Below are positions 1 through 64,000 of a DNA stretch of 64,000 nucleotides, one piece after another. A program made the translations under genes and the position numbers. The stretch is from Cetorhinus maximus (taxonomy: Eukaryota): positions 57,784,001 through 57,848,000 of the forward strand of contig NC_135885.1 of NCBI RefSeq assembly GCF_964194155.1, given 5' to 3'. The notes below the pieces were generated by a model that saw nothing but the letters and a program-made list of their open reading frames with translations, was not told the DNA's origin and did not search any database. Positions within the stretch are counted from its first letter, which is position 1, and each line of letters opens with the position of its first letter.

Positions 1-189
1 TAATCAGAATTGATATGTTTTTAGAAAGAAGTACTAATGATGAGACTCCTTTAAGACATGTAATAGCAATACAGTTTTGCATGAATAGCTTGGAATGATT
101 TTAAGCTGTGCCAACGTATTTCATTTTAGAGGATTGATGTAGAATTGATTGGTTTGGAAAACTAAATTTGATTCCTGCCTTATTCCCAG

Positions 190-245
190 CCAGGAGAACC
201 ACACCACTTCTGGAGTATATTAAAAACAAGAAGCTTGAAAAACAG
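190..245 (+). CDS. UPF3A: UPF3A internal exon, (A)RRTTPLLEYIKNKKLEKQ
   Basis: Acceptor ttcccag|, donor |gtggat; 56 nt; translation matches vertebrate UPF3A including the KLEKQ segment that UPF3B lacks. Confidence 0.93.
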
Positions 246-339
246 GTGGATCTTTACTTTTTAAACTGTCTTTATTATAAACTTTAGCACTTGGTCCTAA
301 AATTGGTATTTTTATTCAATTAAACTTATTACATTCCAG

Positions 340-510
340 CGAATCAGAGAGGAGAAAAGAGAAGAAAGGAGGAGGAGGGAGCTGGAAAAAAAACGTTTGA
401 GAGAGGAAGAAAAAAGGAAACGTAGGGAGGAAGAAAGGCGTAAAAGGAAAGAAGCAGAAAAACAGAAAAAATTAGCAGAGAAGGAAAGAAAAGAAGAAAT
501 AAAAATTAAG
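340..510 (+). CDS. UPF3A: UPF3A internal exon, charged coiled coil RIREEKREERRRRELEKKRLREEEK...EIKIK
   Basis: Acceptor ttccag|, donor AAG|gttcat; 171 nt in frame after a 94-nt intron; near-identical to the UPF3A coiled coil. Confidence 0.93.
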
Positions 511-1029
511 GTTCATATCTTTGCAATAGTAGATTATTCAATTTACCAGCATTTTAAAAAAATATTATATCTCCTGTTTTTGGTGTGTAAGATTGCGGAT
601 TGACCAAAATATGCCATGTTTTCTGGTCAGTTGCACTGTGATTTACATTTTACTACTGGCTGTAAATGTCCCCGGTAGCACAGGGAAATCATCTCTTGAA
701 GTGGTTAAACTGTGCTTCTCACTAGTACCCACTCGCTTTTATATTGCAGTGCTAATATAAGTACATTGGTCGGAAAATTATGTAATTTATTTGAAAAAAA
801 TCATTTTAATGCAATACACAAACTTGTGCAAAGAAACAACAATATGTTTAAATCATAATCTTAAATGTTGACTTGAAATAGATCATTGCACTGTCACAAG
901 ATTCTCGTTTTCTTTTCATTTTGGTAACTTTCCATATGAAGGCTGAATATTTCCCCTTGTATACAGTTCACTAGGTATTGGCACTCCTCTGATTCTTCAC
1001 TCATGTGGCTTTTTAGGTTTAAGGCTTTG

Positions 1030-1285
1030 ACAAGAGTGGTAACAAGCTATTTGACTACAAAGACATTACAGCTGAGCCTATCCCTAACTGATACGTACAT
1101 ATAGGTATTTCAAACCAGGCTGTTAGATATTGATGAACCCTGATTTCCTCTCAGGAACTTGGAGCCACTGAGGTCAATTGTTGTGTCCTTATTGTCACCA
1201 TGGCTATGATTTGCTATATTAGCACAGGCAAAGCTTAAACTTTGGCCCTTTTTGGCTTCATTCGCTGGATAACTCACTGAGCATT
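1030..1285 (-). mobile_element. Old SINE-like relic
   Basis: Minus strand begins GCTCAGTG (A-box-like) and resembles old tRNA-derived SINE bodies; heavily decayed. Confidence 0.3.
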
Positions 1286-1637
1286 CTGAGATGCTTTTTT
1301 AAAATTGGGATATTTAATTTCACTCTGCTTCTCGTTTTACTGTTTCAGGATCTAACCTGAAAAAGTAGCAGCTATATTTAAAATAGAGCAGTCGTGTTTA
1401 AAAAGCCCTACAATGACCAAAATTGTTTTGGGAATCATTCCTTTAAAAGAAATTCTTCAAAGATGTTATAACTGTATTTCATGCACAACCTTGTTTTATA
1501 TAAAAAATTGGAACATATGGAAGAAGCTTGTTTCCTTGTATTTGGCGTATGGGGTCAGAGGAACACTAGGTGAGCAAGGTTATCACTTGGAAAGGGAACA
1601 TGGCGGTGAAGAAGTTAGAGGCGTAAAGTTGAAATAG

Positions 1638-2300
1638 TGTTAGGACCATTAAAGTTTTAAAAAGGAAATCTGAACACCCAGCAATTAATCGACAGAACTC
1701 TGCCACAAGATTTTTTTAAACAAAAGCAAACTTTATGGTATATAAAGAGAACTTGAAAAATACAAGCACCACTAACTTAACACTATAGCTTATGAAGACT
1801 TATGCTATAAACTCAGTTCTACCTTTTACTTCCCCCCCCCCCCCACCCCCATCACCCCACTCCAGGGGTTCCCTTATCTTACAAAATCTTGAAGGTTCAT
1901 TCACTTTTTTTGGAACCAACCCAAAGGTATGCCACAGCCCTCCGGAATTCACTTTAATTCTCTTCAGTGTTCCAGCTATTCTTCGAGGTACGATTCTATG
2001 GGGGCTATGTGACCATCCACCTTTTCTTTGCAGCCATCACAACTGTGGATGCCTCAGCCCCTTGTTTGGGTTACTGACAGATAACCAACTAGCTTCTGCT
2101 AGCTTTCCATGTTAACTCTGCTGACTGCTTTCTGCCATAAGACTATGAGGACCACTGTAGATTTCTTCCATAGTTGCAAGCTAGAGTAAATCTTTCAACT
2201 GCTTTTCCCTCACGAAATCCAAACTGAGATTGGCCCACCCACTTTCCATACAGTGAACGATGAAGTTAATATTTTCTCTGCTTGAAGGGCAGGCTTAACT
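1638..2300 (-). mobile_element. Solo or partial LTR of a Gypsy-like element
   Basis: Begins TGTTAGGACC; layout resembles the other LTR-like pieces in the window; right boundary uncertain. Confidence 0.4.
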
Positions 2301-3803
2301 GACTTTCATCTCCTGTTGGCTCTCTTCATCTCGTGAGATGCAGTCCAAAAGAAAGCACCAACTGCTTCTGCCTGTTCCCCAAAATGAACTGCTTGTTTAA
2401 TAAGGGAAATAAAAATGTCTGTAGGAGAGTAGGAAATTCCTCTGTGTGTTACATTTATCCCACAATAGTTGCACAACAGTATGGAATAAATGTAACACAA
2501 GAAATTTTCTCCAGTTAGGTTTGAGATTAGAGGTAAGGCACATTGTTTTAATAGAATAGTGGAAGAAACATTGCCTGCATCTAACATACATATTAATTTT
2601 ATATGCAAAAAAAAATTTAAAACCCCATGGTTCAAATAAACGTATTATTGTTACAGCACCTTGACATATGTGACAAAGGCAACACAGTAACGGGTGTTAG
2701 TGTTTTAATGCTGGAATTTAATTAATGGAATAAACGCTAGGAAACATTAGTAAGTGATTTTAACTTTAGCCTCTTATTGCAATATCTGGTTCATAATTCA
2801 TATATTTTAGAATATAACTTTTAGTTTCAGGAATATAACTTTTAGGTTGGAGATTAAAATGTTAAATGTAAGATAAATGGAAAAAGCCTGGTTGGGAAAC
2901 TGATAAACAACCCTAATGTGAAGCATTTATCAAGTATTCTTGTTGCAAAACTCAGGATCTGTTTTGAGTTATGCATTTTTACTTGCCAAGAACTGCAAGC
3001 TCATTTCAATTAGTCTCCTTATCATCGGAGAAGAGGGGTTTTCCTATCAATCACGTCTAGAATAGTCTGATCCCATCCTTTTTGGAATCGAGCTCCAATT
3101 CTAGAGATGAAATGAGGTGTGCTAATTTAGTGAGCTATCCAGTTCCCCAAAGTCTCTGATTCAAAGAAAAGTATATTCTGCTGACTTGGTTCCAATTCTA
3201 TTTGTAGGAAAGAGTAATGTCCGTACACTTATTGGTGTCTTTTCTGTTCCTCCTTTTTATGCTTTAGAACTGAAGGTTAGAAAAAGCCTTGGACTGGGCA
3301 CTGAGGACATTAGAGTTTGGGTGGATTGTACCATTTACACCAGTGAGTGGAACTTCACACTGTCACAGGAGTTCCATATTAAATGTCTCCTTCCAAGTTG
3401 CCTCTAGCCAACAGTTTTGAAGCAGAAAACAGAGCAACAAGAGGTAACCAAGAGGCATTGATAAGTGTACGCATATCTCCCCTCTTAATTTTTAGACCTG
3501 CCGTCAGGTGATAATGGGGAAAATGTAACGGTAGAAACTACTGATTCACTAGATGAAGAGTTGAGTGAGGTGATTGAAGTGATGGAAAAGGTCACACTGA
3601 AAGTGACTATCAAACCTGTATGCTATGTCCCTTGAGAATGATTTTGATCTCAGCCTTTACAATGAAGCCTTTTACATCTTCCATGAATTTACATAATATT
3701 ATCCATTTAGTGTTTCAAGCAGCGGTTGATTTCCTCATTTTACATATTACCATGTGAAGAACCAGTATGATTCATTGTAAATTTATTAGTACTGAAGAGC
3801 CTG

Positions 3804-3905
3804 CTTCTTTCAATTAAAAAAAAATGAAAGTAATTGACCTAAAATAAAGAATAAGCAATTTGTAGCTCTTAGAGCCACTTTTTATAGAATCCTAGGGGAT
3901 AACTT
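3804..3905 (+). repeat. About 100-bp direct repeat, copy A
   Basis: tgaaagtaattgacct...tagctcttaga...actttttatagaatcc.aggggataa is shared with 5383-5483. Confidence 0.8.
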
Positions 3906-4376
3906 CTAGTAGACATTGGTAGAATGTCCTTCCCCTTTAATAAAAAAAACAGTTGGCGCAAGAGATTTTATAAGAAAGACAGTTGGAAAACTGGAGAGTA
4001 GCAAAGAGACTGTTAGATTATTCACTTGTTCGTTTTTTGTATAAATTTACTTTATATTTCAAACTTTAAAGATGAGACCTACTGCCATGCTCTGCTGATT
4101 TGAAATCTTATGGAAACGTAAAATAGTCCAGTACCTAAGAGCAGTTGCCAGACAAGATTTGACATTTGTTTCTTGGGTCATCACTAAAAAGTTACCTAGA
4201 ACACAAGGTAAGGATAGACACTCCATTGAAGGTTTGGGGAGTTGACACTCACCTATGAACATGATCTAAGGGATGAGAGCCGAAATAATCGAGGATAAGG
4301 AGGCTTAAAATGGCCCCAACATGTAACAGTTTTATAATCCACCTTTTATATCATCGAATTGTATTGTAATCTTTAG

Positions 4377-4537
4377 TTGTTGAAAAAGGCTGATAAAGAG
4401 GAGGAAAAGGACTCCGACAAATGGAAGGAGAAAGCAGAGGATGGTGACAATGAGAAAGGAAAGTGGGAAAAATCATGTTGTCCAGGAAACTTGCAAGGAA
4501 AACGGCCAGAGATTACGCAGAAGGATGCCAAAGATAA
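4377..4537 (+). CDS. UPF3A: UPF3A internal exon, LLKKADKEEEK...SCCPG...KDAKD
   Basis: Acceptor ctttag|, donor |gtgagt; 161 nt with compatible phases; continues KIK|LLKK as in UPF3 proteins. Confidence 0.9.
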
Positions 4538-5382
4538 GTGAGTTACAGCAGCAGTTTTTATTATGCAACTGTACTTGTTAAATCTTTAATTGCCTGCTAT
4601 TCTGATACTTCACTAATGAAACTGAACACTAAGATGTTTATGTTTTCATAACAATTGGACATCTATGCCAAATGTACTTTTTAAAATTTTACCTAGAAAA
4701 ATAACCTGAAAATTACTTCAATTACTTGAGTAACTCTTTAACACTTGTGCTGTTGGTATAATCAATTGAACATTACAGGCATGATTTTATATGTATCACA
4801 CAATGGACTATGATTATGATTTCAACATTCATTTCTAAAGCAAGCTGTAAAATGCAGTTTTTTTTTAAATTGCTGAAGAATTAGATGTTTTCTTTAATAC
4901 CAAAAACTATAGCTTTTATTTGGTCAGAATTTCTTTGATTGTTGTATTTTCTCTACCACTTTCTCATTAGCATTTATTTCTCATTGTTTGTTTTACAGGG
5001 TAGTAATATAAATGTTATACATGTGCATTTACACATAATTAAAACATTTTACTCAAAGCCCTGATTTGATTAGGACAAGAGCTGCAGATATTTTCACTAA
5101 CAAAAAACATGTAGATGCAAGAGGTAACAAGATTATTTAACAACTAATTTAGCCCGCTAAAGGAGGCAAATAGATGATGGATAACGTTTTGTTTTATGAA
5201 TATAAAAAGACTGTTACAATTATAAAATAACTTGATGTTTTCTGTTTACTTTAACTAATCTGGAAATGACTCTCCTCTGTTAATGTCAATAGACTGATCT
5301 GCAGACAAAAAAACACAATAGAGAGGTTTCAGAAATTGCTAAACAATTAACAATTAGCCATCAACAATTAGTCATAATCTAT

Positions 5383-5483
5383 CTTCTTTCCAGTTAAAAT
5401 TGAAAGTTATTGACCTGAAATGAAGTATTAAGGAATTTATAGCTCTTAGAAGTACTTTTTATAGAATCCGAGGGGATAATTTT
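5383..5483 (+). repeat. About 100-bp direct repeat, copy B
   Basis: Roughly 80% identical by eye to 3804-3905. Confidence 0.8.
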
Positions 5484-5892
5484 AACTTTAAGAGCTGGTG
5501 TAAAATGGAAGCAACCACCCATTATACAGTCTACACTGATTTTTCTTTCCATTGAAGTCAATTAATTAATCAGTCATTCAGTCTATTATTGTTATGGCTA
5601 CAATATACGCTTACATTAAAATTTATAGATGCATCCTTTAGTTTTCTCACTGCTGTAAATTGCTCACAATGCTGAAGGTTCATATTGTTTTAGAACTAAG
5701 TACCAGTGAAAAATAGTCTTCAGGATTTTAATATGATTTTATAGTTACTTATATAGATTGAGCTCCATAAATAAAGATAGAAATGCTGTTTAAGATTTGC
5801 TAGCTACCTTAATAGAATTATTAAAAATATATGCCATTGTATGCAGCCATTGAAAAAGGAACCAAACTAACTTTGTAATTTTTTTTACATAG

Positions 5893-6202
5893 ACAACCAA
5901 GTGACAGTGATAGAGAACGTAAGGAGAGGGAACGGGAAAGAAGATTAAGGGAAAAAGAACGAGAACGAGAGCGACAGAGGCGACGTGAGGATGAGCGCAG
6001 AAAGCAAAAAGAGCGTTATGAAGTAGAGAGGGCTATGAGAACAAAAGAAGAAGAAACAAAAAGAGGGAAAGAACATGGACAGGAAAGAGAAAAGAAGGGA
6101 GACAGCCTGAGCTACATGTTCAGTACTGAGAAAATAGACAAACTGGGTAAAGAAGACAAAAATGATGACATGGGATCTAAAAGGGAGCGGATAAGGAATA
6201 AG
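5893..6202 (+). CDS. UPF3A: UPF3A penultimate exon, QPSDSDRERKE...SKRERIRNK
   Basis: Acceptor ttacatag|, donor AAG|gtacct; 310 nt, phase 2 to phase 0; ends in the first half of the EJC-binding motif. Confidence 0.9.
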
Positions 6203-8130
6203 GTACCTGTCACCATTTTTTCAAGCTACTATGGTATTGGCAACATTAATTGGAGTGGATATTCAAGCCCCATGTTCTAAAATACAGAAAATTAACTACG
6301 CACGTAAAATTAGACGTCAAATTTTTTTTGAAGCATGGACAAAATCTAGCATTAACAGGTATTGTGTTGTGGTTTTTTAATACACTGTATCTTTTTAAAG
6401 TACTACATTAAAACTATTATTTAAGAGAGGGTAAAAAATATGTTCTTCAAATGTTTATTTTTGTTTTACTATGTTCATTTTAAAACATTGACTTAAAAAT
6501 TGATAGGCTTCCAGAAATGGAGTTCGCATTTCAAAAGTTAATAAAAAAAACTGAAATAATGTTATAAGTAGTAGTTTGTGAAGGTTCATGCCACTTGAAA
6601 GATTTAATTCACTTTGAGACAAAAAGGAGCAGAGTGAAGTTCTAATGTCCCAGTGTCACTGAAATTTCTGATATCAAGCTTTATGATGTTAGCATTTTCA
6701 GTTCAGTATTTATTAAAATAATCAGCCTCTGAGAAATGATGAGTAATAGCAAGTGTTCAAAATATAACATTTCTTAAAATGAAACAATTGCATTTTAACT
6801 AAGCTTTTAAGTTTTTGCTATAAGCAAGAAAGCCTCAGGTTGTTTTTGGTACATGGATTTAGAGAACTGATTAAGGAGTTGCTATATTGAAGGTTTTTGT
6901 AACTGCACAAAAGTCTCCAGTCACCTCTCAACCATGTACTTGATAAAACAGGTGATTTGGAAAGGTAGTTCCATATTTATATCCATGGCACTCTAAGTTA
7001 CTTTTACTTTACGCTTTCAAGAGGTGGGTCTTTTGAAGAATTATTCCAGAAGAAATACAAACAAAGCTTCCAATAGACTGTGCCATTAAACATATTTCTA
7101 AAACTCAAAATAATTACAAACCAAACTGAATTAGAATTTGAAGAAAATGAGGAAGCTGGTATATTATAAGAAGTTAAAACAAAGAATCAATCAGAAAATA
7201 GTTAAAATGTACAGTCTCAGGAAAAAAAAACTATTTAGTACAGCAGTGAGAAAGTGTGTGTGGGGCCATAGCATGCACTCTGTCATACTCTTCAAGGTAT
7301 TCTGCTTTTATAGAGCAAATCATGTTCAGATTAATACTTAAGTCTAAGTATGAATAGGTTTATGTGAATCCACTTTTTAAAGTAACAATTAACTGCTTCA
7401 GGTTTTCTGTGTCTTAAATCACACATAATTTTTCAACTAAATTTAATATAATTTAAATTCAGTTTTGCTTTTTTTCTGATGGCTTTCAGAAACCTTTCAA
7501 TTATAGATGGTTTGAATTTCAGAGTAGAGAAATTGGCTGGCATCTCCCAATCACTCCTGTATTCCCAGAGTGGGGCACTGTTTTCATCATAACACCTGAT
7601 CCACAGTAATCAGGGAAAAAATGTTTAAATGGAAGGCCTCATATGTGAGGACAGGAGTGGTCAGAAGAGGTACCAGACACTTCTATAGCTTTGTGGGAGT
7701 CTCTCTTATACTTTTTTAGCATACCATAATGTATAAGAATTGCAAATTAGTTTGATTGAAAATGTTTGAAAATCCGTAACTCGTTTAGCACAGTCAGCAT
7801 GGATCCACAAAAGGGAGCTTGTGTCTTTTGAAGATGCTACTAATGTATTAGGTGAAACAAATGCACTTGGTATTACATATTTGTATTCTCAGGAAAATTT
7901 TGACTGGTGGCTATAGAACAAAGGGCAAATTATGTTCCTGGATAGAATATTGGCTGAGACGTAGGAAATGCAGGGTAACTATTAGTTTTGGTCAGACAAT
8001 TGTCTGATGCTGTAGAAACCCATGTTTAAGAGTTTCCAAACCAAGCAAATGAGAATTATAGCATGATAGTTTGGAGGAGGTGGGGGTGGAGGAGGGTGGT
8101 GGTGGTGCAGTAAGCAGGACTTTCATCAGT

Positions 8131-8580
8131 TTTCTTCTTCTTTTGGCTTCTCCTTTTTTTCTTGGAGTTGGTTGATCACCCCTCTCTATCTACTCCATTC
8201 CTCTTCCAATCCTGTAACATTTAAGTCTCTTGCCACCACATCTTTCCATCTGGTCTTAGGCCTTCCTGTTCTCCTTCTTCCTAGCAGTCCTACGTCCATC
8301 ACTCGCCTCACCACATTTCCTTTCTCTCTCTGCAACAGGTGACCATACCATCTCGATCTCTTCTTGGGTACTTTCTTCGATGCTTCCACAATCTTCACTG
8401 CCTCCTGATGTACTGGTTCCTAATCTTGTCCTTTCTCGTTACTCCAAATGTCCATCTCAGCAGCCGCATCTCATTAGTATCCAGTTGTTGTTCCTCTTTT
8501 CTTGACGTTGCCTAAGCTGCTGCACTATATAACAAGGCCAGTCTTACAACTGTCTTGTAGATTTGTCTTTTGAGTTTTAC
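8131..8580 (-). mobile_element. RTE-clade LINE 3' fragment
   Basis: RSRWYGHLLQR...GRRRTGRPKTRWKDVVARDL is the RTE ORF C-terminal motif; (GAA)n-like tail near 8131-8145. Confidence 0.85.
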
Positions 8581-10104
8581 CAAATCTCAGATAATTAATA
8601 CTATTGTCAGAAATGACTCGCTTTGCAAAAACTTACCATTTACATTTTTGTTCTATTTAACTCTTACAGTAGGAAATGCAACAAGGCAGAGCCCTGGAGG
8701 CTTCTGGCCATATGCAGCAAAGGATAGCCTCTCAATCTGGGATAAATAACTGATTTTGACAGCCATTTCTGAATCATTTGAAAAGAAGGCAGGCCTCTTG
8801 ATTAACTGAAGCCCACTGTGATTAATAGCTTGGTGGGCAGGAACGTTAGCTTACAGACTTGTAGTAGCAATTCTTAATAAGGGTCAGTTAGCCAGAATGT
8901 CTGTGAACTTTATAGCCAGCAACTGTCTGTGTTTTTAAACCTGTCTGTGTCTTTAACCAGGAAAGATTAAGCAATTAAGTGGCCTTCTGCTTTAGGACCC
9001 TTAGTTAGAGTGAAAGCAAGTTAGGTTTTTATTGTTTTATATATCAAGGAGTGTATTGAACAATATAGTTTACTGTATTATTTATTAGTTTAAAGCCTGT
9101 GTCTTAAATTGGTAAGAGTATTTATCCAGTTCATCAGTCATAAAGAGAGGAAAATTCAAAAAAAGAATGTGATACTTTCCAGAAGCCAGTATAAAGGATA
9201 AGGGTTCTCTGTTAAGATTGCACTACAATTTATCTAGATACTGGACAGAAAATGACACGTCTTGAATTGTAGGAGACACTAAGTCAACTCACAGGAATGA
9301 CCAATGATGTTGAAACAAAAGAAATATATAGTATAAAAATCTAAAAACTGTTGACATAACATAGAACTGTTTAGACATCTTTTAGCCATTTTTTGCATGC
9401 TGGTAAAAATATAATCAATGGTGTTACATTTTTGGCTTTTTATATTAGATATTTTCTTTGGGTTCAACAGCACAAACCACCCCTGTGAGCGAGTTTGCAC
9501 CTTCTATAGCTTCCAGGTAAATGTAGTGAATTCGGAGATAAGTAGGTAACTTTTGTCACTGTATTCTTGTTTACTAAAAACACCATCATGGCTGCAAAAT
9601 ACAGCTCCATAGCATCTGGATCTTTGGTGCTACAGGTATTGTTTTGCCTACAAAATGGCATCTGCAGCATGCATGCATACCTTTGTTGCTTACCTTACCA
9701 GATATCGTTTTGGGGAGGGCATGGCTGCAGGCACGGGATGTCCACTGGAACTAGGCAGAGTAGGTAGATTGTGACATCAATCAGCATGTAATGCTGATTT
9801 GATGCCAGCGATGCCATTATGAAACTCAACACTCCAGCTAACATCATCTCTTAAACACGCACATCTGAACACAGGTTCAGCAACAGGAAGCCCCCTCCCC
9901 CCCCCACCCAGCCCCAAACCATGGCTTTTTAAAGGGATCATTAACTACTTCGGGTTAGTTGCTGGTTGATTTTGACTGGCTCTTGCTGCAATTATAGACA
10001 TCTTTGATAGTTTCCAAAGTCGTTTAAAATTGAAGTGGTGTGGAACATGCTGAAGGACTTTGTCCAGGACTCCAAGATTCTGTGTAAGGCACTTGGCGCC
10101 AGAC

Positions 10105-11200
10105 ATGGGTGCTGTAGATTGCCCCTCTCCCACTTAGGCTACATCATGACAGGGAGAATGAGCACAGGAGCCACAGAACAGGACAAACTGTAGGGAGTGG
10201 GAAGATGGGCTATCAGCCAGAGGCCATATTCACTTAGAGTGTTCAAGGAGCAGTTCCCCTACCAGGATTTCATTGAAGAATAGTGTGTCTGATGTTTCCA
10301 TTTTCACTAAGCAGGTCCTCACTGAAATCTGCGACCTGCAGGAGACACAACTGCAACCTCAAAACAGGATGAAGTCAGCATTGCGAGTGGCTTTGAGGGT
10401 GGTCGTAGTGATGACTGTTTAAGCGTCTGGCTCCTTCCAGGCTGGACCAGACAATATTTGCAACATCTCCCAATTCACTGTCCACTGTTGCATAAGGGAG
10501 GTCACTAAGGCTGTGTATTCAAGAGATCTTGCCAGAGAAAAGCAGATGGAGTGAACACTTGGCTTTGTGACAATTGCTGGCATTCCCGTGGTGCAGGGTA
10601 CCATTGAGCTGACATATTTTGCTTTGTGGGTGCCATATGTCAACTCTGACATGTAATTCAACTGAAATGGATCCCACTCCCTTGTCATCCAGATGTTATG
10701 CAATTGTACACAGAGTATCATGCAGGTCAATGCTTAGTATCCTGGCAGTAGTCATGATGCCTTCATTCTGCAGCAGTCTGCTATAGTCTTCATTTGAACC
10801 ACTATGAGATTCCAGAGAGTGACAACTTTGTGACTATGGCCACATGGCTTATGACTCCAGTGCAGAACCCATGCACATGTGGGCAGCATGCATATAATTA
10901 AAGCTGTGCTGCCACATGAAATGTGATTGAACAGACAATTGAGGTTCTTAAACAAAGTTTCTACAGCCTAGACTGCAGTATAGAAGCCCTGCAGTGCTCA
11001 GCAGATTACATGTCAAGATTTGTGATGGTCTGCAGTGCAAGGGCAATTAGGGATAGGCAATAAATACTGCTGTAGCCAGCAACACCCACATACCATGAAT
11101 GAATTAAAAAAAACCTTCCCATCATGAGAGAATAGCCCTTGAGATCAACTATACAACAACCAGCTGAAGAAGGGAGGAGTCAACTTCCTCTTTCAAGCCA
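10105..11200 (+). pseudogene. Harbinger DDE transposase pseudogene
   Basis: ASGSFQ...ICNISQFTVHCCIREVT, IAGIPVVQGTI, GSHSL.IQMLC and YPGSSHDAFILQQS motifs, with several stops and frameshifts. Confidence 0.85.
11036..11113 (+). mobile_element. Short LINE/SINE 3' tail inserted in the transposase
   Basis: Matches the 3' end of the LINE at 51848-51915 (gggcaataaat...agccagc...cacat.ccatgaatgaat) and ends in poly(A). Confidence 0.75.
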
Positions 11201-11456
11201 GATTTTCTGTAATCGAGGATCCGACTGTAATACCAGTCCAATACCAATTACCCACTCACCAACAGGCCCATACCTTGCTTTCCCTCTGTTACTGGCCACC
11301 AAAACATTCCCTTTGCCACAGTCGTAAAATAAAAGCCACCACAAAAGAAAAATAATCCCAAACTACATTTATAAATCAAACCATGCCATATTGCATACAA
11401 AAGTTAACTAATCATCCTTGTGGATTCCTTTAGTCTTCTGTGTGCCTTTGCCTTCC

Positions 11457-12807
11457 CTAGTGCTCCTCTGCAATGTTACCCCAGTGCCGAGGATGGCCAT
11501 ACAGGATGAACTCAAGCAGCTCTAGCCCTAGAAGGACTGGCGTTGGACCACACCACCTCGGCACGCGATAACTGGCTGACGGACAACAGCGAAGGCACGG
11601 GGTTGGAGGGGGGAGGGTGGGGAAAATGATGTATGGTGGGAGGACGCATGCTGTCATCCTGAGAGATAACAGCAGGTTTGGGCTCCATGGAACTGCTGCC
11701 ATTCTCCAGAGGTGGAACCTCAGCAATCCTAGCTTGCGTGACTTCAGTCTGAGCTTCCACTGCAGCACCCAGATGTTGGATAGTTTCTGCTTAAGCTGCC
11801 ATAGAAGCTGAGACAACATCCATCAGACGCTGTATTGTAGATGGGCCTGTAAGTGTTTTCATGGAATTGACCACCATTTCCAAGCTGGAGAGGATGGGCT
11901 GTAAGCTCTGATCGTAGCCCTGCGCCGAGTTGGTATTGGACACCCAATGGGCAAAGAGCATGAAGCTTTTTGGCAGGCCTGCCAATGAACCCAACTATTT
12001 CACTGTCTGTACTCATTATTTGTCCTCTGTAGGCCATCTCAGCAAAGTCTTCAATAGAACTTATGTCCATTGCCCTTGGCAAGCTGGCAGCTTTGTTACC
12101 CTTGGCCCCTGCCCTGGTTGCAGCCCACTCTTGCCCAAGTACAAGGTAAACGTAATGTCTGTATCTGAGCTAGTGGCTGTGAGGGTGAGTGTGAATGACA
12201 GTGTCTCTTCTTCATCACTGTCTTTCTGTTCTTCCACCTGATTTTTTCTTCCATCACTGTCTGGCCAGGTTGCAGTTCTTGGGCACCTGAAAGGAGTAAG
12301 ATATAAGGGTAAGATTGTGGTCCATGGGAGGATGGGGGAAAGCAAGAGGTGCATGCCTACACCACCTGCAGTTTGAAAATCAGAAACGACGATTATGGGA
12401 TGAAGTGTAAGTAGGACATGGGAAGGAGGATTAGATATGAACAAACCATCACCTTTGATTGTTTCAGCCCCACTACTGACCACAGCCTCATTCATAGCCA
12501 TTTCAATAATGCCGAGCACTGTTTTCTCTGTGGGGGTAAGGGGATACAGCCATGTTTGTTCCCCACCCCTTCCCCCTCAACCTGCACTACTCAGTTTGAT
12601 GTCATTGACCTATTTGCGGCACTGCAGATTCTCCTGGCTAGACTGTTGGCATTGACCGTCATGGCTAACTGGTCCCAATGCCTTCTCAAAGTTTGTCTGG
12701 AGGATCTCCTGGTCCTGGTGGATAGATGACATCTCTCCTGCCCTCCACCACCTGCAGCTAGGCCTCCAGTACAGTGTTAGAAAATCTTGGAGCCCACTAT
12801 CTGTCAT
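11457..12807 (-). pseudogene. Harbinger accessory Myb/SANT-like gene remnant
   Basis: N-terminal ...QENLQCRK*VNDIK resembles the end of a Myb/trihelix domain, followed by acidic and helical segments; convergent with the transposase. Confidence 0.6.
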
Positions 12808-13812
12808 GTTCTAGCATTCCTGTGTTTTCCCCAGGTCAAACTCATTTTTACAACAACACCCAGGATCTAGTCCAGCCTAAATGCCTTCTCCTTTAAGAGG
12901 TGGCTTTAAATAGCGCAGGCTAACTTTAATTTATGCTAGCTTCTCATCATTTTTCACCCTCTGCTCAGGGGTGCAGCCACTCAACAGTGTGCTAACAGGG
13001 CTCCACACTACTGTTATTTAATCAAGCAGGCAGTTTACGCAACATTTAAAGTGATTGTCAGACACTTCTGCAAAGTTATTAAAATGTATAGGTTTTTGTT
13101 ATTAGAAATTTGACTGAAACACAACATCCATCCCAACTTGCATGTATGTGGTTATTGTAAGCAAAATCTCCAGCTTCGCAAAATAAGAGGTAAATAATGA
13201 GCAATGCAACCAAATTTAGATATTTTAACTGACTCAATAGTTCAATTTGGATAAGAATAGAATAATTAGTAAGGTAGCCATAATCAGAAAGGGAGTAGAC
13301 ATTAACTAGATCAGTGGCGCAGTGCTAATCAGGAAAGGGATGAGCAGCTGAAATTCCTGTCTATTCACGTTAGCAAAAAAAAAGTAGATTTGAATGTAAA
13401 GTAGTTGCCATTTACCTAAAGTTATTTTGCAAATATTAGTGAAGGCAGGAATTTCACCTGAAGATGATTAAGTCCATGAAATCATCAGCACAATAAAAGC
13501 AAATGATACTTAAGTGCAAATCAAAAGATTTGGTTAGAAATTCCTCTCTATTTCTAGCACTGCATTATCTAGGCATGGGAGGAATTTTAGGCAGAACCTG
13601 GTTCCACTGGGACCCTATGCATTTCCCACGTAATGCAAAGTTGAGATAGGAGGGATGTTAGGTGTTGCATACGTGTATTTAATATTATTTTCATTCTTCC
13701 ATTTACCTCTTCCCTTCTCACAGCCACATCACCAAATTCTAATAGCTGAATGCTGTCCCCCTTGGGCAGTACGGTCAAAGGTGTTTATGGTTATGGCTCC
13801 TTTCTCCCCTGG

Positions 13813-14095
13813 AGAAATACACAGGATAAACGGACAGAAACGTGCCATTCAGCCCAACCAGTCCATGCTTGGCTTTATGCTCACTTGACCCTCCCCCCAT
13901 CTTTACTCATCTAAATCTACTATCAACCATCTTATCAACCATCTATTCCCTACTCTTTCAGTTGCTTCTCTGGTTTCTCCTTAAATGCCTCTATACTGTT
14001 TGCTTCAACCACTCCCTGTGGTAATGAGTTTCACATCTTTATCACTCTTTGGGTGAGGAAGTTTCTTCTGAGTTCCTTATTGGATTTCTTGATGA
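13813..14095 (-). mobile_element. CR1 LINE 3' end
   Basis: Reverse complement resembles the CR1 3' coding and UTR sequence at 60200-60458. Confidence 0.7.
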
Positions 14096-14129
14096 AATCT
14101 GAATGGAATTCTCTTGTCGACTACAATTT

Positions 14130-14465
14130 AGAGCTTTTGAGTCAATAGTGGGACAAGTTCTGTGGGAAACAGGTGGCTGAGGTGTAAGTGTATTGTTTGC
14201 ATATGAGATTACCAGATATTATAGATGGGGAAGAGTTATGGGGAATGATGATCAAGCAATTGAAAAAAGGATTGCTGCTTTTGGAAGGGATTATGCAGGT
14301 AATCTGTGGCTTTTTTTGCGAGTCACCACAGGTCAATGAAGTGGATGTGCTAGTACCAGACCTTGATAATTCATCGGAATTGAGGGGTGAGGATCAAAAC
14401 AAGCAGATAAAGAATCACCGATTTAAGCAGGTAAATTTTGAAGGAAACTGGGGATATAGGGATAT
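14130..14465 (+). mobile_element. Degenerate CR1 fragment
   Basis: Endonuclease-region remnants joined to a 3'-end remnant (cacagatttaag-like). Confidence 0.45.
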
Positions 14466-15599
14466 TGATTGCTGAGGAAAGGAGGCCACTAAAATTACTC
14501 AGTAAGTTAAAATAATAAATACATACTGTGACCATATTGCAGTAAGAAACTAGGACATGGAAGAAGAAATAACGCAAAAGACAGTCACAGCAAAGATATG
14601 ACAGCACACAGATTGGAATTTTGTTACTCAAGAAAATCGATAGTGATGTGTATAATATGATGAGTTGTTTACCCAGAGCTAGAGTACCATGCATACAGGG
14701 GAGACTATAAAGGCTATGGAAGTGGGTGGGAAGAATTGTGGTGGTAGTACTGGTAGACATCAGTCGTATGTGAAGATTCTCAAAACTCAATGTGGTGTTC
14801 ACTTATAAACTTCCCCCCATCACCCCCCAAAACATTTATCTGAATCAACTGCTGGTGAGGCAATCATCCCAAATTGATCACCTGGTTATCATAGTTGTAT
14901 CCCACCTCCTGCAATTTCGTCTCACTTTTCTTTTATTTTTCACTTAATATTTTTCTCAACTTCCATATGTCATTTTGCTTCTGTGCTAAGTTTCTGGGAC
15001 TGAAACTAGCTTCTTTGGTACCTTTGAAGAATACCTTTCTCCCTTGACACAGCTGCTCACTCTGTATAGGTACTTTCTTTTTTCTGCAGACTCCTATATG
15101 ACTTGGCTAATTCAACTCAGGATCTCTGGCATTCATGGGTACTTGCCTGTGCTTCCCTTGCAAACTGGACTCTGTATCCCTATCTCAGTTCTGCCACTCA
15201 GCCTCTCACTTTCACTCCTCTCTTGATCCCACAGGTTGTACTCAGTTTGTTTTTTCTCTATATACTCTCATTGCATTTTCTTTCTGTCCTTTCAAGTTTT
15301 TAATGCTTCTCCTTTTCATCCTTTATTCCCTGTGGGAGCTTCCCACTCCTGATTTCCTGCACTCCAAAAAAAATGGACAGGTATCATGAGTACCAGCTTT
15401 TTCTCTTCTGGCTTTCCTCTTCTAAAATGTGTGCACAGCTGCTGTCATTGTCATACAAGGCTAGAACTATAATGGTGTAACAATTATTCCAGTTCACTTT
15501 CATCCATTTGATGAATGCTGGTTAGTACTTCCTGTTTATCCATTGTGGTGTTTGCATCACCGTGAGGAAGCAGACAAAGACCTACAAAACAAAATTATA

Positions 15600-16025
15600 T
15601 AAAATATTTAAAAACACAAATCAGTAACAGGTGAAATTCAGTATGGATTTAAGTGTGAAATACAGTACATGTGGGCAACCTACATATTATTTGGTGTTAA
15701 CTAATGATGAAGTTAATAGAGACCAAGAAGTAATCGACTTAGCTCTTAATTTGTCCAATAACTGGAGCAGCAATTAGCATAACAAAGAGATTCAGAGGGT
15801 GGCATGCTAAAACTGTACTGGTAATGTTGCACTGTGAGTACTGAGATCAGATTTGGTCATGGTTGACATTCGAGCCCTGGAGCAGTGCAGTGAAGAGTCA
15901 TGAGGCTAGTACCCTTGATGTCAGTGGAATGAGTTCTTATTTTAAACAAAAACTGTAAATCTTGGGTTGTTTAGCTTTGAAAAGAGATGGCTTAAAAGAG
16001 ATATCACTGAAGTATTTAGAATAGC
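15600..16025 (+). mobile_element. Highly degenerate CR1 3' fragment
   Basis: Remnants colinear with the CR1 at 59677-60150. Confidence 0.45.
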
Positions 16026-16552
16026 ATCAGAGGTATCAAAAATACTTTTTAATAAAGGATTAAACTGCTCATAACAGTTTCACATTCGTTGGTTATTTTT
16101 TTGTAAATGGTTAATAATCACACTCAAATAATTTTCTTTTAAGAGACATCTTCTCATTGTGTACCAGTGTTTCCTGTCACATTGTGCATTACTCCACATT
16201 CAAGTCCATTTGACTTTCCTTAGCTTATTTCACCTCTCAACAATTAATTGGACATGATCATTCTTTCTTTTGCTAGTCACTTGACCACGCAACTTTGTGT
16301 GATCAAAAAGTGTTATAATTTGAACAAAAACTCCTTTTATACCTTCTATGAACAGTATAAGCAGCAGAGGTCAAGAATAAAACCTATAAATTATTCAAGT
16401 TACTTTTCTCCTCCCCTTTCAACAAAAAATACATTAAGATAACACCTTTATATACAAATGTCACAAGGCATTTTCATAAACAGGAGAAATTAAGATGAAC
16501 ACTGATCAAGGGGGGAGAAAATTAGAATGCGTTACTGAAGGCTAGGTCAAAG

Positions 16553-16840
16553 ATAAAAAAAAATACGAAACACTCAGCAGGTCAGGCAACATCTGTGGAG
16601 AGAGAAGCAGAGTTAGCTTTTTAGGACAATTACTTTTCATCAGAACTGGAAGATGTTAGAGATGAACAGTCTTAAAGTAAGTGCAAAGCTCAGTAAAAGG
16701 AAGGGAGGTATAGAAAAAGTATGTGAAAGTGTGGAGAGCAGGAGTGATAAAATTACAAAAAGAGTGATGGCACAAGGCATAAGAGGATGGTAATGGGACA
16801 AGTAAAGAAACAAAGGATGGATCTAGTGGAAGAGTAAATA
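16553..16840 (-). mobile_element. PLE terminal-repeat fragment with a degenerate hammerhead
   Basis: actcagcaggtc.ggca.catctgtggagaga core is shared with 38160-38200; minus strand CCAGTT-CTGATGA is intact at 16637-16649, but stem II and GAAA are decayed. Confidence 0.75.
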
Positions 16841-17519
16841 GTTCCAGCAGATTGGCAAATAGAGGAGAAAAGCATGGAAAATCTGTCAAAGTGGAAAAGG
16901 GTCCGGTGGCCCGAGAGGATGGCAGAGAAAGGCGGGCAGACCCTAGAGCTGCAAAGCATTCCATCAGTCCTGTACCGATGGGAGATTCCCCACCCCAAGC
17001 ACCAACCAATACCACTGTCACTCAATGGCTCTGGTGCAGCCGCCTTCCATTATCAGAACGGGGAGTAGTTTGCACAAAGTGAGGTAGTTACCAGGAGTGA
17101 AGAATGAGGCATTTTGGATTGATGATGCAGGGAATTCAGCAACTGACCGTACACTAGACCTGATGAAAAGTTCCCAGGGAGGGGAAAAGACTTATCCAAT
17201 TTATCATAGGATATTGTTAAGGCAGTCAGAAAATGCTCATGTATTAACAATATTTTAAATCATTATTTAAAATATTACTAAATTAGGGATGCAGCATGGG
17301 GCAATGACATCAGATTTGTAAGAAGATTTTCTATGAATTACCATATGAAAGTAAGTTGTCCTGGCAAGGAGAATTAAAGAAATTGGGGCAAGGAGGCTTC
17401 CCGCTGAATTCAGGTGCATAAAATCAACCACAAACTTCGTCCTTCCTCCACTTTTCCAGATGCTGGTTGCTTGCCTGCCCCATTGCCTGTCAATTTCTTC
17501 TGTTCAATACAAGGAAGAA

Positions 17520-17846
17520 GGAGATCATCTTTTGGATGAGATATTAAACTGATACCTGGTCTGCTCCTTCAGGTGGACGTAAAATATCCCATGGTACTAA
17601 TTTGAAGAAGAACCTGAGGTGTTATCCCAGTGTCCTGGCCAATATTTATCTCTTAATCAACATCATAAAAAACAACTAAATTACCAGGTTATTATCATAC
17701 TGCTGTTTGTGGGAGCCTGCTGTGCACAAATTGGTTACTTTATTTCCAACATGGCAACAGTGACTACGCTTCAAAAAGTACTTCATTGGGTGTAAACTTT
17801 GAGACACCTTGTGGCCATGAAAGGTGCTATATAAATGCAAGTCTCT
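17520..17846 (+). mobile_element. Deu-domain SINE (SacSINE1/AmnSINE1-like), 5'-truncated
   Basis: gatgagatattaaac...aaatatcccatgg...gtgtcctggccaa Deu domain; tail ggtgctatataaatgcaagt. Confidence 0.8.
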
Positions 17847-19182
17847 CTAGGAGAGCGATGGAGGCAGGAGACAGAAGGAAGGATTTTCTTTGACTATTAG
17901 GAAGAAGAGCTTTGCAAATGTCTCTGAAACCCTCAATGTCTGTTCCTTGGCTGGTAGGAACATTCAATATCATCAGGGAAGTTTCCCTTTTTAAAATTAG
18001 CCCAATCCATTTTTATGTGCTGCAGTGAGTTTTCCATGGCTGCATGGTGTCATTTTCCTCCCCATAGCAGTAAACTTGCACCGAAGAGCGGCGATACCAC
18101 TGAGAGTCTGCTTTTTTATATGTAGTTGAACCTGATCCAGGAAAATGGGTTCAGGTCACACAGGAGGATCACCCTGATGTCAAACCAGCGGGTGAAACTC
18201 CTTCCCCAACTCATTTCTCATGGCAGTCTTTCCTTTAAGAAAAATCCCCTACCCATTTAAATCTCTACTAGTCTGTTCCAATAACAGGTAAACCACCAAA
18301 CATTAGAATTACTCATCCAAATGTTATCATGTGGCATCAAAGTCAAATAAACTAAAACCTATAATGTTTAATTTACTTACCCTTTTTCCTTACAAATCTG
18401 ATCAATTCTGAGATTTCAACAATTTTGTTGTCATTTACGATATATTAAGAAACAGTTTATTTTACAAATTGTGATGCTTTGAAGTCATGCTATCTTCTGA
18501 TATGTTTTGAACTTTGAAGATAGTTTTCTTAGCCATAGGAAGCAATGCAAAAAGTCTTCAACGTTTGTCTAAAATTGCTAAATTCACAAAATTAATTCTC
18601 AGCTTATAAAATTATCTCCTGTAAAATAAGACTTCTCTGTACAATTAAACTTGACTGAGTGAGATTAGGAATTTATTGACAACACTTCTGGCTAATAAAA
18701 ATCCCAAGTGTACTTGCTGCTGGAAATGTTAGTGAACATCTAATTAGTCAATTATTCCCTCATTTGTCCTATTTTATTATAAAGTGAAGTGTTACTATAA
18801 TTAGTGATCCCATACAGTATACTTGAAACCATGGAATGGAGAGGTAATGCATATAGAGATTCACAGCTGCAAAAAGGCTGAAAATTTAAGTTGGAAAAAA
18901 ATGGTTTCCTGTTCTTTTCATAGACTAATTGGTAATTTAGTCTTCAGATCAATAGATGACTTCAACAAAATATAATTTTGATGGCCCTGCTAATAGTTCA
19001 GTTTATTCACAAAATAATAATGTGCATGAAAGAACCATCTTATGGAGTTTCTCATGTTCCTATCCTTGAGATTACATTGTTACACTGTAAAGAAATGTAA
19101 TATGCAGTGCTTATAAACATATATCTCAATACAGCCACATGGGTTTTGCACTGTACCACTTTTTCTGGTTTTGGTTGTACAG

Positions 19183-19353
19183 GACCGTCCAGCCATGCAG
19201 TTGTACCAACCTGGAGCACGTTGCCGAACTCGTCTAGGATCTGGTGGAAAAGCATATGATTGTTGCAGTAAATCCTCTGAAGACAGCATAGAGAGAAAGT
19301 ATGAAGATGATAGCTCTGTTGGAGCTTGTTCTGAGAAGAGTTGTGAAGAATGA
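19183..19353 (+). CDS. UPF3A: UPF3A last coding exon, DRPAMQLYQPGARCR...KSCEE*
   Basis: Pyrimidine-rich acceptor ending gtacag|; UPF3 C-terminal EJC-binding motif; TGA ends at 19353. Confidence 0.93.
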   Translation, partial: DRPAMQLYQPGARCRTRLGSGGKAYDCCSKSSEDSIERKYEDDSSVGACSEKSCEE

Positions 19354-20970
19354 AAGAGCACCAATTATGGTTATCAGTTGAGCAGAACACTTGTTACAGC
19401 ATGAAGACAGATATATGCACAAAGCATCACAATGTATAAAAGCCATCTCAGTGCTGTTTTGAGTTATCTGGAATTAATAAAAGCACTATAATTTAATGTT
19501 AGCAATTTGTCAACTATAGATCGTCCAGTTTAGTAAAGTAGATAAAAGGTAGACTATATGCAAAGTGAAATACCGTAAAGTAAATTAAATTTATTTTTGC
19601 ACCATTTATATGAAGTAGCGTCCTGATTTGCTGATGGTAGAAGTGGCTAATGGTAGCACCAATCATTTTGGATAGTTTCATTAGGCCAGGTAGAGGATGT
19701 GTGTTAAGATTTGGATACTAATGGAACATTAGTAATTTTTAGAATATACTGGTAACAATGAGATTTGACTCAAGTTGCATGCATGTGATTCAAGTGCCCC
19801 TTGTTGGAATGATGAGTCCAATTCAGCAAATCTATGACCGTTTCTCAATATGTTTGACCCATGAGAACACAAAGGATACAGGTATGTTGTTTTCCTGTTG
19901 ATGTGAAATGATTTTCACATCACATGTGAAAATTCATTGATGCAGAAGTGACGGTACAACTCAGGAGTCAGATCCTGATCTGGCTGTGAAACATACTGAA
20001 GCACTGAGGTGCCATTTTGTACTGGTTTAATCACATTTGCTGCTTTATAACTTCAACCTAGTGTAAAGTAGCACCTTAAAAGTACATGGGCATTTCAAAA
20101 CTTAATGCATAACATTATGTTATTTGCCCAAACACAAATATCTGGTGCTTCTTTGTGACTGACCTCATCATAGCCCACAGGGTTAGGCATTTGGCAATAT
20201 AATTATCCCACTGCCTGCAGATTCACTTCACAATTATCAGTCTGAGACCAATAGCTGCAATATAACTTCAGCTTAAGATTCACAATCAACTTTAAGCCTT
20301 TGGAAAAAGATTAGGGTAGAAGATGGAATAGCATTTGAGCTGGCTGATTATTCCATTTTCATGATTCTCTTGTCATGCGAATTTGGAAAAAGACACACAA
20401 AAAGCACAAGTTCCATCTTTATTTAAAAGCATGTTAATATTTTGAAACACCTTCAAGGTGGTTGTGAAACATCAAAAATGGTGATTTTTGAACTTCAGTT
20501 GGATAATCTTGTGCTGTATTGCTCCACAATTACCCTTATTACAGAAATACTTGTGCCATCATCGTGCATCTTGGTTGCTGCTTTTATGCAATGCCTGTAA
20601 TTCTTAGATTTCATTTGGCAGTATGGAGTTTGTATTATCAAATTAGAAATAGTTAGGTATTCTGTTTGAAAGTTTGTTGGTATTCTGTTTTTAATATCAA
20701 CCATCTCCTACTCTTGTTGGAAATACATTCTATACATGGTATTGTTTATCAGTAAATTTGTAATTGGACAGCTAAATTGCATAGCTGTTTTAAGGTGTAA
20801 ATATGTGATATGTAAATTATTTGTTCCATAATGGACACTTAACTTATTTTTGTTCGATTCATGAGAATAGGTGTGTCTGTGAAATAATTAAATGATATGA
20901 TGATGAATCTGCTTCCACGAAATATTTGTTTATGGAGAAATGAATTAAATAAAAACTTTTGGAAAATCTA
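19354..20970 (+). other. UPF3A: UPF3A 3' UTR with candidate poly(A) signals AATAAA at 19476-19481 and 20948-20953
   Basis: AT-rich stretch with no recognisable repeats after the stop codon; the distal signal overlaps an ATTAAA. The end point is inferred. Confidence 0.6.
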
Positions 20971-21140
20971 ATTTTTAGGCAAGATTTTAGGAATGTCAAT
21001 TGCTACTGAACATCCATTTCCAGTTCAGCATACCTGTGGGTATATTATGCTCTGAAAAATATATTAACAATATATATGTTGTTAAGCTGGGGAGGTTTTT
21101 AGTGAAAATGATTTTTAACTTGCACACTAAAATAGACCTT

Positions 21141-24007
21141 GGCCAGGATTTTCCATGCCCGCCAGCATTAGGTATGTTCAGTGGCGTGAGTGGAAAATAT
21201 GGCTGATGGCAGGCTGCGTTTTCTGCCATCGGATGTCAGGAACTTCATTGTAATGCATTAGCATATCATTATTCAGCCTGCCCTCTGGAATCGTTACCCC
21301 CTCGCTGGATCGTCTGCCCACATCAGCGGGAAAACACGCCAGTGTAGAACACATCTTGACAAGTGTGACGTGCAGAAGTCAGGACTTACCTACCAGGGCC
21401 TTGCTCACATCGTGGACATCTAAGTAGCAAAAGATGCTGGAGCCCAAAAGCAATGGCATACTGGAGGAAAGTCTATGGCATGCTGGGTAGATTCTCATGG
21501 ACATGGCTCTGCTGCGAAGCAGTTCACGGAAGTGGATAGTCACTGTTGAGGGTCTGCTCACAGCGGATGATGGTCAAGGGGGTGGGAGAGGAAGAGGTGT
21601 CGGGGGGGTAAGGTTGGGAGGGGGGGAATGAAGCTGTCAGGGCGAGGTTGGGGGGTAGGGAGAACGGGGGAGGAGGGCATATCGGGGGAGAAGACAGAAA
21701 CTGGGGAGCTAGGTGTGAAGAGGGGTGGAAGGTATAAGGGAAGTAGTGCGGAGATGCAACGGTGTCCGGGGAGGAGGATGGAGTCAGGAAGGGGATAGGA
21801 GTAAGGCTGGAGGAAGGGGTCGGAGAGGGGGACTAAGCGGGTGGGGGAGGGAGGGAAGACCAGTGGGGGGCTTGGGAGGACTGTGGGGCAGGGGGGTGCA
21901 GGGAAGGGGTGTGAAGGGGGGAAAGGTTGCAGAGAGGAGAGATGTGCAGGCGAACATGCACTGGAAGGCTCGGATAGGTCCATGTCTACCTCCTGAGGAG
22001 CAAACAGGGTGGGTGTGGTACAGAGGAAGGGTGAGAATGACCAAGGGCTGAGTGAGGGGGTAAGGGGGGTGGGGGGTGAAGGTTCAACAATAGGGATAGA
22101 GAGGACGTTGAGGGTGCTTAGTGGGGACATGGAGGTAGACACAGACCCTGGGGATGGGAAGGAGGTGGTCAGGGACCTGGATGGGGGTGCAATTTTCAGG
22201 AAGGAAGGGGACGTGCACATTCACCTCGATAACCCCGAAGGAAAAGGGTTGTGGCTGGAGGTCACAGAGGGGAGGTGGAAGGTGATGCCCGGGGTGGGGG
22301 GGTCAACTGTGATGAGGGAAAGGAAATGAGTGACTGGGGGTGGGGAAAAGATGGGGGAGCGCACAATACAATGAAACCAGACCATGCTTGCTAAATCGAA
22401 AGCGAAACAAGAGTCATGGGCGAAATCAGATGTTGCATGGGTGTGTGATCATTGGATGGGCGGAAATGTAGGCCAGCTCGGTGGACAACTGAAAGAGAAC
22501 CCCAGAAGGCAGCATTCAAAATGTTCGGGACATTGAGAAACTAGAAGGATTCACTTGCGTGTGAGAGCGCTTGCACAAGGCTCCAAAAGGCCCAGCCCCA
22601 CACACACTTTTCCCTCCAGAATCAGTCATGGGCCAGCTGCTCTCTCTGCGGTGACAGAAGGATGAGGTTGAGCAGGTCACAGGCAAAGGGCACTTGGAGG
22701 GAGAGGACAGCCTCTCAGATTCCTCAGTGAATGACTCGGGCAACCAGTGTCGCTCCTCCTCCCTTCGGGTGCTCGAGGTGCCCCGTTTCCCTCTCACGTT
22801 GCCAACACAGGAACCCATCCATAGTTACCACGTTGGAGTGCAAGTCTGAGCGCATCTCTGCATTCTGCTGGACCAGGGTCTCCTTGGTGTCCGCCATCCT
22901 CCCCATGGAGACTCTCATGCACGCACATGTGGGCACCACTGCATCAGAGACCAGGCAGGCGCACTCCTCCAACTCACATGCCACTCTGTTGAGGGCTTTC
23001 AACAGCTCTGCATGATGTTCCCCACCTTCTGCTGACTCTACAGGATGAGTTGGAAGCCAAATACAGAGGTTCATTATCTGACTCGGACCTCACAGATGCC
23101 TCCTCCCCAACAGTCCTCCGACTGCTGGGGAGCTCGGCTGAACAAGCCTCCTCTTGCTGCAAACGCGTACCTGTGTGGTGACCACCGGATTGTGAACCAG
23201 AGCCTGCTCTAGATCTAGGTCCCACCAGGGCGTATGTCTCTGGAGGTTCAGGGCGTTGATAAGCACTGTGACAGGTCTTCCGGGCTTTTCCACCTTTTCA
23301 CTGGAGGAAGTGTCCTCTTGGCTGCAGATGAGGACCTGGATGGAGCTGAGCTCCAGAGCATAAGAGCCTGATGGAGATGCAAGGGTGTGTGTGAGAGTTA
23401 GTGGCGTGGTCCCTTGAGGTGTGAGATCCCTGTGGATGTGTGGTGGATTTGAGTGTGTGTGAGTTGAGAGTGATGAGAAGACTGAGTTACCATGGCAGAA
23501 CGGATGAGACCTTTCAGCCTGTAGTGGCACTGGGTGGCTGTCCTCTTTTGCAGGGCATTGGTGCTGACTGCTGCTTACATCGCCTGCCATGCTGGATTGA
23601 TGATGCCCCTTCCCATCTTGTGGTCAAAGCGGGGGTAGCGGACATCACAGCAGGCCTCCATGGCTTCCAACTGGCATTCCAGTGACGCGTCATTAAACCT
23701 GGGGGCTGCAGTCTTATTGCCTTTCGTGGGCATACTCCCTGCAGTAGTCGCGGGTTGAAGCGCTGAGATATGTGCACGCAGCTGGACTTTAAATATGGCG
23801 CCCGGCGTGCTGAAGCGGTGAGGTGATGGCATTGCGAGTGATTGAGAGCCCGCCAGCCATGGAAACGCTGTGTTTCCTAGGAACGCATAAGTAATGCGGC
23901 GGGTTTCAGACAATACGGCATGAAAATCTGCCATTGTGCCTGGCCGGTAAAACTCATTTTACCCATCCGCTACTGCACTTATTGCAAATCTGGAGTGATT
24001 CCGCCCC
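21141..24007 (-). mobile_element. Non-autonomous Harbinger derivative retaining only the Myb/SANT-like gene
   Basis: Imperfect TIRs GGCCAGGATTTTCC / GGGGCGGAATCACTCC; right end followed by TAA; no transposase motifs seen. Confidence 0.75.
23491..23733 (-). pseudogene. Myb/SANT-like DNA-binding domain exon of the Harbinger derivative
   Basis: MPTKGNKTAAPRFNDASLE...AWQAM*AAVSTNALQKRTATQCHYRLKGL, followed by a GTAACT donor; one in-frame stop. Confidence 0.8.
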
Positions 24008-25402
24008 TAATTTTTCAATGATACCCTTTGTTTAAAGATTAGAACCACATCTGCCATTCTTCTGGGTTTTCCATATTTTTATTATAATGCCTCTCCTTTT
24101 TAAACCTGGTCTTCCTAACAAGATTATCTGTTTATATTTGAGAGAAGAAAATTTTAAGTATTTTTTCATAACATTTTGAAAAATTACGATTGAGAAAGGG
24201 GAGCTCTGCTGCTTGCAAATTCCATTTGATTCTCAAGTGTTTCCTACTGAAAGATGGGTGATGGACAAGACAGTGATTAATGAAGAGTGACTATGTCGAA
24301 TCCGGTTTCTACTGAATGAGAACTTGGAATTTATGTTAGTGATTTCCCCAGATTGCATTGACCATTTGTGCCCATTTACAATTACTATTTCATAATGATT
24401 GAATCAATGCAATCCTGTTTTTAGTACTTGGAATGATGATTTATACTTGTGTTTTTTGATCCTGAGATTCCGTTCTCTTTTCCATGAAAACCACAAATCA
24501 GCAGGCTTAGTGATGGATGTCATATGGAGAAAAAAATTTAAAAGATGTATAGATACAAAATACTAAATTATTTGTGATTAACAAAAACTGTGCCAACCAC
24601 TTTTAAGCACATGCCCATTTAATTTGCCTTAATTTTAATACACAAGTACACACACAGTAAGTATTTCCATTTTCATCTGTGGTGAGGCTGAACTGTGAGG
24701 AATTTTGTGATTATGGTTCAAGTCCATTAGGAGCTAGGTGGAAAAAAATCTAAATGATATTTAAAAAAAGTGAAACTGGAAATAAATTTTTGAAATCAAA
24801 CTAGGAAAATGCATGCTACAAATCAGAACCAAATTTAAATTATTCAAATAACCTGATTAGAGTACATTGCCGAGATTCCAAATTCCTACTTATAATGCTT
24901 TAATGTGTCCAAGTATAAGGATTCTATTTCACCATTCTGAAACTATTAGGTAAAGTTCAAAATGAGAATAGTCCATTGATTGCATCAGGTTTGTTCCTTC
25001 CATTGGTATAGATAATTTGCTCCATGCTGGACTCTTTACACTTATTTAATCTTCTGAGGGAGGTAACTAGCCACAAGCAAAACATCCAAAAAGGTGAAAT
25101 TCCATAATTTTATCCTTATTTCCAAAGGTCCAGTTCCAAAGGATCCACTCTGACATTACAGATGAAATGATTAATGTCTTTACTGATTGCATTCCACAGC
25201 TGACTAGTTCCAGAGCACAAGAATTGATGATCCAGAATCTCCTGGAACATCCCATTGTAACTATAGTTAAGAATAGATTTGTAATGTTTCTACCCAAGGA
25301 CATTAATGCATTACTGATTTACACCAGTTTTATGCAACAAGATCACTGAATTTCCTTGATAATTTGCTCTTCTCCAGAGTCACGATTGCCAAATCCTCCT
25401 TA

Positions 25403-26362
25403 AGTATTGCTGAAAAAAGAGACACGTCAAAGCTTTTCGTCTTGCATTTGCTCACTGTAAATCACACAAACTCCTGAATGGGCTTAAGCCCACCACTTTT
25501 GGTCTTGAAAAGTGCCCTGTCTACCTCAGATTACCCTGGAAGGGTAAGCTATCTGAAAATTTTGAGCAACAGGTGAAGCTAGCCGTTTCACACTGCTACT
25601 ATGCAGTAGCGACACAAGTGGTGTTTGCCACTAACAGGATGCAGTCGTCAAGCTAAAAAAGACATTCTGTCTAATACACAAATGAGTAATGTGATATATG
25701 AATTTCAGTGCCAGTGTGATGCTCGGTATCCCAAAGACAGGCAGATCATATCAAACGGCATGTCCCTTCAGCTGTTTGGAATGGGCAAGGTACTGACCGG
25801 ACCCAACCAGCCCGTGCTTGCAAAACTCAAAACGCGGTGTCCAACATTAGATGTGATTCCACAATTGGACATTTGCTAAACAATCCAGAGTGATCAAAGA
25901 ATTATGGTGACAACCAATTTAAGATCATCACTTGGGCTCGCAGTGTGGCACACTTACACATGCTAGAAGCTACATATATTACACAGAGCCCCATTTTTTT
26001 GCAGACTGAAAGAATATGTACACACTTTGCATCTGTCTCAACTGAACAAAACAGGTGACAGCTATGCTTTGGTTCATTCCCCAGGGCAATGCTTTGACCA
26101 ATCAGAGGCAACCTGCCTGGTTTGAATTTAAACAAAGCTTGACAGTTAACTGTCAGTCATCAGTAAACTATTGCATTCTTTGTGACAACTCCTCTACCAA
26201 TCAGAGCCCACTTGCCAACTAATCAGCACTCTCTTCTCATGAAGTATAAATTGTTGTTCTCTTTACATTTGGTATTCTTGCGAATGCCCTAAGTGCAAGA
26301 TGAAAAGCTTTGATGTGTCTGTTTTTTTCACCGATACTCAAGTTCTGTACTACCAAACGACT
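25403..26362 (+). mobile_element. 5'-truncated PLE of a second family (GIY-YIG end) with an inverted terminal-repeat copy at its 5' end
   Basis: SNVIYEFQCQCDARY and HLLNNPE...FKII...LEATYI endonuclease remnants; 25403-25448 is the inverse of 26293-26338; imperfect TSD aaatcctcctta / aaatcccactta. Confidence 0.85.
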
Positions 26363-27257
26363 AAATCCCACTTATCTCATTGACATAGCTCTGCCTTCTT
26401 GTAAAGGATGAGAGAACACACATTTCTGGCATTTACGCTGATTTGGAACAGGTCTAAATTTGAATATTGTTGAAAACAATTGCAGGGAACAAAGAAAATA
26501 CATTCAAACCTTGCATCTTTTTTGAATTACTCAGAAGGACAAGGGGCCTTGTGTTTCCCATTTGGATTGTGACCACAGAACCAGAAGAATAATATAAAAA
26601 CAGACTTGAAGATTACCAATAACAAAGATTTTTTTCATCATACATTGTAGCCTCTTCACTATGACCATTACTATGTCAAGGACATGGAAAAGAGAACAGT
26701 ATCAACATCTAACAGAGGAAACATAGCCATGAGTGCTTAAATAATACTTCATTTTTATTAGAAAGTACCAGATCAATGTGTATGGTTGTTACGCAAATAC
26801 ATCAGTTTATGCAAATAGTTTGCACAACATGATGGCCTGAAATTTCCTTGATCCAATTTATGTTGGTTTCTACATGAATCTTGCCAAAGTCAACTTGCAT
26901 TGAAATTTCATTGGCATACACAAGAATGCAAAAACGTGTAAAACAAGTAGAAATGCATGTAAACAATTGAGGCTACCTTTATTTTTTAAGTCCCTCTGTG
27001 TATTACAGGTATTATAAAAATTAAAGTTTGAAGCTATAAAAAATATCATTTATGCAAATTAAGTGCAGCAGGTTTAAGACAATGTAATTATTGAAGCTCT
27101 TCTATTTTAAATTTAATATTTTGAGGCCATAATATTAAAGATATACAGAAAATACAAAACCGGTCTTGGTGAGGAGAAATAGAAAGAAATCATTGTAAAA
27201 CAGAAACAGTGATTATGGGTCCTCCTCTCCTGGGATTTTAGGCGTAAGTTTACACCT

Positions 27258-27346
27258 GGTAGTACAAGACTTGAATATCACTGAAAAGAGAGACATGTTA
27301 CAGAAACCTTTCGTCTTGCACTCATCAGGACAAATGCAAGAATGCC
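27258..27346 (-). mobile_element. Terminal-repeat fragment of the second PLE family with a hammerhead core
   Basis: Minus strand TTGTC-CTGATGA-GTGCAAGAC-GAAA-GGTTTC; homologous to 26270-26355. Confidence 0.75.
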
Positions 27347-28051
27347 CATGAATCGGCAATGTTGCTCTCCTCAGTACCATCTTTAATGCATCACTAACAT
27401 TTTATAGTTTATATAATATGTTGCCTTATTAGTGAACTGTACCACTTTAAAATAATCTATTAAATATTTTATTCCTTTTCTTTTTGCAGGCTGTTAGAAG
27501 ATGTTACCTGCTGAAGGAAATATTATGCATTTTGTAGGTTGTTCAGTACTGTTGCAACCAAGTGCGATGAAGTAATAGCCTAGCCTAGAGTTTGCTCCAA
27601 TTGTGTTACCTTTTCCAGTGCAATTTGGCCAAAATCTGCATAACCAGCACAAAAGATAGTGAAATTTTAACCATTGCTTGCATTCAGCACAACTGAAGTT
27701 TCCACAATCTTTTGTAGTAGTTGGAAAACATTGCACAGAAGCAGGCCCTAAACACAATTGGCCACGCCCCCAGGTTGAAATACACACATTTGGAGTTTCT
27801 GCTATTTACATTGTTTGCAGGCTTTCAGAGAGGCTTTAAAAGTGAAGCTGCTTCTTTTGGCTGCAAGTAAACTAAAAGGTGCATGAGAAGCTTTTAAAAT
27901 GTGTTTTTGTTAAAATTTACAAAAACTAAGATACCCCAATATTATAGCTAGAAAGTAGTTTTATGTATTTTTTCAAAGTGAGTTTCATAATTTAGCATTG
28001 GGTTAGTCAAAGCTGTTTAGTTGGCACTTTGATTAAAAATGTTTACTCTTC

Positions 28052-28630
28052 GGGCAGAATTTAATTCCCTCCCCCCCAATGGCAAGTTTGACGGTGAGGT
28101 GCGTTTAATTGCGCGGGAGGGTTGTGGGTGCTGATCCTGCCGCCTTTCAGCCTCTTCCCCAATTAAGTCCGTGGCAGGAAGGTGTGTGGACTACTTTCCC
28201 ACCCCACTGCCAATTGAGGCCCACTTAAGGGACTCACACTGCTGCTGCCGGTATTCACCCAGTGGCAGACAGGGGACTGGCCATGTGAGAAGCCAGAAAA
28301 ATGAATTCTGTTGGAATTGCTTTCTGGCTTCTGGTGGGTGGGGGCCCTCATTCAAAAGCACTATGCATCGGGAATAGGGAACCCGCTGAGAGTCACTCCC
28401 CACCCTTGCTGCCAACCCACCACTCCCCAGCAAACCCCTCACACCATCACACACTTGTTGCTTGGTCTATTGGCAAACCTGGGCCTCAGGTGGGTGCCAT
28501 ACTAGCAGAGGCCACTGCCTCCCTGCTGGCGCTGCCGAGCAATGAAGAACTGTTGGCCTTTGATTGGCTGGCAGCTTTTTGTGGACGGTTCTTCTGCTCC
28601 TGGGGTCCTTGATTCCTGGAAAGGCCTTCC
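28052..28630. mobile_element. Harbinger-type MITE (GGGCAGAATTT terminus)
   Basis: Terminus and internal motifs (caattgaggcc, cttaagg) resemble 46340-47026; right end uncertain. Confidence 0.55.
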
Positions 28631-30319
28631 TGAAAGAGTCAACATGGGACTCGTACCCACTCTCCAGCTAGCAGGCAAGACCCCTGGATCACCTCCATTA
28701 AATACCACCCTTTGCGACAAACCTATTTTCAGCTCTGTTAATCAAACTGTGATAAGTTACCACTTCTAAATATACGAAGGAGAATTTAGCATTGTCCGAT
28801 TGCACTGGTTCATGGCAGATGAGTTTAAGCAAAAACCCAGGGTAGGTAGGTGTGGAAAACAGTTTTCAAAACAGGCACAATTTGCGAAGGAATTTCCAAT
28901 TGCACCCACAGTGAAAACTCTACCCCCAATGTGTCTTACCTAGAAGTTTTTTAATAAAAGATAATAATTAATGAAATACAACCCTTCTTCCACCAATATG
29001 TATTGACTGTGCATAAATTAAGAGTAGAAATAATTTGCTGAAAACCCAATTATCCCAATAAAATCAGAAAAGTAGAGAAAGATAGAAGATATGTAGGTGT
29101 TGTTTTTACTTCTTGAAGTCAACAGGAAAACCCAAAAGAGCTGAATTTCCTGTCTGCCTCAATACTGGTATATCTTTGGCAAGGAAATACTTCCACTCTG
29201 CCATTAAAAAAAATTGGACAGACAAGAGCATTAATGGCACTGCTGGTCAATTGCGTCTTATTTGAGCATGTGTATGGGGGATTGGAGGGGGAACAGGTTT
29301 GGGGAGGTGATATTATTGTGATACCTTACCATAGCGTGGGTGAACCAATGGTCCCAGCTTCATAAAACGTTACAAAGTGTCCTATTTTAAACCTGCTGAT
29401 TATATTAAGTAAATTGGCCATTTAAAATTTTACCACCTCCTTTCCCCAGTCATTGGCAATACAATGTACCAGATACACCCTGGTGCCCAGAGTTACTTGG
29501 GAAGTAAATTGTATGATGTCTTCCTGTCATTTGGTTCTCTTTATAACATTATAACATGTCTGTATTTCAGAAAAATACCAAAAACCCAACAGGTATTAGT
29601 TCAGATGAGGTTCCCTGGAAGTCAGGTCCCAGTAGTGAGTACGAACAAGAATCTGCCACACGAATATGATAATTTTTCCAAAGAAGGAAAATATGATGGG
29701 TGAGCAGAAGTCCTGTGAAGATCCATTTGTAAGTGAACAACAGCAGAGGAGAATGTAAGCCTAGAAAACTGTACCTTCAAATAAACCATTTTTCAAACAA
29801 TTGTTAAAAAAATGTCAAGACATCTTTGTGGATTTCCTGTGGTTATGGTCACAACAAAGGATTGTTAGTTCTGCAACAGTCACTTCTGTTATTCAGGCCT
29901 GAGTGGTTTTAAACGACAGGCTTTAATATACATTGATTAATAACTGTATTGTTGTTATACAACTGTTAAAGAGAATTGCACTAAACTACAGAAATTAATA
30001 CAACCTCTTTTCTCTGCAAAGACCAAGCTGATCAGACTTGCAACCTTCATGAGTTACCACTGAGCCAAGAGGACTTCCGACTGTTCTATTGCAGAAAGCC
30101 AGTTGGTAAAGAATAGAATCGGTCTTATCATTTTTATATTTATTTACAGAGTTACACATTACAAGCAGACAACTCTTAACCCAACAACCATAATTTTAAT
30201 CTGCTCAATTTTAGAAACTCAAGTGAATCCCCAGATGGCCACCATCTACAAATGACTACACACAATTAATATACAATTAACAGATTCCCTTCTCTCTTTC
30301 TCTTTAAATAAAAAATGGT

Positions 30320-30805
30320 TAGGAAAGATGTGAAGGGAATGGAGAGAGTGCAGGAAAGATTTGTGAGAATGGCTCCAGGGATGAGAAACTTCAGTGCATG
30401 GATAGATTGGAGAAGTTGGGACTGTTTTCCTCCAGGAATAGAAGGTTGAGAGAAGGTTTGATGAGGTATTTAAAATCATGAGGGGCCTGCACAGAATAGA
30501 TAGGGAAAAACTTCCCACTAATGGAAGGATCGATAACGAGAGGGCACAGATTTAAGGTAATTTGCAGAAGAAGCAATTGAAACATGAGGAGAAAGTTTAT
30601 CACACAGCAAGTGGTTAAGATCTGGAATGTGCTGCCTGATAGTGTGGTGGGAGCAGGCTCAATCGAGGCATTCAGGGGGGAATTGGATTATTACCTGAAA
30701 AGGAAGAATGTGCAGGGTTATGGGGAGAAGGCAGGGGAATGGCACCAGGTGAATTGATTGTTTGGAGATCCAGTGCAGACATCACAGGGTGAATGGCCTG
30801 CTCCC
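30320..30805 (+). mobile_element. CR1 LINE 3' fragment nested in the Copia
   Basis: Colinear with 59985-60430. Confidence 0.85.
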
Positions 30806-31675
30806 ATAAACTGTAAATACAATTTACTTCCCAAACAACTCTGGCCACAAGGGCGGATCTGGTACATTGTATTGCTAATGATTTGGGAATGGAGGTAGTA
30901 AAATTTAAATGGTCAATTTACTTAATACAATTAATAGTTCTACCATGAAAGCAGCAGGTTTAAAATAAGCCACTTTGTAAAGATTTTGCAGCTGGGACCA
31001 TGGCTTCACTAATGCTATGGCAGGGTATCACAATAATATCACCTCCTCAACCCTGTCCCCCACAGCCCGCATACACACACCCACATAAGAGGCAAGTTGT
31101 AATAATTCTGTGATGCACAAGTTAATTTTCAAAATTAATTAAATCAAAAGCTCCATATTCTGTACAAAGCATTACATTGTGAGATGTCCATTCAGGATCT
31201 AGAACAATTTGTTTTTATAAGCCATTCAGACAGAGGAGTCTTGCATCCAACCATTTGAAATTTTCTTTCTCATCAGCATTTGTTTCCCGCCAACAAGGTT
31301 AATCTATATAGCCTTTTCTCTCTCACATTTCTCGTGGAGTGTAATTATACCACAAGGAATTATTATCTACATTATACTATACTATCTTCAGGGGATACTA
31401 TCTTTAATATGCCCATGATACAGAATCTCACTTAAAATATTTGACAAATAGAATCCCATATCCATGGCCTCTACAACAGTCAGTGTTTCAGCAGCTAAAG
31501 TACTTTTAACAACCATTTTTATTTTGTTAGCTTCTTAAGCTAAGGGACATTTACATTTTTATCCATCAAAGGTATTTTGAAGCTTGAATGCCCATGAGGA
31601 AGATTAGCATGTGAAACATTGCTAAAAGTGATGAGTTTCGTGTTCTTTTGATCATCTAAGGATGGGAACTTAGGT

Positions 31676-32780
31676 TGTGATGATTTTAGTCAAGGCCAGT
31701 AACTTTTTTTTCCCGCAAAAGAAATCCAAAATCCCAGTTATATACTGAAAGAATAAAGCCACAATATTCCACGGTTTAAACAAAAGAATTCTTACTATAC
31801 AACAGTCAAACAAAGCAAACACTGAATACTATCTTTGATAACCACCTATATTCTAAAACCCAGAATTAACGTAAATTAAACATGAATTAACAGCAAATTG
31901 TAATCGATTAATTATAGCTTATAAATGACAATTACAGCTAAGACAGATCTTACAAATTGGCCCGGCAGTCTACTCAGCATATATGTCAACCATCTCAGTC
32001 ATGAAATCCTTCAAAACTCTGTCTTCCTCATGAAGAATTTCAGATCCTCTTCTAGGATTTAACTTGATCCTCAGCCTATAGCAGCACATAACCAACCTGA
32101 GTTCCAAAGGCACTGTCCTTTCCAAAAATGGCACATATCTGCAGAACCTCCTCAACTCTGCTTATGACAGTCTGGATGGTGTAGATCTACCAATGTTATC
32201 TTCAAGTAACAGAAACAGCTGCAGCAGCTATATTTGTTTATTCTCAACTTCTGAATCTAGCCTCTGCCTTCTTCAGCCTGCCTGTACGCACCACTGAACT
32301 CATCACCTACCACTGAGCACTGATGGCTCTGTCTCCTTTTATATAGCTTTAACCAGAAGTTTTCATTTCCAATCTCATTTTCAGTCTTAGTTTCCGTAGC
32401 AACTGCAAGTGTCAATTTGCCTTTCTCAGTTGCCCTTTTCAGTTCGGGTCTATCTCAAAACATACAAGCTTTGATCACAGATTCCATCACAAAATATACA
32501 TTTCTGTAGATGTTTTTTAGATGTTTCATTTGCCCTTACAGCATTGTCTACTTTAGGGCGTTTCATCATAGTACTTAACTCCAACACATCAAAACTAGCA
32601 TCTGGTCTAGTCTAAGTTTCCAAGTAGTTCAACTGACTGATTAGCATCTCAATTACTCTGTCTGTTCTATAGATATAACATCATCTTTCTGTGATGACCT
32701 AGTACAATTAACCAGGATAGGAATAAATGAGATTGGTGATTTAAAGTTATTCCAGACCTACTCTGCTTAATAGCTGAACC
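31676..32780 (-). mobile_element. Solo LTR nested in the Copia
   Basis: Starts TGTGATGA; shares ccagtaac...aaatccaaaa.cccag and aaacaaaagaatt motifs with the LTR at 35279. Confidence 0.55.
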
Positions 32781-32784
32781 ACTG

Positions 32785-33630
32785 GTCAGGATCTTGCGGT
32801 CTCCGGGTGGTTGGAGACTGGATATAGCCCGGAAGCTGTGCTACAGGACTCCTTGGAAGGCCCAATGCAAGGACTCTGCAGGAAATGCCTGGGAAGTTTT
32901 AACTTTCGATGGGAAATTTCCTCTGATCCCTGGGACCCTCCGAAAATGTTTCCAACTCCGAGTTAGACTTGGTGACTTCGGTCAGTTTCGACTTACCAGA
33001 AAATTTACCCCGGTAACATTAGACAGTGAAAAACCTGGTTTAACACCTGGGTAACTATACAAGTGATCCTCCAATCACTCGCACTGACCCCCACCTGATT
33101 ACCCGCCAACCCCTCAACTGCATCCGGACTCCCGACTCGACTGACTAGCCCCTAACACCCAACACGACTTGACTATCCCCCATCACACAACTCCTCCCCG
33201 CCGACCTGACTAGCCTCCATCCCAACCCAACTTCAACCCACATACTCACTCACCAAACTGCCACCCTACCTGCCTACCACTCTACCCACCTCACCCACTT
33301 GCCACCTTACCCCCAACCCACTTACCTTACCCACCCTACCCCCTTACCCACCTAATTTTTTTGTAATTGTTTTCAAAACAGTTTTGGTTCATTTAAACTC
33401 TTTGCTTACCAGGATACAGCAGCTAGTGCCGTAAAAAGGGGGCATGGTTTCTGTGCAGATTCTCTGCATTGCTCCTTACGAGGTTTGCTGCACTGAGTCG
33501 AATGTGAAGGGTCCTCCACTGGAAGACTGCCCTGAAATATTGGAAGGTATGTGTGTATTTTTTTGTCTGATCAGGGTTGGAAGTAGGATGCTCTTGCTCA
33601 GAAGATCTGGGTCAATATATCTAAAAGCCC
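32785..33630. mobile_element. Harbinger-type non-autonomous element
   Basis: GGTCAGGATC terminus and a C-rich core; related in inverse orientation to 36055-36500. Confidence 0.5.
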
Positions 33631-34274
33631 CACAAGTCTAATTCTCAATTTTAAATTCTATCTTGATCTTAACATATTTCTCAAATTCCACAGTGGCAAC
33701 CCATCAGAAATCAATATGCACATAGTTTCCCTCTCCACCTGCTGCCTCTTTGGGTAGTTTCAGAAACACCCCTCCCTGAAAAGTATCACTTCGCAGAAAC
33801 GCAGCTTTTGTGATGATTGATCTACACTCCCATGAATACGTTGCAAAAAGAACTAAAAAGATTACTTTTCCAGCTGTGGGAAAATCTACTCTAACGTCTA
33901 TATCACCCAGTTGCTTTTGAAAACCCATAGCAACAAGCCTCACTTGAGCCTGAATCTCCGTTTGAAAGAACTTTTCTAGTGCAATCTCCCTATGTGAAAA
34001 GCTGGTTGCCCCTTTTCTGGTTTCCCAGAATAAACTCCAAACTTTCTCTAACTATCTAATTCCCTTTGTTTTGCCTCATTGGTTTATCCACTGGTTTATT
34101 AATAACCACCAAAACTTCTTAATCATGAGCACTTCCATTTCTAGATCTGTTCTGTGGCCTTTCATTTGTGCAATCTACTTCTAGGCCTCTACTAGGACCT
34201 TTATCTGCCAGGACTATACTGTGAGATTTACCTCTTGCATGATCAGAAGCTCTTTCTTTGGAACGTGATCATAA

Positions 34275-34560
34275 TCTGGGACTTCATCCTAGGGTCTTGG
34301 AAGAAGTGACTAGTGAGATAGTTGATGCGTTAGTTTTCATTTTCCAAAATTCCCCACGTTCGGAGAAAGTTTCATTGGATTGGAAAATAGCAAATGTAAC
34401 TCCTTTATTCAAAAAGGGAGACAGAAAGCAGGAAACTGCAGACCAATTAGCTTAATGTCTGCCACAGGGAAAATGTTAGAAGCTATTATTAAAGATGTTA
34501 TAGCAGGGCACTTAAAAAAATTAAAGTTGAGTGGCCTATTCCTGTTTCTAATTCATATGT
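34275..34560 (+). mobile_element. CR1 ORF2 fragment
   Basis: LHPRVLEEV..EIVDAL..IFQNS...DWKIANVTPLFKKG...NCRPISL. Confidence 0.85.
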
Positions 34561-35278
34561 AATCTGATGCAAGAGTCACTTCCATACTTGTTATCAGTAC
34601 TTGCACTGTGCTTTTTCTCCATTCTACCAGTCCATGGGCCTAATTTCTTGGCCATCATCCTGAACATTCAACCAATATTTAAACTTGCCCAGTAGCTTTT
34701 CCTGCATGTCCCACAATTGTTGCACCCCTCCATTCACTAGCCCCCTCTGGAATACGTGTCACCCTTGGACCCCTCTGGACAATTGATCTTTGGACATGAT
34801 AGTCTGTCCTGTGCATCATGCTCACTCTCATTACCACTATCCATCTCTTATTCTACAATATTTAATTTCTCAGGACCTTCCATCATGAAACATCTGAGCA
34901 CTGATACAAGGTACCTCATTTACTTCTATCAGTTGCTCAAAGTCCAAAATTTTGTAATTAATTCCAATTAATCTTGAGGAATGAACCTTAACAGTTTGAT
35001 TGCCATGTTTGATAAGGTGGTCACGACGGTAAGACAGTACTTACCAGGGCCTTTTCATTCCCTATGACCCTCTATTTTATAATACACCAAATCTCCTGAA
35101 TTAAATTCTCTGTCTCAGAGTTTTCTCTGAAACTAACCCATTCATCACAGGACTAAAACTCCCTGTGACCAGAATAATTTGTTCGGATTCATCATTAGCT
35201 TCATCCTCCTCCTCAATTCTGTGCGTTGTGTGTAATTTTGAGGATCCTCTCCACTTTAGGCAGTTTATTGCACGATAC

Positions 35279-36918
35279 TGTTATGATCTCAGTAGAGACC
35301 AGTAACATTGTAGGTTTTTTTTGGAAATCCAAAAACCCAGGTATTAACTAAAAGAATGAAGCCACAAGGTTTAAAACAAAAGAATTTTATTGTTTAATTC
35401 TTTTAAACAGTTTAAAACAAAACTGTTTTGTTTAAAACAAAAGAATTTTACTTCACAAAAATCAAAGAACATGGATAATGACTCATTAATAACTTCGCCC
35501 TACCTTAACTGGTCGGTTACATTAAAGATATTAAAAATACAATGAACAGTTACTTATACTTTAAACCAAACACAATTTCCTTCTACGCCCATTTGACTTA
35601 TAGCCCCAAAAAAACTCATCAGATACTCATCAGAAATTGCATGATTAAATACTTCGTCTGAGTACTGTTTCAGAGATTCCTGTAAGGGTCGAGATTTCTT
35701 GGGCCTTCCGCTTATTTACTCTCCCTCAACCAAGGTAGAAAACTTCCAGTTGGACACTAGTATCTTTAGCGTTGCCTCCTCAGGTCAGAACTCTTCTGGT
35801 TCTAATATTCTTTAACTCTGGAATCTTGCATCTAGAACTCTCTCTCTCTTAGCTTGGCAATCCCAGAAGTCCAACTCACTGTTAGTAGAAATAAAAACAA
35901 AAAAATGCTGGAAAAAGTCAGCAGGTCTGGCAGCATCTGTGGAGAAAGAAACAGAGTTAGCATTTTGAGTCCATATGACTTCTTCATACGTTCAGGGAAA
36001 GATGTGTTTGGTGGTGGCATCATACTGGAGTTGGTGGAAATTGTGAAGGAGGGGGTCCAAGGTTGGGTGGGAGGTCAGTCAAAGGGCTGGAAGTCCGTGG
36101 TGAGTGTCTGAGGTTGGGTGTATCAGAGGTTGGGGGGGGGGGAAAGAAAAATTGAAGGTCAGGGGGTGGGGAAGAGGGTGTCCTGTAGGGAGGGTTGTCT
36201 GGGGTATGGTGGGGGAAGCTGTCTGGGTCTTTACAATAGTTACCCAGAAGTTAAGAGGTTTTAATTCTAACATTTTGAGTAACTATTGGTGTAACCCTGG
36301 CAAAACCATCCGAAGTTTGTGATTTAAACAACATTTTCGGATGGTTCCCAGCATAGGGCAATTGTTCAGAGGAAGTGTGCACTTCTGGGTAATTGCTGTG
36401 CAAACAAACAAACACGCAGCTGAATTTCCGAGTAGTATTCCCCAGCACATCTTTGGGGTACCCCTCAAATCCAACGCTGAGGAGCTTGGAGGTTACGGCC
36501 AGTTAACTCTTATTTCTCTCTCCACAGATCCTGCCAATTCTGCTGAGTTTTTCCAGTATTTTTTGTTTTTATTTCAGATTTCCAGCATCTGTAGTATTTT
36601 GCTTTCATCACTGTTAGTAGAGTTCTTCAGCTATCAAGGGGTTTAATCATTTTAGCCAGCACATAGAATGTTAACTGAATCCTGCTTGAAAGAGATGTTC
36701 CCTGTAGCCAGCTTGTTCTAAACTAAGTTGCTTCAAAGAGAACCACACCCCAGAAATCAAATTCCACTCTCCCCTGTAATTAACTTCTCGTTTACCCTTT
36801 TTATATTGTTTATCTTCCAGGCAACTTGGTCACATGATCATTTCTTGGGAGCCAGGTGCTTTTTACAAGAAACCATCTACCAGAGAAACCTAGTTCTTAA
36901 AGGGACCATCACCCCAAC
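35279..36918 (-). mobile_element. Solo LTR nested in the Copia, itself interrupted by a PLE chimera
   Basis: TGTTATGA...CCAACA ends; similar to the 31676 LTR. Confidence 0.55.
35890..36607. mobile_element. Chimeric PLE insertion with inverted terminal-repeat arms and a 14-bp TSD
   Basis: TCACTGTTAGTAGA at 35876-35889 and 36608-36621; arms about 35890-35990 and 36501-36607. Confidence 0.85.
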
Positions 36919-38201
36919 ATAAAGCACATGGACCATCACAATACTTCAAGTCACACGTGAAGCACCTATTAACTGTTTCTTTGGCATTCTTGGGATTTAT
37001 TCGCCTATTATTGCTGTTCCAATTTTGTCTTCTGCTGTAATAGCCAGATGTTTTAAAGGCACTTTCATCCTTATTCAGTCTGTCTTTAATCCTTCCATTA
37101 ACATTGAAGCCTGCTTCCAGTAACTGGACCATTTTGATATGATAATAGAGTCCTCTATTTTTTGTGTCACCATGAAATATCCCATTTGTTCCAAGAAGGC
37201 TGAAAGAAATGACTGTTTCTCCAAGATTTTGTTTTAAGGCAGCAACGTCTAATCCAACAGGATCTCCCTCATCAAGAACCAAACACCAGTGAGAGCCAGG
37301 AGTCTTTCCATATGAGACAGCTTAGTGCAATCCAGCAATTTAAATACCCCAAATTGAATTTTGTCAATCTTTTATGCAATCTGTTAAAGTCCATGATAGA
37401 TTTCAGAAAACATAGAGGAATGTGAGTTTGACTATACTTCAGACATTTGTCATATCTTTCTTGCAAAATTCATTCAGGAACCCTAAGAGTTATCCAACTG
37501 ACAGGTGTCCAGCTCAAAAAATATATCACTCTGATTTTACTTCTGTTAGGAAGTGACAGCACCAAGGTATACCTGTTTCCTCTTTGGTAAGGATATAACT
37601 CATCCACATATCCACTGGTCATATGGTTCAGACTCCACGAACATGGGAGGATAATCATACCCTGTCAATTTACACTTACTTTCTTCCATTTTTCAAAATG
37701 GCTACAAGGATTGTAATTTTCTGCCAGAAAATTCTTTTCTTAGCTTCCAACCTTCATTTTTAGGCAACCATCCTCTGTTACTATGTTGTACTCCAGAAAG
37801 CCAGTTTGTGTAAGATAGAACTGGAGCCAATCTTTTACACACTTTAATATTTATTTACAGATTTACACATTACAAACATATGCCTCCTAACCACAGTTTT
37901 AGCTTGTGTCTATTTATAGGTATTCAAATGAATTCCCAGTTAATACCCACCAAATGCATGCAATTCAATACAATTAACACTGACTGTCCACAAAAGTGCT
38001 TTAATTTTGAGACCAGATCCTACTCTTACACTACTCAGCAACCTTTGCCTGTACAGACACGTAACAATATCCCACCAAGCAGAAGCGATGCTTGAGATAA
38101 AAGCAAAAAGCTAAAAGCTACTGCGAATGCTGGAAATCCAAAACAAAAACAGAATTACCTGGAAAAACTCAGCAGGTCTGGCAGCATTGGTGGAGAAGAA
38201 A

Positions 38202-38244
38202 TCAGTTAACGTTTCGAGTCTTCACGACCCTTCGGCAGAACTGA
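38202..38244 (-). ncRNA. Minimal type I hammerhead ribozyme (variant core) in the PLE terminal repeat
   Basis: UCAGUU-CUGCCGA-A-GGGUC GUGAA GACUC-GAA-ACGU-U-AACUGA: 6-bp stem I, 5-bp stem II, palindromic ACGU in place of stem III. Confidence 0.75.
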
Positions 38245-38609
38245 GTATAGTTAGGAGAAAGGTGAAATATAAGCTGGTCTAAGATGGGGGGGCGGGGGGA
38301 GAGAGAAGTTGAGGGTGTAGTGATTGTGGAGATAAGCAAGCAGTGATAGGAGCAGATAATCAAAAGATGTCACAAACAAAAGGATCAAAGAGGTGTTGAA
38401 GGTGGTGATATTGTCTAAGAAAAGTGCTAATTAAGAATGGAAGACAGGATACTCAAGGTACAGCTCTAGTGGGGGTGGGGTGGAAAGACTAACAAAGTTT
38501 TAGTTTTAGATTTAAAAATAACGGAAATAGGTGGGAAAAGAAGAATCTATATAAATTATTGAAAAAAGGGAGGGGGGAGAAACGGGGTGGGGATGGGGGG
38601 AGGGGGAGT

Positions 38610-41362
38610 TTAAGATCTAAAGTTGTTGAATTCAATATTCAGCCCGGAAGGCTGTAAAGTGCCTAGTCGGAAGATGAGGTGCTGTTCCTCCAGTTTGCGT
38701 TGGGCTTCACTGGAACAATGCAGCAAGCCAAGGACAGACATGTGGGCAAGAGAACAGGGTGGAGTGTTAAAATGGCAAGCGACAGGGAGGTTTGGGTCTT
38801 TCTTACGGACAGACCGCAGGTGTTCTGCAAAGCGGTCGCCCAGTTTGCGTTTGGTCTCTCCAATGTAGAGGAGACCACATTGGGAGCAACGAATGCAGTA
38901 GACTAAGTTAGGGGAAATGCAAGTGAAATGCTGCTTCACTTGAAAGGAGTGTTTGGCCCTTGGACGGTGAGGAGAGAGGAAGTGAAGGGGCAGGTGTTGC
39001 ATCTTCTGCGTGGGCATGGGGAGGTGCCATAGGTGGGGGTTGAGGAGTAGGGGGTGATGGAGGAGTGGACCAGGGTGTCACGGAGGGGACGATCCCTACG
39101 GAATGCCGTCAGGGGGGGTGAAGGGAAGATGTATTTAGTGGTGGCATCATGCTGGAGTTGGCGGAAATGGCGGAGGATGATCCTTTGAATGCGGAGGCTG
39201 GTGGGGTGATAAGTGAGGACAAGGGGGACCCTATCATGTTTCTGGGAAGGAGGAGAAGGCGTGAGGGAGGATGCGCGGGATATGGGCCGGACACGGTTGA
39301 GGGGCCTGTCAACGACCGTGGGTGGAAAACCTCGGTTAAGGAAGAAGGAGGACATGTCAGAGGAGCTGTTTTTGAAGGTAGCGTCATCAGAACAGATGCG
39401 ACGGAAGCGAAGGAACTGAGAGAATGGGATGGAGTCCTTACAGGAAGCGGGGTGTGAGGAGCTGTAGTCGTGGTAGCTGTGGGAGTCGGTAGGCTTGTAA
39501 TGGATATTGGTGGACAGTCTATCATCAGAAATTGAGACAGAGAGGTCAAGGAAGGGAAGAGAAGTGTCAGAGATGGACCATGTGAAAATGATGGAGGGGT
39601 GGAGATTGGAAGCAAAATTAATAAATTTTTCCAGGTCCCGACGAGAGCATGAAGCAGCACCAAAGTAATCATCGATGTACCGGAGAAAGAGTTGTGGGAG
39701 GGGGCCGGAGTAGGACTGGAACAAGGAATGTTCCACATACCCCATAAAGAGACAGGCATAACTGGGGCCCATGCGGGTACCCATAGCTACACCTTTTATT
39801 TGGAGGAAGTGAGAGGAGTTAAAGGAGAAATTGTTCAGTGTGAGAACAAATTCAGCCAGACGGAGGAGAGTAGTGGTGGATGGGGATTGTTCGGGCTTCT
39901 GTTCAAGGAAGAAGCTAAGGGCCCTCAGACCATCCTGGTGGGGGATGGAGGTGTAGAGGGATTGGACATCCATGGTGAAGAGGAAGCGGTTGGGGCCAGG
40001 GAACTGGAAATTGTTGATGTGACGTAAGGTGTCAGAGGAATCACGGATGTAGGTGGGAAGGGACTGGACAAGGGGAGAGAGAAGGGAGTCAAGATAACGA
40101 GAAATGAGTTCCATGGGGCAGGAACAGGCTGACATGATCGGTCTGCCAGGACAGTTCTGTTTGTGGATTTTGGGTAGGAGGTAGAAGCGGGCCGTCTGAG
40201 GTTGGGCGACTATCAAGTTGGAAGCTGTGGGAGGAAGATCTCCAGAGGAGATGAGGTCAGTGACAGTCCTGGAAACAATGGCTTGATGTTCTGTGGTGGG
40301 GTCATGGTCCAGGGAGAGGTAGGAGGAAGTGTCTGCGAGTTGACACTCAGCCTCCGCGAGGTAGAGGTCAATGCGCCAGACAACAACAGTACCACCCTTG
40401 TCAGCGGGTTTGATGACAATGTTGGGGTTGGACCTGAGAGAACGGAGTGCAGTGAGTTCAGAGAGAGACAGATTAGAATGGGTGAGAGGAGCAGAGAAAT
40501 TGAGACGGCTAATGTCACACCGACAGTTCTCAATGAAAAGATCAAGAGAAGGTAAGAATCCAGAGGGAGGGGTCCAGGTGGAGGGAGAATATTGGAGGTG
40601 GGTAAAAGGATCCGTTGAACGGGGAGAGGATTCCTGCCCAAAGAAGTGAGCACGGAGACGAAGACAGCGGAAGAAGAGTTCAGCATCATGCCGAGCCCGA
40701 AATTCATTGAGATGAGGGCGTAAGGGCATGAAACTAAGTCCTTTGCTGAGCACTGAACGTTCAGCATCGGAGAGGGGAAGGTCAGGGGGTATAGTGAATA
40801 CGTGGCTGGGGCTGGGATTGGAAGATGGGGTGGGGACGGAGAGACAAGCAGGGGTGGAGGGTCCCAGATGGGTGTTGGTGTCGATGAGTTGTTGGAGCTT
40901 GCGTTCCTTAGCACTTAAGAGAAAGAGAAAAAGTTTCTTGTTGAGGCGACGGATGAGGCGAAGAATAAAATGAAACTGGGGGCACGCGCAGCTTTGAGAA
41001 AGGGTGCGGCGGTGCTGCTGGAGGGAGAGGTCGAGTGTGTTCATATGGCGGCGCATGGCACTGAGTGTGGATCTCAGAATGCGACGGGAACAGCAGTCCG
41101 AGAAACGTTTTATGTCCCGGAGATACCTGTAATCCTGGGTGGGTTTGAAACAAGAGGGATGGAATTTCAGTTGAAATCCACGTGGGGTGAGTCGGAGACG
41201 GAGACAGTCACTGAGAAAGGAGATATGGCTGTGAAAGCGGGTTTTAGTAAACACCTTGTCAAACACCAGGAGAGAAATGGAAAGCAATGAAGGTGAGCAG
41301 GGCAGAAGAGACAGGCGGAAATCCTGTCGGAGAACAGAACCATACTTCTTCAGAGAGGACAT
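38610..41362 (-). CDS. PLE reverse transcriptase-GIY-YIG endonuclease, one frameshift near 38956
   Basis: Motifs IKPADKG, LPKIHK, DVQSLYTSIP, GVAMG, RYIDD; Cys linker CPRRRCNTC; then NLVYCIRC..C...YIGET...RFAEH in the next frame. Confidence 0.92.
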
Positions 41363-41958
41363 TTCTTGAAGAGAGGTGGCAGTCAATTAAACACAGAGAT
41401 AAAAACAAAAAGCTAAAAGCTACTGCGGATGCTGGAAATCCAAAACAAAACGATGCATGAGATGTTTCCTTGATGTCCTAATCTTTTGTCCAACTCTATC
41501 TTACAGGCTTGTCATTGTTATTGCTTATCTGTAAGCCTATGGTTCTTTACGTTTTGGTATAATACAAGCCCCCCTTTGCTCTTAGATGTTAAGTATGTGG
41601 GTCTCCTAGGCTTTTGAGTTCAATATTGAAAGTTTTTTTCCTCTTATTCATGTTCCATACTTTCTATTAACTCCACAGAGTCATGGCATCTTCTTCTCAA
41701 AATTCTCAGATTTTGATTCAGAAAGCTTTTATGATTAGGAAATCAGATCATTAACTGTGACCAGGAGAAAGTGTCATGCAACATAAGCAATAAAAAAAGG
41801 TGATCTTTTTGTTTGAAGATTCCAAAGTACATTAGTAAAATTCCAACTGTGTCACAATGTGGAATAAAATATTAAATATCGCAAAATCACAGAAAATTGT
41901 ATTTAGAAGCATAGATGTTTACAGCAAAGAAAAATACAATTCAGGGCATCATGTTTGG

Positions 41959-42213
41959 ACATTCCCAAAATCCTATGTATTAAGCCTTTTGTTTTATCTG
42001 AATTTTAAGGAAGTGCCTGACTTAATGGAAGATTCTTGTAGAAGGACAAATCATTTCCTACCTATCCTATCAATTTCCTTCATTATTATATACACTGCAT
42101 TCAGATTACTCCTTAATCTGCTCCTTTCCAGAGAATATAATCCAAATTTAGCCATTCTCCAGGTTTGAAAAGTGAGATACTTGAATGTTACACCCTTGAT
42201 GTGATCAAATTGT
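41959..42213 (+). repeat. 255-bp direct repeat, copy 1
   Basis: Three mismatches counted against 43408-43662. Confidence 0.95.
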
Positions 42214-42438
42214 CAGTTGCCAGTTGTTTGCTGGAGAAATCCAAAATTAACCCCATTGTCCTGTTCTCTCCCACTATAACCTTTTATATTTTAAGAGCTT
42301 TGAATAACACCTCTTATAGTTTTAAACTGAATTATCTTAGAGTATAAAGCTAGAATTAACAACAGCATGTTCATATCCTGATAATTTTAAGTGTATAAGA
42401 ACTCACTGGAGATAGTGCGCTATAATATCAAGCCCCAC

Positions 42439-43410
42439 TGTTCCCCGAGCCACGACAAATGTGAAAAGTTTGACCAAGCCACCAGATTGCCCCAATTCAG
42501 GTTAACAGAATACGAGCACCAGGTTTGTAAACTTGATAAGTAAATAACTGTTTATTGAACAAACTGTCATTAACTAGTGGCAAAAGAAAGAAATAGGAAT
42601 TGCTAATTTCTAACTCTATAGCTTAAGCTCTACCCCTCTTAAATCCCTATACGCACACAGGACACATAAGACACAGAAATCATGGATTTTAAGGGTGAGA
42701 TAAAACAGTTCAATAGCACCAATTCCGGAGTACAGGATTCAATGAGTTGATTTTGATTGATGTTTTCCAAATTCCTCTCAGTTCTTATTGATGACATGAG
42801 GTGGTCTTCCAGCACTCTCAATCTGTAGTTCACTGGTTGAGCACTTGTTTCTAACAGTGTTTTCCCCTTTGCCTCGTGAGAGGGGTTTTCAGAGAGCGAG
42901 AGCAGAGGAGAAAAATCCAGCTAGCTATTATTGTGGAATTACTGGAATCTTCCACACACAGCAGAAAGAGGTTTTAGGTCTTGTTCCTTTCAGGCTAGGA
43001 ACTATTCTGCTCCAGTGCCCTCATGCAAAACCTGGTCACCTTGTCAGGAGCCAATTAAAACGTTGTTGCCAGGCAGCTCCTTTGGTCCAGGATTCCCTTC
43101 TGGTACCATCCTGTCTTTCATTGCACACTGTTCCAAGACTGCAACATTGTATATATCTCTCATCCTGTTCCAGTGGATATGTCTTTCAAACTGCAGCCAT
43201 TGTAATTTTACTCCACAGTCCAACAGAAAATAAAAAGATATGTTCCTTACAAGCATAAGGAGTAAGTTGGTACATTGGGCTTGTTTTATCATTTTAGCCA
43301 TTTGTTACCTTTTTAATCTAATTTTCTATCCTCTCTAACCATCACTTCCCAAGTGATTGTCCATATATCATGTAATTACCTCAATTTATTCTGCATCAAC
43401 GGCATCCACA
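42439..43410 (-). mobile_element. Solo LTR (about 970 bp)
   Basis: TGT...ACA ends; AATAAA on the minus strand near 42555; no short TSD found. Confidence 0.6.
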
Positions 43411-43662
43411 TTCCCAAAATCCTATGTATTAAGCCTTTTGTTTTATCTGAATTTTAAGGAAGTGCCTGACTTAATGGAAGATTCTTGTAGAAGGACAAAT
43501 CATTTCCTATCTATCCTATCAATTTCCTTCATTATTATATACACTGCATTCAGATTACTCCTTAATCTGCTCCTTTCTAGAGAATATAATCCAAATTTAG
43601 CCATTCTCCAGGTTTGAAAAGTGAGATACTTGAGTGTTACACCCTTGATGTGATCAAATTGT
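43408..43662 (+). repeat. 255-bp direct repeat, copy 2
   Basis: Starts at the LTR terminus; near-identical to 41959-42213. Confidence 0.95.
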
Positions 43663-43697
43663 AACATAAGAAATATGTATGGTGAACAGGAGTTTTG

Positions 43698-43790
43698 AAA
43701 TAAAAATAGAAAATGCTAAAAATACACAAGCAGGTCTGGCAGTATCTGTCGAGAGGGAAACAGTTAACATTTCAGGTCTAGTACCTTGCT
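43698..43790 (-). mobile_element. PLE terminal-repeat fragment with the 3' half of a hammerhead
   Basis: Minus strand AGGT-ACTAG-ACCT-GAAATGTT-AACTG; the CTGANGA part is missing. Confidence 0.7.
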
Positions 43791-44923
43791 AAAGTATCCA
43801 GTTCTAAAGTATAGCAGTACATCCATTAACCATTTTTGCATCTGAAGTGTATAACCTCACACTTGTGTTAAACTGCAGCCAACATTGTCTTCATTGCAAT
43901 TCACTCTGGGCCCAAAAACTGCAGTATCAGTCCACTACTATAATTATGGCAAAGCAGTATTTATGACACACCAATGATCCAATACCTGATCCTGGTAACA
44001 GGCAACGTGGGTAACAGCACAAAATGCCAACTAACCCTGCCACAAAACAAATCCCTGGGTCAGTTTCTATGGGGCAGAGATCCAATGATAATGGGTGTCA
44101 TCTTGTTTTCTGCAACCATAAGTCCCCTCCTGCCTTTAAAACATTCAGGACCTATACTCCTAGCATGGTAACATCTGCAAACTGAGATGTGCTCTCTTCT
44201 ATTTCCAAATCTAGATCAAGGTGGTGAAAAGCTGGGGCCTAACATAGTCTCAGATCATCAGCCAATTGAATCTGTCTCTTTTATCTCAAATCTATCTCCC
44301 ACCTCTGATCCAATTTTCTAAAAATGCTATGAGGTTACCTTCAAATTCAGTTTTAGCTAGTAATCCTATAAAGACCTTATAAAATATCTTCTGAATATCT
44401 GTGTGAATTGTATCCATCAATCTTCCTCACCACCCCTCCCGCCCTACCTCCACTATCTACCACCTCAGTGATTCCATTCAATTAGTAAAAGATAGCCCAA
44501 TTGTCATAAAATCAAGCTGAATTTCCCTAATCATCTTATATTAATTCTGCAGAGAAGAAAATTTGCCAGCGTCTGTTCACATACCAGGTTAAATTAAAAA
44601 TATCGGTCTCAGTCTTAGCCTGGATTTCAGCCAAGCTTTCATAACATGAACTGAATATAAACTTGTCAAGATTAGTGGTATGTTTAAAATTAAAAATTGA
44701 ATATTATTCAATTTTTTAAACAGTCCTTACGATAGGGTATTAATCAAACAAGTTTTGCTATATTGGATAAAATTAGGCTAAATTTATATATGCATTATAA
44801 TAATGGTTTATTTTCAGGAGGATAATAGTTTTGTATTTTATTTTAGTTAAACGTAAGAACCTGGAGTTTCCATTAACTTGAGCTGTTTTTTTCAGCAGTT
44901 ACCCCAAAATTGGCAAAACCATA

Positions 44924-45543
44924 CAGTAAGTCCTTGTTTGAAGTTCTGGTTGTGTTCCTGGAAATTGTGACTTTAAGTGAAACAACTTAATGTGAATTAT
45001 GGGTTGCCAGAGGAATCAATGTTAAAGCTGGAGTTAGGTTCCCTCTGACATTTCTCACCCGGAATAAAACAATGTACAAGTTGAAATACTGTACCATTCA
45101 TGTGTAGCGCTGTGCATTGCTAGCTAAAATAACTCGTGAAACAAAATAAATCACTAAATATAAAAGAAACCCTCATGTTTGAAAGTGATTTAAAAAGTTT
45201 CACCCACAGCAAAACTCCAAAAATTAAAAAAAACTCTGTTTTGGATGCCTGTTTTAAAAAAAGAAAAATCAATGTTGCTTCGAATACCACACTACTAGCA
45301 ATGGCACCGACCCGACAAAACCCAACGTGCACAGCACAATGATGAGTGATATGTGATTACAACGGGTGGCGATGACGCTTACTGCACAATGACATGCGAA
45401 CAACAATGACGCGAGAACTGCAATGATGCGCAACAAATGATGACGCAAAACAACGCTACACTGCAAATCGCAATTTAACTCAGGGAAACTGGACCTAAAG
45501 CAAAAACATTATAATGAAGCAACTTAAGAACGAGAACTTGCTG
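44924..45543. mobile_element. Tc1/mariner-pogo (Tigger-like) non-autonomous element
   Basis: TA|CAGTAAGTCCTTGTT ... AACGAGAACTTGCTG|TA: imperfect TIRs with a TA TSD. Confidence 0.8.
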
Positions 45544-46053
45544 TACCAAAAGATCATGGAATTTCAAGCGCAAGTTACATCCAGTGCAAGTTGAGATTCT
45601 GCAGCCTTTTGCTGAAGTGAATTGTCACCCTAACCCATTTTTGGGGGCTACCCCAGATCAGGAGCACTCCCTTAATAATCACCCGCACAAGTTAAAAATA
45701 GTCACTTCCCATAGACACTTATTTTGGGTCTGAGCAAGTGAACCACTTTTCCCCAAGAAGGATAATCATCAAGAGATATTACCTTCTTCCAGATAGCCTT
45801 TTAAATAATTATCAGCTAGGTTATAATTACCCAGATATTATAAGGGTCCAGGGAACTCTCTTCAAAACATTGTATCTCCCCACTTTAGGAAATACAGAGA
45901 GGGTGTTCTTAAGTTGCTTACAGAAAACTATGAGAGACGTTATATTTTATTAACTTATTTACAAACTTATTAAAGAACCTCTTAACATGCAATGCACTTA
46001 AAAGTGGATAAGTACATTGCAACGTTAAAGACTATAGAAAGATGGAAAACATG

Positions 46054-46185
46054 GGGTGGAATTTTATGGCCCCTCCGCTGGTGAGATTTTCCAGTCCCGC
46101 CGAAGTCAATGGACTTTTGAATGGTGCACTGCATTTTCCTGCCCTGGCCCACCCTTGCCACGATAGGGCCGTAAAATTCTGTCCC
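46054..46185. mobile_element. Small Harbinger-type MITE
   Basis: TIRs GGGTGGAATTTTATGGCCC / GGGCCGTAAAATTCTGTCCC, followed by TAA. Confidence 0.75.
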
Positions 46186-46339
46186 TAATCTTAATTCTAA
46201 TATAGAATCCGGTAATAGAGACTTTAAAAACTAAAACTAAAAAATCTCTTAGGACGTCCATCACATATTTAAAGCAAAGTATTACCTTAAATCCCCGAAT
46301 TGTTTCAGCTGTTTGAACAGCAGGATACAAAAAAACTAA

Positions 46340-47026
46340 GGGCAGGATTTTCCCCCTGTCGGGGGCGAAGTTGAATGGTGCGTGCGCACAGGTCTGCTTC
46401 CGATCAGTGCCCCCGATTGGGGGCGTGGCGCCATTTTATGTGGACGGACCAACTAAGGCCCACCCAGTGCGACGTCTGCACAGAAGCGCATTGCGCTCCC
46501 TGTGCGGGCGGGGAATCCCTAAATCGAGAGTGTGCTCTTTCGCGCATGCGCACGAAAGAGCACACTCATCTCCTTGAGGCCAAGTGCTGCCTCAGGGAGA
46601 TCGGCTGTTCTGTGACAAATATTAAAAATAGAAAAAAAAAGACATTCCTGACATGTCCCCTCATGTGACACTGTCACATGAGTTGGGGCATGTCCATAAT
46701 TTTTACAAAAACTTTAATAACATTTTTAAAAACCTACATGGATGAGGTTTCATGCTTTCTCTAATTCCCGCCGGGGCTCCTGGCCTGCCCGCCAAATTTA
46801 AGGTTGGACGGGCAGGTTCATTAATTAGCTAAATGACTCAGTCAGTGGCCTCAATTGGTCATTGACAGGTCAGCAGGCGCACAACTGATTTTGCTGCACC
46901 CCCGCCTACCTGAAAATTTAAATGAGGCGCGATGACGTCGGGAGTTCTGCCCGATGTCACCATGCGTCATTTTATGCGTCAGCAAGCGGGCCCCGCCCCC
47001 CGCTCACCGACGGGAAAACCCTGCCC
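46340..47026. mobile_element. Harbinger MITE, copy 1
   Basis: TAA|GGGCAGGATTTTCC ... GGAAAACCCTGCCC|TAT. Confidence 0.85.
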
Positions 47027-47405
47027 TATTTGTTTAAAGTGTCCAACTCTTTGACAACCTGAGAAGCATTGATTTAAGGTTTCCTTTTAAATCCTTCTTC
47101 AATACTTGTGCTTTTCTGGAGAAAGCCTGTATCTTCTATATCCCACTGAACTAAATTACATCATCTCTAGCAGCTATGGGTGCTGCTTCCTTGTGTAAGC
47201 TCCTCCCTTTTAATTATCCCTTATAATTCACTATTATTTAATTGTTGAAGATAGTCTTATGTGAACGTTGTGAGAACTTATCTGGTCAATAAGTGCTTGT
47301 GATGTGTTCTAATATCAATGTTAATTAATTTCACTTGCTTCCATATTTTCATAGTGATTTTGATAAAGTGATTTTGAACTTTTGACACAGGAATAGTGAT
47401 TCTTA

Positions 47406-48109
47406 GGGCTGAATTGTCCCCCCATTGGGGGTGGGAATTTGATGGGCGGGCACGCTTCCGATCAGCGCCCCCAATCGGAGGCGTGGTGCCATTTTACATG
47501 GGTGGGCCAATTAAGGCCCACCCAGCATGACGTCCATATGGAAGCGCTATCCGCTCCCTGTGCGGGCGGGAGGAGGATTCCTAAAATCAAGAGCGTGCTC
47601 TTTCACGCATACACATGAAAAAGAGCACTCATCTCCCTGAGGCAAAGTGCAGCCTCAGGGAAATCGGCTCTAAATGTGAAAACCCTGAAAATAGAAAAAT
47701 AAAATTTCCTTAACATGTCCCCTGATGTAACAATGTCACATGAGTTGGGACATGTTCATAATTTCCAAAAAAAAACTTTATTAAAATTTTTAAAACCCTA
47801 CATGAAACCTCATCCTGCCGGTGGATGAGGTTTCATGTTTTTTCTCATTTCCACCGGGGCTCCGGGCCTGCCCGCCAACCTTAAGGTTGGACGGGTAGGT
47901 CCACTAATTCCTTTAATTGATCTGTCAATGGCCTCAATTGGCCATTGGCAGGTCGGCAGACGCGCAGCTGATTTTGCTGTTCCCCCGCCTTCCTGAAAAT
48001 TTAAATGGGGTGCGGTGACATCAGGAGTTCCGCCCGATGTCACCGTGTGTCATTTTATGCGTCAGCGAGCGGGCCCCGCCCCCCTCTCACCGACGGTAAA
48101 ATCCAGTCC
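47406..48109. mobile_element. Harbinger MITE, copy 2
   Basis: TTA|GGGCTGAATT ... AAAATCCAGTCC|TTA; colinear with copy 1. Confidence 0.88.
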
Positions 48110-49919
48110 TTAAAGTTGTTCTTTTCTAGCTCAGTAAAGGCTACATTATTATAGAATCTGTCTTTTGTACCAGGTGTCTGATAATGTTTAATTCTGACTT
48201 TTAGAAGCACACTCATCTTTCATGATATGCAGAGCTAAACTTAAGAATGCCTTTTTAATAGGAAAAAACAGCAAATTCCAGACTGAAATGCTATTAATAT
48301 GTGTTATCACCTTTTTAAAAAAGTCCTTTGGTATGAATAAGGCATTTAAATTGTGAAAGGATAGTCCTATCATTACCTATTTCCAAAAAAAAAGCAGGAG
48401 CACAAGAATTCCAGTGGATCCTACCAACATGAAGTAATGTTGTCTGTCTTTAGTTAAATTCAGAACTGTTTTGAATTAAGTTCAGTGCTGCCCACGTAGG
48501 TGTGTGAAAAGGCTTCTGGGCAAAATGGTCATCTATTGGCCTGTAACCATTTTCTCAATTCTAAAGTATAATGTCCTAATTATATATGAATTCTACCTAA
48601 TATTTATGTTCTATCCAACTATTCCTATAAACTAACGCAATGTCACAGATTAAAAAGAACTGCATGAGAAACTGATTCTGCCCACAAACTGGCTGTGCTC
48701 ACGGATTGACTTAATCACCATTGTTAGCTGCCGTTAATTGCAATGTTTCGATTTTGTTTTGATTTACTAAGAAACTGACTACTGTGCATCAATATAATTA
48801 GCAAATGGATCTGTAGTTTTTTTTAAAGTCAATTTCAGTTATTTAAAATCACAGGTGGAGGAATAGGTGCTTATTTTTGTGAGAAACCATTTTCCATCTG
48901 TACTAAAACAAACTGCATCAAGTTACTGCTTTCAAATTTATCAAAAAATGTTTTTTAATGTTAAAAATTAGAAGTTCAAAAATGTTGCCCAATTACAGGA
49001 TGGAACGTCAGGGCATCAGGATGGGAGATGAGGGCAAGGAAGTAAAGTGTGCAGGAGCATCCAGTACAGGAAATCCCTTCACATAGAGTGGAAAGACACG
49101 GAGGGAGTTTCCGACAGACTGCCCAAGAAGCAAGCAAGAGATTCCAGGGCCTCGCACTGATGAGAAACTGAATCACTCCAAGTGCTTAAGCCTCCTCAAC
49201 ATGCTGACTAGAGTTGAGGCCGAGCACAGCTTTTAGTGCCTGGATGGTGTCAGCTGCAGGCTGGATATAGCCTTAAGGCATCCTAAACGCCAATGCCTCC
49301 AGCAACATCCAGCCTGCTCCTCCATCCAGTACGTCCTCAACCCTGGTCACTTTGGTAGGCAGGGCTCTCCTTTCCACCTACCCTGTGAATCCGATCCAGG
49401 AGAATAAAGATTCCTGAGCAGCAGAGCCCACAGGCTGAGCGCTACTCCTGATGTGGTGGGGGAGTTTGACTGGAAACAATCACGTTCCAGTCCCTGAACA
49501 GATCCTGGTAAAAGTCAGGCAGCTCCTTCAAGAAGACACAAAGGCAGGGCCCAGGAGAGGGGCATGCGGATTGTGCCAAACACCTGGGCCCGGGGGCTGG
49601 GGGGTGTGCTCTGGCTCAGTGTTGTAACTGATGTCCAGAGTGAGGAGTCAGACCTGAAAGACTGTTTTTCAAAAAATTGTAACTGTCAGCCTGAGAGTAC
49701 CGATTTTTAAAAAGCCGGTTTTCAGCTAAGTTTCAGTGAGCTGCTGCACTGCCGCTTCTGATCTTCGGAAGCTTTGTGGTTCAGACTTTGATAAGCCCGC
49801 CAAAAACCCACAAAGTGCCTGAAAATCAGAAACAGCAACTGAGAGTGTTCTTGATTGAAGATATGTTCAAAAGCTGGTGAGTCCCTTAATCATTTTAGAG
49901 CTAACTGGATGCTGCGGAT

Positions 49920-50225
49920 GTCGGTGGGGTGGGTGGTGGTGGGAGGTTTGTGGGAGTGGGGGATGAGGTGAGGTGGGGATGTGTGGAGCTAGGGGTGGGT
50001 GAGGTGAGTGGATGGCAGTGAGGAAAACGGGTGGGGATGTGTGAGGGTGGGGATGAGGTGATGGGTTAGGGTGCGATGATTGGGGGGGGTGGTAGTGAGG
50101 TGATGGGGGTGAGGCCATGTGGAGGGCTGGGGTGAGGTGTGGTGAGGTGAGAGGGTTCAGGGGGAGATGGAGGTGAAGAGTGGGGGTTTTGGGGGGCTGT
50201 GGGAGTAGGGTGGGGTGGGGGGGGG
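49920..50225 (+). repeat. G-rich low-complexity tract (GGT/GGGGT/GAGGT units)
   Basis: Dense G runs visible directly. Confidence 0.8.
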
Positions 50226-50750
50226 TCACTTTTAGGGTTTAGTACCACAAAATTAAATATTGTACATGTCTCAAAATTTGCTTTTGAATTTAAACCAGCG
50301 TATAAATAGCAGCCTAAATTTTCATTATGCCCTAAAGTAGACGCAATTCTGATGACCTGCATAGTTGATGTACCAGAGGCTTGAGAATTTTGGGCATCAT
50401 CAAAATAAATGTAAGAAACTAAAAACCGGGATTGATGCAAAACAGGTTATGGAATCACTATCACCCGTTTTATTACTCTTGCAAAGTCTGGGAATTAAAT
50501 TCCTATTTATCACTAGGAGATTGCTTAAAGAAAGGGTTTACAAATCTATACACCATCCTAGGTTCACCCAAGATAGGCTGTAAATTTACAGTGTACAACA
50601 CAATTTGTATGACAGCTTCTGGGAGAAGGGGAAACAGGCCGTACTGAGTTTTTGGGCTTTATATCAATTTTACCACTACTACTGCCACTCTGCCTACTTC
50701 ATGCAGGTGTAATGAAAGAAACACAAAACCTATATTTATACAGCACCTGA

Positions 50751-51915
50751 AGTGAGAGTGACTGCCCTGGACATAAAGGCAGCTTTTGACCAAATGTAGC
50801 ATCAGGGAGCTCTAGCAAAACTGGAGTCAATGGGAATCAAGGGTAAAATTCCCCACTGGTTGGAGTCATGCCTAGCAGAAAGGAAGATGGTTATGGTTGT
50901 TGGAGGTCAATCATTTCAGTTCCAGGACATCACTGCAGGAGTTCCTTGGGGTAGTGTCCTCGGCTCAACCATCTTCAGCCGCTTCATCAGTGACCTTCCT
51001 TCCATCATAAGGTCAGAAATAGGGATATTCGCTGATGATTGCACAATGTTCAGCACCATTTATGACTCCTCAGACACTGAAGCAGTCCATATCCAAATGC
51101 AGGAAGATTTGGACAATCTCCAACCTTGGGCTGACAAGTGGCAAGTAACATTTGTGCTACACAAGTGCAAGGCAATGACCATCTCAAACAAGAGATAACC
51201 TAACCATCATCCCTTGACATTCAATGGCATTACCATCACTGAACCCTCCACTATCAACATCCTGGGGGTTACCATTGACCAGAAACTGCACTGGACTAGC
51301 CATATAAATACTATGGTTACAAGAGCAGGTCAGAGGCTAGGAATCCTGTGATGAGTAACTCACCTCCTGACTCCCCAAAGCCTGCAAGGCACAAATCAGG
51401 AGTGTGATGGAATACTCTCCACTTGCCTGGATGAGTGCAGCTCCAACAACACGCGAAGCTTGACACCATCCAGGACAAAGTAGCTCGCTTGATTGGCACC
51501 CCTTCCACAAACATTCACTCCCTCCACAACTGACGAACAGTGGCAGCAGTGTGTACCATCTACAAGATGCACTGCAGAAACTCACCAAGGCTCCTTTGGC
51601 AGCACCTTCCACTTTGGCGCTACCATATAGAAGGACAAGGGAAGCAGATATGTGGGAACACAACCACCTGAAAGTTCCCCTCCAAGCCACTCACCATCCT
51701 GACTTGGAAATATATCAGCGTCCCTTTACTGTTGCTGGGTCAAAATCCTGGAACTCCCTCCCTATCAGCACTGTGGGTGTACCTACAACACATGGACTGC
51801 AGCGGTTCAAGAAGTCAGCTCACCACCACCACCACCACCACCTTCTCAAGGGCAGTTAGGAATGGGCAATGAATGCTAGCCTAGCCAGCGCCACTCACAT
51901 CCCGTGAATGAATGA
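50751..51915 (+). mobile_element. CR1/L2-group LINE, RT to 3' end
   Basis: LDIKAAFD, GVPWGSVLG and FADD motifs; 3' end (GAAT)n. Confidence 0.9.
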
Positions 51916-52995
51916 TGTCCCAAATTGCTTTACAGCCAATTAAGTAATTTTGAGTTGTAGTAGTTACTGCTCTAATGTAGAAAATGTTATCAAATGGCAG
52001 AGTGGGTTCCAGGGGCTGAATGGTTTACTCCTGCTCCTAATACATATGTTCATATGTCATTTGGATGGATGAGATGAGCTGGGCTGGATGGCCTTCATCA
52101 TTCATAATAATCTTGCAGAGGTTGGAATCATGGCTGAAGTTCTGTTTAGTTTGTTGCTAATGGAATTTTACTCAGGCTTTGTGGGGGGTGGATATTGCCA
52201 GGACAGGAGTGCATAATGGGCTCAGTGAATCAGTAACCTGTTTTACACTGCACATGATTCTCAGGTGTCTTTTCCATTGACTTCAATCTTGTCCTTTTGT
52301 CCACTCACCTATTTTTGAGATATTGAAACATCATGATAAAAGTTTTATTGCACTGTAGATATTGAAAATGTATCGTACTGAGAAGCAGCATTCAGCAGAG
52401 TCTTCAGATTCGCTGATCAAGAAAACACAGATACAACTGTGAACCATTCAGTCTTTGTCCTCTGGGCTCTTAAAAGTTATGTTGCACAGAAACAGCGGAG
52501 GGGTCTACTGACAGTGAAGACCTACATTGCTCAATCATCCCACTTTGTTGCTCAGGAGTCATTTGATCTTTCTTAGCCTGTGAGATAACGGATATGGAAT
52601 AGAATCCAGTTACACCCCTTGTATGAAATAATTATATTGAATAATATCATGCACACAGGCAGGAGGAAGTCTTCTACTTCTTCCATAGAATGGAAAAGAT
52701 GTTGCACAGTTTATCTGGGTTTGCAAGTATTAATCTCCCCCCACCTCAACAAATTTGAATTTACTGTCACTATGTCCACATGATGCAATGTGCTGAACAT
52801 GTTAACAAGAGCTGAGGCAGTCACCAAAATCAGTGTTATCATTGGCATAGTGTTAAACATAACCCAATGGAATATTTTTCTTTCAAATTAATAATATTGC
52901 ATGATGCTGTTAAAGTAAAATGTGTACTCTATGAGAAGTATTATATCTTCCTGACACCAGAATGTTATTGGAATTTAATGTTAAGTTGAGTTATA

Positions 52996-52996
<1 letters not shown>

Positions 52997-53036
<40 letters not shown>
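52997..53036 (+). repeat. (TG)n microsatellite within the LTR
   Basis: Visible directly; one interruption. Confidence 0.95.
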
Positions 53037-53228
53037 GAGAGATTTAATTGAATTAAAGACAGCTGGTCTGTAGGCTTTGCTGTATTAGAAAATAAGCTAT
53101 GTTTGAAATGTTAAGTCGGTAAACATAGGGTTAAAGGGAACATTTGCATGTTTAAATAAACAAGGTTAGATTGATTTCAAAGGAGGGGGTGAAATGTGTC
53201 ACCAAGCCAAGTGAAGTTCAGAAACCAT

Positions 53229-53356
53229 GGCTGAGATTTTCCAGCCCCATCATGGGCGAGACCCGCCGCGGGCAAGGCGGCACCGCAGCCAGAAGTCCAT
53301 TAACTTGCAGCAGGACTGGAAGGTCCCGGCGATGGGCGGGTGCAGAAAATCCTTCC
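53229..53356. mobile_element. Small Harbinger-type MITE in the Gypsy 5' LTR
   Basis: GGCTGAGATTTT...AAAATCCTTCC ends; related in inverse orientation to 46054-46185. Confidence 0.65.
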
Positions 53357-56300
53357 AGTGTGTTTATTTTTCCCAAAGATTACTGTTAAAATTAGTACAA
53401 TGAGAGATTTTTATTATCAGAGAGGTAAAGTCCAAAGACATAGTGAAACAATGGGAATTTGCATTCAAAGGGGAAAATATGTATAAAGGAGCAAAGGTTG
53501 TGTGTAAGGGGAGGCATTTTAAGATCTCAAGTGTGAAAAGCCTTCAGCATCTACGCCTCAAGCTGCTGCCTACAAAGAACTGAAGTTAAGCAAACTCACT
53601 TCGAATTGGATTGTTCAGGGTATTGTGTTCTTTGCCTCTTTTAAAATCCATGTGTCTTACTGTTGCCTTAATGAAAATGTATCTGGGAGTTAGAACAATT
53701 AGGGGATTGAGAAGTTATCATAGTAGTAATTTGTAGATCTATGTATTTAAAATCATTTCTTCTATTAATAAAGGTTCAATTTAGTTTTGTAAGAAACCTA
53801 TAAGATTTGGTGGTCTTATTACTACTGAATTCAAGGCATGCATCTCGAAATTTACACAAATTGCAAAACAAGTTGTGGCAGTTGTTTCAAGTTTCCCTTT
53901 GGGATTTGGGCAGCTCAGCATTTACCATCGGCTGTGCCATAACAAAGTTGAGAGCTCTTTGTGGGATATATTTGAAATTCCTTGATTGGGTTGGAGTTGG
54001 TGAATCTTAAGGTTACAAGTATGAGAAGCACTTTGAATTCAGGAGTTGGTCTGAGGTTTTTTGAAGTGGTGAGACTGCAATATGGCTTTGGCCGTTGAAG
54101 TTATAACTTTGGCTGGTTTACAAAAGGCAACTAAAGTTAATCTTATGGAACTGGCAGATATGATACAATTGAGATCACCTGCATGGGGTAAGAAAGCAGA
54201 CATAATTGAAGGTATAGCAGAGCATTTCAAGTTAGAAGTGATACCTGACACTAGTGAGTCACAGCTAGAGTTAGTGAGACGTCAGTTAGAAATGAAGAAG
54301 CTTGAACTTGAACGAGCGAAGGAAATGAAAAAAACTTGAGCTAGAGGCAGCAGAAAAGGAAAGGGCAGAAAAAGAAAAAGGAAGGGTATTTCAAAGGGAG
54401 CAAGCAGAAAGGCAGGAGAAAGAAAAGAAGCTGGAACTTGAATTCCAGGCAAGAGAAAAGGATAAAGAAAGAGAAGCAAGGGAAAGAGAGAAGGAACGAG
54501 AAAGGGCATACCAGCTTAAAAGACTGGAAGTTTAAAAGGAGATCTCAGGTTCTGAGGAAAGTTCTGATGATGAAAAAACCTTTCACCTAAAATCGAGTGG
54601 GGAAATGCTTAAATTTGTACAAGCTCTTCCAAAGTTTGAGGAAAGAGATGTGGAAGCATTCTTTATTTCATTTGAGAAGCTAGCTAAACAGATGAAATGG
54701 CCACAGGAAAACTAGACATTGTTGTTACAATCCAGATTGGTGGGTAGAGCACATGAGATTTATGCTTCATTGTCAGAAGAACTGTCGGTAAACTATGACA
54801 TGGTAAAAAAGGCTATTTTGAGTGCATAGGAGTTGGTTCCTGAGGCATGCAGGCAGAAATTTAGGAATATGTGAAAAGAGCCTGGCAAACTTATATTGAG
54901 TCTGAAGGAGTAAAACAAAGTAATTTTGACCGGTGGATACAGGCATTAAAGATGAGACAACATATGCAGTTCTTAGAGAGGTAATTCTTTTGGAAGAATT
55001 TAAAGGTTCAATTTCTTTGGTGAGTGAGAACACATGTGGAAGAACAGAGGGTTCAAATGGTAAGACAATCAGCAGAAATAGCTGATGATTATGAGTTAGT
55101 TCATAGAGCTAAACCTTATTTTGTCACCCTATTAAATCAGAAACGGATAGAAAGTGGGAAGGTGAAAGGGAGGTGGGTAGTTAGGGAAGAGAAGGAGTAA
55201 GTAGAAATTTTCAGGAAGTTTTTTTTCAGAATAAACAGGAAGGTGCTGAGGGTAGAAGAGACATTTGAAAATTGAGATGTTTTCATTGTAATAAAGTTGG
55301 ACATATGAAATCTGTATGCTGGAAATTGCAGGGAAAATCTATTGAAATTATAGGGGTACAGAAAAGTTCTGGAAGTAAAAGTATCGTGGGTTCTAAGGTT
55401 CAGGCAAAGGAAAAAAATAGTGGTTTATGTACAGGTAAAACAGGGGGTATCAGTGATAGGTAAAGAAGTGGAAATGTGTTCACAATTTACCCAAGAGAAT
55501 TCGCAGAAGCAGCTTACAGAAATGTTTAGAGATTTTGTGTGTGAAGGAAAAGTATTTCCATGTGTACAGGGCGGAGTAGGTAAAGATGTTTAAATTTTAA
55601 GAGACAGAAGGGCTAGTCAATCCTTAATGTTGTGGGATAGTGACATTTGTTGTTCAGTGGGAGTATTGTAGGAACAGGTGATAATAAGTGGAGTTCATAG
55701 AGATGCTAAACCTAATCCATTGTGGGAGGTAAATTTAAAGAGTAAGTGGAAAACAGGTGACGTGATTGTTGGAGTCGCGGAAAGATTGCCCATTTCAGGG
55801 GTTCAATTTATTCTGGGTAATGATATAGCTGGGTCCCAGGTGTGGGTGATGCCTTTGGTGGTTGAACAGCCTGTTGAAGTGTTTTCAACAGAAGTGTTGC
55901 AGAGAGAGCATCCTGGATTGTTTCCAGGTTGTGCGATATTGAGAACACAGGCTCATAGGTTGAAACAAGAAGAACAGGAATTTCAAAGGCAGGGGGAAGG
56001 TGTGGAAATCCAATTAGCTGACACTGTGTTTGATAAGGTTGTTCAGGAAGAAAGACTGGAAGACAATTCAGCTGACATGTTTAACTCAAGGCGGTTAGTG
56101 GAGTTACAGAAGAAAAAGGACTTGCAAATAAAACATTTATATCTGCCAGCCTACTCAGAAACAGAGGTAAAATGTATTCCAGAATATTATTACCTTAAGG
56201 GTAATGCTTCAATGAGAAAATGGAGGCCGTATCATGTTTCAGCAAATGAAAGCTGGAGGGAGGTGTATCAGATTGTAATACCATTATAGAAATGAGATTC

Positions 56301-58886
56301 TGAGGATAACTCTTGAAATTCCAATGGGGGGACATTTAGGAATTAAAAAGACACAGGCGAAGATACAAAAACATTTTTTTGGCGTGGATTGCTTAGGGAT
56401 GTAGTCAAGTGCTGTAGAACGTCACACATGTCAGGTGATAGGGAGACTACAAGCAGTGATTAAGCCAGCACCTTTAATTCCAATTCCAGCATTTGAAGAA
56501 CCTTTTACTAGGGTCATGATTGATTGTGTAGGACACCTCCCTAAGACGAAAAGTGGAAATCAGTACTTACTAACAATAACGGATGTGTCTACCAGGTTTC
56601 CTGAAGCAATAGGCTTTGAGAAATATTACAACAAAGAAAATTGTGGAAGAGTTAACTAAATCTTTTACAAGATATGGTTTACTTAAGTAAATGCAATTAG
56701 ATCAGGGTTCAAATTTCATGTTACAGCTGCTTAAGGAAGTAATGAACAGTTTGGGGATAAAACAGTTTGAGTCAACAGCTTACCATCCTGAGTCACAAGG
56801 GGCTTTGGAAAGATGGCATCAAACTCTAAAAACTATGATGAAGCTGTATAGTTATGATTATCCACAGGATTGTGATGGGGGATTCCATTCTTGTCATTTG
56901 CCATTAGGGACGGTCCTAATAAATCAACTGGTTTTAGTCCTTTTGAAGTAGTTTATGGTCATGAGATAAGAGGACTACTGAAATTGGTTAATGAGAAATT
57001 GGTGGGTCAAAATTCAGAAACTACTCTCCTGGGTTACGTATCAAACTTCAGACAGAGATTGGGCAGAACATGTGAGTTGGCTAGAGAACACTTAATGATA
57101 TCACAGCAAGTGATAAAAATGAAAGCAGGCAGGAAAGCTACAGCTCGTAGTTTTGTTACTGGGGAGAAAGTGCTAGTTCTGTTACCACCACTGGGTAACC
57201 CATTAAAGGCAAGGTTTAGAGGGCCTTACAGGATTGAAAAGAAGCTGAGTGAAGTGAATTATTTAATAAATACTCCAGATAGAAGAAAGAAGCAGAGGGT
57301 GTGTCATGAAAATATGCTTAAAAAGTACTTTGACGGGGAAGAGGACCAATATGTGTTAGTGGTGGTAGATAATGAGAAAGAAGTAGAAATGCAGGATTCT
57401 GAAAATGATTTTCCTCTAATCAAATTGGATAATGAGGCAGTACTTGAAAATTTAAATGTAAAATTGAGTTACCTTTCAGACAAGGGTCAAAGTGATTTAG
57501 AAAAGCTATTGCGGTCACACAAGGGTACTTGTGGAAATAAGTTGGGAAGGACAAATTTAGCTATACATATTGTATCTGTACAAGTTTCATCTTCGCTAAG
57601 GCAACATCCTTATAGAATAAATCAGGCAAAGTTATCACAAGTACAGAAAGAAATCAAATTCATGCTTCAATGTGTATCATTGAGTCTAGTTGCATAAACT
57701 GGAGCTCGTCTCTTGTGCCGATACCGAAACTGGATGAAACACAGAGACTGTTTGTGAACTATCGAAAGGTGAATGCGGTGGCAAAAGTGGATTCATATCC
57801 TATACCATGGTTGGAAGACTGTATTGAGAAAGTGGGACAATCAAAATTTATCACAAAGATTGACTTGCTAAAAAGGATATTGACAAGTACCATTATCAGA
57901 GAGAGCTAAGGAGGTATCAACTTTTGTGATGCCAGATGGACTATATCAGTTTAAAGTCATGTCGTTTGGTATGAAAAACGTACCAGCAACATTTCAAAGA
58001 CTGACAAAGTAATTGCAGGTCTGACCAATGGTGCTGGTTATATTGACGACTTGATAGTTTCCAGTCAGACGTGGGAGGAGCATTTACAACATCTGGAAGA
58101 ATTATTTATTCTATTACAAGAAGCTAATTTGGTGGTGAACTTGGCTAAAAGTAAATTTCCAAAAGCGCAAGTTATGTATCTAGTCCATACCATTGGACAT
58201 GGTAAGGTGGCTCCGAGAGATGTAAAAATCAAGACTATTGTGGATTTCCCCGCGCCTACAACAAAACGAGGAGTTGAGATTTCTGGGCATGAGTGGGTTT
58301 TATCAGATTTTGTACCAAATTTTAGCAGTGTGGTTGCTCCATTGATTGAAACTTCTTATTCTTTTTTAATAATTCAATGGACACTGGAGTGTCAGAAGGC
58401 ATTTGACAGTTTGAAAACTTTATTAACTACTACACCAGTTTCGGCCATGCCCACTTATGCCAAGCAATTTAAGTCGGCCATTGACTCAAGTGATATAGGC
58501 ATTGGGACCGTACAGGAAGATGACCCTGCAGTTGAAAACCCGATTGGGTATTTTTCACAAAGTTGAATGTACAACAGAAAAGATATTCAATGCTTGAAAA
58601 GAAGACTTTGGGTCTGGTGTTATCATTGCAGCATTTGAAATTTACGTTGCAAACAATTCATCAGAAACAATTGTTCATAGAAACCACAATCCTTTAAAGT
58701 TTCTGGACAAATTTCGAGACAGAAGTGCAAGGCTATTCAGATGGAGTTTATTACTACAACCATTTAATCTACAGATTATACATGTAGTGGGGCAAGAAAA
58801 TCCAATTGCAGATGCGCTGTCAGGAGCTTGAAGCTTAAAGAGAAAATTGGACATTTAAAACATGGACACTGGACTGGAATGATTTC

Positions 58887-59589
58887 TGTAGGCGGGATTC
58901 AACCTCCTTCTCCGAGACCCCAGGTTGATCTGGCTTTCGCATGGGGCAACTGCCCTCTTAACTACGGCTCAGACCGGGACTCAGGACAAACAACTCAGGA
59001 CGTCCGTTGTTTGGATTCTCAAACAAGATGGCTTATTCAAGCTTCTTACCGGCATATGCAGGGAGAGCCCTCTGAGCCCGTCCAGAGGTACTCTGCCATA
59101 ATTACAAAGTCTCATAATTTATATACTTTTTCTTATCACAATACATTTGAGTACATTTGAATATATCCACTCGGTAACCGACACACAGGTACCATGTTAA
59201 AACTATCCTATTTAGTACATAAACATGCAATTCTGCTAACCAATTATTCTAAAGGGTGTATACATAATTATATTATCCAATCAAAATTAAAACACGTATG
59301 CAAAGACCTTGGTTCTCACAACTCAAGACTGCTTGTGTTTCATCAAAGACCCCTCTGTCCATTGTATGTCCTCCCATATCTAAGCTAAACCATCTGCCCC
59401 GTCCCTATCTGAGAGAGGAGTACACCTAATCTAATTTGTGTCTTCCAGTCTGACTCTCAAGGCTGTGCAATGTTCATCTGGTAATCTTCAACTCTTAATA
59501 TGTTTAGCAGCCATGTCTGCCTGGAGATTTTAGGGTTTTTCGGTAACTTCTTAGTGTTCTCTCTTAGCATTTTTAATTTTCCCCTAACA
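58887..59589 (-). mobile_element. Solo LTR (possibly ERV-type) inserted in the Gypsy 3' region
   Basis: Minus strand TGTTAGGGG...CCTACA; 5-bp TSD ATTTC/ACTTC; TATA-like TATATAAA on minus near 59120. Confidence 0.75.
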
Positions 59590-59676
59590 ACTTCTGTTGA
59601 TACCAATTTATATATATTGTTATTATGTTAATGCATGCATCTGATAAAGTAATAGTGTAATAAGTATAAGAGTTAT

Positions 59677-60458
59677 TGATAAGTGTGAGGTGATGCATTT
59701 TGGGAGGACTAACATGGCCAGGGAAATCAGAATGCATGGTAGGTCCCTAGGAAGTACAGAGGACCAGAGGGACCTTGGTGTACATGTCCATCGATCCCTG
59801 AAGGCAGCAGCACAGATAGGTAAGGTGGTTAAGAAGGCATATGGGATACTTGCCTTTATTAGCCGAGGCATAGAATATAAAAGCAGGGAGGTTATGTTGG
59901 AGCTGTATAAAACGCTAGTTAGGTCACAGCTGGAGTACTGTGTGCAGTTCTGGTCACCACACTATAGGAAGGATGTGATTGCATTGGAGAGGGTGCGGAG
60001 AAGATTCATCAGGATATTGCCTGGGCTGGAGCATTTCAGCTATGAAGATAGGCTAGGGTTGTTTTCCTTAGAGCAGAAAAGGCTGAGGGTGAACCTGATA
60101 GAGATATGCAAACTTATGAGGGGTATAGATAGGGTGGGTTGGAAAAAACGTTCCCCCTCAGTAGAAGTGTCAATAACCAGGGGGCATAGATTTAAGGTAA
60201 GGGGCAGGAGGTTTAGAGGGGATTTGAGGAAAGCATTTTTCACCCAGAGGGTGGTTAGAATCTGGAACACATTGCCTGAGGGGGTGGTAGAGGCAGGAAC
60301 CCTCACAACTAGTATTTAGATGAGCACTCTAAACACCATAGCATACTGGGCTATGGGACAAGTGCTGGAAAATGGGATTAGACTTGATAGGTGTTTGATG
60401 GCCGGCACAGACACGATGGGCCAAAGGACCAGTTTCTGTGCTGTATAACTCTGACTCT
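59677..60458 (+). mobile_element. CR1 LINE 3' end replacing most of the Gypsy 3' LTR
   Basis: 209-aa ORF with DLGV, LYKTLVRSQLEYCVQFWSP and TRGH motifs, then a CR1 3' UTR. Confidence 0.93.
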
Positions 60459-61251
60459 ACTGAATTCAAGGCACACATCTTGAAATTTATACAAATTGCA
60501 AAATAAGTTGTGGAAGTTGTTTCAAGTTTCCCTCTGGGATTTGAGCAGCTCAGCATTTATCATCAGCTAAGCCATAACACTGCTTTGTTTAATAATCATG
60601 GCGGGATCACCTGTAAAGTCCACACAAACTAACAATGCATTATATCATTGCTGCTTTTAATATTAATGACCTATGGTGCATATATAATCGGACAATATTT
60701 GTAACCAGGTGCCAAAAATAGGCATTATCATTTTACTAGGATCTCTTTTATTGTTTGGTGAATCTTGAAAGGTGAACAAATATTCATCATCAAGGGATTA
60801 AAGGAGCAGCGGAGGAAAATGGGAAATAAGCGGCCTGGAAACAGAAGTACCAGGGCCCATGTTTTCTCTCTTTGGCCCTGTCCACAGGTTGACACAGGGC
60901 TGCGTTTGGAAGTTCAGGCTGTCTCTCTAGCAGAACTATCCACAATACAAGTATCTCTGCAGGGTCTGAAGTCTTGTCCAATGCAGAACCAGTCCTTTCA
61001 ACCTTGTGCAAGGAAAGGCTCCGTGCAGGTGGTGTATCATTGGCCGGACGTGAGGCAAACCTTTTCACACATCTCCCGAAGTGAAATAGCACCAATAAAA
61101 ACCCCGTTAGCTTTAATCAGACACCCCAGAAATCAGAAGCGGGCAGAAAACGTGTCCCCAACTTGGATATCCACTGAGTAGCGAACAAGTATTCTTATCC
61201 ATCCCGTCCAACACTTTCTCCTGAAAATATACCCAAACCTTGCAATGAAAA

Positions 61252-61420
61252 AACAAAAACAAAAACAAAAATACCTGGAAAAACTCAGCAGGTCTGGCAG
61301 CATCTGCGGTGATGTTAACTGTGTTTCTCTCCGCAGATGCTGCCAGACCTGCTGAGTTTTTCCAGGTGTTTTTGTTTTTGTTTTGGATTTCCAGCATCCG
61401 CAGTTCTTTGCTTCTATCTG
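61252..61420. mobile_element. Fold-back PLE terminal-repeat insertion with a 10-bp TSD
   Basis: GCAATGAAAA at 61242-61251 and 61421-61430; arms 61256-61309 and 61331-61384. Confidence 0.9.
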
Positions 61421-61499
61421 GCAATGAAAAGACAGCCGACTGACTGGTCTGTTAGGAATCTAAATCCTTTCTTCAGACAGCCAACCAGCCGGCTGGTGG

Positions 61500-62300
61500 A
61501 GAGCATTTCATTGGATGGTTGGGATTTACATTGCTAATCAGATGTTAATATTTGGCCAGCCCTGCTGGTTGTTTTTGTAACTGGCGGAAAGCGTTTTCAC
61601 TTTGTTGGTGACGCGGCGAGGTTTTGGCGCCTAGCGGCTCGCTCGGCGTTTGTTGTTTTCGGGTTCAGTCGGTGATTTTGGCGGGGAAAGGGTGGACAGG
61701 TTGAGGGCGAGGGAAATCCGGAGCGAGCGATCAAGGTGTCCGGCCACCAGGCTTTTCGCCCTACTACCGTGCGCGGCTCTGAAGGCCAGCCTGGGCCGCT
61801 CGGCATCCCTTCGGTTTGTCGACTGTCATCCATCCCTGATCTGGGGCCGGACCAGCAGCCGGCGACTTCGTGGGTGAGAGGCTTAAGGTGAGTGTGATCG
61901 AAGGGCCGGATAGCGTTAGCTCGGTGTAGATAGAGCCCGCTGATTCCCTCCGGCAGCAACATGGCGGCCTGCCATCTCTGTCGCCTTGTGTCCGGACCGT
62001 TTGCTTCTAACGCGATTTAAAAGGCGAGGCGCGCGGCTTTTCTAACAGTCGTCACCCGCGTTACTTTTAAACCTTGTGGTCCGCTCTATGTTATTTATTT
62101 GTAAATAGAGAATACCCCCCCAAAAATCTATGAGTATAGGACAACGGTAAACGTTGAGAAGATGAGAGAAATCCAGACGAAATAATGCGAAGTTCGGGTA
62201 TAAATACCGTCAGCCCAGCTTTACCTGTAGCCCGCACAAAATGGTCGTCTCAATTCTGGAGGCGAGGAACAGATTCACCGGAAAGCGTGCGATTCCTTGA
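61500..62300 (+). promoter_or_regulatory. CpG-island promoter with E2F-, CCAAT- and YY1-like motifs
   Basis: Only unique CpG-dense stretch seen; TTTTGGCGCC 61622-61631, TTTTGGCGGGGAAA 61676-61689, ATTGG 61510-61514, AACATGGCGGC 61958-61968. Confidence 0.8.
61620..61887 (+). other. Non-coding first exon of the downstream gene (CHAMP1 expected by synteny); start approximate
   Basis: Consensus donor AAG|GTGAGT at 61887/61888 inside the CpG island; no ATG seen in the exon. Confidence 0.65.
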
Positions 62301-63229
62301 TTCCTCCAGGAACAATCTTGTAAGATTTGTATTAATATAGCGCCTGGACACGTGTTTGAGCCCATCAGGTGTCATTAATTGCTTTGACTGCAGTGACTTG
62401 TTATGCGGTCAGAAGTCTTCAGTGGAATTTCAAAAGCCTTTAAACTGTAAGATGGAGGACTGAAGGAATTCTCCCATGTTTGAGGCCCCCGGGAAAAAAA
62501 GTGAGTTGGGGTAGGAGATCATGCAGTCATATTTTATTTCAATATTTAGCATTTGAGTTGGTGGGGGCAGTGTATTTCGAACCTGAAAAAAAAATGTGAG
62601 AATAAATTCAGACGAGTACTGGCATTTATTGATGAAGAAGTAACAGCTCGCTGTGAGAAAGAAATGAGAAGTGGGAGCAATGCTGTACATTAGAAAGCAA
62701 TTTTTTTCTAGTATCCTGCGCATCTGCGCCTAAATTGTGACAACACTCGTCCCATAGGCTTATTTTTGGGGTTTTGTGCAAGTAAGCTAGAAGGAAAAAA
62801 ACAGGTAACTTGTATTAAAAGGTTTCTATTAAAATTTAGCTCTCAAATCTAAATCTGTAGCGTACAGTTTCTGAAAATGCAAATTTGGAGAAAATATCTA
62901 TCTGAAATGTTGCTTCTAATATATGACAATCAGCTTGAGATAATGTGGGTTCATTTAGGTGTTCTGGTGAATTTTCACAGTCATACTTGGAAATATTTTG
63001 TTTATGTAAATTCAGAGGGAGCTAACTGTTTGGAACTCCAATTTGGCAGTTCAACTGGCCAATCCCTAGATAGTGAGCTAGGGAGGGTCAGAGAGGTCGA
63101 GCCTTTGGCTTTCTGCTAGTGAAAAAAGGACACATTAATCTGTAGAGGTCTGGTAAGGAAGTCCGATATTATGAAGCACTGGCACTTCCACAGTGCTATT
63201 CATGAACTTAAGAAACTTAAGTTTTAAAG

Positions 63230-63550
63230 ACTTACGAGAATGGTTCTATGGATAAAGGACTTCAGTTACATGGATAGTTGAAGAAGTGATGGCAATTCTC
63301 TTTGGAGAAGAGAAACTTGAGAGGAGATTTGATAGAGATATCCAAAATCATGAAGGCCCTGGACAGAAACTGTTCCCATTGGCAGAAAGGTTGAGAGCCA
63401 GAAAACACTAATTTAAGGTGAATGGTGAAAAAAAAACCAATAGTGACGTGAAATTGTTTTTTAAAAGCAGCAAGTAGTTAAGATCTGAAGTTCGGTGGAG
63501 GCAGATTCAATTGTAGCTTTCAAAAGAAAACTGGATAATTATCTGGTTAC
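63230..63550 (+). mobile_element. Degenerate CR1 3' fragment
   Basis: Colinear with 30365-30720. Confidence 0.75.
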
Positions 63551-64000
63551 AAGTGAGACCAGTGAGACAGAATCGAAGAAGTGTGACAACCAGAAATTTC
63601 TTACACATTTCACCACGGTGTGTTTGAGATATAAATTTTGTAAAGATTAGATTGTGTTGTGAATATCTGATTTCATGATTCATATATTTTAGAAAATAAC
63701 TTTTAGTTTAGAAATTGAATTTAAATGTTGATAAATTGAAGCTTGATTGAGAAACTGGTAAATAGACCTGGGGTAATTACAGTTCAAAGGGTAATCTATG
63801 TTTATTTAATAAGGATAGAGTTAGAAGCGCTAAAACTTAAACAATGGACGACACATCTTGGAGTTTTTGGTAGGGATAGGAGATCTAAAGTTATTTCAAT
63901 AGGGGATTTGGATTGTTCATGTAGTTCCCAGACCAAAGAAGCTAAAATTAAATAAGGAGGTTTCTTGGTGGAACCAGCAAGTGTGGAGAGATAGCCGTTA

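What the first reader, a model, noticed from the sequence alone, without database searches (positions are those of the whole stretch)
38202..38244. Dimer-type minimal hammerhead ribozyme with a variant core in a young Penelope-like element
Seen: the element's sense (minus) strand, about 370 nt after the GIY-YIG stop, reads UCAGUU CUGCCGA A GGGUC-GUGAA-GACUC GAA ACGU U^AACUGA. Stems I and II pair fully, and stem III is reduced to the palindrome ACGU. Known: PLE terminal repeats carry minimal type I hammerheads that complete stem III by dimerising. Unusual here: the conserved CUGANGA box reads CUGCCGA (A6 to C) with an extra A before stem II, while older copies at 16637 and 27322 keep CUGAUGA. 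Inference: either a subfamily-wide tolerated variant or a copy-specific inactivating change.
Basis: partly seen in the sequence, partly recalled or inferred. Interest (0 to 1): 0.72.

Follow-up and report, generated by a model that had tools for sequence, protein, structure and literature searches.

The report
Altered-core hammerhead in thriving Penelope lineage
A jumping-gene lineage with over 40,000 motif copies in this vertebrate genome carries a small self-cutting-RNA motif in which one normally fixed core letter changed (A to U, then to C) and the lineage kept multiplying, so the cutting is likely weak or not needed for jumping, though cutting itself is untested.

Summary
Observation confirmed: 38244-38202 (minus) is a minimal type I hammerhead in the 3' pseudo-LTR of a Neptune-type Penelope-like element. 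The extra A before stem II is the published consensus, not a novelty. CUGCCGA is not copy-specific: one 35-nt pattern finds 43,308 pyrimidine-6 and 6,292 purine-6 motifs genome-wide. An ORF tree orders the subfamilies A6, U6, C6, the C6 ones youngest. After losing A6, the other 15 core letters stayed fixed and one stem II pair switched U-A to C-G (6,845 matches), but formal covariation is weak. Copies show no pile-up of 5' ends at the predicted cut, nor does a mixed A6/U6 control. A6C is known from one phage ribozyme, where it slows cleavage. Best reading: a likely weakened, protein-assisted ribozyme that insertion does not depend on; cleavage is untested. This scan noted the same variant before in this genome (e1-9834341) and the U6 form in another genome (e1-9904347). 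The key paper on PLE hammerhead variants (Lunse 2017) could not be read. New variant of a known kind; interest 0.47.

The parts
38202..38244 (-). Minimal type I hammerhead motif with C at core position 6
   Evidence: Sequence; pair counts across 13 subfamily representatives
38232..38238 (-). Core box CUGCCGA; C6 at 38235 replaces the consensus A6, C7 at 38234
   Evidence: lineage-wide
38231..38231 (-). Extra A between positions 9 and 10.1 (ordinary in PLE minimal hammerheads)
   Evidence: PMC4209133
38216..38230 (-). Stem II (5 pairs, one G-U) and 5-nt loop II
   Evidence: 100% of cells paired in 13 representatives; one pair U-A / U-G / C-G
38207..38215 (-). GAA, palindromic ACGU (stem III would form only between two copies), U17; predicted cut between 38208 and 38207
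   Evidence: Sequence; cut site inferred from hammerhead numbering, not observed
38094..38609 (-). 3' UTR and 3' pseudo-LTR that hold the motif; copies end about 113 nt past the predicted cut
38610..38945 (-). GIY-YIG endonuclease region, in another frame than the RT (this copy is frameshifted near 38936-38945)
   Evidence: ORF list; Pfam PF01541 E 2e-5
38936..41362 (-). Reverse transcriptase ORF with DKG motif and a CX4CxxC linker (Neptune-type)
   Evidence: Pfam PF00078 E 4e-7; linker definition in PMC8557442 passages
41396..41450 (-). 5'-truncated upstream pseudo-LTR; begins 59 nt after the cut position, so this copy has only one hammerhead
41451..41456 (-). 6-bp direct repeat, also at 38086-38091; possible target-site duplication
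   Evidence: Flanks printed; inference

Best explanation
This is the minimal hammerhead motif of a Neptune-type Penelope-like retrotransposon whose amplifying lineage replaced core A6 by U and later C and kept spreading, and the motif likely still works as a slow, dimer- and protein-assisted self-cleaver that insertion does not depend on. Shown: the motif and its host element; the lineage-wide pyrimidine at position 6; a ladder of subfamilies A6, U6, C6 with ORFs under purifying selection; paired stems and an otherwise fixed core; copies that read through an intact upstream motif. Inferred: tandem transcripts bring two motifs together so that the ACGU palindromes form stem III; the element's own RT-endonuclease protein assists folding as reported for the anole element; loss of A6 lowers the rate; reverse transcription starts about 113 nt downstream of the cut on mostly uncut RNA, so slow cleavage costs the element little. 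This window copy itself has one motif and a frameshift and is likely inert.
For: Lineage-wide: C6 10,909, U6 11,539, A6 564 in one 18-nt context; 43,308 pyrimidine-6 against 6,292 purine-6 with one 35-nt pattern. With the core left free, 100 of the first 100 listed of 41,539 matches have a pyrimidine at 6, and 80 of 100 are otherwise intact; 10 of the 20 deviants are only CpG transitions (my tally). ORF tree of 45 copies, built without the motif, separates A6/U6a from later U6 and C6 groups; copy-to-group distance falls from 3.1% (A6, 7 copies) through 1.5% (U6a, 3), 1.0% (U6c/C6a, 7), 0.9% (C6b/c, 21) to 0.5% (C6d-f, 6), and dN/dS is about 0.2. Stem II: 94 of 100 listed pyrimidine-6 motifs keep all three free pairs, 28 of them with C-G and 2 with U-G in place of U-A (my tally); with C on the 5' side, 99 of 100 listed have G opposite, none A; the switch arose on a branch with dS of only 0.021. 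0 of 15 other core columns vary among 7 pyrimidine-6 subfamilies against 13 of 34 upstream and 9 of 53 downstream columns (Fisher p 0.019). 13 of 30 copies that include the ORF start carry a whole upstream motif. Literature: natural A6C cleaves slowly but detectably (PMC3088659, PMC7151607); the anole PLE hammerhead cleaves only with the element's protein and is not needed for insertion in vitro (PMC11167929).
Against: No cleavage was observed or could be tested. No genomic cut footprint: 9 of 37 junctions in offsets -4..+2 fall at the cut (p 0.07), only 1 of 11 once inverted junctions are removed; the mixed A6/U6a control is flat too (4 of 24), so the test does not separate slow from dead. 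Covariation rests on one compensatory event and does not beat the shuffle control (35 of 500). At the synonymous distance between U6a and the youngest group (dS 0.164), 15 unchanged sites have a neutral probability of 0.085. The subfamilies were mostly collected by patterns that contain the core, which favours an invariant core; only one search is free of that. The outer two pairs of stem I are broken in several subfamilies. All CUGA-turn mutants had low activity and no second-site rescue in a mutational scan (PMC9901934 passages), and PLE minimal hammerheads are already poor cleavers with A6 (PMC4209133), so the sum may be no activity. U6a differs from its A6 sister only at position 6, with no compensating change.
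Confidence: 0.55

Rival explanations
1. The motif no longer cleaves; its fold is kept for another job, such as binding the RT-endonuclease protein or pairing two RNA copies.
For: Stem II stays paired while a core base was lost without compensation; no cut footprint; templates read through the motif; hammerhead mutants do not impair insertion in vitro (PMC11167929).
Against: A purely structural role does not explain why the catalytic G8 and G12, G5 and the A15.1-U16.1 pair stay fixed and position 17 alternates only between U and C, both cleavable, across 12 subfamilies; A6C retains measurable activity in two other hammerheads (PMC7151607).
Confidence: 0.25
2. The motif is vestigial and decaying neutrally; too little time has passed since A6 was lost for more damage to fix.
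For: Neutral probability of no change in 15 core sites is 0.085 at dS 0.164; covariation is not significant against shuffles; whole PLE clades lack canonical hammerheads (PMC8557442 passages).
Against: Both partners of one stem II pair changed to a new Watson-Crick pair on a branch with dS 0.021, through a U-G intermediate, with the C-A intermediate absent from 100 listed matches; loop II changed at 4 of 5 columns and the upstream flank at 13 of 34 while the core changed at 0 of 15.
Confidence: 0.12
3. The variant is fully active in vivo, gated by a cofactor such as Mn2+ or the element's protein, and was favoured because it delays cleavage until the RNA is bound.
For: A6C leaves fast cleavage in Mn2+ while suppressing it in Mg2+ (PMC7151607); pyrimidine-6 motifs outnumber purine-6 about 7 to 1.
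Against: The first change was to U, for which I found no data; copy counts favour young families because strict patterns miss decayed old copies; no cut footprint; cellular Mn2+ is far below Mg2+ (stated in PMC7151607).
Confidence: 0.08

Closest known systems
Minimal type I hammerheads (min-HHR) in pseudo-LTRs of metazoan Penelope-like elements (Cervera and De la Pena 2014, PMC4209133)
   Same: Position in the pseudo-LTR, type I topology, no stem III but a palindrome at 15.2-16.2, extra base between 9 and 10.1, G10.1-C11.1 pair, U-rich upstream flank, thousands of dispersed copies.
   Different: Position 6 is C or U. All 44 rows of Fig. S3 that I saw have A6, none is a cartilaginous fish, and the consensus is CUGANGAH; the core variant named in the text I read is U3-A8.
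Natural A6C hammerhead of phage Bcep176 (Perreault 2011, PMC3088659; Naghdi 2020, PMC7151607)
   Same: The same core substitution; slow in Mg2+ (kobs under 0.1 per min), better in Mn2+.
   Different: A single phage ribozyme tested on its own; here the change sits in a minimal, dimer-type motif, came through U6, and is carried by tens of thousands of retrotransposon copies.
Hammerhead of the anole Poseidon element PAc (Frangieh 2024, PMC11167929)
   Same: Pseudo-LTR hammerhead; copies end downstream of the motif; no RNA or DNA ends seen at the cut; uncut RNA serves as template.
   Different: PAc is Poseidon-clade and its ORF starts inside the motif; no A6 change is mentioned in the text I read; its protein-assisted cleavage was shown at the bench, here it is inferred.

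Membership tests
PLE minimal type I hammerhead | Lies in the pseudo-LTR of a Penelope-like element | tested here: met
   RT and GIY-YIG Pfam hits; partial-tandem and inverted structures in sister copies
PLE minimal type I hammerhead | Stems I and II around the core, type I topology | tested here: met
   Stem II 100% and inner four stem I pairs 100% paired in 13 representatives
PLE minimal type I hammerhead | Palindromic 15.1-16.1 segment instead of stem III, and NUH cleavage triplet | tested here: met
   ACGU in 12 of 12 subfamily majorities; position 17 is U or C
PLE minimal type I hammerhead | Extra base between 9 and 10.1; G10.1-C11.1 pair | tested here: met
   PMC4209133
Hammerhead ribozyme, consensus core | CUGANGA box with A6 | tested here: not met
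   C6 in this copy and C6 or U6 throughout the lineage; so it is a core variant, not a consensus member
Hammerhead ribozyme, consensus core | C3-G8 pair, G5, A9, G12, A13, A14, A15.1-U16.1 | tested here: met
   Invariant in subfamily majorities; 80 of 100 copies intact with the core left free
Hammerhead ribozyme, consensus core | Site-specific self-cleavage after N17 | not testable with these tools
   Only assembled contigs were offered, no raw RNA reads; genomic 5'-end test inconclusive
PLE minimal type I hammerhead | Cleaves as a dimer | tested here: inconclusive
   Two-copy folding prefers strand-swapped stems I and II and does not show the ACGU stem III; energy models do not cover the core
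Rfam hammerhead families | Match to a covariance model | tested here: not met
   No hammerhead family among 9 matches at E <= 10 in the window
Neptune-type PLE | [quoted passage not shown] | tested here: met
   CX4CxxC in the translation; definition in PMC8557442 passages, which gives the linker to Neptune and Nematis
Neptune-type PLE | RT phylogeny places it with Neptune | not tested
   No tree against reference PLE proteins was built

The most novel reading that the evidence does not exclude
A vertebrate retrotransposon lineage was selected to detune its own ribozyme: A6 to U to C gates cleavage on a cofactor or on the element's protein, spares the template RNA, and helped the pyrimidine-6 families replace the consensus-core ones. 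The A6, U6 and C6 sister motifs, one pair of which differs at this base alone, would be a natural allelic series for the open question of what hammerheads do in Penelope elements, and such motifs are a large class that CUGANGA-based searches miss.
Probability: 0.17. Interest if true: 0.75.

Novelty: new variant of a known kind. Interest (0 to 1): 0.47.

Why it matters
The role of hammerheads in Penelope-like elements is described as unclear (PMC8557442 passage). Here a lineage changed a near-invariant core base and went on to produce most of the intact motifs of this family in the genome, which shows that a consensus core is not needed for spread while the fold seems still to be kept. Subfamilies A6b and U6a differ in the motif only at position 6, so a direct rate comparison is easy. 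Searches that require CUGANGA would miss these 43,000 motifs.

Tried and rejected
Copy-specific inactivating mutation: rejected. Extra A as a novelty: rejected. 27322 as an older copy: rejected. Cut-site footprint in DNA: none of 30 ORF-start copies begins at the cut; junction offsets flat in the pyrimidine-6 set (71 junction copies of 98 rows; 27 rows with the motif body still present were dropped as point or indel mutants) and in the control (67 of 100 rows; 33 dropped); the control anchor turned out to hold U6a copies as well as A6 ones, so it is mixed. A first tree on pseudo-LTR flanks (145 of 228 copies) was noisy from inverted junctions and was replaced by the ORF tree; the pseudo-LTR divergence figures are affected in the same way and are not used for dating. 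RNA evidence: all 22 runs offered were contigs, so no RNA ends could be read; a second lay of further runs gave no result, which leaves A6/U6/C6 shares in those runs open. Rfam and folding z-scores gave no support. Literature searches for a prior description: hammerhead + Penelope (45 papers, 30 listed), A6C, hammerhead ribozyme + Neptune + shark (0), A6U (nothing relevant), Penelope + hammerhead + elasmobranch (0), Penelope-like + shark genome + Neptune (0). Lunse, Weinberg and Breaker 2017 (PMC5785218) is not held and may describe position-6 variants; supplement file 1 of PMC4209133 was not searchable and I saw only part 2 of 3 of file 2. An upstream-AUG explanation for A6 to U (the change removes an AUG) was considered and dropped, because later subfamilies gained an AUG in loop II.

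Full report
Observation. The predicted cut falls between 38208 and 38207. Rfam has no hammerhead match in the window and the isolated fold is no more stable than shuffles (z = -1.0), so the identification rests on core letters, topology and context.

Host element. The motif lies 366 nt after the stop of a GIY-YIG frame, behind an 808-residue reverse transcriptase frame. A CX4CxxC linker between the two marks a Neptune-type Penelope-like element (PMC8557442, passages; Nematis has it too, and no reference tree was built). The window is G000:C7:57784001-57848000 of a 4.0-Gb genome; that it is shark-like is my recall of the repeat, not a tool result. This copy spans 38094-41450, is frameshifted near 38940, and its upstream pseudo-LTR starts 59 nt after the cut position, so it has a single motif. 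It is likely inert; what matters is the lineage.

What is ordinary. Cervera and De la Pena (PMC4209133; read: parts 1-2 of 4 of the text, part 2 of 3 of supplement file 2) describe such motifs in PLE pseudo-LTRs, list the base between 9 and 10.1 and the palindrome as conserved, and give the consensus CUGANGAH. The extra A is therefore expected. All 44 rows of their Fig. S3 that I saw have A6.

The variant is lineage-wide. All 30 best-matching loci, the window's own included, have C6. In one 18-nt context the genome holds 10,909 C6, 11,539 U6 and 564 A6 matches. One 35-nt pattern for the whole motif gives 43,308 with a pyrimidine and 6,292 with a purine at position 6, reversed controls 0; strict patterns undercount old, decayed copies and miss families with other stem lengths. 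With stems fixed and the core free, 100 of the first 100 listed of 41,539 matches have a pyrimidine at 6; 80 are otherwise intact and 10 of the 20 deviants are only CpG transitions (my tally). Contigs of runs labelled organisms A, B and C show U6 (4 contigs each) and a contig of organism D shows C6 across the cut site (RNA status is a guess and the 85% likeness filter disfavours A6 relatives), so the variant is not confined to one species label.

History. A tree of 45 copies on the 3' 791 nt of the ORF, which excludes the motif, sets A6 and early U6 (U6a) copies apart from later U6 and C6 groups (two A6 copies sit among pyrimidine-6 ones). Distance of copies to their group majority falls in the order A6 3.1%, U6a 1.5%, U6c/C6a 1.0%, C6b/c 0.9%, C6d-f 0.5% (7, 3, 7, 21 and 6 copies; one copy unassigned; small groups bias low). 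dN/dS of about 0.2 shows that the masters stayed protein-coding under selection. The order A, U, C follows. U6a differs from its A6 sister in the motif only at position 6, so there was no compensating change.

Is the motif still under selection? Across 7 pyrimidine-6 subfamilies 0 of 15 other core columns vary, against 4 of 5 in loop II, 13 of 34 upstream and 9 of 53 downstream (Fisher p 0.019); the sampling favours an intact core. Stem II changes keep pairing: A-U, G-U, G-C at one pair and U-A, U-G, C-G at another. The C-G form has 6,845 matches, with G opposite C in 99 of 100 listed, and arose on a branch with dS 0.021. Position 17 moves only between U and C. Against this: it is one compensatory event, the covariation score is reached by 35 of 500 shuffles, 15 unchanged sites have a neutral probability of 0.085, 6 of 100 listed motifs have a broken stem II pair, and the outer two stem I pairs are often open. 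Selection on the fold is likely, not proven.

Does it cleave? Not testable here. A6C occurs naturally in phage Bcep176 with kobs under 0.1 per min (PMC3088659, passages) and shifts activity from Mg2+ to Mn2+ in two ribozymes (PMC7151607, parts 1-2 of 4). A mutational scan found low activity and no rescue for CUGA-turn mutants other than the C3-G8 swap (PMC9901934, passages). In the anole element the hammerhead cleaves only with the element's protein, mutants insert normally in vitro, and no RNA-seq ends map to the cut (PMC11167929, parts 1-2 of 4). The genome here agrees with an uncut template: 13 of 30 ORF-start copies carry a whole upstream motif and none starts at the cut. Following a lead from note e1-9886385, I mapped junctions near the cut: 9 of 37 at the cut in pyrimidine-6 families (p 0.07; 1 of 11 without inverted junctions) and 4 of 24 in a mixed A6/U6a control. 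There is no footprint in either, so the test cannot tell slow from dead.

Mechanism. Most likely (0.55) a weakened ribozyme that would fold as a dimer on tandem transcripts with help from the element's protein and would cut slowly, while reverse transcription starts downstream on uncut RNA. Rivals: dead catalyst kept as a structure (0.25), neutral vestige (0.12), cofactor-gated full activity (0.08).

Novelty. The motif class and the A6C change are each known; their combination in a dominant vertebrate PLE lineage I did not find in print, but Lunse et al. 2017 on PLE hammerhead variants was not available (title seen in reference lists only). Other papers seen as passages only, without bearing on position 6: PMC6765202, PMC6155905, PMC11014351, 10.64898/2026.07.22.740005. 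This scan recorded the same C6 variant on another piece of this genome and the U6 form in another genome. Verdict: real, new variant of a known kind, interest 0.47.

Noticed in passing
window 27341-27300 (minus); related copies in L045, L059, L172, L213: A second hammerhead-like repeat family: CUGAUGA, a one-pair stem II, and a 7-nt loop (27320-27314) exactly complementary to an upstream stretch (27341-27335), which suggests a pseudoknot; the window copy looks decayed after GAAA.
   Followed up: partly
window 38187-38158 (minus): A block of about 30 nt downstream of the cut is as conserved across the 12 subfamilies as the hammerhead core; it may pair with 38134-38122 (z -0.7) and ends in a sequence that resembles both a splice acceptor and a donor. 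Function unknown.
   Followed up: partly
L094, L098, L099, L101, L102 (element positions 2980-2997, equal to window about 38470-38454): 5 of 30 ORF-start copies have upstream pseudo-LTRs that begin within 18 nt of each other; possibly a transcription start or an alignment break at a C-rich run.
   Followed up: no
window 61278-61404: Head-to-head fold-back of an older pseudo-LTR end, joined close to the predicted cut; gives spurious Rfam hairpin hits. Such inversions are common among junction copies.
   Followed up: partly
window 21558-22220 (minus): A pyrimidine-rich open frame resembling the off-frame translation of the same PLE family, probably another fragment.
   Followed up: no
window 55672-58566 (plus): Broken frames that resemble an LTR retrotransposon pol (protease, integrase and RT-like stretches; resemblance recalled, not searched).
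   Followed up: no
window 59648-60319 (minus): 3' end of a CR1/L2-type LINE ORF (resemblance recalled, not searched).
   Followed up: no
G000:C1:1251169, 1611151/1613696, 5924667: Three insertion sites share a G-to-C change that breaks the ACGU palindrome; possibly a small subfamily with a damaged stem III.
   Followed up: no
L092:2504-3234: A 25-nt piece of the PLE ORF is amplified into a tandem array of about 30 units.
   Followed up: no
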